From contig CBDDFN010000019.1 of the NCBI GenBank assembly GCA_965227065.1, forward strand, positions 6,731 through 70,730: a stretch of DNA of 64,000 bases. Direction: 5' to 3'. Below the pieces are notes generated by a model. It was not told the origin of the DNA. It was given only the letters and a program-made list of their open reading frames with translations, and did no database searches. Below, in pieces: positions 1-64,000 of the stretch (the stretch's first letter is position 1; the number at the start of each line of letters is the position of its first letter). Made by a program: the position numbers and the translations under genes. Source of the stretch: Alphaproteobacteria bacterium. GTDB taxonomy: Bacteria; Pseudomonadota; Alphaproteobacteria; SPJN01.

Positions 1-128
1 GTCATGGTTCCTTCATTTGATTAGCGGTTCAGTTTTCGGAATCTTGGGCCCGTAACGCCCGGATTTTCCGGGCTTCCTTGGGGACCTGCCACCTGCGCCA
101 TTGATCGAGGCGACCGGGCTGGCTGGTT

Positions 129-1529
129 TTGGTTGAGAGGGGACACTCCGTGATTATCCTGATCCTGATCGTGGCTGCAGGTGTTGGAGGCTATTTCTAT
201 GGCCGCCGGCGCATCCTGGGCCTGATGCCGGAAGGGCCGTTTGCGGTCCGGTCGCAACCCAGCTTCCATGCAAGCTTTGTGGCCGCCTGGACCGTTCTGC
301 CGATCCTGCTGGTGACCGCGCTTTATCTGACCTGGGGACAGGGCCAGATTGCCAAGCAAATCGATGCGAAGCTGCCTGTTACCGTGCAAGAAATGCAGCC
401 GGGTGAAAAATCCCTGTTCGTCAATGATGCCGGGCGTCACCTTGAAGGCCAGCAAATCCTGCGCGAAATCACGCCGCTGCTGGAAGACACCTCCGCCATT
501 ATCGGCTCGGTCAATTCAAGCTGGCAGATGTATTATCTGGTCGTTGCGATTGTCGCGGGCCTTCTGGGGCTGTTGATCTCCAGCCGCTTCGTCAAGCCAA
601 GCTTCGGCGCACGGGAATCGACGGAAAAAATGGTCTACACCGTGTTGATCATTTTTGCCTCCATCGCGGTCTTCACGACCTTCGGCATTGTCATGTCGCT
701 GATTTTTGAGAGCATGCGCTTCTTCTCCATGGTCAGCTTCTGGGACTTCCTCACCGGCACCCATTGGAGCCCGATGACCGCGCCGCATGCCGACGCATCA
801 GAAGCCGATATGTCGAGCACTTTCGGCGCCGTCCCGATCTTCACCGGCACGCTGCTGATTACCGTGATCGCAATGATCGTGGCCGCCCCCATCGGCCTGC
901 TGTCGGCCATTTACCTGTCGGAGTTTGCTTCCAGCAAGGTGCGCGCCACAGCCAAACCGTTGCTGGAAATTCTCGCTGGTATCCCGACCGTGGTTTACGG
1001 CTTCTTCGCCGCGCTTGTGGTCGCCCCGCTGGTCAAGGATATGGGAACCGCCATCGGGCTTGAGACCAATGCGGGCTCAGCGCTCGCCGCCGGGGTCGTG
1101 ATGGGCATGATGATCATCCCGCTTGTCAGCTCCCTGTCCGATGATGTCATCAACGCCGTGCCGCAAAGCCTGCGGGATGCCGCCTACGGCATGGGCGCCA
1201 CCCACGCCGAAACGGTCCGTCAGGTCATTTTGCCTGCTGCCCTGCCCGGTATTGTCGGGGCCATGCTGCTGGCGGTCTCACGCGCCATTGGCGAGACCAT
1301 GATCGTGGTGATGGCCACCGGCACGCTTGCCAACCTCACCGCCAATCCGCTGGAAGCGGTGACAACGGTGACGGTGCAGATCGTGACCCTGCTGGTCGGT
1401 GACCAGGAATTTGACAGCCCCCAAACGCTCTCGGCCTTTGCGCTGGGCATGGTGCTGTTTGTTATCACCCTTGGCTTGAACGTGATCGCGCTGCGCGTGG
1501 TCGAGAAGTATCGGGAACAATATGACTGA
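129..1529 (+). CDS. pstC: phosphate ABC transporter permease PstC
   Basis: 466-aa multi-TM ORF with a long N-terminal extension of the kind seen in alphaproteobacterial PstC, followed by pstA-pstB-phoU in canonical order. The start may lie further upstream, outside the window. Confidence 0.85.
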   Translation: MVERGHSVIILILIVAAGVGGYFYGRRRILGLMPEGPFAVRSQPSFHASFVAAWTVLPILLVTALYLTWGQGQIAKQIDAKLPVTVQEMQPGEKSLFVNDAGRHLEGQQILREITPLLEDTSAIIGSVNSSWQMYYLVVAIVAGLLGLLISSRFVKPSFGARESTEKMVYTVLIIFASIAVFTTFGIVMSLIFESMRFFSMVSFWDFLTGTHWSPMTAPHADASEADMSSTFGAVPIFTGTLLITVIAMIVAAPIGLLSAIYLSEFASSKVRATAKPLLEILAGIPTVVYGFFAALVVAPLVKDMGTAIGLETNAGSALAAGVVMGMMIIPLVSSLSDDVINAVPQSLRDAAYGMGATHAETVRQVILPAALPGIVGAMLLAVSRAIGETMIVVMATGTLANLTANPLEAVTTVTVQIVTLLVGDQEFDSPQTLSAFALGMVLFVITLGLNVIALRVVEKYREQYD

Positions 1530-2838
1530 TATCACCCCCAACCAAGCGGGCGGATATGTCTCCCCGCACTCCACCGACGCGGCGCTCAAGCGTGTTCAGG
1601 CCCGCAAACGGCAAAATGCCCGTTTCAAGGCTTACGGCCTGGCAGCGATTGTCGTTGCGCTGCTGGCCCTCGTCTTTCTTCTCTCCACCCTGGTCGTTCA
1701 GGGGGCGGGCGCTTTCTTTGCCCACCAGGTGAGTATCTCGGTTGAGCTAAAAGAAGATGTGATCGACCCCACGGGGGAGCGCAATCTCGAAGACCTGGCC
1801 GGTGCCAACTATTACACGCTGGTCAAACAATCGACCTATGCGCTGTTCCCCGAGGTTACCGGCCGCCGGGACAAGCGCAGCCTGTTCGAGATCATGTCAA
1901 TCGGCGCCCAGGATGCCCTGCGCGAAGCTGTTCTGGCTGATCCCAGCATCATCGGCTCAACAGTCGAGGTTTCGGTGCCGGTGTCTGACGATGCCGACAT
2001 GTATCTGAAAGGCCATATCAAGCGTGACACGCCTGAAGGCCAGCGCCGTGTATCGGACCAGCAGATGGATTGGCTCGACACGCTGCAAGAAGACGGCAAA
2101 ATCGCCAGCAAATTCAACGCCCGCTTCTTCACAACCGGCGACAGCCGCGAGGCTGAACTAGCCGGTATTCTGGGTGCGCTGGTCGGATCGATGTTCACCA
2201 TGATGGTGACGCTGGTCTTGAGCTTCCCGATTGCGGTGGGCGCGGCCATCTATCTGGAAGAGTTTGCGCCGAAAAACCAGCTCACCCGGCTGATCGAGGT
2301 CAACATCAACAATCTCGCGGCGGTGCCCTCGATTGTGTTCGGTCTTTTGGGTCTTGCCATTTTTATCAACTTTTTCGGACTACCCCGATCCGCGCCGCTT
2401 GTTGGCGGGATGGTGCTCGCGCTGATGACGGTTCCCACCATCATCATCGCAACACGGGCGGCGCTGAAAGCGGTTCCCCCGTCGATCCGCGAAGGCGCGC
2501 TGGGCGTTGGCGCATCGAAAATGCAGGCGGTGTTCCACCATGTCCTGCCGCTTGCGATGCCCGGTATTCTGACCGGCACCATTCTGGGCCTGGCCCAGGC
2601 CCTGGGTGAAACCGCGCCGCTTCTGATGATCGGTATGGTGGCCTTTGTGGTTGATATTCCCGGCTCCGTCACCGACGCCTCCACCGTGCTTCCGGTCCAG
2701 ATCTACCTGTGGGCGGATGCGGCGGAACGCGCCTTTGTTGAAAAGACCTCAGCTGCGATCATGGTGCTGTTGGCATTCCTGATTTCCATGAACGCGTTGG
2801 CCATTTATTTGCGGAAACGCTTCGAGCGCCGCTGGTAG
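1522..2838 (+). CDS. pstA: phosphate ABC transporter permease PstA
   Basis: 438-aa permease with N-terminal TM, a large periplasmic loop and a C-terminal ABC transmembrane domain. It overlaps the pstC stop by 8 bp, suggesting translational coupling. Confidence 0.88.
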   Translation: MTDITPNQAGGYVSPHSTDAALKRVQARKRQNARFKAYGLAAIVVALLALVFLLSTLVVQGAGAFFAHQVSISVELKEDVIDPTGERNLEDLAGANYYTLVKQSTYALFPEVTGRRDKRSLFEIMSIGAQDALREAVLADPSIIGSTVEVSVPVSDDADMYLKGHIKRDTPEGQRRVSDQQMDWLDTLQEDGKIASKFNARFFTTGDSREAELAGILGALVGSMFTMMVTLVLSFPIAVGAAIYLEEFAPKNQLTRLIEVNINNLAAVPSIVFGLLGLAIFINFFGLPRSAPLVGGMVLALMTVPTIIIATRAALKAVPPSIREGALGVGASKMQAVFHHVLPLAMPGILTGTILGLAQALGETAPLLMIGMVAFVVDIPGSVTDASTVLPVQIYLWADAAERAFVEKTSAAIMVLLAFLISMNALAIYLRKRFERRW

Positions 2839-2865
2839 TATCGAGACACCGAGAGGATTAGTTCC

Positions 2866-3666
2866 ATGGATGTTCAAGTTAAATCACAAGGTGCCGTCGA
2901 AACTGCACCGGAAATCAAGATCAAGTCCCGCGGCGTGGACGTGCACTATGGCGAGAAACAAGCCCTGTTCGGCGTTGATCTCGACATTCCCGCCCGCACC
3001 GTCACCGCGCTGATCGGCCCTTCGGGGTGTGGCAAGTCCACCTATCTGCGCTGCCTGAACCGCATGAACGACACGATTGATGTCTGCCGGGTCGGCGGCT
3101 CGATCGAGCTTGATGGTCAAAATATTTATGACCCCAAGCTTGACGTTGTTCAGCTGCGCGCCCGGGTCGGCATGGTGTTCCAGAAGCCCAACCCGTTCCC
3201 CAAATCGATCTATGAAAACATCGCCTATGGCCCGAAAATTCACGGCCTGGCGAAGTCGAAAGCTGATCTGGACGAGATTGTTGAAAAGTCGCTCATCCGC
3301 GCGGGCCTGTGGAACGAGGTCAAAGACCGCCTCGACGAACAGGGCACCGGCATGTCGGGTGGCCAGCAGCAGCGCCTGTGCATCGCACGCGCCGTTGCGG
3401 TTGACCCCGAAGTCATCCTGATGGATGAGCCCTGCTCGGCACTCGATCCCATCGCAACCGCCAAGGTTGAAGAGCTGATCGACGAGCTGCGCGAGAATTA
3501 TACGATTGTGATCGTGACGCACTCCATGCAGCAGGCCGCGCGCGTGTCGCAGAAAACCGCCTTCTTCCATTTGGGCCTGATGGTTGAGTGGGGCGACACC
3601 TCCGACATCTTCACCAATCCGGTGGACAAGCGCACCCAGGACTACATCACGGGCCGCTTTGGTTAA
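2866..3666 (+). CDS. pstB: phosphate ABC transporter ATP-binding protein PstB
   Basis: Walker [13 protein letters not shown] signature [14 protein letters not shown] and Walker B ILMDEP. A GAGG-type RBS sits upstream. Confidence 0.95.
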
Positions 3667-3751
3667 GCGCCGCGATAGAGTATGATCAAAGGGGCCGCAA
3701 CGACGGCCCCTTTTTTCTAGGCAATGATAATAATCTTGTGCGGGTGTCCCC

Positions 3752-4466
3752 ATGGTCTCACATCACGATAAAGACCCTCATACCGTCCACTCTTATGATG
3801 ATGAGCTGGACGCAATTCAGGCCACCATCCGCCGCATGGGCGCCATGACGGCCGAACAGGTCGCCATGACCGTGCGCGCCTTTCAGATGGGCGATGAAAA
3901 ACGCGCCCGCACGGTGATCGACGTCGACAAGACCGTCGACACGCTCGAGGCCGAGATCAATGAGCTGATTGTGCAATTGCTCGCCAAACGCGCGCCGGTG
4001 GCCATTGATCTGCGGGAAATCATCTCCTCGCTCAAAATCGCGGGCTTTCTGGAGCGGATCGGCGATTACGCCAAGAACTGTGCCAAACGGGTGCGCGCGC
4101 TCGACAATGGCGATTCGGTCTCACCGGTGCGCCATGCGCTGGTCAAGGTCGGCAGCCAGGCTGAAGTGCTGATCCGCGAAGTGATGGACGCCCATACCCA
4201 TCGCGACGCCCTCAAGGCGCTGGCGGTATGGGAAGCCGATGCCGAGCTTGATGCACTGCACGCCCAGACCCATCAATTGATCCTGAGCGAAATGCGCAAG
4301 GACCCTGAGCTGGTCCATGATTATGCGCATCTGCTGTTCTTCTCCAAGAATCTGGAAGCGGATCGGCGATCACTGCACCAATATCGCCGAAGAAGTGCAT
4401 TTCTTCATCACCGGCCATGAGCCCGAGGAAGACCGCCCCAAGGCCGACGACACCGCCTCGTCCTGA
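3752..4466 (+). CDS. phoU: phosphate signalling regulator PhoU, with an apparent +1 frameshift near the C-terminus
   Basis: Two PhoU repeats are present. The called ORF ends at 4420 as ...FSKNLEADRRSLHQYRRRSAFLHHRP. The adjacent frame instead reads RIGDHCTNIAEEVHFFITGHEPEEDRPKADDTASS to a stop at 4466, which is the conserved PhoU C-terminus. An extra nucleotide near 4353-4358 is implied (gaaGcggatc versus expected gaacggatc). Confidence 0.8.
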
Positions 4467-4501
4467 GGCGCACCGGCACGTTTGTCCCGGCAATGACGGA
4501 A

Positions 4502-4550
4502 GGGAGGATGTCTTACAAGAGGCCCCTCCCCCGCGTCTGATTATTTCTTC
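4502..4550. terminator. candidate hairpin terminator between convergent phoU and the LLM gene
   Basis: A GGGAGG / CCTCCC stem (4502-4507 / 4525-4530) with a 17-nt loop, followed by a T-rich run (tctgattatttcttc). Confidence 0.3.
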
Positions 4551-5779
4551 GCGCGGTCCTCAGCCATTTTGGCCATGTTCTGCACATATTGATCGTCGGT
4601 ATCGCCCTTGCCCGCGCGGTCAATGGCGTAATCCATGACGCGCTTGGTGATGGCTTTTTCCACCGCGCCCATAAAGGTGGGGCGGTTTTCCGCCGACCAG
4701 TGATAGCTTGCCTCGCGGTTCTTGTTGAGCCCCTGCACGCGCGGGAAGACATAGCGCGCCATCAGCTCATAAGAGCGTTTGGTCTCGGCAAAATCGGCCC
4801 AATTGTGCGCCATTTGCAGGAAGCAGCCAAAGCCGCCCGATTCTTCGCTCAACCGTTCGATCTGGGCAACCGCATCGTCAGGCGTGCCGATCACCGCCAT
4901 GCCTGAATTGATCATGGCATCGACGGGATCGGTGCCATCATCAGGCGCCAGCGGCAGGGCGGCCACTTCGCGGAAATATTTCAGCCAGTTGGTCAGCCCG
5001 AAGCGGACATTCTCGCGTGCCTTCTCGCGCGTCTCGGCAATATGCATCGGCCCGACAAGCCGCCATTGATTGCGGACCATCACCTGGCCGTTTTCCGCCG
5101 CCACTTTCTCGGCAATCGCCCAGTTGGGGGCAAGCGCGTTGAACCCGCCGGTTGAGGTGGCGCCAATCGACAGCAGACCAAGCCCGTGTTTACCCGCCGC
5201 TTGCGCGCCGGTCGGAGACACCTGGCTGGCCGCGCACATCTCAACACCGCCTTCGGTATAGGGCACCATTTGCAGCCGCGCCTCTTGCAGGGTGAACCAG
5301 TCGGTCTGCGCCGACACGGTTTCCCCGCGCAGCAGCGGCACGATCACCTCGATGGCTTCATCCATCATGTCGCGCTGGCGTTCGGGATTGATGCCCATCA
5401 TGAAGGCGTCCGAGGGCAGCGCACCGGGGCCCATGCCGAACATCACCCGGCCGCGGGTGTAGTAATCAAGCTGGTTGATCCGGTCGGCCAGCATCAAGGG
5501 CTGGTGATAGGGCAGCGATGATACGCCGGTGCCAAGCTTGATATGTTTGGTGCGCGGGGCGGCCATGGCGATCATCAGCTCGGGGCTCGCAATGATTTCA
5601 AAGCCCGCCGAGTGATGCTCGCCAAACCACATTTCATCATAGCCCAGCGTGTCCATCCACTCGGTCAACTCAAGATCACGTTCCAGGCACAGGCCCGGAT
5701 TTTCATCGATCATGTGGAAGGGTGCCAGAAAGGCGCCAAAGCGCATACGGCCCAAAGCGTTGGTCATGTCGTCCCCCAT
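4541..5779 (-). CDS. LLM-class flavin-dependent oxidoreductase (luciferase-like monooxygenase)
   Basis: 412-aa ORF with an N-terminal MRFGAFLAPFH...WFGEHH motif typical of the LLM family. The true start is probably at MTNALG (5767) or MRFGAF (5746). Confidence 0.8.
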   Translation of the reverse strand: MGDDMTNALGRMRFGAFLAPFHMIDENPGLCLERDLELTEWMDTLGYDEMWFGEHHSAGFEIIASPELMIAMAAPRTKHIKLGTGVSSLPYHQPLMLADRINQLDYYTRGRVMFGMGPGALPSDAFMMGINPERQRDMMDEAIEVIVPLLRGETVSAQTDWFTLQEARLQMVPYTEGGVEMCAASQVSPTGAQAAGKHGLGLLSIGATSTGGFNALAPNWAIAEKVAAENGQVMVRNQWRLVGPMHIAETREKARENVRFGLTNWLKYFREVAALPLAPDDGTDPVDAMINSGMAVIGTPDDAVAQIERLSEESGGFGCFLQMAHNWADFAETKRSYELMARYVFPRVQGLNKNREASYHWSAENRPTFMGAVEKAITKRVMDYAIDRAGKGDTDDQYVQNMAKMAEDRAKK

Positions 5780-5953
5780 TCGGTGTCGCGCGCACCGCTT
5801 GTTCCCAGTGCGGTTTTCAGTGCGGTTTTCAGCGATGATTAAATGTCAGCTTGGCCATGGTAGCGGGGATGGCCCACTGATCCAACCGCTCATTGCGGCC
5901 CGTTGGCTCTGAAATCATTGACCTGGGCGCAAGGGACGCGGCTTTCTACGGAT

Positions 5954-6356
5954 ATGAAACCGTCTTCGCAGTCCACCCCGTTCGCCCTTCTGTTCTGGCT
6001 TGGCTTCGCCCTGCTGGCCGCCCATGAGATGGACGCCATGGTGCGCCATGAATGGCGGTTGTTGCCCGGCTTTGCGATGATCAGCGATGATGACCTGGCG
6101 CGTGATCTGTTCACGCTCGCCCATATCCCGCTCTTTGGCACTGCTGTGGTGGATGGCAAGCCATCCAGGTCCGGGCGTGCGGCGGCGCACCCAGATGGGG
6201 GTTGATCTGTTCCTGATCGCCCATGCGCTCGTTCATTTCGCCCTGTCGGGCCATCATCTGTATGAGTTCGTTCCACCGGTTGAAACCATCACTGTCTATG
6301 GCGGCGGGCTGGTCGGGGCCATGCATCTTGCCGCGCTGGCCAGAATCCGCGTATGA
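5954..6356 (+). CDS. small multi-TM hypothetical membrane protein, apparently frameshifted
   Basis: An ORF beginning at the ATG at 5954 (MKPSSQSTPFALLFWLGFALLAAHEMDA...) ends at 6205. A second frame (6087-6356) continues as a hydrophobic protein (...LLWWMASHPGPG...LFLIAHALVHFALSGHHLYEF...). Deleting one g near 6150 (tttgGcactg) joins the two into a ~134-aa 4-TM protein. Confidence 0.4.
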
Positions 6357-6378
6357 CACCCCCGAAGTCCGCAAAGCT

Positions 6379-6465
6379 GGCCGCTTGCTGGAATTGGTAG
6401 ACAGACCGGACTTAAAATCCGTTGGGGTTCGCCCCGTGTGGGTTCAAGTCCCACAGCGGCCACCA
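6379..6465 (+). tRNA. tRNA-Leu (anticodon TAA), type II with long variable arm, CCA encoded
   Basis: Acceptor stem GGCCGCT / AGCGGCC, D-loop AATTGGTAGA, anticodon loop CTTAAAA, a long variable arm, and T-arm GTGGG-TTCAAGT-CCCAC followed by discriminator A and CCA. Confidence 0.85.
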
Positions 6466-7233
6466 CTATCCCTGCTGGGCTTGCGACAGGTCGTAATCGA
6501 GCGGCTCGGCCCCCATCGACCGGATAAGCGCGCGGACGGCTTCGGCGGCCTCTTCAAGCCCCTCTGCGCGGCTTCTGAGCACGATGGAGGCCCCCAGCTT
6601 GCCGCCGCCATAATAGGGGTAACAGCCAATATCGACGTCGGGGTGCCGGGCGGCAATCACGCTCAACCCGCCGCCCAGATCGCCTTCGGCCACCAGGGCC
6701 GAGACGGTGACATTGCGCATGGGCGGGCCGCCTGCAATCTCATGTTTGATTGAGCGCAGCATGGCCTGCATGATCACCGGCACACCGGCCATCACGAACA
6801 CATTGCCCAGCCGGAAGCCCGGCGCCTTGGACACCGGATTCTCAATCAGCGTGGCGCCATCAGGAATGCGCGCCATGCGTTTGCGGGCCTCGGTGAAATC
6901 CTGATCCTCATAATGGGCCTCAAGGATCGCCATGGCTTCGGGGTGATAGTCAATCGCCACCCCGAACGCTTTGGCCACGCAATCGGCGGTGATGTCATCA
7001 TGGGTCGGCCCGATGCCGCCGGTGGTAAACAGATAGGTGTAGCGCGCGCGCAGCGCGTTCACGGCCGCCACGATCTCGGCCTCGTCATCGGGAATGGTGC
7101 GCGCCTCGGCGACATCAACCCCCATCGCGCCCAGCCATTGGGCAATGGTCGACAGGTTGGTGTCGCGGGTGCGGCCCGACAGAATTTCATTGCCGATAAT
7201 CAGAATGGCGGCGGTTGGCGTTGCAGAGCTCAT
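6466..7233 (-). CDS. CinA-like / MoaB-MogA-type molybdopterin-binding domain protein
   Basis: 255-aa protein with the MoCF-biosynthesis-domain motifs AAILIIGNEILSGRTRDTN and FTTGGIGPTHDDIT. Its stop codon directly abuts the 3' end of tRNA-Leu. Confidence 0.75.
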   Translation of the reverse strand: MSSATPTAAILIIGNEILSGRTRDTNLSTIAQWLGAMGVDVAEARTIPDDEAEIVAAVNALRARYTYLFTTGGIGPTHDDITADCVAKAFGVAIDYHPEAMAILEAHYEDQDFTEARKRMARIPDGATLIENPVSKAPGFRLGNVFVMAGVPVIMQAMLRSIKHEIAGGPPMRNVTVSALVAEGDLGGGLSVIAARHPDVDIGCYPYYGGGKLGASIVLRSRAEGLEEAAEAVRALIRSMGAEPLDYDLSQAQQG

Positions 7234-7297
7234 ATGACAGTCTCATTCATGCTGATTGCCCTCACTTTATCCCCTCTTTTCGCCCGAAACCAAGCCC

Positions 7298-7993
7298 ATG
7301 CAATTTGATCCCCCGCTCATCCCAGCCACATTGGTGCGCCGCTACAAACGCTTCTTGTCTGACATAACGCTGGAAAGCGGTGAGGAGATCACCGCCCATG
7401 TCGCCAATCCCGGCGCGATGACGGGGCTTGCGGAACCCGGCTCCACCGTGTGGCTTTCCCGGTCCGATGATCCCAAGCGCAAACTGAAATGGAGCTGGCA
7501 GCTCGCCACCGCCCCAAACGGCGCACTGGTCTGCGTCAATACCGGGCTGACCAACAGGCTTGTGGAAGAGGGCTTGCGCGCCAACGCCATCCCCGGGCTT
7601 GACGGTGCCATTCGCCGCGAGGTCAAGACCGGCGACAGCCGCCTTGATTTTCTGCTCGGTGAAAACACTTATGTGGAGGTCAAGGCCGTCACCCTGTCGC
7701 GCCGGCCGGGATGGGCCGAATTTCCCGATGCCAAAACCGCGCGCGGGGCCAAACATCTTAACGAATTGAAGCGCTTGCGGCAGGAGGGGCATCGGGCGGC
7801 CATGCTGTATGTCGCCATGCGGGACGATTGCACGCGCTTTGGCATCGCCGCAGATATTGATTTGGCCTATGCTGAGGCCTTAAAAGACGCGTGTGACGCG
7901 GGCGTTGAAATCATCACCGCCTGTGTCGAGGCAACCCCCCAAGGGCTCACCCTCATCGCTGACCGCAAACTGGACTGGACCAGAACCGAGTGA
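7298..7993 (+). CDS. sfsA: sugar fermentation stimulation protein SfsA
   Basis: The N-terminus MQFDPPLIPATLVRRYKRFLSDI is SfsA-like. Length is ~231 aa from the ATG at 7298. Confidence 0.8.
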   Translation: MQFDPPLIPATLVRRYKRFLSDITLESGEEITAHVANPGAMTGLAEPGSTVWLSRSDDPKRKLKWSWQLATAPNGALVCVNTGLTNRLVEEGLRANAIPGLDGAIRREVKTGDSRLDFLLGENTYVEVKAVTLSRRPGWAEFPDAKTARGAKHLNELKRLRQEGHRAAMLYVAMRDDCTRFGIAADIDLAYAEALKDACDAGVEIITACVEATPQGLTLIADRKLDWTRTE

Positions 7994-8811
7994 CTTACGC
8001 AGACGCCGATACCATGCCGATGGCCCGGGGCCGTCAAATCCGCCTTCATTCCGAAGAGGATTTCAAAGGCATGCGCCGGGCAGGCCAGCTGGCCGCCCAG
8101 ACGCTTGATCTGCTGGCGCCGATGGTCCGGGCAGGCGTCACCACCGCCGAGCTTGACGATTTTGCGCGTGACTTCGCCTATAAGAATGGCGCGGTTCCCG
8201 CCCCGCTCAACTATCGCGGCTTTCCCAAGTCGATCTGCACCTCGATCAATCATGTGGTGTGCCACGGCATTCCCGATGACAAGCCGCTCAAGGAAGGTCA
8301 GATCATCAATATTGACGTGACGCTGATTGTCGATGGCTGGCATGGCGACACGAGCCGCATGTATGGCGTGGGCAAAATCCCGATCAAGGCCGCCCGGCTG
8401 ATCGACATCACCTATGAGGCGATGATGCGCGGCATTGCCATGGTCAAGCCTGGCAAGACGCTGGGCGATCTGGGCCACGCGATCCAGTCTTATGCCGAAG
8501 GGGAGCGTTGCTCCATCGTGCGCGATTTCTGCGGCCATGGCCTGGGCAAGGTCTTCCATGATGAGCCCAACATTCTGCATTACGGCACCCCCGGCACGGG
8601 ACCTGAATTCCGCCCCGGCATGTTCTTTACCGTTGAGCCGATGGTCAATCTGGGCAAGCCAAGCGTGAAAATCCTCAATGATGGCTGGACGGCCGTGACC
8701 CGCGACCGGTCCCTGTCGGCCCAGTTTGAGCATTCGGTCGGCGTTACCGAGGATGGCGTGGAAATCTTCACCGCCTCGCCCGCCGGACTGCATCAACCGA
8801 CCCACAGCTAA
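7990..8811 (+). CDS. map: type I methionine aminopeptidase
   Basis: Metal-binding motifs CHGIPDD, NIDVT and HGDTSRM are present, and length matches the pita-bread fold. The start is ambiguous between GTG at 7990 and ATG at 8014. Confidence 0.88.
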   Translation: MTYADADTMPMARGRQIRLHSEEDFKGMRRAGQLAAQTLDLLAPMVRAGVTTAELDDFARDFAYKNGAVPAPLNYRGFPKSICTSINHVVCHGIPDDKPLKEGQIINIDVTLIVDGWHGDTSRMYGVGKIPIKAARLIDITYEAMMRGIAMVKPGKTLGDLGHAIQSYAEGERCSIVRDFCGHGLGKVFHDEPNILHYGTPGTGPEFRPGMFFTVEPMVNLGKPSVKILNDGWTAVTRDRSLSAQFEHSVGVTEDGVEIFTASPAGLHQPTHS

Positions 8812-8814
8812 TCC

Positions 8815-9498
8815 ATGGCCGACGACAAGCCGCATTTTCATGGCCATCGCCAGCGGCTGCGCGACCGGTTCCTGAAAGGCGGTGCCGACGCGCTGGCCGA
8901 TTATGAGTTGCTTGAACTCATTCTGTTTCGCGCCCAGCCGCGCGGCGATGTCAAACCGCTGGCCAAAGCGCTGATTGATCAATTCGGGTCGGTGTCGGGC
9001 GTCATTGCCGCTGAGCCCTCAGCCCTGTCGGATGTCGCGGGACTGGGTCAGGCGGGCATTACCGAACTCAAGATCGTGCAGGCCGCCGCCATCCATCTGG
9101 CCCAGGCCCAGGTGATGAACAAGCCCGTCCTGTCGAGCTGGACCGCGCTGATCGACTATGCCCGCGCCGCCATGGCGCATGACAATGTCGAGCAGTTCCG
9201 CGTGCTGTTTCTGGACCGCAAAAATGTGCTGATCGCCGATGAGCTGCAATCGCGCGGCACGGTCGATGCCACCGCCGTCTATCCCCGCGAAGTGATGAAA
9301 CGGGCGGTTGCGCTCAATGCCAGCGCGGTAATTCTGGTGCACAATCACCCCTCGGGCGACCCCACCCCCAGCCGGGCCGACATCGACATGACCAAGAAAA
9401 TCGCAGAGGCGGGCAAGAGCCTGGGCATCACCGTGCATGATCATGTCGTCATCGGCAAATCCGAACATGCCAGCTTTAAAAGCTTGAGATTGTTATGA
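8815..9498 (+). CDS. radC: RadC-family JAB/MPN domain protein
   Basis: [18 protein letters not shown] (the JAMM motif) plus an N-terminal helix-hairpin-helix region. 227 aa. Confidence 0.88.
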
Positions 9499-10079
9499 GT
9501 GAGCTTGCGCGCATCAAACAAAGGCTCGACGCCCATCCTGAGGCGCTGATCGAAATCGGCGATCAGCGGCATGCCGCCATCGCCATTGTCCTGCAAGGCC
9601 CCGACTTCCTGCTCACCCGCCGCCCCCGCGGGCTGCGGCGCCATGGCGGGCAATGGGCGCTGCCCGGCGGCCGGCTTGATCCCGGTGAAACCCCGCTTGA
9701 GGCCGCCATCCGCGAGGTTGAAGAGGAAATCGGCCTTCGCCTCACGCCTCAAAATTGCCTGGGACGGCTTGATGATTATCCCACCCAGACCGGCTTTGTG
9801 ATTTCACCCTTTGTTTTTGATGGCGGCACCGCCGAGCCCAAGCCCGACCCCACAGAAGTCGCCTCGATCCACCGCTTTGCCATGGATGTGCTGGCCCGCC
9901 CCGAAGCGGTGGAACTGGCACCCGCCCCGCGCGGCGATCAAAGCCTGGTGCGCATCCATCTGGGCTATCACCGCATCCATGCCCCCACCGGCGCCCTGCT
10001 CTACCAATTCCGCGAAGTTTGCCTCAAGGGCAAAACAACGCGGGTTGCGGACTTGAGCGAGCCCGACTGGGCACGATAA
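9495..10079 (+). CDS. NUDIX hydrolase (CoA pyrophosphatase-like)
   Basis: Nudix box [24 protein letters not shown]. It overlaps the radC stop by 4 bp. Confidence 0.8.
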
Positions 10080-10103
10080 AAGACCTTCAACTTTGGAAAC
10101 ATC

Positions 10104-10210
10104 CCGTCATTCCGGACGAAGCCCCGCTTCGATCCGGAATCCCGGTGCAAGGGCCCAGGCATGGGGCGGGATTCCGGGTTCGCCGCCCAAGCGTCGCCCC
10201 GGAATGACAT
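10104..10210. repeat. REP-like palindromic intergenic element, copy A (two inverted hairpin modules)
   Basis: Termini GTCATTCCGG (10106-10115) and CCGGAATGAC (10199-10208). Internal inverted pair CCGGAATCCCGG / CGGGATTCCGG. The same motif family recurs at 33038, 41781, 48779 and on both sides of the GIY-YIG gene at 54710 / 55037. Confidence 0.75.
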
Positions 10211-10232
10211 TAAGACAGGGAGAGGCCCACAT

Positions 10233-11519
10233 ATGATCCCCCGCTATACCCGCGAAGAAATGGCGTCAATCTGGACGCCCGAAAGCAAGTTCCAGATCTG
10301 GCTTGAGATTGAGGCCTATGCAGCCGAAAAACTTGAAGAGCTGGGCGTAATCCCTCAAGGCGTTGCCAAAGCGGTGTGGGAACGGGGCCAGTTTGATGTT
10401 GAGCGGATCGATGAGATCGAGCGCGAGGTCAAACATGACGTCATCGCCTTTCTGACCAATCTGGCCGAATATGTCGGTGAGGAAGCCCGCTTCGTCCACC
10501 AAGGCATGACCAGTTCCGACGTGCTCGACACCTGCTTTAATGTTCAGTTGGTGCGCGCGGCCGATCTTCTGCTTGACGATATGGACAAGGTGCTTGCCGC
10601 GCTCAAGACCCGGGCGCTTGAACACAAGGACACGGTCACCATCGGCCGGTCCCACGGCATCCATGCCGAGCCGGTCACCTTCGGTCTCAAGCTTGCGGGC
10701 TATTATGCCGAATTCAGCCGCAACCGGGACCGGCTGGAAGCCGCACGCGCCGAGGTGGCGACCTGCGCAATTTCGGGTGCCGTCGGCACCTTTGCCAATA
10801 TCGACCCGCAAGTGGAAGAGCATGTCGCCGAAAAGATGGGGCTGGCGCCGGAGCCGGTCTCAACCCAGGTCATCCCGCGCGACCGTCACGCCATGTTCTT
10901 TGCCACGCTCGGTGTTGTGGCAAGCTCGATCGAGCGGCTCGCCACCGAAATCCGTCATCTCCAGCGCACCGAAGTGCTGGAGGCTGAGGAATATTTCTCC
11001 GCCGGGCAGAAGGGCTCATCAGCCATGCCGCACAAGCGCAATCCGGTGCTGACCGAAAATCTCACCGGGCTCGCGCGGCTTGTCCGCTCCGCCGTCATTC
11101 CGGCGATGGAGAATGTGGCGCTGTGGCATGAACGCGATATTTCCCACAGCTCGGTTGAACGCGGCATCGGTCCTGACGCGACCGTGACGCTTGATTTCGC
11201 ACTCAACCGTCTGGCGGGCGTGGTTGAAAAGCTGGTCGTCTATCCCGAGCGCATGATGGACAATATGAATGCGCTCGGTGGACTTGTCTTCTCCCAGCGT
11301 GTGCTGCTGGCCCTCACCCAGAAAGGCGTTTCCCGCGAAGACAGCTACCGGCTCGTCCAACGCAATGCCATGCCGGTATGGCTTGAGGGCAAGGATTTCC
11401 TCGCCTTGCTCAAAGCAGACGAGGAAGTGGTCTTATCGGATGACGAGCTCGAAGCTTTGTTCGACCTTGGCTATCACACCAAACATGTCGACACGATCTT
11501 CAAGCGGGTGTTTGGCTAA
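10233..11519 (+). CDS. purB: adenylosuccinate lyase
   Basis: Fumarate-lyase signature GSSAMPHKRNP. The N-terminus MIPRYTREEM is typical of PurB. ~428 aa from the ATG at 10233. Confidence 0.93.
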   Translation: MIPRYTREEMASIWTPESKFQIWLEIEAYAAEKLEELGVIPQGVAKAVWERGQFDVERIDEIEREVKHDVIAFLTNLAEYVGEEARFVHQGMTSSDVLDTCFNVQLVRAADLLLDDMDKVLAALKTRALEHKDTVTIGRSHGIHAEPVTFGLKLAGYYAEFSRNRDRLEAARAEVATCAISGAVGTFANIDPQVEEHVAEKMGLAPEPVSTQVIPRDRHAMFFATLGVVASSIERLATEIRHLQRTEVLEAEEYFSAGQKGSSAMPHKRNPVLTENLTGLARLVRSAVIPAMENVALWHERDISHSSVERGIGPDATVTLDFALNRLAGVVEKLVVYPERMMDNMNALGGLVFSQRVLLALTQKGVSREDSYRLVQRNAMPVWLEGKDFLALLKADEEVVLSDDELEALFDLGYHTKHVDTIFKRVFG

Positions 11520-14500
11520 GGCAGCATATCGATCATAATGCCCTGTTCGACCCATACGGTCGCCTGGCCTGAAACATAGGCATCAAACAGCGTGCCGGTG
11601 CCGAGCTGATCGACACCGGTTGCCCCGGCGGCGAAATCTGCTGCCAGCTCCACCGTGTCGGCCGGATCGCCGGTGATAAACAGGCTATTGCTGACATCCG
11701 ACAGCTGGAACAGGGCCTGGACCGAATCGACAGTGAGGGTGTTGGCGCTGCTGCCAGACAGATCAAAAAGCTCAACCTCCTGAATGTCGGGGATGAGACC
11801 CGACAGGTCCAAATCACCGGCCAAATCAAGATTGAGGCTGTCAAAGCCCGCCCCGCCATCAATGCGGAAGAAGCCCGCATCACCAACACTGATGAGATCA
11901 TCACCATTGCCGGTACGGATCACATCGGCACCACCGCCACCTGAAACACTGTCTTCGAGATAAGTGCCGATCAACTGTTCTGCAGCCACGCTGCCCAGCA
12001 GCATGACGCCCATGTCCGGGCCGGCCCAGTCCTCGCCAAAAAATACACGCGCGCGGCCTTCCCGGCCGGTGACATCTTCATACTCATCGGGATCAAGGTC
12101 GAATTCCGGCGCGCCCACGACAAAATCGGCAAAGCCATCCCCGTTCATGTCGCTCAACGCACCAATCGAAATCCCGCCATCCGACAATGGCCCGATTTCG
12201 GGACGAATGCGGGTGATCGATGAGCCCAGAACAATTTCCATATAGTCAAAGTGCCAGGGAAAATCGAAAAAGAACGGCGCATTCAGCGCGTCGGAATTGC
12301 CCCACATGACGTCGTCAAAACCATCCCCGTTGAAATCCTCACCACCAGCTATGCCGTCCGAGAACTTGCGCGTGTCCGTATAATCGGCGCGTTCTTGCAA
12401 ATCGGCAAAGTCATGAAGTGCGATGCCCTGCGCCGGTGTCAGCGTCTCACGATCAACCACCGCGCGGCCTTCCCCATCGATCACACCAAGCGGGCTGCCC
12501 GACCCATACAGGATCGTCGTCAATGAATTAAACAGCACATCATCAAAACCATCACCGTTGAAATCACCGGCCGCCGTCATGGCATTGCTGAAATTGTCCA
12601 GCGCGACGGAATTGGATGCATCAAGGGTGGTGAGGTCCAGCACATACTGGCCCATGCCGTTATTGGCCACCAGCGCCGTGTCCGATCCGAAGACAACAAA
12701 ATCGAGATTGTCGGTCGCGCCGCTGCCCTGCACGACATAATCGCCAATATCATCGCCGTTGAAATCACCAATCCCGGCGATCGTGCCGTTTGACAGATTG
12801 GTGTTTTCAATCAGGAACCCTTCACCGGCAAGCAACGCCATGGGGTCAACCGCCACCTGGCCCATGTCGTCGGGGGTCCCAAAACCCTGATCGGTGCCGA
12901 ACAGCACGATCACCCGGTCTGTCGTTTCCTCAAATACCGGATCATACCGCTGATGCGTCAACGCCAGATCATCAATGCCGTCACCATTGATGTCGTTAAA
13001 GCCGGTGACGAAATAGCCCATCGTATCGTTGGCATTGGCCGAACGGATCACAAAGCCGTCGGCCTCGTCGATCAGCCCGAGGTCCAGCACCTGCCGGCCG
13101 TTGACCTCTGACCCGAAGCCACCCGCACTACCGAAGACAATTTTGATTTCACCATTGCCGGTGCCGCGATTGGCGATGGCGAAATCATCCAGTCCATCTC
13201 CATTGATGTCTCCGATGCCTGCCACATGTTCGGCAAAAACCGGGCTGAAGCCGGTATCGTCGTTGATCGCAAAACCCCGTGCAGGATCGGCCAGATCCTC
13301 GATGGCCAGCGGCAGCTGCGCGGTGAGATCATCCCCGGTCCCGAACATGACAAAAGCCGCGCTGTCATCGGGATCGGAGGTATCGGCAAACTTGCTGGCG
13401 ATCAGGAAATCGGTTAATCCGTCGCCATTGATATCGCCCAAAGACGCCACCAGCTCGCCATGATGATCCTGTGATTCCTGACCGTTGAGATCAAGCGAGA
13501 AGGGATATTCGGAACTGAATGTGTCGGGTACCGTTTCTGTTTCATCGGTTACTTCAACCGACACGGCGATAGGCGCAGACTGGGTCACCCCATCGGTGAC
13601 GGCGAACTCAACTTCATAAATGCCGTTGCGATCTGCGTCTGTTTCCTGTTCGAAATTGGCGAAATAGCGCAATTGCTCTTCTGTGGCATTGTACGGGAAC
13701 GTGACGCTGAATGCGTCCGCATCGGTCCCGCCCGTAATCACAAGATCAAGCGTCATTCCAGTGACCGGATCAACCAGATCAAGCGGCACTTCGCCGGTGG
13801 CAGGAGAGGAAAGAATTTCAGGCAGTACAAATCCGGTGATTGGCGTCACAAAATCTGCAATCAGTGCCGTTCCCCGGAAATGGAGAGTAACGGTTGCACT
13901 GTCAGTCTGCCCGCTTTCATCCATGATGGTGTAACTGAATGTATCACTTGCTGTGCCGTCAGGGGCGAGACCGTCAAACGCACCATCAGGATCATAGATG
14001 ATTTCACCATTGGCCAGACTGACAAGGCCCGCTGCGCCAGTAGCGTCCACACTGATGATCGTGATCTCTTCACCATCATAATCAACGTCATTGCCGAGCA
14101 CTGGAACTACAAAAGCCTGATCAGTGGCTAGCGGATAAAGTGCATCATCCAGCGCCTCAGGCACATGGTTCGTCCCATCCTTGAGAAGGACATGGCCCGG
14201 ATTAAGATCTGCGGCAATATCGAGACCCTGGAAGACCAGGGTCAGATCACCGATTTGAAGCGTGTCAGGCGCGGTTAAATAAGTCAGAAGCTCCGCAAAA
14301 TCAGCGATGGGCGTGACAAGATTGAGTGTGACCACTTCAGACGCCGTGTCGAAATCGGTCAGGATGACCGTCTGATCACTTTCATCGATCACAAAGGTGT
14401 CGGTTCCCGTCCCACCAGCCAATGTATTCGTGTCACCTGCACCGCCGGCGCTTACCAGCGTGTCATCACCACCGGCGCCGTCAAACACATCGTCACCGTC

Positions 14501-16228
14501 ACCTCCCACCAGCCGGTTGCCGGCAATATTGCCCGTAATTGTTGAGGCGAAATCCGGCGCAACAACGTTCTCAATACCGCGCGCAAGATCGGCACCAAGG
14601 CCAACATCGTAGGAAAACAGGCTGGAGCCGTAAGATAGGGTGAAAGCAGCACCCTGGGTACCGAAGCTCAGGTCAAGCGTGTCGACACCCGCACCGCCAT
14701 AAGACCGGTCATCGCCAAAGGTTTCAACAAACCAGTCATTGCCCAGATCGCCCGACAGCGTGTCATTGCCATTGCCGCCTACGAAACGGTCGTCGCCCTC
14801 ATCGCCGAAAATAATGTCGCTGCCGTCACCACCATTGATCGCGTCATCGCCAAGCCCGCCATAGATGCGGTCATGGCCACCGCCGCCATGAATTGAGTTG
14901 GCGCCGTCATCTCCGACGATGGAATCATCGAAGTCGCCCGACAGGACATTTTCAATATTGGTGATGCGATCGGTACCGATCCCCGTCGCCACATTGAATG
15001 CAACAGCCCCGCGCAGGCGAATGGTCAAATCCTGGGTGGCATCGCGGAAATCGGCGGTGTCGAAGCCAGCGCCCCCATCAAGACTGTTGCTGCCCGCGCC
15101 ACCGGCAAGCCGGTCGTCCCCGTCACCGCCGTAAATCAGATCATCGCCATCCTCGCCATCAAGGAAATCATCATCCTCTTCGCCGAGGATCGTATCATGG
15201 CCCGTGCCGCCGGTGATGGTGTCCGATCCCGTGCGCCCCTCAAGCTGGTCATCGCCACCACCGCCCAGAATGCGGTCATCGCCAGCGCCACCTTCAAGCT
15301 CATCATTGCCGCCGCGGCCATCCAGAATGTCATCGCCATTGCGGCCCACCAGATGATTGTCATTGTCATCCCCGGTCAGCCGGTCATCAAAGTTCGATCC
15401 GAAAATCCCTTCAATGCCGGAGATCAGGTCGATCCCTTCGCCGCCATCGACATATTGGCCACGGCCGCCCAAAAGCGCGATGGTGATGCCCGCACTCGCC
15501 CCGGCATAGGTGATAACATCCAGTCCCGCGCCGCCATCTAGACGGTCATTGCCGGCCCCGCCGCGCAGCTCATCATCTCCGTCCCCGCCCTTGAGAACGT
15601 CATCACCGTCCCCGCCCAGGATCAGATCATCGCCTGCACCGCCATCGACCACATCCGCGCCAAGCCCGCCGAACAAAACGTCATTGTCCGCGCCGCCCCA
15701 CAGCCGGTCATCACCCTCATCGCCATAAAGAATGTCGTTGCCGTCATCGCCGACGATACGATCAGCCCCGCCGCCGCCATAGGCCCGATCATCGCCCTCA
15801 TCGCCATAGACAATATCATCGCCATCATCGCCGGTGACGACATCATCACCGAGCCCGCCATAGACCCGGTCATTGCCGCCCGCGCCCTTGACGCGGTCAT
15901 GGCCCTCGCCGCCGACCACGAGATCATCAAAGTCCCGGCCGATCAGAACATCATCGCCGCCAAACCCGTCCAGGCGCGCCGCCGCAAAGCTCGCTGTGAT
16001 CGTGTCACCGAACTGCGTGCCGTAAACATTCTCAATATTGATAAAGCTGTCGCTGCCCTGGCCGGGGCCGATCACTTGCGGCGTGGTGTACCCCAGATTG
16101 AGCACAACCCCTTCGGCAAGCCCGCGCAGATCAAGCGTGTCGATCCCGTCCAGACCATCGAGCTGGTCATCCTCACCCGGATTTTGCGTGAGAATATCGT
16201 CGGCTGACGTACCGTTGATAATTGCCAT
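11516..16228 (-). CDS. giant secreted calcium-binding adhesin-like protein: RTX nonapeptide repeats, a cadherin/Ig-like region, seven FG-GAP (integrin-alpha) repeats and a C-terminal T1SS-type secretion region
   Basis: 1570-aa ORF with no N-terminal signal peptide. It carries dozens of GGxGxDxxx repeats (GGAGNDRVYGGLGDD...). The FG-GAP motifs are DINGDGLTDF, DINGDGLDDF, DINGDGIDDL, DFNGDDIGDY, DFNGDGFDDV, DFNGDGFDDV and DMNGDGFADF. The C-terminus is acidic and hydrophobic (...VWVEQGIMIDMLP). Confidence 0.85.
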   Translation of the reverse strand: MAIINGTSADDILTQNPGEDDQLDGLDGIDTLDLRGLAEGVVLNLGYTTPQVIGPGQGSDSFINIENVYGTQFGDTITASFAAARLDGFGGDDVLIGRDFDDLVVGGEGHDRVKGAGGNDRVYGGLGDDVVTGDDGDDIVYGDEGDDRAYGGGGADRIVGDDGNDILYGDEGDDRLWGGADNDVLFGGLGADVVDGGAGDDLILGGDGDDVLKGGDGDDELRGGAGNDRLDGGAGLDVITYAGASAGITIALLGGRGQYVDGGEGIDLISGIEGIFGSNFDDRLTGDDNDNHLVGRNGDDILDGRGGNDELEGGAGDDRILGGGGDDQLEGRTGSDTITGGTGHDTILGEEDDDFLDGEDGDDLIYGGDGDDRLAGGAGSNSLDGGAGFDTADFRDATQDLTIRLRGAVAFNVATGIGTDRITNIENVLSGDFDDSIVGDDGANSIHGGGGHDRIYGGLGDDAINGGDGSDIIFGDEGDDRFVGGNGNDTLSGDLGNDWFVETFGDDRSYGGAGVDTLDLSFGTQGAAFTLSYGSSLFSYDVGLGADLARGIENVVAPDFASTITGNIAGNRLVGGDGDDVFDGAGGDDTLVSAGGAGDTNTLAGGTGTDTFVIDESDQTVILTDFDTASEVVTLNLVTPIADFAELLTYLTAPDTLQIGDLTLVFQGLDIAADLNPGHVLLKDGTNHVPEALDDALYPLATDQAFVVPVLGNDVDYDGEEITIISVDATGAAGLVSLANGEIIYDPDGAFDGLAPDGTASDTFSYTIMDESGQTDSATVTLHFRGTALIADFVTPITGFVLPEILSSPATGEVPLDLVDPVTGMTLDLVITGGTDADAFSVTFPYNATEEQLRYFANFEQETDADRNGIYEVEFAVTDGVTQSAPIAVSVEVTDETETVPDTFSSEYPFSLDLNGQESQDHHGELVASLGDINGDGLTDFLIASKFADTSDPDDSAAFVMFGTGDDLTAQLPLAIEDLADPARGFAINDDTGFSPVFAEHVAGIGDINGDGLDDFAIANRGTGNGEIKIVFGSAGGFGSEVNGRQVLDLGLIDEADGFVIRSANANDTMGYFVTGFNDINGDGIDDLALTHQRYDPVFEETTDRVIVLFGTDQGFGTPDDMGQVAVDPMALLAGEGFLIENTNLSNGTIAGIGDFNGDDIGDYVVQGSGATDNLDFVVFGSDTALVANNGMGQYVLDLTTLDASNSVALDNFSNAMTAAGDFNGDGFDDVLFNSLTTILYGSGSPLGVIDGEGRAVVDRETLTPAQGIALHDFADLQERADYTDTRKFSDGIAGGEDFNGDGFDDVMWGNSDALNAPFFFDFPWHFDYMEIVLGSSITRIRPEIGPLSDGGISIGALSDMNGDGFADFVVGAPEFDLDPDEYEDVTGREGRARVFFGEDWAGPDMGVMLLGSVAAEQLIGTYLEDSVSGGGGADVIRTGNGDDLISVGDAGFFRIDGGAGFDSLNLDLAGDLDLSGLIPDIQEVELFDLSGSSANTLTVDSVQALFQLSDVSNSLFITGDPADTVELAADFAAGATGVDQLGTGTLFDAYVSGQATVWVEQGIMIDMLP

Positions 16229-16415
16229 GTCCCGTCCACCAAAACCTTACTCACGCACAGTTCTGTACGGAGTTTTCAGAATAAACTTGATGCGGCCCGG
16301 GACCCACCCCGGCGGGACGCACCGCCCACTATGACGGACGGCGCTTGGATCAGCAAATGAAGTTTTTTATATTTAAGAAGGACTTAAAGGTTAAAGCCCT
16401 CAGCGGTGCGCGCGA

Positions 16416-16739
16416 TCAGCTCTCGTTCATCACCTGGTTTTTGGCTTCAACCAGAAGCTCATCCATCTGGCGGCGGATCTGGTGATCGGACTGCTCAACC
16501 CCGGCCTCGTCAAAATCACCCCGGACCTTGCGGAAGACATCTTCTGAGCCTTCTTCTTCAAGCTCCGACTTCACGACCGAAAAGGCATAGTCGTCGGCCT
16601 GATCGCCCGAATAGCCCAGCAGACCCGCGGCCCACAGGCCCAGAAGCTTGTTGCGGCGCGACAGGACCTTGAATTCCAGTTCCTTGTCATGGGCAAATTT
16701 GCGCTCAAAATCATCTTCACGCTTGTCGAACGCAGACAT
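16416..16739 (-). CDS. F1Fo-ATPase inhibitor zeta subunit (DUF1476)
   Basis: 107 aa. MSAFDKREDDFERKFAHDKELEFKVLSRRNKLLGLWAAGLLG closely resembles the Paracoccus zeta subunit (MTTFDDRERAHEAKFAHDAELNFKAEARRNRLLGEWAAGLLG). Confidence 0.85.
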   Translation of the reverse strand: MSAFDKREDDFERKFAHDKELEFKVLSRRNKLLGLWAAGLLGYSGDQADDYAFSVVKSELEEEGSEDVFRKVRGDFDEAGVEQSDHQIRRQMDELLVEAKNQVMNES

Positions 16740-17011
16740 GGCCGCATCTCCTCAGTTTGTGGGGTCTTTGATCTAATATGGGCCGGATATTCCTGAGTTT
16801 GAAGGGGCAAATCAACCGTTTGCGGCGCAATTTCGTCCCCGATCGAGATGAAATTTATGCGGCATTTGGGCGCGAAGCCCCCCAAGCGGCCCAATTGTCA
16901 TCCCGAAGCGGTTCAGCTATGTTTCCCCCGACTCAAAGCCGGTGCGGGGAGCGCGCCGGTTTCGCTGTTTGGAGGCCGGAACAAAACACCCGGTCTGAGG
17001 GAAGCATATCC

Positions 17012-17776
17012 ATGTCACGCCGCAGACGGCTTTATGAAGGCAAGGCCAAGATCCTCTATGAAGGTCCTGAGCCGGGCACCATCGTCCAATATTTCAAGGA
17101 TGATGCGACCGCCTTCAACAATCAGAAACACGCCGTCATCACCGGCAAAGGGGTGCTGAACAACCGCATCTCGGAATATGTCATGACCCAGCTCGCCGCC
17201 ATCGGCGTGCCGACCCATTTCATTCGCCGCCTCAATATGCGCGAACAGCTGGTGCGTCAGGTCGAGATCATTCCGCTGGAAGTGGTGCTGCGCAATGTCG
17301 CCGCCGGGTCGATCTCCAAACGGCTGGGCATTGCCGAAGGCACGCCGCTGCCGCGCACGATTGTGGAATTTTACCTCAAATCGGACGAGCTTGGCGATCC
17401 GCTGGTGTCTGAAGAACACATCACCGCCTTTAGCTGGGCCAACCCCCATGAAATTGACGAGATCATCGCCCTGTCGCTGCGGATCAATGACTTTTTGACC
17501 GGCATGTTCATGGGCGTCGGCATCAAGCTGGTGGATTTCAAGATTGAATTTGGCCGTCTGTGGGAAAATGAGCAGATGCGCATCGTGCTGGCCGACGAAA
17601 TCAGCCCCGATTCGTGCCGCCTGTGGGACGCCAAATCGGGCAACAAGCTCGACAAGGACCGGTTCCGTCAGGATATGGGCGGTCTGTCGGAAGCCTATCA
17701 GGAGGTTGCGCGACGTCTGGGCATCTTGCCCGAAGGCGGTCCCGTCGACCACAAAAGCCCTGACATCATCCAGTAA
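17012..17776 (+). CDS. purC: phosphoribosylaminoimidazole-succinocarboxamide synthase
   Basis: The protein starts [22 protein letters not shown] at the ATG at 17012; the upstream in-frame extension to 16778 was rejected. 254 aa. Confidence 0.92.
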
Positions 17777-17805
17777 TTTTTGAAAAGCCGAATGGAGTTT
17801 GCCCC

Positions 17806-18048
17806 ATGAAGGCCCGCGTCACAGTGATGCTGAAAAACGGTGTTTTGGACCCCCAAGGCAAAGCGATTGAGCATGCGCTCTCCGCCCTTGGCTTCGACAA
17901 TGCCTCCAATGTCCGCCAGGGCAAGGTGATTGAGCTGGTGCTCAGCGAAACCGATCCCGACGCCGCGGAAAAAGAAGTGACCGAAATGTGCGAGAAGCTT
18001 CTCGCCAACACGGTCATTGAACGCTATTCGATCGAGCTTGAGGGTTAG
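17806..18048 (+). CDS. purS: FGAM synthase subunit PurS
   Basis: 80-aa PurS fold protein immediately upstream of purQ-purL. Confidence 0.9.
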
Positions 18049-18052
18049 CCCG

Positions 18053-18715
18053 ATGGACGCCAGCGTCATTGTCTTTCCCGGCTCGAACTGCGACCGGGAT
18101 GTGAAAGTCGCGCTTGAGGCCGCCACCGGCAAGCCGCCCGCCATGGTCTGGCATGATGAGGCAAGCCTGCCGAAATCCGACCTGATCGTGCTGCCCGGCG
18201 GCTTTTCCTATGGCGATTATCTGCGCTGTGGTGCGATGGCCCGGCGCACCAAGATCATGCCCGAAGTGATCAAGGCGGCAAAGGCCGGCACCCCGGTGCT
18301 GGGCATTTGCAACGGTTTCCAGATCCTGACCGAATGCGGCCTGCTGCCCGGCGCGTTGATGCGCAATGCCAATCTCTTGTTTATCTGCAAGACGGTGGGC
18401 CTGACCGTCGCCACGCAAGCCAGCCCGTTCACAAAAGCCTATCAGAAGGACCAGCAAATCGCGGTCCCTGTCGCCCATCATGACGGCAATTATTTCGCCG
18501 ACGCCGACACGCTGGAAAAGCTGGAAGATGAAGACCGCATCGCCTTCCGCTACACCGAAAACCCCAACGGGTCAGCCCGCGACATTGCCGGCATCCTGTC
18601 GGAAAACCGCCGGGTTCTGGGCATGATGCCCCACCCTGAACGCGCGTCCGAGCCCGCCCATGGCGGCACCGACGGCGCAACCTTGTTTCAATCGATTGTG
18701 GAGACGCTCGCATGA
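18053..18715 (+). CDS. purQ: FGAM synthase glutaminase subunit PurQ
   Basis: Class I glutamine amidotransferase with ICNGFQ (catalytic Cys) and MMPHPER (His). Start at [14 protein letters not shown] (18053). Confidence 0.92.
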
Positions 18716-20958
18716 GCATCGAAACAAGCCCGCTTAACCCGCTTGTCGAAATCACCCCTGAGCTGATCGCCGAGCATGGCTTGAGCGAGGATGAGTATCA
18801 GACCATTCTCGACATGCTGGGGCGTGAGCCCTCAGGCACCGAGCTTGGCATTTTTTCGGCCATGTGGTCGGAGCATTGCTCCTACAAAAGCTCAAAAGTC
18901 TGGCTGAAAACGCTACCCACCGAAGGCCCGCAGGTCATTTGCGGCCCCGGTGAAAATGCCGGCGTCGTCGATATTGGCGGCGGTCAGGCTTGCGTCTTCA
19001 AGATGGAAAGCCACAATCACCCCAGCTTCATCGAACCCTATCAGGGCGCGGCAACCGGGGTTGGCGGTATTTTGCGCGACGTCTTTACGATGGGCGCGCG
19101 TCCCATTGCCAATATGAATGCGCTGCGCTTCGGCGCGCCCGATCACGCCAAGACGCGCCATCTGGTGTCGGGCGTGGTCGCGGGGATCGGCGGTTACGGC
19201 AATTGCATCGGGGTGCCGACCGTGGGCGGGGAAACCAATTTCCATCCCGCTTACAATGGCAATATTCTGGTCAATGCCATGACCGTGGGCATCGCCGATG
19301 CCGACAAGATCTTTTATTCAGCCGCTGCCGGTGTCGGCAATCCGGTCGTCTATGTCGGCTCCAAAACCGGCCGCGACGGCATTCATGGCGCGACCATGGC
19401 CTCGGCCGAGTTTGACGCGGACAGCGAAGAGAAACGGCCCACCGTGCAGGTCGGCGACCCGTTCACAGAAAAACTCCTGCTGGAAGCCTGCCTTGAACTC
19501 ATGGCGACCGATGCAATCATCGCCATTCAAGATATGGGGGCAGCCGGGCTGACCAGCTCCTCGGTTGAAATGGCATCCAAAGGCGGGGTGGGGATTGAAA
19601 TCAATCTCGACCATGTCCCCACGCGGGAAGAGGCGATGAACGCCTATGAGATCATGCTGTCGGAAAGCCAGGAACGCATGCTGATGATCCTCAAGCCCGG
19701 TCATGAGGATGAGGCCCGCGCGGTGTTCGAAAAATGGGATCTCGATTTCGCCATCATCGGCGTGCTGACCGATACCGGCCATCTGGTCTTGAAGCAGGAA
19801 GGCGTCACCGTCTGCGATCTGCCGCTTGATCCGATTGGTGAAAAGGCGCCGATGTATGAGCGCCCGCATGAAGAAACCCCGCTTCAGTCGCGCCTGCGCG
19901 CTGAAGAGGTCGAGGCACCCGACAATGTGATTGACGCGCTCAAGACCCTGATGGCCTCGCCTGATTTGTGCTCACGCCGCTGGATCTGGGAACAATATGA
20001 CCATCAGGTCATGGCCGACACGGTGTCGGGCCCCGGCGGTGATGCCGCTGTGGTGCGCGTGCACGGCACCGACAAGGCGCTTGCCATCACAACCGATGTC
20101 ACCCCGCGCTATTGTTTTGCCGACCCCAAAGAGGGCGGCAAGCAGGCGGTTGCCGAAGCCTGGCGGAACCTGACCGCCGTGGGCGCCAAGCCGCTTGCGG
20201 TCACCAACTGCCTGAATTTCGGCAATCCGACCAAGCCGCGCATCATGGGCCAGTTTGCCCTGTGCGTGACCGGCATGGGCGAGGCGTGCGCCGCGCTCGA
20301 CTTCCCGGTCGTGTCGGGCAATGTCTCGCTCTACAACGAAACCCAGGGCGTTGCGATCCTGCCCACACCCGCAATTGGCGGGGTCGGCCTGCTGGAAGAC
20401 GCCACCAAACGCGTCGGCATTGCGCCCACCGCACCGGGCCAGGTCATTTTGATGATCGGCAAATGCGGCGGGCATCTGGGCCAGTCGCTTTACCTGCGCG
20501 AAGTGTGCGGCCGCGAAGACGGCGCGCCGCCAGCGGTTGATCTTGAGGCGGAACGGATGACAGGCGATTTTGTCCGCACGCTGATCCATGACGGCATTGC
20601 CAAGGCCGTGCATGATATTTCCGATGGCGGGCTGTTGGTCGCCGCCGCCGAAATGGCGCTGGCCGCCAATATGGGCATTGCGCTCACCCCGCCCAGCACG
20701 TGTGAGTATAATCACGCTTATCTGTTTGGCGAGGATCAGGCCCGCTATCTGGTCGCCATCGAGGAAGAGGATGCCGATCAGGTCATCACCACCGCGCTCA
20801 AAGACAAGGTGCCGGTCACCCGGATCGGCCGTGTGAATGGCCGTGACCTCAGCATTGAGGAAATGGGTGAAATTCAACTTGATGAGTTGCGCACCCTTCA
20901 CGAAGCCTGGCTGCCCACCTATATGTCAGGAGAGAGCCACAATGAGGATGATGCCTGA
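18712..20958 (+). CDS. purL: FGAM synthase subunit PurL
   Basis: 748-aa AIR-synthase-related protein with duplicated PurM-like domains. It overlaps the purQ stop by 4 bp. Confidence 0.95.
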
Positions 20959-21194
20959 TGGCCATGGAAGCCCAGCAAATTGAAGCCATGATCCGCGAGG
21001 CCCTGCCCGATGCCGAAGTGCGCATTGAGGATCTCGCCGGGGATGGCGATCACTATGCGGCCCATGTCACCTCTGCGGCCTTTCGCGGCAAGACCCGTGT
21101 GCAGCAGCACCAAATGGTTTATGCTGCCCTTCAAGGAAAAATGGGCGGTGAGCTTCACGCTCTGGCGCTGCAAACAGCGGTTCCGTCCGAATAA
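20958..21194 (+). CDS. BolA family protein
   Basis: 78 aa with the BolA fold. The purL-bolA-grxD arrangement is conserved in alphaproteobacteria. Confidence 0.85.
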   Translation: MAMEAQQIEAMIREALPDAEVRIEDLAGDGDHYAAHVTSAAFRGKTRVQQHQMVYAALQGKMGGELHALALQTAVPSE

Positions 21195-21206
21195 AGGAAG
21201 CAAGCG

Positions 21207-21560
21207 ATGTCTGACCAAACTGCCGAACAATTCATCAAGTCCCAGATTGACGACAATGACGTGGTTGTGTTCATGAAAGGCACGCCGGTCTTTCCCCAGT
21301 GCGGCTTTTCCAATCTGGTTGTGAACGTCCTGTCTTATCTCGACGTGCCGTTTGCCGGTATCAATGTGCTGGAAAATGACGACCTGCGTCAGGGCATCAA
21401 GGACTTTTCCAACTGGCCGACCATCCCCCAGCTTTATGTGAAGGGTGAATTTGTCGGCGGCTGCGATATCGTCAAGGAAATGTTCGAGAATGGCGAACTT
21501 CAGGCCTATTTCGCTCAAAAGGGAATCGAGGTGAAGCAAGGCGAACCCGCTTCCGCCTGA
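21207..21560 (+). CDS. grxD: Grx4-family monothiol glutaredoxin
   Basis: CGFS active-site motif (PQCGFSN). 117 aa. Confidence 0.92.
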   Translation: MSDQTAEQFIKSQIDDNDVVVFMKGTPVFPQCGFSNLVVNVLSYLDVPFAGINVLENDDLRQGIKDFSNWPTIPQLYVKGEFVGGCDIVKEMFENGELQAYFAQKGIEVKQGEPASA

Positions 21561-21654
21561 ACCCGCTTTCCCGCTTAACAGGGTCAACCTTCTCGCAGCT
21601 TGTGCCCCAGCTGGGTTAGTCTCGTTCAATATCTGAACAGAGGAGACAGCCCCG

Positions 21655-22575
21655 TGGAAACGCTCAAAACCATGACTTACGAGGTCACCGGCAAGGTGGC
21701 CCGCATCACGCTCAATCGCCCCAAGCGCGGCAATGGCATTACGCCGAGCCTGCCGCGCGAACTGGCCCATTGCGTTGAACGCGCCGATCTTGACCCGGCG
21801 GTTCATGTCATCGCGCTGGCTGGCAATGGATCGGGCTTTTGCGGCGGCTATGACCTTGTTCAAAGCGCGGAAAAAATGGGTGATGGCTACGCCAATGAGG
21901 AGCTTGCGCGCGCCAAGGGCTCACCGCTTGATCCTTATGTGCAATCGGCCAATCACGACCCTGACGAAGTGTGGGATCCGGTCACCGACTACGCCATGAT
22001 GAGCCGCAATGTGAAAGGCTTTATGAGCCTGTTTCACGCCAACAAGCCGGTTGTGTGCAAGGTGCACGGCTTTTGCGTCGCGGGCGGCACCGATATGGCG
22101 CTGTGTTCGGACCTGCTGGTGATTGCCGAAGACGCCAAGATCGGCTATCCGCCCGCCCGCCGTCTGGGGTTCACCCACCACATCGCTCTGGGCGTTCCGT
22201 ATCGGCATTGAAAAGGCCAAGCGGCTTTTGTTCACCGGCGATTGCCTGTCGGGCCAAGAGGCGGTGGAGTGGGGACTGGCCATTGAAAGCGCGCCGGCCG
22301 AAAAGCTCGATGAGCGGTTTGAAATCCTGCTCGAACGCATCGCCCGTATGCCGGTCAACCAACTGGTGATGATGAAGCTTCTGGTCAATCAGACGGTGAA
22401 CGCCATGGGCCTTGCCAACACCCAGACCATGGGTGTGTTTTTCGACGGCATCACCCGGCACACACCCGAAGGCTACGCGTTCCAGCAGCGTGCAGCCGAG
22501 GCGGGCTTTAAACAGGCCGTCCGCGAGCGTGACGAGCCGTTCGGTGATTTCGGCATGAGCACCTTTAAGGGCTGA
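21655..22575 (+). pseudogene. enoyl-CoA hydratase/isomerase (crotonase) family gene interrupted by a single-base frameshift
   Basis: ORF 21600-22211 has a crotonase N-terminal half (ITLNRPKRGN, oxyanion-hole GGYDL, VCKVHGFCVAGG). ORF 22123-22575 is the crotonase C-terminal half in another frame. An extra c near 22160-22170 (cgcCgtctgg) splits ...KIGYPPAR from VWG.PTTSLWAF.... GTG start at 21655, 8 nt after an AGGAGA RBS. Confidence 0.8.
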
Positions 22576-22596
22576 CAAGCCCTCATCAGATCACAA

Positions 22597-22627
22597 AAAA
22601 GGCCGGGCGTCCGGCCCGGCCTTTTGA
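22597..22627. terminator. bidirectional rho-independent terminator between the crotonase gene (+) and rpsD (-)
   Basis: AAAAAA-GGCCGGG-cgtccgg-CCCGGCC-TTTTGAA: a GC-rich hairpin flanked by an A-run and a T-run. Confidence 0.8.
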
Positions 22628-22645
22628 AGTGTGTGAAAGTCCCGC

Positions 22646-23263
22646 TTAGCGCGAGTAATATTCGACCACCAGATTGGGTTCCATCTGGGTCGGATAAGGC
22701 ACTTCCGAAAATTCAGGGACGCGCACGAAGGTCGCGGCCATTTTCTTGTGGTCAACTTCGATATATTCAGGAACGTCACGCTCCTGGCTATCGACGGCTT
22801 CCAGCACCAACGCCATCTGCTTGCCCTTCTGACGGACTTCGATGACGTCGCCTTCTTTCAGGCGGTAGCTGGGGATATTCACTTTGACGCCGTTCACCCG
22901 GACATGGCCGTGATTGACGAACTGGCGGGCCGCAAAGACGGTCGGCACGAATTTGGCGCGATAGACGGCGGCATCGAGGCGGCGCTCGAGAAGGCCGATC
23001 AGGCCCTCAACCGTATCGCCGCGCATGGCGACGGCTTCGTCATAGGTGCGGCGGAATTGTTTTTCCGAGATATTGCCATAATAACCCTTCAGCTTTTGCT
23101 TGGCGCGCAACTGCAGACCGAAGTCCGACAGCTTGCCCTTGCGGCGCTGACCGTGCTGGCCGGGGCCATATTCACGTTTGTTGATGGGGCTTTTGGCGCG
23201 GCCCCACAGGTTTTCACCCATGCGGCGGTCAATTTTATACTTGGCGGAGATGCGCTTTGACAT
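22646..23263 (-). CDS. rpsD: 30S ribosomal protein S4
   Basis: 205-aa S4 with an S4 RNA-binding domain. The ~190-nt GC-rich region upstream looks like a leader. Confidence 0.95.
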
Positions 23264-23454
23264 CGTCGCTTCCTTTTTATGGCGGCATGCGGCAGGCCGG
23301 ATCGGACCGCATATCCACTGCTCCGAAAAATAAATGCCCCCGGGACCCGGCCTGGTGGCCCGGAAGGCAGTTAAGGCCGCGCACTATAGCCATGGTGCGC
23401 GGCCCGTCAAGCCTGTGGCCCGCGACATTTGCCGCAGGGTTTTCAAGCCCCCGA

Positions 23455-23904
23455 TCAGTCGGGTTTAGAATAGCGCACCGTCACCCGGCGCTGAAACACC
23501 GTCCGGGATTGCGCCGGTGCCGGCACAATGATGGACGAATCGGCGACCCCGTCGCCGCCGGTGGTCGCAGCCGCAATGTCAAGCGACTGGCGGCGGGTCA
23601 GCTGATCATCCACATAGATCGGAAACCGGCCCCAGGTCTGGCCTTCCTTGATGTGGATGGCCGAGGGTATTTCGACATCCTTTTCCCCCGAATGGGCAAA
23701 AAAGACGGTCACACCGTCAGGCCCTGCGGGCTTGTCGAGGCTGACATAGCCGGCATGCACAAAACCGGCCTGCATATCGCGCGGCAGGCGGATCTTTTCG
23801 ACCACCGTTTCGCCGGAATGGGTCTTGTCCTCAGCCAATGCGACTGAGCTCAAGGTGATGGCCACAGCCCCGGCCATCAGACTTTTGGTCACTGAATGAA
23901 ACAT
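23455..23904 (-). CDS. hypothetical exported protein
   Basis: Likely starts at MFHSVTKSLMAGAVAITLSSVALA (a signal peptide), ~150 aa. The upstream in-frame extension to 24027 was rejected. Confidence 0.5.
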   Translation of the reverse strand: MFHSVTKSLMAGAVAITLSSVALAEDKTHSGETVVEKIRLPRDMQAGFVHAGYVSLDKPAGPDGVTVFFAHSGEKDVEIPSAIHIKEGQTWGRFPIYVDDQLTRRQSLDIAAATTGGDGVADSSIIVPAPAQSRTVFQRRVTVRYSKPD

Positions 23905-24102
23905 CGCTCCCTCCTCCGTTCGAAGCAGGAATAAGCCTACGCTCATCGCAAAATCTGTATATGCAACAGTGTTGCGGAAATGGGACGGCCATTCCCGCAC
24001 GAAAATTGTGCGGCGCACAATAACCACAGAGATTCAAGGGCTTAACAAAAAATTAAAGCAACGGCAGGGACTTACCGGAATTCCGGGCCGAAGTCCCATA
24101 TC

Positions 24103-24918
24103 TTATTGCTGGTCCGGTTCACCCCGTTCGCGGCGCTCCCCCAGCCGCACCAGCGACTTGATGATGCCGCGCAGGGTCTGCACTTCATGATGCTGAAGAT
24201 CGGCGCGGGCGAACAGCGCGCGCAAATTGCGGATCATGCCCGGCCGTTTATCGGGCGGGGCCAGAAAGCCCGCCGCAATCAATTCAGATTCCAGATGCTC
24301 ATACAGATGGATGACATCCTGTTTGGGCGCCCGGCCCTGCCGGCCTTCAGGAACTTCAACCGGCGGCTGATCAGCTTCCAGCCGGAACCATTCATAGGCC
24401 ATCAACAGCACCGCCTGCCCGATATTGAGCGAGGCGAAGGCGGGATTGACCGGATAGGTGATGATCGCATCAGCGAGCGAAATTTCCTCATTATTGAGGC
24501 CCCAGCGTTCGCGCCCGAACAGAATGCCCGTTTTGGCATCGGGCGCGGCCCGGGCCAGCGTGCGCATTTCCGACGCCGCCACATGGGGCGCCATCACCGG
24601 CTTCACCAAATCGCGCGGCCGCGCAGTGGTGGCATAGACATGATTGAGATCAGCCACCGCCTCTTCCACAGTCTCAAACACGCGCGCGCCTTCAATCACC
24701 GGCAGCGCACCGGCTGAAGCACTTTCAGCCTTTCCATTGGGCCAGCCATCGCGCGGATTGACCAGACGCAGTTCGGTCAGACCGAAATTGAGCATGGCGC
24801 GTGCGCACGTCCCGATATTTTCGCCCAATTGGGGCTCACACAGCACCACAATGGGTGCACGCAGCCCCGCCAGCAAGGCGGCGGCTTCATCCTGCTTTGT
24901 TTTGTCGGTTCCGGCCAT
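24103..24918 (-). CDS. SpoU/TrmH-family RNA 2'-O-methyltransferase (TrmJ/LasT-like)
   Basis: SPOUT-fold motifs VVLCEPQLGENIGTCARAMLNFG and AIITYP. Start at MAGTDKTK (24918); the longer ORF to 25101 lies inside rarD. Confidence 0.75.
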   Translation of the reverse strand: MAGTDKTKQDEAAALLAGLRAPIVVLCEPQLGENIGTCARAMLNFGLTELRLVNPRDGWPNGKAESASAGALPVIEGARVFETVEEAVADLNHVYATTARPRDLVKPVMAPHVAASEMRTLARAAPDAKTGILFGRERWGLNNEEISLADAIITYPVNPAFASLNIGQAVLLMAYEWFRLEADQPPVEVPEGRQGRAPKQDVIHLYEHLESELIAAGFLAPPDKRPGMIRNLRALFARADLQHHEVQTLRGIIKSLVRLGERRERGEPDQQ

Positions 24919-25789
24919 TGTCTCGCAAAAGATCGAAAGTAAAGAGCAGCAGGCCCGCCCAGACGAGCCCGAAAGTGATGAGATGCCCGCTCGTGAACGG
25001 CTCGTCAAACACAAAGACCGCAATGGAAAATTGCAGGCTGGGCGTGATGAACTGGCAAAGCCCGACATGGGCAAGCGGAATGGCACGCGCCCCGGCCGCA
25101 AAACACAGCAGAGGCAAGGCCGTTACGGTGCCGAGCGCGACAAGCTGCAAAAGATCGATGGACAACGGATATGGCGCAATGGTCAGCCCCGGGCCTGCTT
25201 GCGCCCAGAAGACCAGCGCGCCGAGCGCCAAAGGGGTGAGCAAAGCGCTTTCAACCACCAACCCTTCCAGCGATTCGACGGTCGCGACCTTGCGCAACAG
25301 CCCGTAAAGCCCGAATGACAGGCCCAGAACCAGGGCAATCCAGGGCAGCTCCCCAATCGTGATGAGATGCTGGACAATGGCAAGTGTGGCGAGCAGCACG
25401 GCGACGCTTTGCAGCCGCGTCATCCGTTCCTTGAGCACAACAAAGCCCAGCGCCACCGATACCAGCGGATTGATGAAATAGCCCAGACTGGCATCCAGCG
25501 CCTGGTTTGAGACCACCGCATAGACAAACACCGTCCAGTTCATGGCGATCAGGATGGTGCTGCCCACAATGATCGGCCGCCCCCGCCGGTCAGCCAGCAC
25601 GCGAAACGCGCTCCAGAACTTGCCGAAGATCAGCGCGGCAAGACCGGCCACCACAAGCGTCCAGACGATGCGATGGGCGATGATCTCGCCGGCGGGGATA
25701 TGATCAAGCTGTTTGAAAAACAGCGGAAACACCCCCCACAGGCCAAAGCCTGCAAGGGTGAGCACATAGCCCCGCGTGATCTGGTTCAC
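24887..25789 (-). CDS. rarD: EamA/RarD-family transporter
   Basis: 300-aa protein with 10 TM segments. The N-terminus MNQITRGYVLTLAGFGLWGVFPLFFK matches RarD. Confidence 0.82.
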   Translation of the reverse strand: MNQITRGYVLTLAGFGLWGVFPLFFKQLDHIPAGEIIAHRIVWTLVVAGLAALIFGKFWSAFRVLADRRGRPIIVGSTILIAMNWTVFVYAVVSNQALDASLGYFINPLVSVALGFVVLKERMTRLQSVAVLLATLAIVQHLITIGELPWIALVLGLSFGLYGLLRKVATVESLEGLVVESALLTPLALGALVFWAQAGPGLTIAPYPLSIDLLQLVALGTVTALPLLCFAAGARAIPLAHVGLCQFITPSLQFSIAVFVFDEPFTSGHLITFGLVWAGLLLFTFDLLRDNGRNRQNKAG

Positions 25790-27399
25790 ACTTTGGCCCC
25801 GGATTTGAACAGCTTGTAGGTGATCGAATCGACCAAGGCCTGGAAGCTTGCATCCACGATATTGTCGCTGACACCCACGGTGAACCAGCGCGCGCCGGTT
25901 TCATCCTTGCTTTCAATCATCACACGGGTGACCGAGGCGGTGCCTTGCGCGCCTTCGGTTTGCAGGATGCGCACCTTGAAGTCGGCCAGTTCTATGCCCG
26001 CGATCAAATCGGAATATTTGCCAAGGTCTTTGCGCAACGCCACATCGAGTGCGTTGATCGGGCCATGCTCGCCTTCGGCGACCGAATGAACCTCATGGCC
26101 GTCAATGTCGAGTTTGACGCTGGCTTCCGACACGGTCTTGAGTTCACCGCGCGCATCATAACGCCGTTCCACTTCAACCTTGAATTTCTCCACTTTAAAG
26201 TAGCTCGGCACCTGGCCCAGCGTGCGCCGCGCCAGAAGCTCGAACGAGGCTTCCGCGCCATCATAGGAATAGCCCTGAAATTCGCGATCCTTCACCGCCT
26301 CAAGCAGGCGGCCAACTTTGGGGTCCTTGGGATCAACGGCAATGCCAAGCCCGTCCAGACGCGACAGAACATTGGATTTGCCCGACTGGTTCGACACCAG
26401 AACATGACGTTCATTGCCGACCAGGGCGGGCTCGATATGCTCATAGGTCTTGGGATCTTTTTCAACCGCCGAGGCATGAAGCCCGCCTTTATGCGCAAAA
26501 GCCGATGCGCCGACATAAGGCGCGTGGCGGTTGGGCTGCCGGTTGAGCACTTCATCGAGCATGCGCGAGACACGCGACAGGCTGGCGAGTTGGTCCGCGC
26601 TGATGCCGGTTTCCACCGTATCGGCAAAGGGCGGCTTGAGCACGAAACTGGGGATCAGCGAGATCATATTGGCATTGCCGCAACGCTCGCCCAGCCCGTT
26701 GAGTGTGCCTTGCACCTGACGCACCCCGGCATGAACAGCGGCCAGCGAATTGGACACTGCATTGCCGGTGTCATTATGCGCATGGATGCCCAGCCGCTCG
26801 CCGGGGATATGGGCGACCAGCTCAGAGACGATGTCATGCACCTCATGGGGCATGGTGCCACCATTGGTGTCACACAAAACGATCCAGCGGGCACCCGCCT
26901 CATAGGCCGCCATCACACAGTCCAGCGTGTAGGTCTTGTTGGCCTTCCAGCCATCAAAGAAATGTTCGGCATCAAACATCGGCTCACGGCCTGATGCCTT
27001 GAGATGGGCGATGGAGGAGCCGATCGCATCGACATTTTCCTCGCGCGGCACGCCAAGCGCGACATCGACATGGAAATCCCACGCCTTGCCGACAATACAC
27101 ACTGCCGGGGCACCTGAATTGATCAGGTCCGACAGGCCTGGATCATTTTCCGCCGAGCGGCCGGGCCGCCGGGTCATGCCAAAGGCAGTGAAGGTTGCCG
27201 TGTTGAGCGCGGGGGCTTGCGCGAAAAAGGCCGTGTCGGTCGGGTTTGCGCCGGGCCAGCCGCCTTCGACATAATCAACCCCAAGCACATCGAGAGCCTT
27301 GGCAATGTGACGCTTGTCCTCAACAGAGAAATCAACCCCTTGGGTCTGCGCGCCATCGCGCAGCGTGGTGTCAAACAGGTAAAGCCGTTCTTTGCTCAT
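25786..27399 (-). CDS. cimA: citramalate synthase / 2-isopropylmalate synthase family (LeuA-CimA type with C-terminal regulatory domain)
   Basis: 537 aa. The N-terminus LFDTTLRDGAQTQGVDFSVEDK and HxH motifs (GIHAHNDTG) identify it as a DRE-TIM metallolyase. Confidence 0.85.
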   Translation of the reverse strand: MSKERLYLFDTTLRDGAQTQGVDFSVEDKRHIAKALDVLGVDYVEGGWPGANPTDTAFFAQAPALNTATFTAFGMTRRPGRSAENDPGLSDLINSGAPAVCIVGKAWDFHVDVALGVPREENVDAIGSSIAHLKASGREPMFDAEHFFDGWKANKTYTLDCVMAAYEAGARWIVLCDTNGGTMPHEVHDIVSELVAHIPGERLGIHAHNDTGNAVSNSLAAVHAGVRQVQGTLNGLGERCGNANMISLIPSFVLKPPFADTVETGISADQLASLSRVSRMLDEVLNRQPNRHAPYVGASAFAHKGGLHASAVEKDPKTYEHIEPALVGNERHVLVSNQSGKSNVLSRLDGLGIAVDPKDPKVGRLLEAVKDREFQGYSYDGAEASFELLARRTLGQVPSYFKVEKFKVEVERRYDARGELKTVSEASVKLDIDGHEVHSVAEGEHGPINALDVALRKDLGKYSDLIAGIELADFKVRILQTEGAQGTASVTRVMIESKDETGARWFTVGVSDNIVDASFQALVDSITYKLFKSGAKV

Positions 27400-27410
27400 T
27401 GCTCTTATCC

Positions 27411-28718
27411 TCAGGCTCTGCGCCAGGTCGTGCCTTGGGGGCCATCTTCCAACTGGACCCCCTGCCGGGTTAATTCCGCGCGAATTTCATCGGCGCGGGC
27501 ATAGTTCTTGTCTGTCTTGGCCTGGGCGCGTTCGGCAATCAGCGCCTCGATGGCGCCTGCGTCAAGCCCCGCCTGGAACCAGCCGCTGGCGGTTTGCGGC
27601 AATAGCCCCAGAAGCGCAGCGCTCGCCTTGAGCGTTGCGGGATCATCAATCTGGTGGAGCGCTGCCACCGCGCCGGGCGTGTTGAGGTCATCAGACAGGG
27701 CGGCAATGACCGCCGGGTCGGGCGTTCCCGCCTGGGCCTCACCCACCTTGCGGTACCATTTGTCGAGCACGGTCTTTGCCTCGCCCACGCCCTCTTCAGT
27801 CCAGTCGAGCGGCTGGCGGTAATGGGTCATCAACAGGGCAAGGCGTACCGCCTCGCCCTCATGATTTTCCAGAAGGTCGTGAATGGTGATGAAATTGCCC
27901 AGCGATTTGGACATTTTCTCACCCTCAACCGTCAGATAGCCATTGTGCATCCAATAGTTCACATACTTGCAGCCATGGGCGCCGGTTGACTGGGCGCATT
28001 CATTTTCATGATGGGGGAAGATCAGGTCACGCCCGCCGCCATGAATATCGAAATTCGCGCCCAGATGCTTGGCCGACATGGCCGAACATTCAATGTGCCA
28101 GCCCGGCCGCCCCTTGCCCCACGGACTGTCCCAGCCGACCATGTCGCCCGGTGAAGGCTTCCACAGAACAAAGTCCATGGGATTTTTCTTATAGGGCGCA
28201 ACCTCGACGCGGGCGCCCGCCTCCATATCCTCGACCGAGCGGTTCGACAGGCTGCCATAATCGTCCTTGGCCGCCACATCAAACAGCACATGGCCTTCGG
28301 CCTCGTAAGCCAGACCCTTGGCAATCAGCGTTTCGATCATCGCCACCATCTCGCCGATATGGGCGGTCGCGCGCGGCTCCACCGTCGGCGGCAGCGTATT
28401 AAGCGCGGCAATATCGGCGTGAAACTGCGCGGTTGTCTGGGTGGTCAGATCCTCGATCGTCCGGCCTTCCTGGGCGGCGCGGGTGATGATCTTGTCTTCA
28501 ACGTCGGTGATGTTGCGCGCATAGGTGACATGCGCGTCGCCGTAAACATGCTTGAGCAGGCGGAACAGCACATCAAACACGACGACAGGCCGGGCATTGC
28601 CAATATGGGCAAAGTCATAAACGGTCGGGCCGCAGACATAGAGGCGCACATTCGAAGGGTCGATGGGTTCAAAGACCTCTTTCGTCCGGGCTTTGGTATT
28701 GTAGACCTCAAGGGACAT
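27411..28718 (-). CDS. cysS: cysteine--tRNA ligase
   Basis: HIGH motif (HIGNARP), KMSKS, zinc-binding Cys residues and the C-terminus ...[13 protein letters not shown]. 435 aa. Confidence 0.93.
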
Positions 28719-28898
28719 GTCGGTTGCTCCAATAGAAAATCATCGTGTTCCGCCTGTCGGGGAACCCGGTCCGCTTCGTTTCCTGCCTGTCAAAAGAATG
28801 TGAGGAACGGTTCGCGGCCGGGGTCAGCCGCAAATAATCCAAATCGCAATGGGACGCATGCTCATCTGCATTGGTCCGGTCCTCAGTTTCGTCCTGCG

Positions 28899-30238
28899 TT
28901 ACGCGGTGTGGCCCAAAAGCCGGGCCCGCGCCCGCTTGTAGCCCATGAGTATTAACAAAGGCCCAAGCTCGGGTCCATGTTTTTCCCTGTCAGCGCCAGA
29001 CGCAGCGGCATGAACAGTGCCTTGCCCTTGCGGCCGGTCTGATCTTTCAGCGCGGCGGTCAGCTCACCCCAGCTGTTTTCGCCCAGCTCTTCAGGCAAAA
29101 GCCCGGCGGCGGCCTGGGTCAGTTCCTCATCTTCAATGACCGGTTCCACGCCACCGGCCACCACCGGCCACCAGTCTTTGGCGTCGCTCAGCGCATCAAT
29201 ATTGGCGCGGACGAGATCCCAGAACGGCTCCGCCATCTCGCCATCAATGCCCATCCCGGCAAGCCGGTCGGCCACCGCCTCAAACGGGGTCTGGTGAAGC
29301 AATTTGGTGTTGAGCGCATCAAGCTCAGCCTCGTCAAAACGGGCAGGCGAGCGGCTGAGTTTGGAAAACTCAAAGCCATTGACCAAGGCGTCCAGCGAGC
29401 TTGCCGGTTCAATCGGATCAGACGTGCCGATCTTGGCCAAAAAGCTTGTCACCGCCAAAGGCTCAAGTCCGCGTTCGCGGAACGAGCGGATGGCGAGCGA
29501 GCCAAGCCGCTTGGACAGCCCCTCACCTTGCGCGCCGGTCAGCAGCGCATGGTGAGCAAAGACCGGCGGGGTGCCGCCCAGCGCCTTGATAATGGCAATC
29601 TGGGTTGCGGTGTTGGTGACATGATCTTCGCCGCGAATGACGTGGGTGATACCGAACTCAATATCGTCAATGACGCTGGGCAGCGTATAAAGCGGCGAGC
29701 CATCGGCGCGGATCAGCACCGGGTCCGACTGGCTGGTCAGATCAACGCTTTTAGGCCCCTGGATCAGATCATCCCATTCCACCGTCTCGGCGGGCAGCTT
29801 GAAGCGCCAATGGGGCTGCTTGCCGTCGGCCTCAAGCGCGGCGCGGTCCTCAGCGCTGAGCTTGAGGGCAGCCCGGTCATAGACCGGCGGACGGCCGCTC
29901 GACAGCGCAACCTTGCGCTTGAGCGACAATTCTTCAGGCGTCTCATAACAGGGATACAGCAGACCCCGGCTTTTAAGATCTTCAATCACACCGTCATAAA
30001 CGTCGAGCCGGTCGGACTGCTTGACCTCACGGTCAGCCGTAAGACCCAGCCAGGCGAGATCCTCGCGGATCGCGTCGGCATATTCGACCTTGGAGCGTTC
30101 AGGATCAGTATCGTCAAAGCGCAGCAGGAAGGTCCCGCCCAGCTTGCGCGCAACCAGATAGTTGATCAGCGCGGGGCGCAGATTGCCGATATGGATATAG
30201 CCCGTCGGTGAAGGGGCAAAACGGAGAACTGGGCTCAT
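28899..30238 (-). CDS. gltX: glutamate--tRNA ligase with an apparent -1 frameshift at the extreme C-terminus
   Basis: Class I motifs PSPTGYIHIGNLR and (K)LSKR. The called ORF ends ...LRLALTGKNMDPSLGLC at 28952. The adjacent frame reads EKHGPELGPLLILMGYKRARARLLGHTA to a stop at 28899-28901, matching the conserved GluRS tail (HGPEL..LL..LG). One g appears to be missing from a G-run at ~28973-28976. Confidence 0.85.
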
Positions 30239-31911
30239 GACTTGTCCTTTCGGCGCGCATCGCGGAAACCGTTCACAATCGGGTAGCGGCGGTCACGGCC
30301 AAATTGCTTCTGGCTGACCTTCACCCCCGGAGCGGCCTGACGGCGCTTATATTCAGCGATATAGAGGAGATGTTCGACCCGCGCCACAATGTCGAAATCA
30401 AACCCTTGCGCGGTGATCTCCTCGACACTCATTTCATTTTCAATCAGCCCTTCAAGGATGGCGTCCAGCACCTCGTAAGGCGGCAGCGAATCTTCGTCTT
30501 TTTGATCTTCCCGCAGCTCAGCGGTTGGTGGTTTGGTGATGATCCGCTCAGGGATCACCATACCTTTGGGGCCAAGCGCGCCATCGGGATGATTTTTATT
30601 GCGCCAGTCCGACAGGGCAAAGACCTGACATTTGTAAATGTCTTTGAGCGCATTGTAGCCACCGGCCATATCGCCATAAAGCGTGGCATAGCCCACCGAG
30701 ACTTCCGATTTGTTGCCGGTGGTCAGAACCATGGCGCCGAATTTGTTGGACAGCGCCATCAAGGTCAGGCCGCGCACCCGCGACTGGATGTTCTCTTCAG
30801 CCACATCGGGCGCCTGATTGCCGAAGGCGGGTTTGAGCATTTCGGCAAAGGCCATGACGGCCGGTTCAATCGGCACCGATGAATAGCGCACGCCGAGCAT
30901 CTGGGCGCATTGTTCGGCATCGGTGAGAGAATCGGAACTGGTATAGCGGTAGGGCAGCATGACCGTTTCAACCCGGTCCGCCCCCAGCGCATCAACGGCC
31001 ACCGCCGCGGTCAGCGCGGAATCTATGCCGCCCGACAGACCCAGCAGAACGCCGGGGAAGCGGTTTTTTTCGACATAGTCGCGCAGTCCCAGAACCATGG
31101 CCTGCCAGATGGCGGCCAGACCGGTTTCGTGGGGTTCCATCACACCGGGTTCGGGCACCAGAACCTCACCCGACCGGTGAAGGGTGATGGTCGCCACCTC
31201 TTCACGCCAGTCGGCGAAGCGGTGGGTTTGGGTACCGTCAGGCGCAACGACAAAGCTTGTGCCGTCAAACACCAGCTCATCCTGACCGCCGATCTGATTG
31301 ACATAGACCAGCCCCAACCCGGTCTCACCCACCCGGTCGGCAACCACTTTGGCCCGTGCGCCGGGCTTGGTGCGGTCAAAAGGCGAGCCATTGGGTGACA
31401 CCAGAAGTTCCGCCCCCAGATCCTTCAGGTGGCGGCACACATCGAGGTACCAGATATCTTCGCAGACCGGCACGCCCAGCCGCACACCGCGCAATTGGAT
31501 GGGTTCAGGCAGCGGGCCGGAATCAAAAATGCGGATTTCATCAAAGACGCCGTAATTGGGCAGGAAATGCTTGGCGCGCATGGCCTGAATTTCACCGCCA
31601 TCAAGTGCCAGCACCGCATTGAACCGCTTCCCGCCCTCCATAACGGGGCAACCGAGCAAAACCGCAGGCCCGCCATCGCCGGTGTCACAGGCCAGCGCTT
31701 GCGCAGCATCCCGGCACGCGTCCAGGAATGCGCCCTTCATCACCAGATCTTCGGGCGGATAGCCGGAGATAAACAATTCGGGGAACACGACAATATCGGC
31801 GCCTTGCGCGTGCGCGGTGGCGCGCGCGGTGCGGGCAAGGTCCAGATTGTGCGAAACCGCACCCACCGTCGGATTGAGCTGGGCAAGCGCGATCTTGATC
31901 GTGTCAGTCAT
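30235..31911 (-). CDS. nadE: glutamine-dependent NAD+ synthetase
   Basis: N-terminal nitrilase (CN-hydrolase) domain plus a C-terminal NAD-synthetase PP-loop (LGLSGGIDS). Start at MTDTIKIALAQLNP. It overlaps the gltX start by 4 bp. Confidence 0.92.
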   Translation of the reverse strand: MTDTIKIALAQLNPTVGAVSHNLDLARTARATAHAQGADIVVFPELFISGYPPEDLVMKGAFLDACRDAAQALACDTGDGGPAVLLGCPVMEGGKRFNAVLALDGGEIQAMRAKHFLPNYGVFDEIRIFDSGPLPEPIQLRGVRLGVPVCEDIWYLDVCRHLKDLGAELLVSPNGSPFDRTKPGARAKVVADRVGETGLGLVYVNQIGGQDELVFDGTSFVVAPDGTQTHRFADWREEVATITLHRSGEVLVPEPGVMEPHETGLAAIWQAMVLGLRDYVEKNRFPGVLLGLSGGIDSALTAAVAVDALGADRVETVMLPYRYTSSDSLTDAEQCAQMLGVRYSSVPIEPAVMAFAEMLKPAFGNQAPDVAEENIQSRVRGLTLMALSNKFGAMVLTTGNKSEVSVGYATLYGDMAGGYNALKDIYKCQVFALSDWRNKNHPDGALGPKGMVIPERIITKPPTAELREDQKDEDSLPPYEVLDAILEGLIENEMSVEEITAQGFDFDIVARVEHLLYIAEYKRRQAAPGVKVSQKQFGRDRRYPIVNGFRDARRKDKS

Positions 31912-32010
31912 GGCGCTTCCCATAGCGTGCGCGGTGCCATTCAACAAGCATGCTTGTCCGTGACACTCTATCCCGACTAGGCTTGCGCGTCCGATTCAGG
32001 GGGAAAATCA

Positions 32011-33012
32011 ATGGTCAAAGCGCAAAAATGGGTTCTGGCGGAACGTCCGCAGGGCATTCCGGGGCCCGGTTGTTTCTCGCTGGAGACGTTCGAGGCCGAC
32101 GCGCCGCAAGGTGGCCTGCTGGCACAAACGCTTTATTTTTCGATCGATCCGGGGATGCGCTCACGCCTGTCGGGCGACAGCTATTCCGCCGCGCTTGAAC
32201 TCGGCGAGGTAATCGAAAGCGCGGGCATCGCCCGGGTGATCGAAAGTCAAAATAAGCGGTTCTCAGTTGGCGATCTGGTCATGGCGGGAACCGGCTGGCA
32301 AAGCCATATCGCCTCATCGGGCAAGGCGCTGGTCAAGCTCGACCCGGCGCTGTTTCAAGACAAGCTCAGCCTCACCGCCGCCATCGGCGTGCTCGGCATT
32401 CCCGGCCTCACCGCCTATTTCGGTCTGCTGGATCTGGGATCGCCGCAGGAGGGCGAAACATTGTTGGTGTCATCGGCGGCGGGAACCGTCGGCGCAACCG
32501 CTGGCCAGATCGGCAAGCTGAAAGGGCTGACCGTGGTCGGGCTGGCGGGGTCTGATGACAAATGCGCTTATTTGAAAGCGCTTGGCTTCGATGCGGCGAT
32601 CAATTACCGGACCGATGATCTGGAAGGGGCCATCCGGGCGGCCTGCCCCCAAGGTGTCGACATCTATTTTGATAATGTCGGTGGGGAGATGCTCGATACC
32701 GCGATCACCTGCATGACCCCCAAGGGCCGGATCGTGATTTCCGGCGCGATGAGCGAATATAATCGCGACCGCCCCCGCGGCATCCGCAACACGCTGCATT
32801 TCATCACCCATCGGCTGCGCATGGAGGGGCTGGTGGTCTTTGACTATGTCAAAGACTTCCCTAAAGCCCAGATGGAGATGGCAGGCTGGATCCAGTCCGG
32901 CGCGCTCACTTATTCAGAAGAGATCATTGAGGGGATTGCGCATGCCCCTTCCGCCTTTGCCGGATTGTTTGACGGCAGCCCGGCTCATGGGCGGCGGATC
33001 ATCAAGCTATAG
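32011..33012 (+). CDS. NADP-dependent oxidoreductase, MDR superfamily (YncB / leukotriene B4 dehydrogenase-like)
   Basis: 333 aa with a Rossmann motif SSAAGTVG in the correct position for this zinc-free MDR family. Confidence 0.8.
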   Translation: MVKAQKWVLAERPQGIPGPGCFSLETFEADAPQGGLLAQTLYFSIDPGMRSRLSGDSYSAALELGEVIESAGIARVIESQNKRFSVGDLVMAGTGWQSHIASSGKALVKLDPALFQDKLSLTAAIGVLGIPGLTAYFGLLDLGSPQEGETLLVSSAAGTVGATAGQIGKLKGLTVVGLAGSDDKCAYLKALGFDAAINYRTDDLEGAIRAACPQGVDIYFDNVGGEMLDTAITCMTPKGRIVISGAMSEYNRDRPRGIRNTLHFITHRLRMEGLVVFDYVKDFPKAQMEMAGWIQSGALTYSEEIIEGIAHAPSAFAGLFDGSPAHGRRIIKL

Positions 33013-33037
33013 GGTTCAAGCCACTGCGCGTGGGCCT

Positions 33038-33090
33038 GCATCCCGGGTTAGCCGCGCGGCATTGCATGCTGCACAGCACCCGGGATGACG
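33038..33090. repeat. single REP-like hairpin module (copy E) between convergent genes
   Basis: GCATCCCGGG ... CCCGGGATGAC with a ~30-nt loop. The terminus CCGGGATGAC matches the repeat family at 10104, 41781, 48779 and 54710. Confidence 0.55.
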
Positions 33091-33117
33091 GAACGAAGAA
33101 GATGCCCGCCCGCCGCC

Positions 33118-34488
33118 TTACTCGGCAGCAGCCTTCTGGCGCTCGGCCTTGAGGCCCTCGGCAATCAGGAAGCTCAACTCCAGGGCCTGGCTGGCGTTCA
33201 AGCGCGGATCACAATGGGTGTGATAGCGGCTTGAGAGATCATCGTCAGACACGGCGGCCGCGCCACCAGTGCATTCGGTGACATCCTTGCCGGTCATTTC
33301 AAAATGAACACCACCGGCATAGGAGCCTTCGGCCTGATGGATGGCGAAGAACTCGCGCACTTCACTCAAAATCTGATCGAACGGCCGGGTTTTGTAACCC
33401 GTTGAGCTTTTGATCGTGTTGCCATGCATGGGATCGCACGACCAGACGACTTTCTTGCCTTCGCGCTCAACCGCCTGAATGAGTTTGGGCAGATGATCAC
33501 CCACCTTGCCCGCGCCGAAGCGGCAGATCAGCGTCAGCCGGCCCGCTTCATTGGCCGGGTTCAGAATGTCGATCAGCTCAAGCAGTTCGTCAGGCGCCAG
33601 CGAAGGGCCGCACTTCATGGCAATCGGATTGTCCACACCGCGCAGAAACTCGACATGGGCATGGTCGGGCTGACGGGTCCGGTCTCCGATCCACAGCATG
33701 TGGGCTGAGGTATCATAGGCTTTTCCAGTCAGCGAATCCGTCCGGGTCATCGCCTCTTCATACCACAGAAGCAGCGCTTCATGGCTGGTGTAGAATTCGG
33801 TCTGCCGCAGCATGGGCGCGGTTTCCGAGGTGATGCCGCAGGCTTCCATGAAGCCCAGCGCCTCGGAAATCTGGTCAGCAAGCTGGGCGTAGCGTTCTGC
33901 CTTGCCATTGCCGACAAAGCCCAAATTCCACGCATGGACCTTGTGCAGATCAGCATAGCCGCCGGTTGCGAAGGCGCGCAGCAGGTTGAGCGTTGAAGCG
34001 GCCTGGGTATAGGCGCGCAGGATACGCTCCGGATCGGGGATGCGGTCGGCTTCGTTGAAGTCGATACCGTTGATAATGTCACCCCGGTAGCTCGGCAATT
34101 CCTGCTCGCCCTTGGTCTCGGTCGCAGCCGAACGCGGCTTGGCGAACTGTCCGGCCATGCGGCCGACCTTGACCACCGGGCATTTGGCGCCCCAGGTCAA
34201 AACCACGGCCATCTGCAACAGCACGCGGAACGTGTCGCGAATATTGTCGGGATGGAATTCCGCAAAGCTTTCGGCGCAGTCCCCGCCTTGCAGCAGGAAA
34301 GCGCGCCCCTCGGCCACTTCGCCCAGATGGGCTTTCAGCGCGCGGGCCTCACCGGCAAACACCAAGGGCGGATAGGACCGCAAAGCGCCTTCGACGCCAT
34401 GCAGCTTCGCCTCATCGGTATAGTCCGGAACCTGCAGGATCGGTTTTTTCCGCCAGCTGTCCGGGGTCCAGTTTGCCGTGCTCATCGC
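33118..34488 (-). CDS. class II 3-deoxy-7-phosphoheptulonate (DAHP) synthase
   Basis: ~456-aa AroA(II)-type enzyme. The N-terminus [24 protein letters not shown] and the [11 protein letters not shown] motif are characteristic. Confidence 0.9.
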
Positions 34489-34526
34489 ACACTCCTGTTT
34501 GTGGGGCAGCAATTGCGCTGCCGGTC

Positions 34527-34556
34527 AAAATTGCGCGGGTTATAGCCGCGCAGAAC
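34527..34556 (-). terminator. candidate intrinsic terminator downstream of gor
   Basis: On the minus strand the sequence reads GCGCGG-ctataac-CCGCGC followed by AATTTTGACC. Confidence 0.3.
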
Positions 34557-34696
34557 AAATTCTGCAAACCTGCGATTTGCGATCTCTTCCTTGCGCTCAT
34601 GCGGTCGGACCTGCGGTCCTGCGCTGCGCGGGGCAAGGCGCAAAACTGCGCCGGGCGCTCAATGCATCAGTTTCGACTGTGCTACGCCCTTAAATA

Positions 34697-36082
34697 TTAC
34701 TCCGCGGCGGCCTTGTGGGTCGAGGCGACCGGTTCGCGCATGGTCACAAGCTCTTCAGCAGCCGTGGGGTGCACAGCGACCGTCTGGTCAAATTGCGCCT
34801 TGGTTGCGCCCATTTTCACCGCAATGCCGATGGCCTGGATGATCTCACCCGCGTCAGGGCCGACAATGTGACAGCCAAGCACCTTGTCGGTCTTTTGATC
34901 GACAATCAGCTTCATCATCATTTTTTCATCCCGGCCCGACAAAGTGTGCTTCATCGGCCGGAAGGTGGAGCGGTAAATATCCACCGCATCCTGACAATGC
35001 ACCCGCGCTTCGGTTTCCGACATGCCGACCGTGCCAACCTGGGGCTGGGAGAACACAGCCGTGGGGATCAGCTCATGATCGGGCGCAGTGGGATTGGCTT
35101 TAAACCGCGTCTCGACAAAGGCCATGCCTTCCTTGATCGCCACCGGGGTCAGCGCCACCCGGTCGGTGACATCACCGACGGCATAGATGTGATCGGCGCT
35201 CGTTTTGGAATAGGCATCAACCAGAACCGCACCGTCCTCGTCACACTCGACGCCAGCTTCATGCAGACCAAGCCCCAGCGTGTTGGGCTTGCGGCCAGTG
35301 GCATACATAATCTCGTCAGCCTCGATCACGCTGCCATCTTCAAGCGTCGCGACAAGCCCCGTCTGTGTTTTTTCAATCCGGGCGATATTGGCCGAGGTGC
35401 GGACATCCACGCCTTTCTTGGCCATCTCGGTATGGACCAGCGCGCGAACATCATCATCAAAGCCGCGCAGGATTTCCGGGCCGCGATAGATCAGCGTCGT
35501 CTCAGCGCCAAGACCGTTGAAAATGCCAGCAAATTCCACCGCAATATAACCACCGCCCACCACAATGGCGCGCTTGGGGAAGGTTTCGAGATGAAACGCC
35601 TCGTTTGAGGTGATGGCATGCTCAATCCCCGGCACATTGGCGGGCTTGAACGGTGCGCCACCAGTCGCAATCAGGAATGTATCGGCGGTCACTTCCTCGC
35701 CGCTTTCGGTCAGCACCACGGTGCGGCTGTCTTTGAACTCAGCGCGCGATTGATGGATGGTAACGCCAGAGGCTTCCAGATTGCGGATATAGATGCCGTT
35801 CAGCCGGTCGATCTCTTTATCCTTGTTGGCAATCAGGACGGGCCAGTCAAAACGCGTTTCGCCGACCGTGTGGCCATAGCCTTTGGCGTCTTCAAACTCT
35901 TCATGAAAGTGGCTTGCATACACAAACAGCTTTTTCGGCACGCAGCCCCGAATGACGCAGGTGCCGCCCACCCGATATTCCTCGGCAATGCCGACACGCG
36001 CGCCGGTGGCGGCCGCCATACGCGCGGCACGCACGCCGCCTGAGCCCGCGCCAATCACAAACAGATCGTAATGAAGAGCCAT
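34697..36082 (-). CDS. gor: glutathione-disulfide reductase
   Basis: FAD motif DLFVIGAGSGG, redox-active disulfide GGTCVIRGCVPKK, and a C-terminal dimerisation domain with an HP pair. 461 aa. Confidence 0.88.
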   Translation of the reverse strand: MALHYDLFVIGAGSGGVRAARMAAATGARVGIAEEYRVGGTCVIRGCVPKKLFVYASHFHEEFEDAKGYGHTVGETRFDWPVLIANKDKEIDRLNGIYIRNLEASGVTIHQSRAEFKDSRTVVLTESGEEVTADTFLIATGGAPFKPANVPGIEHAITSNEAFHLETFPKRAIVVGGGYIAVEFAGIFNGLGAETTLIYRGPEILRGFDDDVRALVHTEMAKKGVDVRTSANIARIEKTQTGLVATLEDGSVIEADEIMYATGRKPNTLGLGLHEAGVECDEDGAVLVDAYSKTSADHIYAVGDVTDRVALTPVAIKEGMAFVETRFKANPTAPDHELIPTAVFSQPQVGTVGMSETEARVHCQDAVDIYRSTFRPMKHTLSGRDEKMMMKLIVDQKTDKVLGCHIVGPDAGEIIQAIGIAVKMGATKAQFDQTVAVHPTAAEELVTMREPVASTHKAAAE

Positions 36083-36093
36083 CAGAAACGTCC

Positions 36094-36798
36094 CTAGGCT
36101 TGAATGATTTCGGTGTCCCCGCCCCGCCCGACAATGAGCGTGCTGGCCAAACCGAGAAACAGGCCATGATCCACCACACCGGGCAGGGTGGACAAGAACG
36201 ATGCCAAGCCTTCAACATCGCCGATCCGGCCAAACGAACAATCGACGATATAATGTCCGCCATCGGTCAGAAAAAGGCCGCCATCGGCATTTTTGCGATA
36301 ACTCACGGCAATGTCACCGCCGGGGCCGAAGGCGGGAATGGTTGCTTTGATCTTGTCCGCCGTGACGCCCGCGCCAAACGGCACGATTTCAATCGGCAGC
36401 GGAAAGGCACCCAAAGTTTCAACCTGCTTGCCGCTATCGACGATCACCACCATGGCGTCAGAGGCCGCCGCGACAATCTTTTCGCGCAACAAAGCCCCGC
36501 CACCACCCTTGATCAGACGCATTTGCGGATCAGCCTCATCAGCGCCATCAACGGTGACCGCCAGACGGCCCGCCTCTTCCAGCGTGGTGAGCGGAATGTT
36601 GAGCGATGTGGCGAGTTCGGCGGTTTTTTCCGAGGTCGGCACGCCGGTGATCTTAAAGCCCTCGGCCACCCTGGCGCCCAGCCCCTTGACGAATTCTTCG
36701 GCTGTCGAGCCGGTCCCCAGCCCGATGATCGTGCCTTCCGTGATAAAATCCAGGGCCTTGAGGCCGGCGGCCACTTTTTCTTGGGCAGCACTCATCAC
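36094..36798 (-). CDS. rpiA: ribose-5-phosphate isomerase A
   Basis: The GLGTGSTA and DGADE motifs are present. 234 aa. Confidence 0.92.
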   Translation of the reverse strand: MMSAAQEKVAAGLKALDFITEGTIIGLGTGSTAEEFVKGLGARVAEGFKITGVPTSEKTAELATSLNIPLTTLEEAGRLAVTVDGADEADPQMRLIKGGGGALLREKIVAAASDAMVVIVDSGKQVETLGAFPLPIEIVPFGAGVTADKIKATIPAFGPGGDIAVSYRKNADGGLFLTDGGHYIVDCSFGRIGDVEGLASFLSTLPGVVDHGLFLGLASTLIVGRGGDTEIIQA

Positions 36799-36816
36799 GG
36801 CGGCTCCTTCAAAATG

Positions 36817-37785
36817 TTAGAGGATCGGCAGGGTCCGGCCGATCTGGAGGAATTTCTCGCGGCGCTGGCGCTTGAGATCATCAGGGCTTTGACCGCACAG
36901 CTCATCCAGCGCGCGTTCAATAAATTTGCCGACCCCGTCCAGCATGGCATCACTGTCGCGATGCGCGCCGCCAATGGGTTCGGGGATGATGTCGTCAATG
37001 ACATGAAATTCCATCAAATCCTGCGCGGTCACCCGCATGGCCGAGGCGGCATCTTCGGCCCGGCTGGCATCGCGCCACAGGATCGAGGCGCAGCCTTCCG
37101 GCGAAATCACCGAATAGGTCGCGTGCTCCAGCATATAAACCCGGTCACCGGTGGCGATGGCCACCGCCCCGCCCGAGCCGCCCTCGCCGATCACCACGGT
37201 CACGATCGGCACGCCAAGCTGGAGGCATTTTTCGGTTGAGCGTGCAATCGCTTCGGCCTGCCCGCGCTCTTCCGCGCCAAGGCCGGGATAGGCACCCGCC
37301 GTGTCCACCAGCGTGATCACGGGCAGATTGAAGCGGTCAGCCATTTCCATCAGACGGACGGCCTTGCGGTAGCCTTCGGGCCGGGCCATGCCGAAATTGT
37401 GCCGGATGCGGCTTTCGGTATCGTCGCCCTTTTCATGGCCGATCACCACGACCGACTGGCCGCGAAACCGGCCCAGACCACCGACAATCGCCTGATCTTC
37501 GGCAAAATAACGGTCGCCCGCGAGCGGTACGAATTCCTCGATCAGGGCGCGGACATAATTTCTGAAATGGGGGCGCTCTGGATGGCGGGCAACCTGGGTT
37601 TTTTGCCAGGGCGTCAGCCGTTTGTAGAGCTCATTGAGCTGCTGGGCGGCCTTGCCTTCCAGCCGGACGACTTCGTCTTTGACATTGATGGTCTGGTCAG
37701 AGCCTGAGCCCGATAATTCCTTGAGTTCGCGGATTTTCGCTTCAAGTTCGGCAATTGGCTTTTCAAAGTCGAGATAGGTCGCCAT
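36817..37785 (-). CDS. accA: acetyl-CoA carboxylase carboxyltransferase subunit alpha
   Basis: Starts [18 protein letters not shown]. The crotonase-fold carboxyltransferase domain is present. 323 aa from the ATG at 37785. Confidence 0.93.
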
Positions 37786-37894
37786 TTTTGAGCCCCGATA
37801 CCCCGGAGCCTCCCCATTACGCGCGTGAACTGCATTGATGGCCTCTCGCCTGAGCGGTGTCAACAAAGCGAGGTAATGGCGGGCCTGCTCATTT

Positions 37895-37935
37895 TGTCAC
37901 AAACTCCCCGTCACAAATAAGCGAAGGCCCGCGTC
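37895..37935 (+). promoter_or_regulatory. ECF41-type promoter (TGTCACA-N16-CGTC) upstream of the membrane / CMD / ECF41-sigma operon
   Basis: TGTCACA at 37895-37901, then a second cGTCACA at 37909-37915 followed by exactly 16 nt and CGTC at 37932-37935. A GAGGAGG RBS at 37966-37972 precedes the ATG at 37979. Confidence 0.6.
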
Positions 37936-37978
37936 ATAAGGGGCGGATGGCCAGAAAAGAGGAGTTGAGGAGGCTGTC

Positions 37979-38416
37979 ATGAAGGAAAAAACCGGCATGA
38001 ACGAAAAAACAGGCATCTGGATCCTGGGCGGACTGGCCATCATATTGGGCCTCAATGGCCTTTATATGCTGATCGACCCGATTTTGTGGTTTGACACCAC
38101 ACCCGGCGTCAAACGCTCCGGCGCGCCCAACACGCACTTTATCCGCGATATCGGCATTATCTATTTCGAGATTGCGGTGCTGATAGCTGTGGCGATCCGC
38201 TACGCCCATTTGCGCTTTGCCTTGCTGATGGCAGGCGGCGGCTGGCTGCTGGGCCACGCCGTCTTCCATTTTGTCGAGGCAAGCTGCGGGATCATCACCT
38301 GGTCGCAATTCCTGATTGATATTCCCGGCGTGATTGTACCGGGGCTTCTCGTCCCGCTCCTCGCCCTGGCACTCCCGCCCCCCAAAACAGGAGACAGTTC
38401 ATGTTTAAATGGCTGA
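37979..38416 (+). CDS. hypothetical 4-TM membrane protein (first gene of the ECF41 operon)
   Basis: 145-aa hydrophobic ORF with a strong RBS. It overlaps the next gene by 16 bp. Confidence 0.6.
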   Translation: MKEKTGMNEKTGIWILGGLAIILGLNGLYMLIDPILWFDTTPGVKRSGAPNTHFIRDIGIIYFEIAVLIAVAIRYAHLRFALLMAGGGWLLGHAVFHFVEASCGIITWSQFLIDIPGVIVPGLLVPLLALALPPPKTGDSSCLNG

Positions 38417-38925
38417 CCAAACGCGCCACCACCAAATTTGAACGCCAAATCCGGGTCGATCTTCCTTACGTCCATGAAATGGCGGAACTTGCCCCATCAG
38501 TGTCATGGAAAATGATGCTGATGCGTCCGGCCATGTATCACCGGAAAATCGTGGCACGCGATGTTTGGCACCTTGCCCAGCTTGCTGCGGTGATGGCTGA
38601 GGATTGCGGACCGTGCGTGCAGATCGCGATCAATCTCTCGCTGTATGACAAGGTTGACCCCGCGCTGCTCAAGGCTGCCCTTGCGGGCGGGACAGAGCTG
38701 AGCGGCGATCACCGACTGGCCTTTGATTATGGTCACGCGGTCGCCACATCGGGCCCCGGCATGCTGGAACTGATTGAGCAGGCCGAACACAGATGGGGCC
38801 GCGAAGGGCTGATGGAACTCGCACTTGCAGTCGCCTATGCCGGGGTCTATCCCCGCCTCAAACGCGGTTGGGGTTACGGCCTTGCCTGTGCCAAAGTCGA
38901 GTTTGAGCTGCCTCAAGCCGCATGA
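38401..38925 (+). CDS. carboxymuconolactone decarboxylase / AhpD-like family protein (COG2128-type)
   Basis: 174 aa with an EDCGPCVQI motif (CxxC). Its position immediately upstream of an ECF41 sigma factor is the conserved ECF41 genomic context. Confidence 0.5.
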   Translation: MFKWLTKRATTKFERQIRVDLPYVHEMAELAPSVSWKMMLMRPAMYHRKIVARDVWHLAQLAAVMAEDCGPCVQIAINLSLYDKVDPALLKAALAGGTELSGDHRLAFDYGHAVATSGPGMLELIEQAEHRWGREGLMELALAVAYAGVYPRLKRGWGYGLACAKVEFELPQAA

Positions 38926-39842
38926 GCGCCTTTTCCGACATACGGCCCAAACTGCTGGGGCTCGCCTACCGCATGCTCGGCTCTTTGGAAGATGCCGAGG
39001 ATGTGGTGCAGGACGCCGCGCTCAAATGGGCGGGACTGGATGCCAGCGCAATCAACAACCCGCCCGCCTTTTTGATGACGATGGTGAGCCGCATGGCCAT
39101 TGACAGGCTGCGCGCCAGAAAGCGCGAGCGCACCCACTATGCCGGCCCCTGGCTGCCCGAACCGCTGGTCGGGCCTGAGGCCGATGCGCTCGGCATCCGC
39201 ATTGAAGACCCGCGCGCCGGGCTTGAGTTGGCCGACACGCTGTCGCTGGCCTTGCTGCATGTCATGGAAACCTTGCGCCCGCGTGAGCGCGCGGCCTTCC
39301 TCATGCATGATGTGTTCGATATGGGCTATGGCGAAATCGCCACTGCACTCGAAGCCGAAGAACCGGCTTGCCGCAAGCTGGTGAGCCGCGCGCGCGCCGC
39401 CATCCGTGACGCCAAACCGCCGGTTGATCCCCCCGCGCCTTCTGATCAAAGTTTGGTCGAAAAATTCATGGCCGCGAGTGCCACGGGTGACATGGATGGG
39501 CTGATGGCAATTGTCGCGCCTGATGTCGAACTGATTTCCGATGGCGGCGGCAAGGCCCGCGCCGCTTATCGCCCCCTATACGGCTTTGACGATGTCACCC
39601 AGGTGGTGACCGCCATCGCCCAAAAGCTGGAACCGGGCCTCACGGTGACATGGACCCGGCTCAATGGCATGATCGCCACCCTGATCAAGGATGGCGACCA
39701 GTTTCATTCAGCCACCGCTTACGGCATTGCCGAGGGGCAGATTACGGCGATCTATATGATCCGCAATCCCGACAAGCTGGCGCGTCTAGCGCGCGGCAAT
39801 CGCATCGGCCTGGGCGACGAGCGCCTCAGCCTGGCGGATTGA
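38922..39842 (+). CDS. ECF41-group RNA polymerase sigma factor with a fused C-terminal SnoaL-like regulatory domain
   Basis: Sigma-2 and sigma-4 regions are present, and all three ECF41 signature motifs are found: YAGPWLPEP in the linker, DGGGKARA, and NPDKL near the C-terminus. 306 aa. Confidence 0.88.
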   Translation: MSAFSDIRPKLLGLAYRMLGSLEDAEDVVQDAALKWAGLDASAINNPPAFLMTMVSRMAIDRLRARKRERTHYAGPWLPEPLVGPEADALGIRIEDPRAGLELADTLSLALLHVMETLRPRERAAFLMHDVFDMGYGEIATALEAEEPACRKLVSRARAAIRDAKPPVDPPAPSDQSLVEKFMAASATGDMDGLMAIVAPDVELISDGGGKARAAYRPLYGFDDVTQVVTAIAQKLEPGLTVTWTRLNGMIATLIKDGDQFHSATAYGIAEGQITAIYMIRNPDKLARLARGNRIGLGDERLSLAD

Positions 39843-40763
39843 CGCCAGGTCGATCAGGCGGCCATCGAGCGCAACGGCACCGGCGCCTGATTTCTGGGCC
39901 TCTTCCATGGCCACCAGAATGGCGCGCGCGCGGGCCACTTCTTTTTCCGCCGGGGTGAAGATCTGATTGGCCAACTCGATCTGCTTGGGATGGATCGCCC
40001 ACTTGCCTTCACAGCCCAGAACCGCTGAACGGTTGGCTTGCGCAACATAGCCGTCAGGATCAGAGAAATCGCCAAACGGCCCATCGATGGGGCGCAGGCC
40101 ATGGGCGCGGGCTGCCACAACCATGCGGGCAACCGCATAGTGCCACATGTCGCCCCAATGGGTCTGGCGGCTGCCATCTTCGGCCGGGTCGGTCAGCACG
40201 GCATAAGCAGGGTTCGGACCGCCGATCTGGGTGGTGCGCGCCTTGGTCGAGGCGGCATAGTCGGCGACGCCGAAATGCAGCGATTCATTGCGCTTGGAAG
40301 CAGCGGCAATCTCATCGACATTGGCCATGCCCTGGGCAGTCTCGATAATATGCTCAAAGCCGATTTTCTTTTTGCGACCCGTGGCGTCTTCAATCTGGGT
40401 CACCAGCATGTCGATGGCATAGACGTCTTTGGCATTGCCGACCTTGGGGATCATGATCAGATCAAGCCGTTCGCCGCCTTGCTCCAGCACATCGACCACA
40501 TCGCGATAGCAATAATGGGTGTCGAGACCGTTGATGCGCACCGACATGGTCTTGTCGCCCCAGTCGATATCGTTCAGCGCCTCGATGATGTTTTTGCGCG
40601 CCTGGGGTTTGTCGTCAGGCGCGACCGCATCTTCAATATCGAGAAAGATCACATCGGCGTCCGACTGGGCGGCTTTCTCAAACATTTCGGGCCGCGAGCC
40701 GGGAACCGACAATTCGCAGCGATTGAGCCGCGGGGTGCATTGCTCGACAATGGTGAAGCTCAT
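39786..40763 (-). CDS. mcl1: L-malyl-CoA / beta-methylmalyl-CoA lyase (HpcH/HpaI-CitE family)
   Basis: 325 aa, near-collinear with Rhodobacter Mcl1 (MSF..., PNRCELSVPGSRPEMFEKAA, DIEDAVAPDDKPQAR, IMIPKVG). Confidence 0.8.
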   Translation of the reverse strand: MSFTIVEQCTPRLNRCELSVPGSRPEMFEKAAQSDADVIFLDIEDAVAPDDKPQARKNIIEALNDIDWGDKTMSVRINGLDTHYCYRDVVDVLEQGGERLDLIMIPKVGNAKDVYAIDMLVTQIEDATGRKKKIGFEHIIETAQGMANVDEIAAASKRNESLHFGVADYAASTKARTTQIGGPNPAYAVLTDPAEDGSRQTHWGDMWHYAVARMVVAARAHGLRPIDGPFGDFSDPDGYVAQANRSAVLGCEGKWAIHPKQIELANQIFTPAEKEVARARAILVAMEEAQKSGAGAVALDGRLIDLASIRQAEALVAQADAIAAR

Positions 40764-40799
40764 TTTTCTCTCCTAAGCGGGAAATTCGGCGCGACCCTA

Positions 40800-41720
40800 T
40801 CAATCCTTGCGCGTGATTTCCATGCCGGCCAGCGGGTGATGGTCTTCGACCAATTGGCGCAGCCGCTCATCAAGCACATGGGTGTAAATCTCGGTCGTCG
40901 AAATATCGGCATGGCCCAGCATGGACTGGACCGAACGCAAATCCGCGCCATGGGCCAGCAAGTGGCTGGCAAAGGCATGGCGCAAGACGTGCGGTGACAC
41001 CGCCTCGGGCTTGAGCCCGGCTTCGGCCGCCAGCGCCTTTAGGACGCGGCCCGCCTGCTGGCGCGTCCAATGACCCGATGCGGACCGGGCAGGAAACAAA
41101 AAGGGCGATTGATCCCCACGCGCAAAGGAAAGCCTGTGGGGCAGATAGGCGGCAATCGCCTCGCGCGCGGCATCATTGAGAGGTACCAGCCGTTCGCGCC
41201 CGCCCTTGCCGGTGATCAGCAGCACTTCGGGCGCGCGGGATACCGCGCCAACCGGCAGATTGATCAGCTCGGATATCCGCAATCCGGTGGCATAGAGCAA
41301 TTCGATCAGCGCGGCCCGGCGCAGCCCCTCGCCCGTGCCGGTGCCCGGCGCACAGGCGATCAGCCGGTCAATATCGGCCTCGCTCAACACTTTGGGCAGG
41401 CTGCGCCCCTGTTTGGGGGAGCGCAAATTCTGGGTCGGGTTATCGCCGCGCATGCCCTCGCCATGCAAAAAGCGGAACAGCTGGCGGATGGCAGACAGGA
41501 TGCGCGCCGATGACCGCGCCGACAGCCCCTCGGTTTCGAGCGCACGCAGGAAGGCGCGTACATCTTCTTCACTGGCCGCCGTCAATGCGCGGTTCCGGCC
41601 TGCCAGAAAGTTCAGAAAGCGCCGCAGGTCGCGGCCATAGGCGCTGAGCGTGTTCTCGCTTGCCCCCCGTTCAACGGCGAGCATTTCAAGGAAGGCTTCG
41701 GTGTGGCGCTCATCACTCAT
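40800..41720 (-). CDS. xerD: site-specific tyrosine recombinase XerD
   Basis: N-terminal SAM-like domain and C-terminal catalytic domain with R...HxxR...Y (HVLRHAFASHLL, TEIYTHV). 306 aa. Confidence 0.85.
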   Translation of the reverse strand: MSDERHTEAFLEMLAVERGASENTLSAYGRDLRRFLNFLAGRNRALTAASEEDVRAFLRALETEGLSARSSARILSAIRQLFRFLHGEGMRGDNPTQNLRSPKQGRSLPKVLSEADIDRLIACAPGTGTGEGLRRAALIELLYATGLRISELINLPVGAVSRAPEVLLITGKGGRERLVPLNDAAREAIAAYLPHRLSFARGDQSPFLFPARSASGHWTRQQAGRVLKALAAEAGLKPEAVSPHVLRHAFASHLLAHGADLRSVQSMLGHADISTTEIYTHVLDERLRQLVEDHHPLAGMEITRKD

Positions 41721-41780
41721 GGGATGAGTGTGCCGAGGTTATTGAAATTTGAACAGACACTTCGCCCCATTCCGCGTTCA

Positions 41781-41929
41781 CGTCATCCCGGCCTCGATTT
41801 TCGCCCAATCTCCGATTGGCATGCGAAAATCAGTGAGCCGGGACCCAGAAGCCGGACTTGGGACTGGATCCCGGATACAAGTGTCGCCAACAGCCTTGAG
41901 GCTGGGCTCCCCTAGTTCCGGGATGACGA
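41781..41929. repeat. REP-like palindromic intergenic element, copy B (149 bp, nested palindromes)
   Basis: Termini CGTCATCCCGG (41781-41791) and CCGGGATGACG (41919-41929). The internal palindromes are CGATTTTCGC / GCGAAAATC and CCAAT...ATTGG. Confidence 0.7.
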
Positions 41930-41939
41930 CGGATGGCCC

Positions 41940-43646
41940 TTATAACCCCAACGCCATCATGGCATCGCGCGCCAGGGCGCGGGCGTCCGTCTCCATCCCG
42001 GCGGACAAGAATGCGCCCAGAATGGCAGAGGTGACCACCGGATGGGCCTTTGTGAGCTTCCCGCCATCAAGCAGCAAGACCGCCAGCAAGCCCGCTTCAG
42101 CCTGACGCTTGGCCGCTGCCGCCTCGGCAATACCCCGCCAGATCGACAGGTTGGGCAATTCGGCCTTGGCCCGCGAGGCTGCACGGGCAGCAATGATCCG
42201 GTCCCAGGCTTCTGCTGCGATCGGCTCCCCCATCGCTTCGGTCAGCGAGAAGACCGCAATCGCCTTGTCGATCCCCGCCCGGCCATATTGCTGAAGCGCA
42301 AAATTGTACCAGTCTACCGCCAGCACCGAAGCACCGTCCGCGCCCACCTCGGGCCCTGAAGCCACCAGTAGCGGCCAAACCTCAAACAGTTGACGCAAGG
42401 CCACGCCGAGGCCCGACCGCGCCTCATTGACAATGGCGGTATGCCAGATGCGGGCCTCATCATTGCGGCCCGTCAGGATCAGGGCGCGCAGAACCGTGGC
42501 GCCATGAATGATCGTGTCGGGCCCCGGCGCGATGCGCGCCGCCATGTCGGCATAGACAAGGGCGGTGATCCGCAGGCTTTGTTCTGCTTTGGCACGTTCC
42601 AGCATGCGGATGACATCGCGGCCCCGGCCCGACGGGTCGAGTGCCTGGGCCAGACGGGCAAATTCACGCGCCCGGTTGAGCGTGTCTTCAGCTTCCGGCG
42701 GTGCCGTGATTTCCCCGGCACCGGCCTGCAAGGCAAGCTGGTTGTAAATCACGCGCACATCCTGCGGCGTGATGATGCCCCAGGCCATGGCCTGCTCGGC
42801 CGCCATCGCCCGGACCAACGCCGGCGCGCGACCCGATCGGGCCAGCCCCACCAGCGCATCAGGCGTCACATAGGCCAGATGGCGTGGTTCCAGTGCAATG
42901 CCGGTTTTTTCCATCAGGGCGATATGCAGCGGATCAAGCTTGAGCGTGCCTTCCAGTTCCGGCGCCTCGTCACTTTCGCCGCGCAAACGCGCCATCAATT
43001 GGGGAAACAGCGTGTCATCAGGGTCCAGATCGACCGCCAGTTGCAGTTGCACCTCGCCTTCAGGCCCCGCTTCGCCCAGATTGGCACAGGCCGCATTGAC
43101 CTTGCCGACCCATTCGCGGCCGAATTCCGGCGCGGGCGCTTCCCGGCCCGGTGCGGCACAGCCCGCCTCAAGCCCGTCGCGCAGCAAGAGCTGACCCAGA
43201 TTGATCCGCACATAGCCCGGGAAAATCCGGCTTGCCGTCTGGCTCAATCGTTCCATCAACTGTTCAAGCGCGATGACATCGCCCATTTCAAACAGGATGC
43301 GGACACGCTCGGCAAAAATCGCCTGATTATCGTCTTCGCTGGCCCCGTCGGGAAGGCGCGCCTCGGTCAGCATGATTTTACGGACGAGCGCCCGGATGGC
43401 GGGGGAGGCTTGGCTCAAATCCACCCGCGACAGCAGAAATTTGATCCGCTCAAGATTGCTGTCGGCCCACATCTCCACCGACAGTCCGCCGGTTTCAAGG
43501 GTCATTGTGCCGATGGTGCCCGCACCGGCCGCCGACAGGTCATCGGTGGTGATTTCGGTGTCTTGCAGCGCGTCTTGGGCGATGGCGGGCGTACTAAAAG
43601 CGAGCGCGAGCGCAGCAAGCGCCGCCTTAATCGTCAAACCGGTCAT
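41940..43646 (-). CDS. conserved hypothetical exported protein (568 aa)
   Basis: Signal peptide MTGLTIKAALAALALAFSTPAIA, then an Ala/Leu-rich, probably alpha-helical repeat body. No recognisable catalytic motif. Confidence 0.6.
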   Translation of the reverse strand: MTGLTIKAALAALALAFSTPAIAQDALQDTEITTDDLSAAGAGTIGTMTLETGGLSVEMWADSNLERIKFLLSRVDLSQASPAIRALVRKIMLTEARLPDGASEDDNQAIFAERVRILFEMGDVIALEQLMERLSQTASRIFPGYVRINLGQLLLRDGLEAGCAAPGREAPAPEFGREWVGKVNAACANLGEAGPEGEVQLQLAVDLDPDDTLFPQLMARLRGESDEAPELEGTLKLDPLHIALMEKTGIALEPRHLAYVTPDALVGLARSGRAPALVRAMAAEQAMAWGIITPQDVRVIYNQLALQAGAGEITAPPEAEDTLNRAREFARLAQALDPSGRGRDVIRMLERAKAEQSLRITALVYADMAARIAPGPDTIIHGATVLRALILTGRNDEARIWHTAIVNEARSGLGVALRQLFEVWPLLVASGPEVGADGASVLAVDWYNFALQQYGRAGIDKAIAVFSLTEAMGEPIAAEAWDRIIAARAASRAKAELPNLSIWRGIAEAAAAKRQAEAGLLAVLLLDGGKLTKAHPVVTSAILGAFLSAGMETDARALARDAMMALGL

Positions 43647-43765
43647 TGGGGATCGTCCGTTCCACCGACTGGGTCGGGGCGGGAATGTCCCAGCTCATCA
43701 AAAACACCGCACCCGCCCCCAGCGCGACTAACACGAACAGAAGAAGAAAGACCGAAAAGCGCATG
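43628..43765 (-). CDS. candidate 45-aa single-TM small protein
   Basis: MRFSVFLLLFVLVALGAGAVFLMSWDIPAPTQSVERTIPNDRFDD. It lies below the 60-aa ORF-track cutoff. Its stop overlaps the start of the 568-aa gene by 19 nt. Confidence 0.35.
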
Positions 43766-43960
43766 ATCCGCCTTGAAGTTTCAAAAATGGCCCCACCACG
43801 GGGATTTCCGGTACTCTACTGCATCAAGGCCCACAAAGGCAAAGCCCACCTTCACCGGGCGCCATCCGGTGCGGCTCGACGTCCCGGATGCGAAGCCGCT
43901 GCCCATTTGCTACACAGCCGCTCTGGTGCATAGTCTGTTCCACAAATGATAAGAGGTTTT

Positions 43961-44524
43961 ATGAGTACCGCTTCGGCACGACCCGATCCTGTTCAACCCT
44001 TTTCGCCCGACCGGCCCATTGTGCTTGTCGGCATGATGGGGGCTGGCAAGACAACGGTGGGCCGGCGGCTCGCAAAGCGTCTGGGCATTCCCTTTGTCGA
44101 TGCCGATGAAGAGATTGAAAATGCTGCGGGCATGAGTGTGGCGGACTATTTCGATCAATATGGCGAGACAGCCTTCCGCGAAGGCGAACGCAAGGTCATT
44201 CACCGGCTTTTGGAAGAAGAAGGCCCGTGCGTTCTGGCCACCGGCGGCGGTGCCTTCATGGATGAGACCACGCGCGCTGAAATCCAGCAATTCGCGCTTT
44301 CGGTCTGGCTGCGGGCTGATCTTGAACTGCTGGTCAAGCGCACCGCCAAACGCAACACGCGGCCCCTGCTGAAACAGGGCAATCCGCGCGACATTCTGCG
44401 CGATCTGATGGATCAGCGTTATCCCACCTATGCGGAGGCCCATGTCACGGTTGACACGGCCGACGTCCCCCATGAAGAAGTGGTCGGCGAAATCGTCAAC
44501 CGTCTGGCAGACCTGACAGGCTAG
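43961..44524 (+). CDS. aroK: shikimate kinase
   Basis: Walker A GMMGAGKTTVGRRLA. An AAGAGG RBS lies 4 nt upstream of the ATG at 43961. Confidence 0.92.
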   Translation: MSTASARPDPVQPFSPDRPIVLVGMMGAGKTTVGRRLAKRLGIPFVDADEEIENAAGMSVADYFDQYGETAFREGERKVIHRLLEEEGPCVLATGGGAFMDETTRAEIQQFALSVWLRADLELLVKRTAKRNTRPLLKQGNPRDILRDLMDQRYPTYAEAHVTVDTADVPHEEVVGEIVNRLADLTG

Positions 44525-44528
44525 TTCC

Positions 44529-45641
44529 ATGAGTGAAAAACGACTGATCCCGGTGTCGCTCGACGACCGTTCTTATGATGTGCATGTCGGCGCGGGCCTG
44601 CTTGATGAGGCAGGCCGCCTGATTGCGCCGCTGCTCAATCGCCCCCAGACCGTGGTGGTCACCGATGAGCATGTCTCGGGCCTGCATTATGAACGGCTAA
44701 AAGCCGCTTTGGCTGCCGAAGGCATCAAAACCCGCCGCATCACCCTGCCGCCGGGGGAGCACACCAAGAGCTTTGGCCATTTCGAGGCATTGGCGGGCCA
44801 GCTGCTTGATCTGGGTGTGGAACGCAAGGACCCGATCATTGCCTTGGGCGGCGGCGTCATTGGCGATCTGGTCGGCTTTACCGCCGCGATCCTGCGCCGG
44901 GGCATTCCCTTCATTCAAATTCCCACGACCCTTTTGTCGCTGGTGGACAGCTCGGTCGGCGGCAAGACCGCCATCAATGTGTCTCAAGGTAAAAACCTGG
45001 TCGGCGCTTTTCACCAGCCCAAACTGGTGATCGCCGATACCGGCCTGCTCGATACGCTCGACAAACGCCAGCTGCGCGCGGGCTATGCCGAAGTGGTTAA
45101 ATATGGCCTGCTTGGCGATGCCGAGTTTTTCGCCTGGCTTGAACAAAATGGCGAAGCGGTACTCGCCGGTGATGAAGCCGCGCGGCTTCATGCGGTGGCC
45201 CGTTCGGTCGAAATGAAAGCCGAAATCGTGGCCGAGGATGAGCGCGAGGCGGGCAAACGCGCGCTGCTTAATCTGGGTCATACGTTCGGCCATGCGCTCG
45301 AAGCCGAAACCGATTATTCCAGCCTGTTGCTGCATGGCGAAGGCGTGGCCATCGGCATGAAGCTGGCCGCCGAGACATCCGCCCGGATGGGGCTGATCGA
45401 TGATGCGGATGTGGCGCGGATTTCCGCCCATCTTGACAGTGTGGGACTGAAAAGCTCGATCAAGGATATTGAGACCGCGCCGTTTGATATTGCGCGCCTG
45501 ATGGAGCATATGGGTCAGGATAAAAAGGTTGAAGCCGGCAAGCTGATCTTCATCCTGCTGCGCCGCATCGGCGAAGCGTTCAGCTGCCGCGATGCCGACC
45601 TTGAGATCGTCAAACAGGTGTTGAGGGACGACCAGCCGTGA
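44529..45641 (+). CDS. aroB: 3-dehydroquinate synthase
   Basis: 370 aa with NAD-binding GGGVIGD and metal-binding His. Part of the aroK-aroB operon. Confidence 0.93.
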   Translation: MSEKRLIPVSLDDRSYDVHVGAGLLDEAGRLIAPLLNRPQTVVVTDEHVSGLHYERLKAALAAEGIKTRRITLPPGEHTKSFGHFEALAGQLLDLGVERKDPIIALGGGVIGDLVGFTAAILRRGIPFIQIPTTLLSLVDSSVGGKTAINVSQGKNLVGAFHQPKLVIADTGLLDTLDKRQLRAGYAEVVKYGLLGDAEFFAWLEQNGEAVLAGDEAARLHAVARSVEMKAEIVAEDEREAGKRALLNLGHTFGHALEAETDYSSLLLHGEGVAIGMKLAAETSARMGLIDDADVARISAHLDSVGLKSSIKDIETAPFDIARLMEHMGQDKKVEAGKLIFILLRRIGEAFSCRDADLEIVKQVLRDDQP

Positions 45642-46933
45642 CACAAGACGCCAGTTTTTTGGCAAGCCTGGATTGGGAGCTGATCGGCTCGCTTGGCGCC
45701 ATACTGGTTTTGCTGGTCTTCTCGGGCTTCTTTTCAGGCTCTGAAACCGCGCTGACGGCCGCCTCGCGCGCGCGCATCCACCATCTCGCCCAGCAGGGCA
45801 ATCCGAAAGCCCGCCGGGTTGACCGGCTGATTGAAGACAAGGAAAGCCTGATAGGCGCCATTTTGATCGGCAATAATCTGGTCAATATTCTGGCGTCCGC
45901 GCTTGCCACCAGCCTGTTTCTCAAACTGTTCGGCGATGCCGGGGTGGCCTATGCCACATTATTGATGACCGCCTTGGTCGTCGTCTTTGCCGAGGTGCTG
46001 CCCAAGACATTTGCCATTGCCCACCCTGAACGGCTGGCGCTTGCGGTCGCCCGCTTCATTGCGCTGGTCGTCGCGGCGTTCACCCCGGTGGTTCGCGGCG
46101 TGCAGTTCATCGTGCGCCGAACGCTGCGCCTGCTGGGTGAAGACATCACCAATGCGCCTGTCCTGTCGGCGATGGATGAAATTCGCGGTCAGATCGATCT
46201 GCATCACCGCGAAGGCCAGGTGCGCAAAAGCTATCGCGACATGCTGGGATCGATCCTTGATCTGAGGACGGTTGATGTCTCCGAGGTGATGGTGCACCGG
46301 AAAAATATCTTCATGGCCGACGCCAATGGGGCGGCCGAAGATATTGTGCGCGCGGTGCTCGACAGCCGCTTCACCCGTGTTCCGCTGTATGAAAATGACC
46401 CTGAGAATGTCATTGGCGTGCTGCACACCAAAGATGTGTTGCGCCTGCTGATCGACAATGAGTTGAGCCAGGAGGGCCTGCGCACCATCGCCCAGACACC
46501 ATGGTTCGTGCCCGAAACCACCGATCTGCATGAACAGCTTGAAGCGTTTAAAAGCCGTCACGCCCATTTCGCGCTGGTGGTGGATGAGTATGGCGCGCTG
46601 CGCGGGCTGGTCACGTTGGAAGATATTCTGGAAGAGATTGTCGGCGAGATCACCGATGAGCATGACGAGGCTGTCAAAGGTGTGCGCCCGCAATCAAACG
46701 GCACCTATGTGGTTGATGGCTGGGTGACGCTGCGCGATCTGAACCGCGAGTTTGACTGGGACCTGCCCGATGAAGAGGCCACCACGCTGGCCGGTCTGGT
46801 CATGCATGAGGCCCAGACCATCCCCGAAGCCGGTCAGGCCTTTTCATTTCATCGCTGCAAGTTCGAGATTTTGCGCCGCCAGCGCAACCAGATCACCGCG
46901 ATCCGGGTGACACCGCCCAAAAAGCGCGGATAA
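45638..46933 (+). CDS. hemolysin-family (TlyC/CorC, CNNM) protein with DUF21, CBS pair and CorC_HlyC domains
   Basis: 431 aa. The N-terminus has 4 TM segments and the GSETAL motif. It overlaps the aroB stop by 4 bp. Confidence 0.85.
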   Translation: MTQDASFLASLDWELIGSLGAILVLLVFSGFFSGSETALTAASRARIHHLAQQGNPKARRVDRLIEDKESLIGAILIGNNLVNILASALATSLFLKLFGDAGVAYATLLMTALVVVFAEVLPKTFAIAHPERLALAVARFIALVVAAFTPVVRGVQFIVRRTLRLLGEDITNAPVLSAMDEIRGQIDLHHREGQVRKSYRDMLGSILDLRTVDVSEVMVHRKNIFMADANGAAEDIVRAVLDSRFTRVPLYENDPENVIGVLHTKDVLRLLIDNELSQEGLRTIAQTPWFVPETTDLHEQLEAFKSRHAHFALVVDEYGALRGLVTLEDILEEIVGEITDEHDEAVKGVRPQSNGTYVVDGWVTLRDLNREFDWDLPDEEATTLAGLVMHEAQTIPEAGQAFSFHRCKFEILRRQRNQITAIRVTPPKKRG

Positions 46934-46956
46934 AAATCACAATCAGGGAGCCCGCA

Positions 46957-47739
46957 ATGTCAGAGCAAACCGAGGTGCCGATCCGGCCAGCCTCCACCAT
47001 CTTGTTGTTGCGCGATGCGCCCAGGCTCGAAGTGTTGATGGTTGAACGCCATTATCAGGTCGATTTTGCCTCCGGCGCACTGGTCTTTCCCGGTGGCAAG
47101 GTTGACCCGTCCGACGAGCGCCACGACCCTGATCTGATTGACGGGCTTGAGGGGCTTGAAGATTGGGAAATCCCTTTCCGGGTGGCCGCCCTGCGCGAAG
47201 CCTTTGAAGAAGCCGCCGTCTTGCTCGCCCGCAAGGATGGCGAGCTCGCAACGCCCGAGTTGATCGATGCGCTCGAAGCCGAACGCAAGGCCGTCGATGC
47301 TGGCGAGATCAGCATGACCGAGTTTGCCAAAGAGGTCGGCCTCACCCTGGCGCTTGATCTGCTTGTGCCGTATGCGCGCTGGATCACGCCAGGCTTCATG
47401 CCCAAACGGTTCGACACCTATTTTTATCTGGCCCGCATGCCCCAGCGGCAAAAGCCTGTTCATGATGGCCGTGAAATGGTGGATTGCTGCTGGATCGAAC
47501 CCGCCGAAGCGCTGGCCGCCCAGAAGCGCGGTGAGCGCACCATCATTTTTCCCACGCGGATGAATGTTGAACGGCTGACCCAGTTTGGTTCAGCCGATCA
47601 GGCGCTCGGCGAAATTCCCGCCCACACGCTGGTGACGGTGGAACCGTGGATTGAAGATCTCGACGGCAAGAAGGTGCTGAAAATCCAGCCAGACGCAGGC
47701 TATGGCGATCCGGTCGAGCCGCTCGACTCGATCATGTAA
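46957..47739 (+). CDS. NUDIX hydrolase
   Basis: Nudix box GGKVDPSDE...REAFEEAAV. 260 aa. Confidence 0.75.
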   Translation: MSEQTEVPIRPASTILLLRDAPRLEVLMVERHYQVDFASGALVFPGGKVDPSDERHDPDLIDGLEGLEDWEIPFRVAALREAFEEAAVLLARKDGELATPELIDALEAERKAVDAGEISMTEFAKEVGLTLALDLLVPYARWITPGFMPKRFDTYFYLARMPQRQKPVHDGREMVDCCWIEPAEALAAQKRGERTIIFPTRMNVERLTQFGSADQALGEIPAHTLVTVEPWIEDLDGKKVLKIQPDAGYGDPVEPLDSIM

Positions 47740-48760
47740 AGCGCGCCATCAGCCGGTAGGCCACAGGCGCCAACAGGATGATCCCCATAATGCGGATTAT
47801 ATGCATGGATGAGACGAACGCCGTCTCAATCCCGATGGCCAGCGCGATCAACGACATTTCCGCCAATCCGCCCGGCGATAAAGCAAGCACCATGGCGGTG
47901 GAGCTGACCCCGGCCCACTCGGCGGTGAGCGCAGCGGCCAGCGCGGCAACGCCGACATAAAGCAAACAGACGATGGCGGCATGGGCCATGATGGTACGCA
48001 CCTCGCGCCACGCCATACCGACAAAGCGGCAGCCAATGGCGGTGCCGACCACAACTTGCGCCGCGGCGACCAGTTCATTGGGCGGGCCAATTTCCACCCA
48101 GCCCAGCAGATGCGCGGCCGCTGAGACGATCATCGGGCCGGTCAGCCCCGGTGTCGGAATGCGCGCCAGATGGGCCAGCGGCACGCCGATTACCCCCAGC
48201 AGCACAAGCGTAGCGGCATCCTCCAGACTGGTCGCCATCAAAGCCACTCCGGCATTGGGAACCACCGGCACGGCGACATGATCGACCAGCCGGTACCAGA
48301 CCGGGATGGTGCTCACCACCACAAGAATGCGGGTGGCATGGCCGAGCGAGACAACCCGCAAATCCGCGCCCAGACTGGCACCGATCAGCGACATGGAGGT
48401 GATGCCTCCCGGTGCAGCCGAATAATAAGCGGTGACCGGATCATAGCGCGCCACCAGCCGCAAATAGGCAATGCCCACCACCATCAAGATGATGATCACA
48501 CCGGCCATGATGGCGACGCCGGCGCTCCAGCCCGCCAGCCGGTCAACTAGATCGGGAGAAAAGGCACTGCCGAGCATGATGCCAAGCACGGCAATCATCA
48601 CGGTGCGCAGGGGTGCGGGAATTTCAGGCCGCGCGCCCGACAAGGTCGCCACCGTGGTGACAATCATCGCACCCAGCAGCCAGGCCAGCGGCGCGCCGAA
48701 CAGGGCAAACAGGCCACCGCCCGCCGTGCCGAGCAGCAGCGCGAGCACAATTTTGTTCAT
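47732..48760 (-). CDS. AbrB-family membrane protein (AbrB_dup, annotated in databases as a putative ammonia monooxygenase)
   Basis: ~342-aa highly hydrophobic protein with an internal duplication. Start at MNKIVLALLLG (48760). Confidence 0.75.
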   Translation of the reverse strand: MNKIVLALLLGTAGGGLFALFGAPLAWLLGAMIVTTVATLSGARPEIPAPLRTVMIAVLGIMLGSAFSPDLVDRLAGWSAGVAIMAGVIIILMVVGIAYLRLVARYDPVTAYYSAAPGGITSMSLIGASLGADLRVVSLGHATRILVVVSTIPVWYRLVDHVAVPVVPNAGVALMATSLEDAATLVLLGVIGVPLAHLARIPTPGLTGPMIVSAAAHLLGWVEIGPPNELVAAAQVVVGTAIGCRFVGMAWREVRTIMAHAAIVCLLYVGVAALAAALTAEWAGVSSTAMVLALSPGGLAEMSLIALAIGIETAFVSSMHIIRIMGIILLAPVAYRLMARFT

Positions 48761-48778
48761 GTGACATGCCCCCCAAAC

Positions 48779-48883
48779 GTCATTCCGGGGCGCACACAAG
48801 TGCGAACCCGGAATCTGAAACGGGACCGGCATCGCCGGGCATCAGATCCCGGATATTTTGCAGGGCAAAATTCCGGGATGACG
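48779..48883. repeat. REP-like palindromic intergenic element, copy C (105 bp)
   Basis: Left end CGTCATTCCGGGGCG...GAACCCGGAATC is nearly identical to the module at 55038-55078. Right end TTCCGGGATGACG. Confidence 0.7.
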
Positions 48884-48901
48884 ATGGATGGGAAAGTCGT
48901 C

Positions 48902-49675
48902 TTAAAGCCCAACAAACTGCTCGCGCAAAATCCGTTCCTGCAGATCATGGCCCTCATCAAACAGCATGCGGATCGACAGGCTGCGATCTTCCTCGATCTC
49001 GACGCGAGCCACATCGCGCACTTCGGTCTGGTCAGCCACCGCCGACACAGGCCGCTTTTTGGCTTCAAGCACCTCGAAGACGAGCTTGCATTGATGCGGC
49101 AACAACGCCCCGCGCCAGCGCCGGGGCCGGAACGGTGAAATCGGCGTGATGATCAAAAGCCCTGCGCCAATCGGTACGATCGGGCCATGGGCGGATAGAT
49201 TATAGGCGGTTGAGCCTGCCGGGGTGGAGGCGAGCACACCATCGCAGATCAGCTCATTAAGCCGGACCTTGCCATCAATCCAGATGCGGATCTTGGCGGC
49301 CTGCCGGGTTTCACGCAGCAGCGAGACTTCATTGATGGCGAGTGCTTTTTGCTCGGCCCCGTCATGGCCATGGGCGGTCATGGAAAGCGGATGAACCACT
49401 ACCTCTTCGGCCTTGTCGAGCCGGGTGATCAACTCATTTTCCGAAAACTCATTCATCAGAAAACCGACCGAGCCGCGATTGAGCCCATAGATCGGCACAT
49501 CACGATCCATGAAACGGTGCATGGTCTCAAGCATATGGCCATCGCCGCCAAGCGTGACGATGACATCGGCCTCGCCGGGATCGACAAAGTCATAATGCTT
49601 GTTGAACAGCTCGGCTGCCTCACACGCCTCATCGACGTCTGATGGCACGAGCGCCATTTTTTCAAATCGGGCCAT
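48902..49675 (-). CDS. nadK: NAD+ kinase
   Basis: GGDGHML motif and NE/D short motif. 257 aa. Confidence 0.9.
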
Positions 49676-50688
49676 TATCCGCCTGTCATCGACATTGATC
49701 TTGGGACCGCCATCCGGTCCATCCGAAAGTCATGCGCCTCCGGCTTGTTGATCATGGCGCGATCAAGCGCCGCGTCAACCGCTTGGAGCGGATCATCGCC
49801 GCGCACGGCGGTGCGGAAATCCACCGCATCGTTCTGGCCCAGACACAGATAAAGCTGCCCAGTACAGGTCAGGCGCACCCGGTTGCAGCCTGCGCAGAAA
49901 TTCTGGGTGAGCGGCGAAATAAAGCCGAGCACCCCGCCGGTTTGTTCCACCTGCACATAGCGTGCCGGGCCGCCGGTGCTCATCTCAAGGGGGGTGAGCG
50001 TGAAAGCCTCTGCAAGCCGGTCGCGCACCACGCTTAAGGGCAGAAAATCGGCCTCGCGGTCGGTTTCCACCTCGCCCAGCGGCATGGTTTCGATCAGCGA
50101 CAGGCTCATCCCGCGCGCATGGGCAAACCGGATCAGCGTCTCGATTTCGTGCTCATTGATCCCTGCCATCGCCACCGTGTTGAGCTTGACCTTGAGCCCG
50201 GCGTCGAGCGCGGCATCAATGCCATCCAGCGTCTGTTCAATCCGGCCAATGCGGGTGAGCGCGGCAAAGCGGTCCGCATCGAGCGTATCAAGCGAGATAT
50301 TGACCCGCTTCACGCCCAGCTTTTTCAGATCGGCGGCATATTTGGGCAGTTGTGAGCCATTGGTGGTCAGGGTGAGTTCTTCCAGCCCGCGGCCGAAATA
50401 GGCCGACAGGCGCTCAAACAAATCCATCACCCCTTTGCGCACCAGGGGCTCGCCCCCCGAAATGCGGATTTTGGTGACCCCGCGCGCAATGAAGCGGGCC
50501 GAAATCAACTCAAGCTCCTCAAAGCTCAAAAGCTCAGACCGCGGCAGAAAATCCATCTGCTCAGCCATGCAATAAGTGCAGCGGAAATCACACCGGTCGG
50601 TGACCGAAAGGCGCAAATAGCTGACCCGCCGGCCAAAGCTGTCAACCAGCGCTTTCTCAGATTCGGTGATTTTGTGCGTCACAGACAT
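49675..50688 (-). CDS. moaA: GTP 3',8-cyclase MoaA (radical SAM)
   Basis: Radical-SAM cluster motif CDFRCTYC and C-terminal CxxCxxxR motifs. 337 aa. Confidence 0.93.
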
Positions 50689-50759
50689 GTCATAGGTTTA
50701 GCATGATGCGTTAGACTTGGGCAGTGATAGACCCAACACTTCTTAGGGGGGAACCGGGA

Positions 50760-52244
50760 ATGGCATCTCACATTCTCGCGATGGATCAGGGCACGACATC
50801 CAGCCGTGCCTTTGTGTTTTCAGACCAGGCCGAACCGGTGGCCGTCGCGCAGGCGGAATTTGAGCAAATCTTCCCGCAAGCGGGATGGGTCGAACATGAC
50901 CCAATGGCGATTTGGCAAACCTCCCTCACCACCGCGCGCGAAGCGCTGTCAAAGGCAGGTTTGACCGGGACGGATCTGGCCGCCATCGGCATCACCAATC
51001 AGCGTGAAACCACCCTGATATGGGACCGCGCGACGGGCGAGCCCCTCCACAATGCCATTGTCTGGCAGGACCGCCGCACGGCCGGTCTTTGCGCCGAGCT
51101 CAAATCCCAGGGCCATGAGACGGATGTGACGTCCCGCACCGGGCTTTTGCTCGATCCATATTTTTCGGCCACCAAGATCAACTGGCTGCTTTCTCATGTG
51201 GAGGGCGCGCGCGCCCGCGCCCAGGCCGGGGCTTTGTGTTTCGGCACGGTTGAAAGCTGGCTGATCTGGAACCTGACAGGCGGGGCCAGCCATGTCATGG
51301 ACATCACCAATGCCGCCCGCACCCTGCTGTTTAATATCGACACGCTTGATTGGGACGACACGCTGTGCACCCTGTTTGATATTCCCCGCGCCATGCTGCC
51401 CACCGTGCATGACAATTGCGCCCAGTTCGGCGTGGCGCAGGCGGAGCATTTCGGCGCCCCGGTCCCCATTCTGGGCAGTGCGGGTGATCAACAGGCCGCC
51501 TCCATCGGGCAAGCCTGTTTTGAGGCCGGCCAGCTCAAATCAACCTACGGCACCGGCTGCTTCGCGCTTCTCAACACCGGCGAGACCCGCGCCTTTTCGC
51601 AAAACCGGCTTTTGGGCACGATTGCGTCGAAATTTGACGGCACGCTGCATTATGCACTCGAAGGCTCAATCTTTATGGCAGGGGCCACCGTACAATGGCT
51701 GCGCGACGGGCTGGGGCTGATCAGCAGCGCGTCTGAAACGCAAGCCCTGGCCGAAGCCGCCAATGACGCCGCCGGGATCTATCTGGTACCCGCCTTTACC
51801 GGGCTTGGCGCACCCCATTGGGATGCAGAGGCGCGCGGGGCACTGGTGGGATTAAGCCGCGACACCGGCAAGGCCGAAATCGTCCGCGCCGCCCTCGAAG
51901 CGGTGTGCTTCCAGACCCGCGAACTGATGGAGGCGATGGCCAAGGATCGCGGCGCACCGCCCCAGACCTTGCGGGTTGATGGCGGCATGGTGGTCAATGA
52001 CTGGCTGTGCCAACGGCTGGCGGACCTGACCGGCCTGCCGGTTGAACGGCCCCGCATCACCGAAACCACAGCCTTGGGCGCGGCCTATCTGGCGGGGCTT
52101 GAAGCGGGGCTGTTTTCCTCCCGCGACCGCATCGCCGAGGATTGGGCGCGCGAAGCGCTGTTTGAACCGCAAATGAGCGCCGATGAGCGCGAAAGCCGCT
52201 TTGCCGGATGGATGGATGCGGTGAAGCGGACCTTAAGCCGCTAA
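50760..52244 (+). CDS. glpK: glycerol kinase
   Basis: FGGY kinase. The N-terminus ILAMDQGTTSSRAFVF is characteristic. ~494 aa from the ATG at 50760. Confidence 0.93.
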   Translation: MASHILAMDQGTTSSRAFVFSDQAEPVAVAQAEFEQIFPQAGWVEHDPMAIWQTSLTTAREALSKAGLTGTDLAAIGITNQRETTLIWDRATGEPLHNAIVWQDRRTAGLCAELKSQGHETDVTSRTGLLLDPYFSATKINWLLSHVEGARARAQAGALCFGTVESWLIWNLTGGASHVMDITNAARTLLFNIDTLDWDDTLCTLFDIPRAMLPTVHDNCAQFGVAQAEHFGAPVPILGSAGDQQAASIGQACFEAGQLKSTYGTGCFALLNTGETRAFSQNRLLGTIASKFDGTLHYALEGSIFMAGATVQWLRDGLGLISSASETQALAEAANDAAGIYLVPAFTGLGAPHWDAEARGALVGLSRDTGKAEIVRAALEAVCFQTRELMEAMAKDRGAPPQTLRVDGGMVVNDWLCQRLADLTGLPVERPRITETTALGAAYLAGLEAGLFSSRDRIAEDWAREALFEPQMSADERESRFAGWMDAVKRTLSR

Positions 52245-52870
52245 TCCCCATCCACAGGCAAATAGGCAGCGCGCAAGATTGCTGTGGCGTGGGCGATCAG
52301 ACGGCCCCGATCAAGATTCAACTGTTCTGGTTCACCATCTGCAATTGAGTTGAAAACCGCTTCAAGCGTCATCATCCGCACCGCATCGGCTTCACGTTGA
52401 CCCGGCCGATGTTCTTTCCGATGCGCCCGTAGAGCTCCCGCAATTTCAAGCTGACGCAATTGCACTGCGCGATAAGCCTGAAGCGCCACTTCATCAGATT
52501 CAATCAGCAGGCGCATCGCCAATCGTAGGCCGCGCCACTTGGTGTACAAATCCACCTGATGGGCGATGATCTGAGCGACAGCAATATCAGGATCAAGATC
52601 AGTCAGCACAGCCTGTTCAATAATGTGCCACTCCTGTTCGACCCAGGCCTCATAGGCAGCGATCAGCGCTTTTTCCTTGGTTGGAAAATGCTTATAAAAT
52701 GTGCCGGTCGCATAGCCTGCCCGCGCAGCGATTGAGGTGCTGGTCGCGCCCGCCATCCCCTTTTCATTGATTTCAATCGCTGCTGCTGCAATCAGCCGGT
52801 TCATCGTGTCGTGCGGTACGCCGCGACGCGGCCGATCATCATCGAGCGCATCAAGTGTGTAGTCTGTCAT
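52241..52870 (-). CDS. TetR/AcrR family transcriptional regulator
   Basis: 209 aa from MTDYT (52870). The HTH is IAARAGYATGTFYKHFPTKE. The ORF-track extension to 53356 lies inside the SDR gene and was rejected. Confidence 0.8.
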   Translation of the reverse strand: MTDYTLDALDDDRPRRGVPHDTMNRLIAAAAIEINEKGMAGATSTSIAARAGYATGTFYKHFPTKEKALIAAYEAWVEQEWHIIEQAVLTDLDPDIAVAQIIAHQVDLYTKWRGLRLAMRLLIESDEVALQAYRAVQLRQLEIAGALRAHRKEHRPGQREADAVRMMTLEAVFNSIADGEPEQLNLDRGRLIAHATAILRAAYLPVDGD

Positions 52871-52918
52871 GTCAGAAATCTGCCGCTTGACAGCTAGTGA
52901 AGTCAAGCTCATTATTAG

Positions 52919-52932
52919 TGAATAATTATTCA
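52919..52932. promoter_or_regulatory. perfect 14-bp palindrome TGAATAATTATTCA (candidate TetR operator) in a divergent TetR/SDR intergenic region
   Basis: The sequence is its own reverse complement. It lies 14 nt upstream of the SDR start and 49 nt from the TetR start. A second imperfect palindrome, CTTGAC-N10-GTCAAG, sits at 52886-52907. Confidence 0.55.
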
Positions 52933-52945
52933 TTAAAGGACTGAT

Positions 52946-53803
52946 ATGCGCATCATCAAAGGTCAGACGGTATTGGTTACCGGAGCATCCCGAGGCATCG
53001 GCGTCGCCATCGCAACCGCTTTCGCAGAGCGTGGCCTCAATCTTGTGTTGACGGCGCGCCGCGACGTCAGCGTTGCACCGGTGGCACAAAATCTGTCCGA
53101 CAGATACGGAATTACCGCCCACCCGATGGCGTGTGACATGCGCCACCACGACCAGATTGCAGCCTTGGCGGATCACTGTGCGACCGTGCTGGGCGGGATC
53201 GACATTCTGGTCAACAATGCCGGCATTGATCACACCATGCCCTTCGATGATCGATCCTCCAGCGATATCGTTGACATGATTGAGACCAATCTGACCGGCC
53301 CCATACTTCTGGCCCATGCCATTTTGCCCGCGATGATTGCGCGCGACGGGGGGCACATCGTCAACATTGCCTCGCTCGCCGGGGTCATGCCATCGGCCTA
53401 TGAAGAACCCTATAATGCTTCGAAATACGGCCTTGTCGGCTTCACCAAATCCTTGCGGCTCAGCGCACAGGATCAGGGCTGGCCTATCAGTGCCTCGGCA
53501 ATCTGCCCCGGATTTGTCTCAGGCGCAGGAATTTACGAGGCAATGAAATCCGACTACGGCATTTCCGCCCCTGCAAGCATGGGAACGGTTTCGGACGAAA
53601 AGGTCGCGCAAGCCGTCATCCGTGCGGTTGAAAAGGATCTGCCCGATATCGTTATCATGCGAGGCCAGCCCCGGCTGCTGGCCGCACTGGCGATTGTTGC
53701 ACCGCAATTTTTTGAGCGGATCATTCGCTGGTCCGATTCCTCAGCACCCTTCCGTACGGTTGCGCAGGCGCGCGCGGCATCGCGCCCTTTGACTCCTAGG
53801 TGA
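52946..53803 (+). CDS. SDR-family short-chain dehydrogenase/reductase
   Basis: TGASRGIG, NNAG and Y..xK motifs (YNASKYG). Confidence 0.88.
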   Translation: MRIIKGQTVLVTGASRGIGVAIATAFAERGLNLVLTARRDVSVAPVAQNLSDRYGITAHPMACDMRHHDQIAALADHCATVLGGIDILVNNAGIDHTMPFDDRSSSDIVDMIETNLTGPILLAHAILPAMIARDGGHIVNIASLAGVMPSAYEEPYNASKYGLVGFTKSLRLSAQDQGWPISASAICPGFVSGAGIYEAMKSDYGISAPASMGTVSDEKVAQAVIRAVEKDLPDIVIMRGQPRLLAALAIVAPQFFERIIRWSDSSAPFRTVAQARAASRPLTPR

Positions 53804-53864
53804 CATTTGGTCAGGATTACCCAAATTGTCTGAAATGTGCCCCCAAGGGCACGGGGAGAAAGCC

Positions 53865-54647
53865 ATGGCCGCTGTCGAAACACTCGAAATTCCCTCCGTC
53901 CAGGACCGGGTGAGCCCCGAAGAATGGGAAGCGCGTGTCAATCTGGCCGCTCTTTACCGCCTTGTGGCGCATAATGGCTGGGATGATCTGGTCTTCACCC
54001 ATATTTCGGTGCGCGTGCCGGGGCCTGAGCATCACTTTCTGATCAACCCATACGGCATGATGTTTGAAGAGATCACCGCCTCTTCACTCGTCAAGATCGA
54101 CACCGAAGGCACCATCGTTGATGAGACGCCCTTCTTTGTGAACCCGGCGGGTTTCACCATCCATTCCGCCCTTCATATGGCGCGCGACGACGCCAAATGC
54201 GTCATCCATCTGCACACGGATGACGGGGTTGCGGTCTCATCGCAAAAACACGGCCTGTTGCCTGCCAGCCAGCTTGCCATGGGCGTGACCTGCGATCTTG
54301 CCTATCATGATTATGAAGGTGTTGCGCTTGAATTGGATGAGCGTGAGCGTCTGGTCGCTGATATGGGCGACAAGGGCTTCATGCTGCTGCGCAATCACGG
54401 CACGCTGACGGTGGGTGAAAGCTGTGCTGATGCCTGGGTGCGGATGTATTTCCTTGAACGCGCCTGCACCGTGCAGGTCCGGGCCTTGTCGGCCGGTGGC
54501 GCCGATGCGCTCAATCAGGCCTCGGACGAATCCATTCGCAAGGCCGGAGAACAGCAAGCCATTGCCTTTACCGGCCCCGGCGGCTCGCTAACCTGGCCTG
54601 CCCTGCTGCGCTGGCTTGACCGCCGCGATCCGTCTTACAGAGATTAA
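53865..54647 (+). CDS. class II aldolase/adducin family protein
   Basis: 260 aa from the ATG at 53865, which follows a GGAGA RBS. His-rich metal-site motifs (HTHI, HLHTDDG) are present. Confidence 0.7.
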   Translation: MAAVETLEIPSVQDRVSPEEWEARVNLAALYRLVAHNGWDDLVFTHISVRVPGPEHHFLINPYGMMFEEITASSLVKIDTEGTIVDETPFFVNPAGFTIHSALHMARDDAKCVIHLHTDDGVAVSSQKHGLLPASQLAMGVTCDLAYHDYEGVALELDERERLVADMGDKGFMLLRNHGTLTVGESCADAWVRMYFLERACTVQVRALSAGGADALNQASDESIRKAGEQQAIAFTGPGGSLTWPALLRWLDRRDPSYRD

Positions 54648-54709
54648 TCAGCGCTGCGGCCCGTGCAACGGGCTTCCGGGTTCCCTCCATCGCCCTCCGG
54701 GCTTTGGAG

Positions 54710-55053
54710 CGCCCCGGAATGACGGGCTGGAGTGACGGACATGGGTGAGAAACTCCCTTGCGTCTATCTTATGGCCGACCGCAAGGACGGGACACTCTAT
54801 GCCGGTGTCACGAGCGACCTGATTGCGCGGGTTCATCAGCACAAGTCCGATGAAATTGCAGGCTTCACCCGGCGGTATCAAATCCATCGGCTGGTCTGGT
54901 TTGAACGGCACGACACGATGGAAAGCGCGATCTTGCGGGAGAAAGCCTTAAAGAAGTGGCGGCGCGCCTGGAAAATCGAACTGATTGAATCCCAAAACCC
55001 CGACTGGAAAGACCTCTACGCCAGCCTCTTCTAAACCCCGTCATTCCGGGGCG
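54710..55053 (+). mobile_element. compact GIY-YIG gene cassette bounded by 17-bp perfect terminal inverted repeats of the REP-like hairpin family
   Basis: IR-L CGCCCCGGAATGACGGG (54710-54726) is the exact reverse complement of IR-R CCCGTCATTCCGGGGCG (55037-55053). Only 14 bp and 2 bp separate the IRs from the ORF. Confidence 0.6.
54741..55034 (+). CDS. GIY-YIG nuclease superfamily protein (COG2827/UPF0213-like)
   Basis: CVYLMADRKDGTLYAGVTSDLIARVHQHK contains the GIY...YIG motif with a conserved Arg and the downstream Glu and Asn. 97 aa from the ATG at 54741. Confidence 0.8.
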   Translation: MGEKLPCVYLMADRKDGTLYAGVTSDLIARVHQHKSDEIAGFTRRYQIHRLVWFERHDTMESAILREKALKKWRRAWKIELIESQNPDWKDLYASLF

Positions 55054-55098
55054 GACCGCAGGTCTGAACCCGGAATCCCGCCCCCAGCGCGGCGCTGA

Positions 55099-55599
55099 TT
55101 ATTGCGCCTTGGCCGCCTCATAATCGGCAATGGCGGTGCGCAATTGCCGTTCTTCCTCACAGCCGAAGGGGCAGATTTCGTCAAGCCGGGACAACAGGGT
55201 TTTTGCCTTGCCCGGCTCGCCGCGCTTGAGGAACAGCTCCCCCAAATATTCATGCGCGCCCTTGTGTTTGGGATCGATCACCAAAGCGCGCTTATAGGCT
55301 TTGTAAGCTTTGTCGAGCTCACCCATCTGGCGCAAGGTGAAGCCCAGATAGTTCAGCCCATCGACATTGTCGGGATCAACATTGACCACCTTGGTGAAAT
55401 ATTTCAGCGCGGTGGCATAGTCTTCCTTGTTCACCGCCTTCACCCCCCGGCGATAGGCCTGAGCGACCTTGTCATCGGTGGCGCTGGGATTGACCGGATT
55501 GGAAAAGCCGCCGCCGCCCGCAGCGAGGCCAACACTGGAGAGTGGCGCGGCGAAAAGCATCATCAGTCCAAGGGTTAAACCTGCTAAAGCTCGTACCAT
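55099..55599 (-). CDS. exported TPR-repeat protein
   Basis: Signal peptide MVRALAGLTLGLMMLFAAPLSSVGLAA, then three TPR units (YRRGV..., LNYLG..., AHEYLG...) and a C-terminal CPFGC motif. 166 aa. Confidence 0.75.
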   Translation of the reverse strand: MVRALAGLTLGLMMLFAAPLSSVGLAAGGGGFSNPVNPSATDDKVAQAYRRGVKAVNKEDYATALKYFTKVVNVDPDNVDGLNYLGFTLRQMGELDKAYKAYKRALVIDPKHKGAHEYLGELFLKRGEPGKAKTLLSRLDEICPFGCEEERQLRTAIADYEAAKAQ

Positions 55600-55619
55600 C
55601 CTTCTATTCCAACCTTTGT

Positions 55620-55634
55620 TTGACAATTTGTCAG
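55620..55634. promoter_or_regulatory. palindrome TTGACAA-T-TTGTCAG (candidate operator) upstream of the second TetR gene
   Basis: The 6-bp arms TGACAA / TTGTCA are perfect. It lies 20 nt upstream of the TetR start at 55655 and 20 nt from the divergent TPR start. Confidence 0.45.
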
Positions 55635-55654
55635 CAACGCGCAATCTTTTCATC

Positions 55655-56293
55655 ATGACAGAACCAAACACAACTGACGCCGCATCTGAAGCCCCTGCCA
55701 AAAAAGGCGGGCGCCGGGCAGCGAGCCGCCGCCGCCTGCTTGACGCGGCGCGCAGCCTTTTTGTGGAAAAAGGCTATCACGACACGCGGCCCCAGGACAT
55801 TGCCAAGGCCGCCGGTCTGGGCCACGGCACATTTTATATCCACTTCACCGATAAGCGGGATTGCTTTTTAGCCTTTGTCGCCGAGGCGCAAGATGAGCTG
55901 ATGGCCGACATTGCCGAAGCCGGCGATCCCCCGGCGCAATCGCTGGAGCAATTGTTCACCCAGATCTTTGATGCGATTTGGGGATATACGCTGAAAAATC
56001 CCGGCGTGCTGCAAACCGTCATGTCCGATCCCACCATCATTGCGCCCGACATGGCGCCCGGTGACACGATTGTCGATGTCTGGGCGCGTGACTGGGCCGG
56101 TGGCCTGAAGGCGGCCGTGGAATTCGGCGGCGCGCGGGATGACCTCGATTACGGGCTGGTCGGCTATCTGATTGTCGGCATGCTGCAGGCCATGGTTTTT
56201 TACAGCCGCGGTGACGGACGCGATCCGCAGACCGCCCGCGACCAGCTGATCAAATTCATCACCAGTGCAATCGAGCCGCGCCCGCAAAACTAG
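55655..56293 (+). CDS. TetR/AcrR family transcriptional regulator
   Basis: 212 aa from MTEPNTT. HTH PQDIAKAAGLGHGTFYIHF. Confidence 0.82.
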   Translation: MTEPNTTDAASEAPAKKGGRRAASRRRLLDAARSLFVEKGYHDTRPQDIAKAAGLGHGTFYIHFTDKRDCFLAFVAEAQDELMADIAEAGDPPAQSLEQLFTQIFDAIWGYTLKNPGVLQTVMSDPTIIAPDMAPGDTIVDVWARDWAGGLKAAVEFGGARDDLDYGLVGYLIVGMLQAMVFYSRGDGRDPQTARDQLIKFITSAIEPRPQN

Positions 56294-56341
56294 ATCAATC
56301 ACGGGCTGGCGCGGACCAACAGGGACGCCCAAGGGGGACAG

Positions 56342-57202
56342 ATGAAAGATTTTGCAGGCAAGACCGCTGTGGTCACCGGCGGGGCGAGCGGTATTGGTTT
56401 GGCCATGGCGCAAAGCTTTGCCGACCGGGGTATGAATGTCGTGCTCGCCGACATTGAAAAACGCGCGCTTGACCGGGTCTTAGAAGATTTTCAAGTCCAG
56501 CAGGGCGCATCCGTGATGGGCGTCGAACTTGACGTCACGCGCGAAGACGAGATGCGCAAGCTTTACACCGAGGCCCATGAGGCCTTCGGCCCGATCCATA
56601 TTCTGTGCAACAATGCCGGCGTCGGGGCGGGTGGCGCAGTTGCCGAGGCCTCCCTGTCGACCTGGGACTGGGTGATCGACGTCAATCTGCGCGGCGTTAT
56701 TCTGGGGCTTAACATCTTCCTGCCCGAAATGCTCGCCCACGGCCAACCCGGCCATATTGTGAATACCGCTTCGGTCGCGGGCCTGATCTCGCCCGGCGGG
56801 ATGGCCCCCTACAATGCTTCCAAATATGGTGTGGTCGCCATCACCGAAGCGCTCGCGCAGGAACTGGAAGAAACGCGCATCGGGACCTCGGTTCTGTGTC
56901 CGGGTTTTGTCAAAACCCGGATCGCCGAATCAGGCCGCGTCCGCCAGGAACGCTATGGCCAGGCAACCGGATCGGTTCAGGACAATGAGCAGGTGGTGAA
57001 AGACTTTATCGAGGGCGGCATCAATGCGGACATCGTTGCCCGCGCCGTACTGCGCGGCATTGAAGACAAGCGCCGCTATATCTTCACCCATCCAGAATTG
57101 CTGCCCATGGTTGAACACCGGTTTGGCGAGATTGTGCGTGATTTCGAGGCCGCCCAGGTGATCATTTCCGAACTGAGCGGAGCATCAGACGCCGCCGAGT
57201 AA
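56342..57202 (+). CDS. SDR-family short-chain dehydrogenase/reductase
   Basis: TGGASGIG, NNAG and YNASKYG motifs. 286 aa. Confidence 0.88.
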   Translation: MKDFAGKTAVVTGGASGIGLAMAQSFADRGMNVVLADIEKRALDRVLEDFQVQQGASVMGVELDVTREDEMRKLYTEAHEAFGPIHILCNNAGVGAGGAVAEASLSTWDWVIDVNLRGVILGLNIFLPEMLAHGQPGHIVNTASVAGLISPGGMAPYNASKYGVVAITEALAQELEETRIGTSVLCPGFVKTRIAESGRVRQERYGQATGSVQDNEQVVKDFIEGGINADIVARAVLRGIEDKRRYIFTHPELLPMVEHRFGEIVRDFEAAQVIISELSGASDAAE

Positions 57203-57227
57203 AACCAACAATGGGGGGAACAGACCG

Positions 57228-58496
57228 ATGAAATTCGGCATTTTCTACGAACATCAATTGCCGCGCCCCTGGGGCGAAGGCGACGAACACAGGCTTTTCC
57301 AGGATGCGCTTGATCAGGTCGAACTGGCCGACAAGATCGGCATCGACCATGCCTGGGAAGTCGAACATCATTTCCTGGAAGAATATTCCCACAGCTCGGC
57401 GCCTGAAGTGTTTCTGGCCGCCTGCTCACAGCGCACTGAACGCATCCGGCTGGGCCACGGCATCGTGCTCATGCCGCCCAAATATAATCCCCCCGCGCGG
57501 GTGGCCGAACGGATCGCCACGCTTGATCTGGTCTCCAATGGCCGGGTCGAATGGGGGACCGGGGAAAGCTCAGCCGCGCTGGAGCTTGAAGGCTTTAACA
57601 TTCCGGTTGAGCAAAAGAGGGCCATGTGGCGCGAATGTGTCGAGCAGACCGCCAATATGATGGTGATGGACCCCTATCCCGGTTTTGAGGGTGAGTTCTT
57701 CTCCATGCCCTGCCGCAATGTGGTGCCCAAGCCGGTGCAAAAGCCCCATCCGCCTTTGTGGGTGGCCTGTTCGAACCGTGAAACCATCAAGCTTGCCGCC
57801 CGTCTGGGCATCGGCGCGCTCACTTTCGCCTTTGTCGACCCTTCCGAGGCCAAGCAGTGGGTCGATGATTATTACCGCATCTTCAAAGAGGAATGCGTGC
57901 CGATCGGCCATGCGGTGAACCCCAATATCTGCATGGTGTCGGGCTTTTCCGTGCACGCGGACGCGCAGGAAGCGATTGCGCGCGGTATTGACGGGTTTCG
58001 CTTCTTCGGCTTTGCGCTCGGCCACCACTATATTTTCGGTGAGCACAAGCCGGGCCGCACCGACATCTGGAAGGCGTATGAAAAAGCCCGCGCCCATATG
58101 GACAATGAGGTCGGCAACGGCATCGGCACACCCGACCAGCTGCGCGAGCATTTGCGCAAATTCGCCGCCTCGGGCGTCGATCAGGTCGCCTTCATCCAGC
58201 AGGGCGGCCGCAATCGGCACGAGCATATTTGCGAAGCCCTTGAGCTGTTCGCGCGTGATGTCATGCCCGAATTCAAGGAACGCGAAGCCGAACGCCAAAA
58301 GGCCAAAGAAGAAGAGCTCGCGCCCTATATTGAGCAAGCCTTCAAGCGCAAGCAGTATATGGCCGAACTGGCCGATGCCGACATTCCGGTCGTCACTGCG
58401 CTTGGCCGCCGCATCGCCGAGACCTCGTCCAACCTGACCGAAGAGCAGCAAAAACGCTTCGAGAAGCTCAAACAGGCGGGCGAAGCCGGTGAGTAA
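57228..58496 (+). CDS. LLM-class flavin-dependent oxidoreductase
   Basis: MKFGIFYEHQ...WEVEHHF is the TIM-barrel luciferase-like N-terminus. 422 aa. It belongs to a different subfamily from the LLM at 4541-5779. Confidence 0.82.
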   Translation: MKFGIFYEHQLPRPWGEGDEHRLFQDALDQVELADKIGIDHAWEVEHHFLEEYSHSSAPEVFLAACSQRTERIRLGHGIVLMPPKYNPPARVAERIATLDLVSNGRVEWGTGESSAALELEGFNIPVEQKRAMWRECVEQTANMMVMDPYPGFEGEFFSMPCRNVVPKPVQKPHPPLWVACSNRETIKLAARLGIGALTFAFVDPSEAKQWVDDYYRIFKEECVPIGHAVNPNICMVSGFSVHADAQEAIARGIDGFRFFGFALGHHYIFGEHKPGRTDIWKAYEKARAHMDNEVGNGIGTPDQLREHLRKFAASGVDQVAFIQQGGRNRHEHICEALELFARDVMPEFKEREAERQKAKEEELAPYIEQAFKRKQYMAELADADIPVVTALGRRIAETSSNLTEEQQKRFEKLKQAGEAGE

Positions 58497-58549
58497 ATTC
58501 TTGTTTTGTTCTCCTCGCCGTCCTACAGTGACGGCAGGGAGGACGGACC

Positions 58550-58957
58550 ATGAAAAACCGCATTTCCATGATCACGCTGGGCGTTGACGACCTTGACGCC
58601 TCCATCGCCTTTTATCGTGATGTGTTCGGGTTTGCGCGCGTCGGCTCTGAGGACGGCATCGCCTTTTTTGAACTCAATGGCAGCTGGCTGTGCCTCTATG
58701 GCAAAGACGGGCTCGCCAAGGATGCCAAGGCTGAGGTGGGAACAGGGTTTCCCAACATCACCTTGAGCCAGAACCTCGCCAGTGAAGCCGAAGTGGATCA
58801 AACCTATGCTGCGCTGATCGCGGCGGGCGCAACGCCTGTTTCTGAACCCCACAAAGCCTATTGGGGCGGCTATTCGAGCTATGTTGCCGACCCCGACGGG
58901 TATCGGTGGGAACTGGCGCATAATCCGTTCGGCTGGATCGGCCCCAGGGACGACTGA
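58550..58957 (+). CDS. VOC (glyoxalase/bleomycin-resistance) family protein
   Basis: 135 aa with the beta-alpha-beta-beta-beta VOC pattern (ISMITLGVDDLDASIAFYRDVFGF). Confidence 0.8.
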   Translation: MKNRISMITLGVDDLDASIAFYRDVFGFARVGSEDGIAFFELNGSWLCLYGKDGLAKDAKAEVGTGFPNITLSQNLASEAEVDQTYAALIAAGATPVSEPHKAYWGGYSSYVADPDGYRWELAHNPFGWIGPRDD

Positions 58958-59014
58958 CCTTTATTTCGCGCGCCGGAGCGCCTATGTGTGAAGCTCATAG
59001 TGAGGTGAGTACCC

Positions 59015-61657
59015 ATGGACGCGCGTCAGACCGATCAAGCCCCGCAAACCATTCAGTTGAGCGACTATCGCCCGCCCGCCTGGGTGATCGAGCATGTCGC
59101 CCTCACCTTCGAGCTTGAGGCTTCCAGCACCCGCGTGCTGAGCACGCTGAAACTCTCCCCCAATCCTGAGGCGCAGCCAGGCCAGCCGATCCGCCTTGAT
59201 GGCGAGGCGCTGGAGCTATTGTCCATCTCCAGGGACGGCGTTGCCCTGAGTGAAGCCGATTATGTGCGCGATGAAGACAGCCTCACCTTGGAGGCGAACG
59301 GCCCGACGGTTCTTCACATCGAAACCGCGATCAATCCGGCGGCCAACACACGGCTTGAAGGGCTTTACGTCTCAAGCGGCAATTTCTGCACCCAGTGCGA
59401 GGCCGAAGGCTTCCGCCGCATCACCTATTTCCCGGACCGGCCCGATGTGATGACGCGCTTCACCGTCACCATGCGTGCCGACAAAACCGCCTATCCCGTG
59501 CTTTTGTCTAACGGCAATCTGGTCTCTCAGCAGGACCTCGACGGCGGGCGGCACGAAGCGGTGTGGGATGACCCCCACCCCAAGCCAAGCTATCTGTTTG
59601 CACTGGTCGCAGGCGCGCTTGATTGTCTGGTAGACAGTTTCACCACCCAATCGGGCCGCACCGTCGCTTTGCGCATCTTTGTCGAAAAGGGCGAAACCCC
59701 GCGTGCCGCCTACGCCATGGATGCGCTCAAACGTTCCATGAAATGGGACGAAGACACTTATGGCCGGGAATATGATCTCGACCTGTTCAACATTGTGGCC
59801 GTGTCCGATTTCAATATGGGCGCGATGGAAAACAAAAGCCTCAATGTTTTTAATGCAAAATTCATTCTGGCTGACCCTGAGACCGCAACCGATATGGACT
59901 ATGCCTTTATCGAGTCGGTCGTCGCCCATGAATATTTCCACAATTGGTCGGGCAACCGGGTCACCTGCCGCGACTGGTTCCAGCTGTCGCTGAAAGAAGG
60001 CTTTACTGTTTTCCGCGATCAGCATTTCTCGGCCGATATGCGGTCGGCGCCGGTTCAGCGCATTCAGGATGTCCGCCAGTTGCGCGCCCGCCAGTTCCCC
60101 GAAGATGCCGGGCCGCTCGCCCATCCGGTGCGGCCCGAAAGCTATATCGAGATCAATAATTTCTACACCGCCACCGTTTATGAAAAAGGCGCGGAAGTCG
60201 TGCGCATGCTGCAAAGGCTGGTCGGTACAGCAGGTTTCCGCGAAGGCAGCGATCTGTATTTTGACCGCCATGATGGCCAGGCGGTGACGTGCGAGCATTT
60301 TGTGCGCGCCATGGAAGACGCGACAGGGCGCGATCTGGGTCATTTCATGCGCTGGTATAGCCAGGCCGGCACACCCCACGTCACCTATACAGGCACTTAT
60401 GATGAACGCGCACAGCGTTATGTGCTGAGCGTCCGGCAGGAAACCAGCCCCACACCGGGGGAGCCCGCAAAAGACCCGCTGGTCATTCCGCTGGGCCTTG
60501 GCCTTGTCGGTCCCGATGGCCGCGACCTTGAAGGGGTCAGCCCCGATCCTGCGGCCCAAATTCTGCAAAGCGCTGAGCAGACCATCACATTTGACAATGT
60601 CCCCACCCGCCCGGTCCTGTCGGTCAATCGCGGCTTTGCCGCACCGGTCATTGTGCATCGCGAGCTGGGGGATGATGATGCCGCGCATCTGATGGCATTT
60701 GACCCTGATCCGTTTGCCCGCTTTGAGGCCGCGCAGAGTTTTGCCACAAGGCTGGTTCTGGGCTGGGTGTCGGCCCTTCAGGCGGGACGCGGGCTTGAAC
60801 CCGCCGACCGTTTCATAGAGGCATTCGGCACCGTGCTCAAAGATGAGGGCCTTGATCCGGCCTTCAAGGCCGAACTGTTGAGCCTGCCCTCTGAAGACTA
60901 TCTCGCCGACCAGATGGCAACGGTTGATGTGGACCGCATCCATATGGCGCGCGAACGGCTCATGCAGGCGCTTGCGCAGGAGCATCGAGACGCCTTGATG
61001 GCCACCTATCACGGTTTGCAATCCAACGCGCCATTCAGCCCCGATGCGCAATCAGCCGGTGAACGCGCGCTCAAAAACACCGCGCTCATGCTGCTCGCCC
61101 GGCTGGAAAGCGACCGCGAGGCCGCCCCCCTGCCGCACACCGCCTTTGATGGTGCCACCAATATGACCGACCGGATGGCCGCCCTTCATGCGCTTAATCT
61201 GCAATCGAATGAAAGCGCGCGGGCCGAGGCGCTCGACAGCTTCTATCAGCGCTTTGAGAAAAACCCCCATGTCATCGACAAATGGTTTGTGGTTCAGGCA
61301 GTCCGGCCCCATGCCGAGACGCTGAGTGCGGTGGAGGCCCTTCTCGATCATCCTGCCTTTTCGATGAAGAACCCCAACAAGGTGCGCAGCCTGATCGGCG
61401 CTTATGCCAGCTCAAACCCGGTGGGCTTCCACCGGGCAGACGGGGCGGGCTACCGCTTCCTCGCCGACCGCATTTTGGCGCTTGATGCCATCAATCCCCA
61501 GATTGCCGCGCGCCTTGTTGCCCCGCTCGGCCAATGGCGGCGCTTTGATGCCGCCCGCGCAAGCGCAATGAAGGATGCGCTGGATGCCATCCTCACCGCT
61601 CAAGGGTCGCGCTCGAAAGACGTGTATGAAATGGCCAGCAAGGCGCGCAGCGCCTAA
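59015..61657 (+). CDS. pepN: aminopeptidase N
   Basis: M1 family: GAMEN motif and HEYFHNWSGN...E zinc site. 880 aa. Confidence 0.95.
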   Translation: MDARQTDQAPQTIQLSDYRPPAWVIEHVALTFELEASSTRVLSTLKLSPNPEAQPGQPIRLDGEALELLSISRDGVALSEADYVRDEDSLTLEANGPTVLHIETAINPAANTRLEGLYVSSGNFCTQCEAEGFRRITYFPDRPDVMTRFTVTMRADKTAYPVLLSNGNLVSQQDLDGGRHEAVWDDPHPKPSYLFALVAGALDCLVDSFTTQSGRTVALRIFVEKGETPRAAYAMDALKRSMKWDEDTYGREYDLDLFNIVAVSDFNMGAMENKSLNVFNAKFILADPETATDMDYAFIESVVAHEYFHNWSGNRVTCRDWFQLSLKEGFTVFRDQHFSADMRSAPVQRIQDVRQLRARQFPEDAGPLAHPVRPESYIEINNFYTATVYEKGAEVVRMLQRLVGTAGFREGSDLYFDRHDGQAVTCEHFVRAMEDATGRDLGHFMRWYSQAGTPHVTYTGTYDERAQRYVLSVRQETSPTPGEPAKDPLVIPLGLGLVGPDGRDLEGVSPDPAAQILQSAEQTITFDNVPTRPVLSVNRGFAAPVIVHRELGDDDAAHLMAFDPDPFARFEAAQSFATRLVLGWVSALQAGRGLEPADRFIEAFGTVLKDEGLDPAFKAELLSLPSEDYLADQMATVDVDRIHMARERLMQALAQEHRDALMATYHGLQSNAPFSPDAQSAGERALKNTALMLLARLESDREAAPLPHTAFDGATNMTDRMAALHALNLQSNESARAEALDSFYQRFEKNPHVIDKWFVVQAVRPHAETLSAVEALLDHPAFSMKNPNKVRSLIGAYASSNPVGFHRADGAGYRFLADRILALDAINPQIAARLVAPLGQWRRFDAARASAMKDALDAILTAQGSRSKDVYEMASKARSA

Positions 61658-61782
61658 TTTCGCGCTCACGGCTGTCGCGGCTTGAGCCGCTTGCCTCCGC
61701 GTGGGCGGCGGAAAAGTCCGCCGGGCCGCCAGTCGGCGGCCAGGGGAAATACCGGTGAGATCCGGTACAGCGTTCTCACACC

Positions 61783-63192
61783 TTAGGAGTGGACGGGTTT
61801 TCCGGTCGTGGACATGGCCGCTTCCTTGACGGCTTCGGACATGGTGGGGTGCGCATGACAGGTGCGCGCCATGTCTTCCGATGAGGCGCCAAGCTCCATC
61901 GCCATACCCGCTTCGCCGATCAGCTCACCGGCACCGGGGCCGATAATGTGCACACCGAGCACGAGATCGGTGTCTTTCGACGCCAGCACTTTGACAAAGC
62001 CTTCGGTCTGCTGGATCGCCTTGGCGCGCGAATTGGCGGCAAAGGGAAACTTGCCCTTGGTGTAGGCGATGCCCGCTTCCTTCAGCTCTTCTTCGGTCTT
62101 GCCGACCGACGCCACTTCGGGGTGGGTATAGATCACACCGGGGATCACGCCGTAATTGACATGGCTCCACTTGCCCGCGAGATGGTCGGCCACAGCAAGC
62201 CCCTCATCTTCGGCCTTGTGGGCCAGCATGGGTCCGGGGATGACATCACCGATGGCATAAATGCCGTCCACATTGGTCTTGAAATTGTGATCAACCTCAA
62301 CCACGCCGCGGTCGGTCATCTTGACGCCGACAGCGTCAAGGCCAAGCCCGTCCGTATAGGGCTTGCGGCCAATGGCGACGAGCACAACGTCCGCCTCATA
62401 GCTTTCCACGTCTCCGCCTTTGACCGGCTCGGCCGTCACGGTGACGCTGTCGCCCTTGCGCTCAACGCCGGTGACTTTCGTGGAGAGTTTGAAGTCAAAA
62501 CCCTGTTTTTTGAGCGTGCGCTGGAACTGCTTGGCAATTTCTGAATCCATGCCCGGCGTAATCCGGTCCAGAAATTCGATGACGGTGACCTGGGAGCCAA
62601 GTCGCGCCCAGACCGAGCCAAGCTCAAGCCCGATGACGCCCGCCCCGATCATGACCATTTTCTTGGGCACTTCAGGCAGGGCCAAGGCACCGGTCGAGCT
62701 GACCACGCGCTCTTCATCAATTTCGATGAAAGGCAGGCTGGCAGGTTCCGACCCCGTCGCGATCAGAATATTTTTCGCCTCAAGCTCCTGCGCGCCACCA
62801 TCATTGAGCGCAACAGACACCTTGCCCGGCGCGGTGATGGTGGCGGTGCCGTCAATGCGGGTGACCTTGTTTTTCTGGAACAGGAAATCAATGCCGCCGG
62901 TCAGCCCGTCAACCACTTCGGTTTTATAGGCCATGAGCTTTTCAATATTCATCTCGACCTTTTTGGTCTCGATGCCGAGCCCGTCAAAGTCGTGATGGGC
63001 CATCTCGTAAAGCTCGGTCGAATGCAGCAGGGCTTTGGACGGGATACAGCCGACATTGAGGCATGTGCCGCCCAGCGCGCCGCGCTTGTCGATGCAGGCG
63101 GTTTTCAGCCCGTTCTGCGCCGCGCGGATGGCCGCAACATAGCCGCCGGGGCCCGCCCCGATGACAACAAGGTCGTATGCATCACTCATCAC
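61783..63192 (-). CDS. lpdA: dihydrolipoyl dehydrogenase (E3)
   Basis: [17 protein letters not shown] redox disulfide and a C-terminal HAHPT motif. It sits directly downstream of an E2 gene. Confidence 0.93.
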
Positions 63193-63200
63193 ACCAGTCC

Positions 63201-64000
63201 TTACAGATCAACAAGCAGGCGGTTGGGCTGCTCAAGATTATCTTTTAACCGCACCAGGAAGGTCACCGCTTCCTTGCCGTCAATGATGCGGTGATCATAG
63301 CTGAGCGCCAGATACATCATCGGGCGGATTTTGATCTCGCCATTCACCACCATCGGGCGTTCCTGAATTTTATGCATACCCAGAATGGCCGATTGCGGCG
63401 CATTGAGGATCGGCGTCGACATTAGCGAGCCGTAAATGCCGCCATTGGAAATGGTGAAGGTGCCGCCTTGCAGATCGGCCATGGAAAGATTGCCATCGCG
63501 CGCTTTCTTGCCCAGATTGCCGATCTCTTTTTCAATGTCGGCAAAACCCATCTGATCGGCATCGCGCACCACTGGAACAACGAGGCCGTTTTCGGTGCCG
63601 ACCGCAACGCCGATATCATAATGGTTCTTGTAGACAATATCAGTGCCGTCAATCTCGGCATTGACCGCGGGCAGTTCTTTCAGCGCGGCAATCGAGGCTT
63701 TGACGAAGAAGCTCATAAAGCCGAGCTTGACGCCGTGTTTCTTCTCAAACTCGCCTTTGACCGAATTGCGCAGCGCCATGATTTCGGTCATGTCGACTTC
63801 GTTAAACGTGGTCAGCATGGCGGCCGTGTTCTGGGCTTCCTTCAACCGCCGGGCAATGGTCTGGCGCAGGCGCGTCATGCGCACACGTTCTTCGCGCGGG
63901 CCGGTTTCACGCGGCGCAGCCGGTGGCGCGGCAGCAGGCGCGGGCGTGGCCGCCAGGGCATCGCCTTTGGTCACCCGGCCGCCGGGGCCGGTGCCGTCAA
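63201..64000 (-). CDS. sucB: 2-oxo-acid dehydrogenase E2 (dihydrolipoyllysine-residue succinyltransferase, likely SucB), 3' portion; the window ends inside the gene
   Basis: Catalytic domain with the DHRIIDG motif, preceded by an Ala/Pro-rich linker. sucB-lpdA adjacency is typical of alphaproteobacteria. Confidence 0.8.

Follow-up and report, generated by a model that had tools for sequence, protein, structure and literature searches.

A probable ssn locus in an uncultured alphaproteobacterium: a GIY-YIG nuclease gene between two inverted, long-insert CGTC-tagged hairpin repeats

The stretch of DNA analysed here, referred to as the window (64,000 nucleotides), carries a single copy of a gene for a GIY-YIG nuclease of the Ssn family, located on the plus strand at positions 54741-55034, TAA stop codon (55032-55034) included, and assigned from its Pfam match and its homology to SsnA. 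The gene is placed between convergent genes, an aldolase gene on the left and a TPR gene on the minus strand on the right. Translation is predicted to start at the ATG at 54741, which in alignments fits the N-termini of the homologues, whereas the GTG at 54732 does not, and a GGAG ribosome-binding site read from the sequence (54729-54732, plus strand) lies 8 nt 5' of this ATG. A promoter and terminator scan of the locus gave no promoter-like site, and no T-tract terminator at the two hairpin units that flank the gene.

The Ssn family was defined by Chenal et al. 2025 (Nat Commun 16:2388; PMC11893778) as GIY-YIG nucleases of about 94 aa (CDD cd10448), the genes of which are flanked by NTS/SRM hairpins of the form CGTC-ATTCC...GGAAT-C. 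The start point of that study was NTS, CGTCATTCCCGCGMAVGCGGGAATCYRG, a repeat of Neisseria and an oriented extension of dRS3, and a search across bacteria for an NTS-flanked gene led to ssnA (NMV_0044), the product of which is a single-domain GIY-YIG protein (94 aa) that belongs to cd10448 (PMC11893778). A degenerate SRM motif placed one or more repeats close to 71% of the ssnA homologues and on both sides of 42%, and among genomes with more than 200 SRMs 81% carry ssnA (PMC11893778).

The product of the window gene is a 97-aa single-domain GIY-YIG protein without an extra DNA-binding domain, and PF01541 (GIY-YIG) is its sole Pfam match (E 1.2e-13, residues 7-79 of 97). Its relatives number more than 1700 and come from many phyla, the best of them, apart from the protein itself, being 66-72% identical. 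NCBIfam contains no model specific to the protein, PADLOC and PHROGs gave no match to it, and the phage collection gave two weak partial matches; a defence-system or phage origin of the window gene has no support.

Comparison with the Neisseria proteins was made through NZ_CP119140.1 (L087), a N. gonorrhoeae chromosome filed as a plasmid in PLSDB and one of two such. The gonococcal SsnA orthologue (L087:1495-1776) has 94 aa, with Y6, Y17 and E64 placed as published for N. meningitidis. The window protein aligns to it gap-free over 88 aa with 58% identity, and the E value of 8e-41 falls below the E < 1e-10 that PMC11893778 used as criterion for SsnA homology. A profile of 25 family members aligned to the same orthologue with a probability of 100% and E 7.8e-48 (hhalign), and all 31 invariant columns of these 25 members are kept in the window protein. 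The N. meningitidis SsnA variants Y6A, Y17A and E64A still bind but fail to cut (PMC11893778), and the corresponding residues of the window protein, at a constant offset of +3, are Y9, Y20 and E67.

The length of the protein would also suit a stand-alone, single-domain GIY-YIG protein of about 100 aa of the UPF0213/YhbQ type. One could accordingly think of a housekeeping protein whose gene is by chance flanked by REPs or terminator hairpins of the ordinary kind; the intergenic regions here are rich in hairpins, and terminators are expected between convergent genes. However, the solved UPF0213-type structures (PDB 1zg2 and 1ywl) match the window protein only remotely, with E values of 3e-4 and 7e-3 respectively, as against 8e-41 for the Neisseria protein. 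The PDB contains no Ssn structure, the remote UPF0213 and UvrC matches being all that was returned. The absence of a detectable T-tract terminator at the units also speaks against ordinary terminators, and the flanks of the gene, considered below, bear on the same question.

The repeat finder gave inner arms at 54710-54726 (CGCCCCGGAATGACGGG) and 55037-55053 that are complementary at 17 of 17 positions, with spacers of 14 nt from arm to ATG and 2 nt from stop codon to arm, in full agreement with the initial annotation, which had described a 97-aa GIY-YIG gene between exact inverted arms. The "17-bp TIRs" of that annotation are not transposon ends as such; each consists of the head and basal stem of a hairpin unit, the two units being of the same subtype and inverted. 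The upstream SRM-like hairpin unit (54669-54726, minus strand) has its CGTC head at 54724-54721, facing the gene, followed by a basal stem ATTCCGGG / CCCGGAAG that encloses a 32-nt apical insert, and by the tail CCCG; its predicted fold as ssDNA has a free energy of -17.7 kcal/mol and a mismatched closing pair (GGAAG). The downstream SRM-like hairpin unit (55037-55080, plus strand) has its CGTC head at 55039-55042, starting 4 nt past the stop codon, with a basal stem ATTCCGGG / CCCGGAAT, an 18-nt apical insert and again the tail CCCG. The same junction in N. gonorrhoeae consists of the stop codon TAG and then directly CCCGTCATTCC, so that the CCGTCAT head at the stop codon is common to both loci; the upstream NTS of Neisseria lies on the opposite strand with its head towards ssnA, which is the same arrangement as in the window. 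Further nested inverted pairs lie outside the inner arms, at 54669-54683 / 55066-55080 (14 of 15 positions) and at 54645-54658 / 55088-55101 (13 of 14).

The repeat is present in nine units at five intergenic sites of the 64-kb window, three gene-less doublets among them; two units flank ssn and seven lie at four gene-less sites, which are real and of the same family, as had been annotated. The doublets are located at 10106-10208 (units 10106-10140 on the plus and 10171-10208 on the minus strand), 41782-41927 (41782-41844 plus, 41868-41927 minus) and 48779-48882 (48779-48814 plus, 48846-48882 minus), while a single unit on the minus strand between convergent genes (33040-33089) was recognised from the head/stem test and its fold. 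In the gene-less doublets the heads are directed outward, whereas at ssn both flanking units turn theirs inward, towards the gene. Read on its own strand, a unit consists of (C)GTC, an 8-bp arm AT[TC]CCGG[AGC], 16-47 nt, the complementary arm and a C. The predicted ssDNA folds of all nine units are hairpins with the GTC head unpaired, each with a private inner stem-loop. The 8-bp stem AT[TC]CCGG[AGC] is found in 9/9 units. With SsnA, binding depends most on the C right after the palindrome and cleavage most on the three nucleotides before it (PMC11893778), and these positions are conserved in the window, where the GTC head is present in 9/9 units (CGTC in eight, TGTC in one) and 8/9 have the C that follows the palindrome. 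Twelve heads GTCATYCCSG were counted in the window against 1.04 expected, and eight complete head-stem...stem units against 0.09 expected; the window repeat is not the product of chance. Three more head matches lie inside genes (11094, 15365 and 62235) and look like chance.

None of the window units matches the strict SRM motif, HGTCWYN(0-2)YYVSBRHN(0-5)WNVSBRGN(0-2)RNCYNB, because their apical inserts of 16-47 nt exceed the allowed loop of 0-5 nt. When the loop limit is set to 30 nt, both ssn-flanking units match (54668-54724 on the minus and 55039-55080 on the plus strand), and their departure from the motif is thus one of loop length only, with head, basal stem and 3' C conserved. The window units as a whole fit the motif at loop limits of 30-60 nt, where chance matches rise, and they were instead defined by the head/stem test together with the SRM motif with a wider loop limit. 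The apical inserts show no significant similarity to one another or to the rest of the window.

Hairpins of this kind had been described earlier by Di Nocera, De Gregorio & Rocco (BMC Genomics 2013;14:522; PMC3733652) as CGTC-tagged REPs, in families CGTC-1 to CGTC-4, which include Neisseria dRS3 and Rickettsia RPE-4 and RPE-6. These repeats have an unpaired CGTC (TGTC/CCTC), a stem of 8-9 bp starting with AT, a loop of 4-5 nt and a tail near CCA, and are found mostly as inverted dimers, chiefly in Alphaproteobacteria (PMC3733652). The NTS/SRM hairpins are the CGTC-tagged REPs of that study. The window units resemble them in their unpaired CGTC or TGTC head, their 8-bp stem starting with AT, their short tail (often CCA or CCC), and their intergenic location in an alphaproteobacterium as inverted dimers that are often heterodimers; they differ in having 16-47 nt between the stem arms in place of the typical 4-5-nt loops, variable loops being mentioned for Bradyrhizobium CGTC-1 (PMC3733652). 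The CGTC REPs were concluded to "lack a dedicated transposase" (PMC3733652), because transposase genes alone were screened.

The link between gene and hairpins was followed in 80 loci of relatives of the window protein, from Dehalococcoidia, Desulfobacterales, Xanthomonadales, Methylophilaceae, Rickettsiales, Rhodospirillales and others, and 81 loci were scored. For each gene the upstream 120 nt were compared with the reverse-complemented downstream 120 nt. The scores had a median of 35, while shuffled flanks gave 14 and randomly placed pairs from the same loci 16. Scores of at least 32 were obtained at 43 of 81 loci and at none of 81 in each control; the window itself scores 34. The complementary flank segments are hairpins of the type CGTCATTCC[CG]G...C[CG]GGAATCCAG, with feet as in the window units. 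The published SRM motif occurs within 300 nt of the gene in 65 of 81 loci, from many phyla, and the repeats gather in the 250 nt or so on either side of the gene, with almost none in the other 5.5 kb per locus. By this motif both sides of the gene are occupied in 30 of 81 loci. Our SRM run on the 81 loci reproduced the figures of the paper (71% and 42%), and the data support a link between ssn-type genes and hairpins that is both specific and general. Flank complementarity far above the controls across 81 loci, and the clustering of hairpins at the gene, are not what a chance neighbourhood of a UPF0213-type protein would give, and together with the E values this housekeeping explanation is effectively refuted, its probability being negligible.

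One conserved orientation rule for the units around ssn was considered and rejected, since the arrangement varies. Outward heads are the commonest arrangement (18 of 81 loci); in the window and in Neisseria they point inward, and the locus of the closest Ssn homologue with context (L092, 72% identity), which carries canonical short-loop NTS units, has direct repeats of a doublet.

Taken from the sequence, the locus is very probably an ssn locus, that is, an Ssn-family nuclease gene flanked by two cognate copies of an SRM, or CGTC-tagged REP, which is also scattered through the genome as singlets and doublets. It was filed as an Ssn/SRM member with a long-insert repeat because loop length is the one feature that departs from the published motif, head, basal stem and 3' C all being in agreement with it. 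The likeness to the published system extends to a protein of about 94-97 aa with a single GIY-YIG domain and the catalytic Tyr, Tyr and Glu conserved, to hairpins on both sides that combine a CGTC head with a 3' C and a stem starting ATTCC/GGAAT, to a head that abuts the stop codon, and to the many more repeat copies in intergenic regions. The differences lie in stem positions 6-8 (ATTCCGGG in the window against ATTCCCGC), in the apical inserts of 16-47 nt against published loops of 0-5 nt, and in the host, an uncultured alphaproteobacterium. The initial annotation had taken an association of this kind to be undescribed, but Chenal et al. 2025 (PMC11893778) had already found the link by the same logic and published it together with its biochemistry and the analogy with RAYTs.

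A mechanism can be proposed by homology with SsnA, which binds NTS as ssDNA only and cuts a few nucleotides upstream of it, without acting on dsDNA, RNA or the reverse strand (PMC11893778). When the DNA is single-stranded, the strand with the 5'-CGTC head would fold into a hairpin with an unpaired 5' (C)GTC head, a 3' C and a basal stem AT[TC]CCGG., the foot of which would be bound sequence-specifically by the monomeric 97-aa protein. The same strand would then be hydrolysed about 3 nt 5' of CGTC by means of Y9, Y20, E67 and Mg2+, while dsDNA, RNA and the complementary strand should stay uncut. The figure of about 3 nt is our reading of the oligo-truncation data in PMC11893778, where the 28-nt NTS starts 3 nt past the cut. 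By this analogy the cut at the downstream unit is predicted at 55035-55036 on the plus strand, 1-2 nt past the stop codon, and that at the upstream unit at 54727-54728 on the minus strand, just before the ribosome-binding site. The two predicted cuts would thus lie on opposite strands and bracket the ribosome-binding site and the open reading frame. The sole biological role shown comes from N. meningitidis, where SsnA reduces about five-fold the transformation by DNA that bears NTS (PMC11893778), and the precedent from Neisseria would point to a role in trimming repeat-bearing ssDNA and so lowering its recombination. A role of Ssn in spreading the repeats is possible as well, though unproven.

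Two relatives of the window, reached via orthologues of the neighbouring genes, share about 22 kb of synteny with it at 77.8% (L088) and 80.6% (L090) nucleotide identity. The four hairpin sites of the window that fall in this 22-kb block (33.0k, 41.8k, 48.8k and the ssn module) are not occupied by the window units in either L088 or L090, and an Ssn gene is not encoded within the block of either relative. The gap between the aldolase and TPR genes is 451 nt in the window against 40 nt, or overlapping genes, in the relatives, and the empty allele of the ssn site has no hairpin unit. At the 48.8k doublet site the flanking genes overlap in the relatives, at the 41.8k doublet site both relatives have a gap of 24 nt, and at the 33.0k singlet site they carry different hairpins. 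L090 in turn has a heads-outward doublet of its own, of the same family, between ADH and NAD-synthase genes, which is absent from both the window and L088. The idea that the apical inserts are captured local sequence, for instance native terminators between repeat feet, was rejected because the 41.8k and 48.8k sites consist in the relatives of 24 nt and of overlapping genes, respectively, and offer no local source.

The outermost inverted pair at the ssn module was considered as a target-site duplication. Its left arm (TAATCAGCGCTGCG, 54645-54658) overlaps the aldolase stop codon and has a counterpart, TTACTGGCGCTGAAG, in a relative's empty site, and its right arm (CGCGGCGCTGATTA, 55088-55101) overlaps the stop codon of the minus-strand TPR gene and has no counterpart in the relatives. 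Between the left arm and the module lies a small hairpin, GCCCGT-gca-ACGGGC (54659-54673), which overlaps the tail of the upstream unit and which is taken to be ancestral because it is also found in a relative's empty site. The pair was rejected as a clean target-site duplication because this ancestral hairpin separates the left arm from the module. No target-site duplication or clean junction is definable at the compared sites, where identity is about 80%, because the junctions are too degraded at this divergence.

The comparison shows that gain or loss of the units and of the ssn module outpaces the divergence of the lineages, as a mobile family predicts. The comparison of occupied with empty sites that had been proposed for this locus thus yields turnover at 4/4 sites of the block in two relatives; it does not establish the mechanism of mobility.

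Absence of the module from the orthologous site in the relatives would also be expected if a free-standing GIY-YIG homing endonuclease gene had cut a REP doublet and been copied into it by repair, with the hairpins as its target. GIY-YIG homing endonucleases exist, and the window gene stands exactly between two units. However, they have a second DNA-binding domain, whereas the window protein consists of the catalytic domain without such an extension, and characterised Ssn members do not cut dsDNA (PMC11893778). The empty site in the relatives moreover has no unit that could have been the target, and ssn is not inside a normal doublet, since the gene-less doublets have their heads outward and the ssn units theirs inward. 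A homing origin is therefore considered highly improbable.

The initial annotation had also compared the locus to RAYTs between inverted REPs, an apt comparison that is drawn in PMC11893778 too, where NTS-ssnA-NTS is likened to IS elements and to RAYT/REP-BIME, domestication is proposed and a repeat-spreading hypothesis is raised. The window shares with RAYT/REPIN systems one small gene bracketed by inverted copies of a genome-wide hairpin repeat, the occurrence of doublets, and, for the Ssn family, recognition of a hairpin foot with an unpaired tetranucleotide on ssDNA. The enzymes differ, as a RAYT is a Y1 HUH transposase of the IS200/IS605 superfamily that acts through a covalent intermediate, whereas Ssn is a hydrolytic GIY-YIG nuclease of unrelated fold, and the window gene, with GIY-YIG as its sole Pfam match, is not a Y1 HUH transposase. 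The tags also differ (GTAG against CGTC), and mobilisation by Ssn is undemonstrated.

It is tempting to speculate that Ssn is nevertheless the mobilising enzyme, with hairpin-ssn-hairpin as a RAYT-like autonomous element and the gene-less doublets as its non-autonomous partners, which would extend the ssn-locus explanation and does not exclude it. Such a role would be in line with the complete turnover of sites in the 22-kb block in two relatives at 78-81% nucleotide identity, with the L090-private doublet, and with the tight attachment of SRMs to ssn across phyla; Ssn proteins that are about 60-70% identical in Dehalococcoidia, Desulfobacterales, Xanthomonadales and others suggest horizontal spread, and the authors of PMC11893778 put forward the same hypothesis in 2025. 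On the other hand, no strand-transfer chemistry is known for GIY-YIG nucleases, because they hydrolyse DNA without a covalent intermediate, and turnover at 80% identity could also stem from deletion or recombination. The lack of a definable target-site duplication or clean junction and the inconstant arrangement of the units around ssn are further points against it, and the nine units have unrelated apical inserts where simple copying of a master element predicts otherwise. A mobilising role is therefore held to be doubtful, though far from negligible. As to the mobilising or processing function that had been suggested for the protein, the activity shown for the family is hydrolytic, site-specific ssDNA cleavage beside the hairpin, and mobilising is unproven.

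The locus fits the 2025 description of Ssn/SRM and has little weight as a discovery. What is worth keeping is the long-insert form of the repeat, which the motif does not see, and the pairs of occupied and empty sites as a seed for a mobility test. The published SRM motif is blind to the long-insert form, and motif-based surveys consequently under-count SRM-rich genomes; nine units per 64 kb would, by extrapolation, amount to several hundred units in a 4-Mb genome. We put forward, tentatively and as rather unlikely, that the CGTC/SRM doublets and hairpin-ssn-hairpin together form an actively mobile REPIN/RAYT-like system driven by a hydrolytic GIY-YIG ssDNA nuclease, and that long-insert lineages would hold large expansions invisible to the SRM motif. 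The occupied and empty sites provide a starting point for asking whether Ssn spreads the repeats or only acts on them.

The nine SRM-like (CGTC-tagged REP) hairpin units of the window, located at 10106-10140, 10171-10208, 33040-33089, 41782-41844, 41868-41927, 48779-48814, 48846-48882, 54673-54723 and 55040-55076, have near-identical feet (the basal stem) enclosing apical inserts of 16-47 nt, which are distinct in all nine and form an inner stem-loop of their own in each. The inserts showed no relation among themselves, to the remaining window, or to the empty sites of the relatives. Copying of a master element does not explain these differing inserts. Rfam and ARAGORN gave one match in the 64-kb window, a tRNA-Leu with anticodon TAA at 6379-6465, and nothing else.

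The last two units flank ssn, the Ssn-family GIY-YIG nuclease gene, and outside them lies a further inverted pair, TAATCAGCGCTGCG (left arm, 54645-54658) and CGCGGCGCTGATTA (right arm, 55088-55101), with a 13/14 match; the two neighbouring genes are convergent, and the pair overlaps the stop codon of each. A sequence corresponding to the left arm is present at the empty site of the relatives, and none corresponds to the right arm; the TPR gene of the window ends about 6 codons earlier than that of the relative L081. The pair was considered as a clean target duplication, and this reading was rejected. The empty site of L081 carries TGTCATTCTTCC (4822-4832), within the 3' end of the TPR gene, which is similar to the SRM head GTCATTCC, a likeness that is probably due to chance. 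Between the FGGY kinase and the other neighbour, a class II aldolase gene, the interval 52241-53803 contains two genes: on the minus strand one of the TetR family (TetR_N, E 1.5e-10), and on the plus strand one for a short-chain dehydrogenase (52946-53803). This pair is missing from both syntenic relatives, where the gap is only 81-112 nt.

In one of these relatives, the JGI metagenome contig L090, a called "61-aa gene" (21282-21467) overlies a heads-outward SRM doublet with units starting at 21292 (plus) and 21395 (minus), and is probably a spurious call caused by the repeat.

PLSDB lists two Neisseria gonorrhoeae chromosomes of 2.17 Mb, NZ_CP119140.1 (L087) and NZ_CP119142.1, as "plasmids", a misfiling which was useful here because it was the source of the SsnA orthologue and its NTS (Neisseria-form repeat) context. 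The plasmid collection also has a 4.9-Mb Aeromonas caviae entry and some 3.5-3.7-Mb entries from Sinorhizobium that look like similar cases.

In L092 (9890-10400), which carries the Ssn homologue closest to the window protein among those with context (72% identity), the gene lies between direct repeats of about 85 nt, and each of these repeats consists of a heads-inward NTS doublet. This layout, with doublets as direct repeats, is unlike that of the window and also unlike that of Neisseria.
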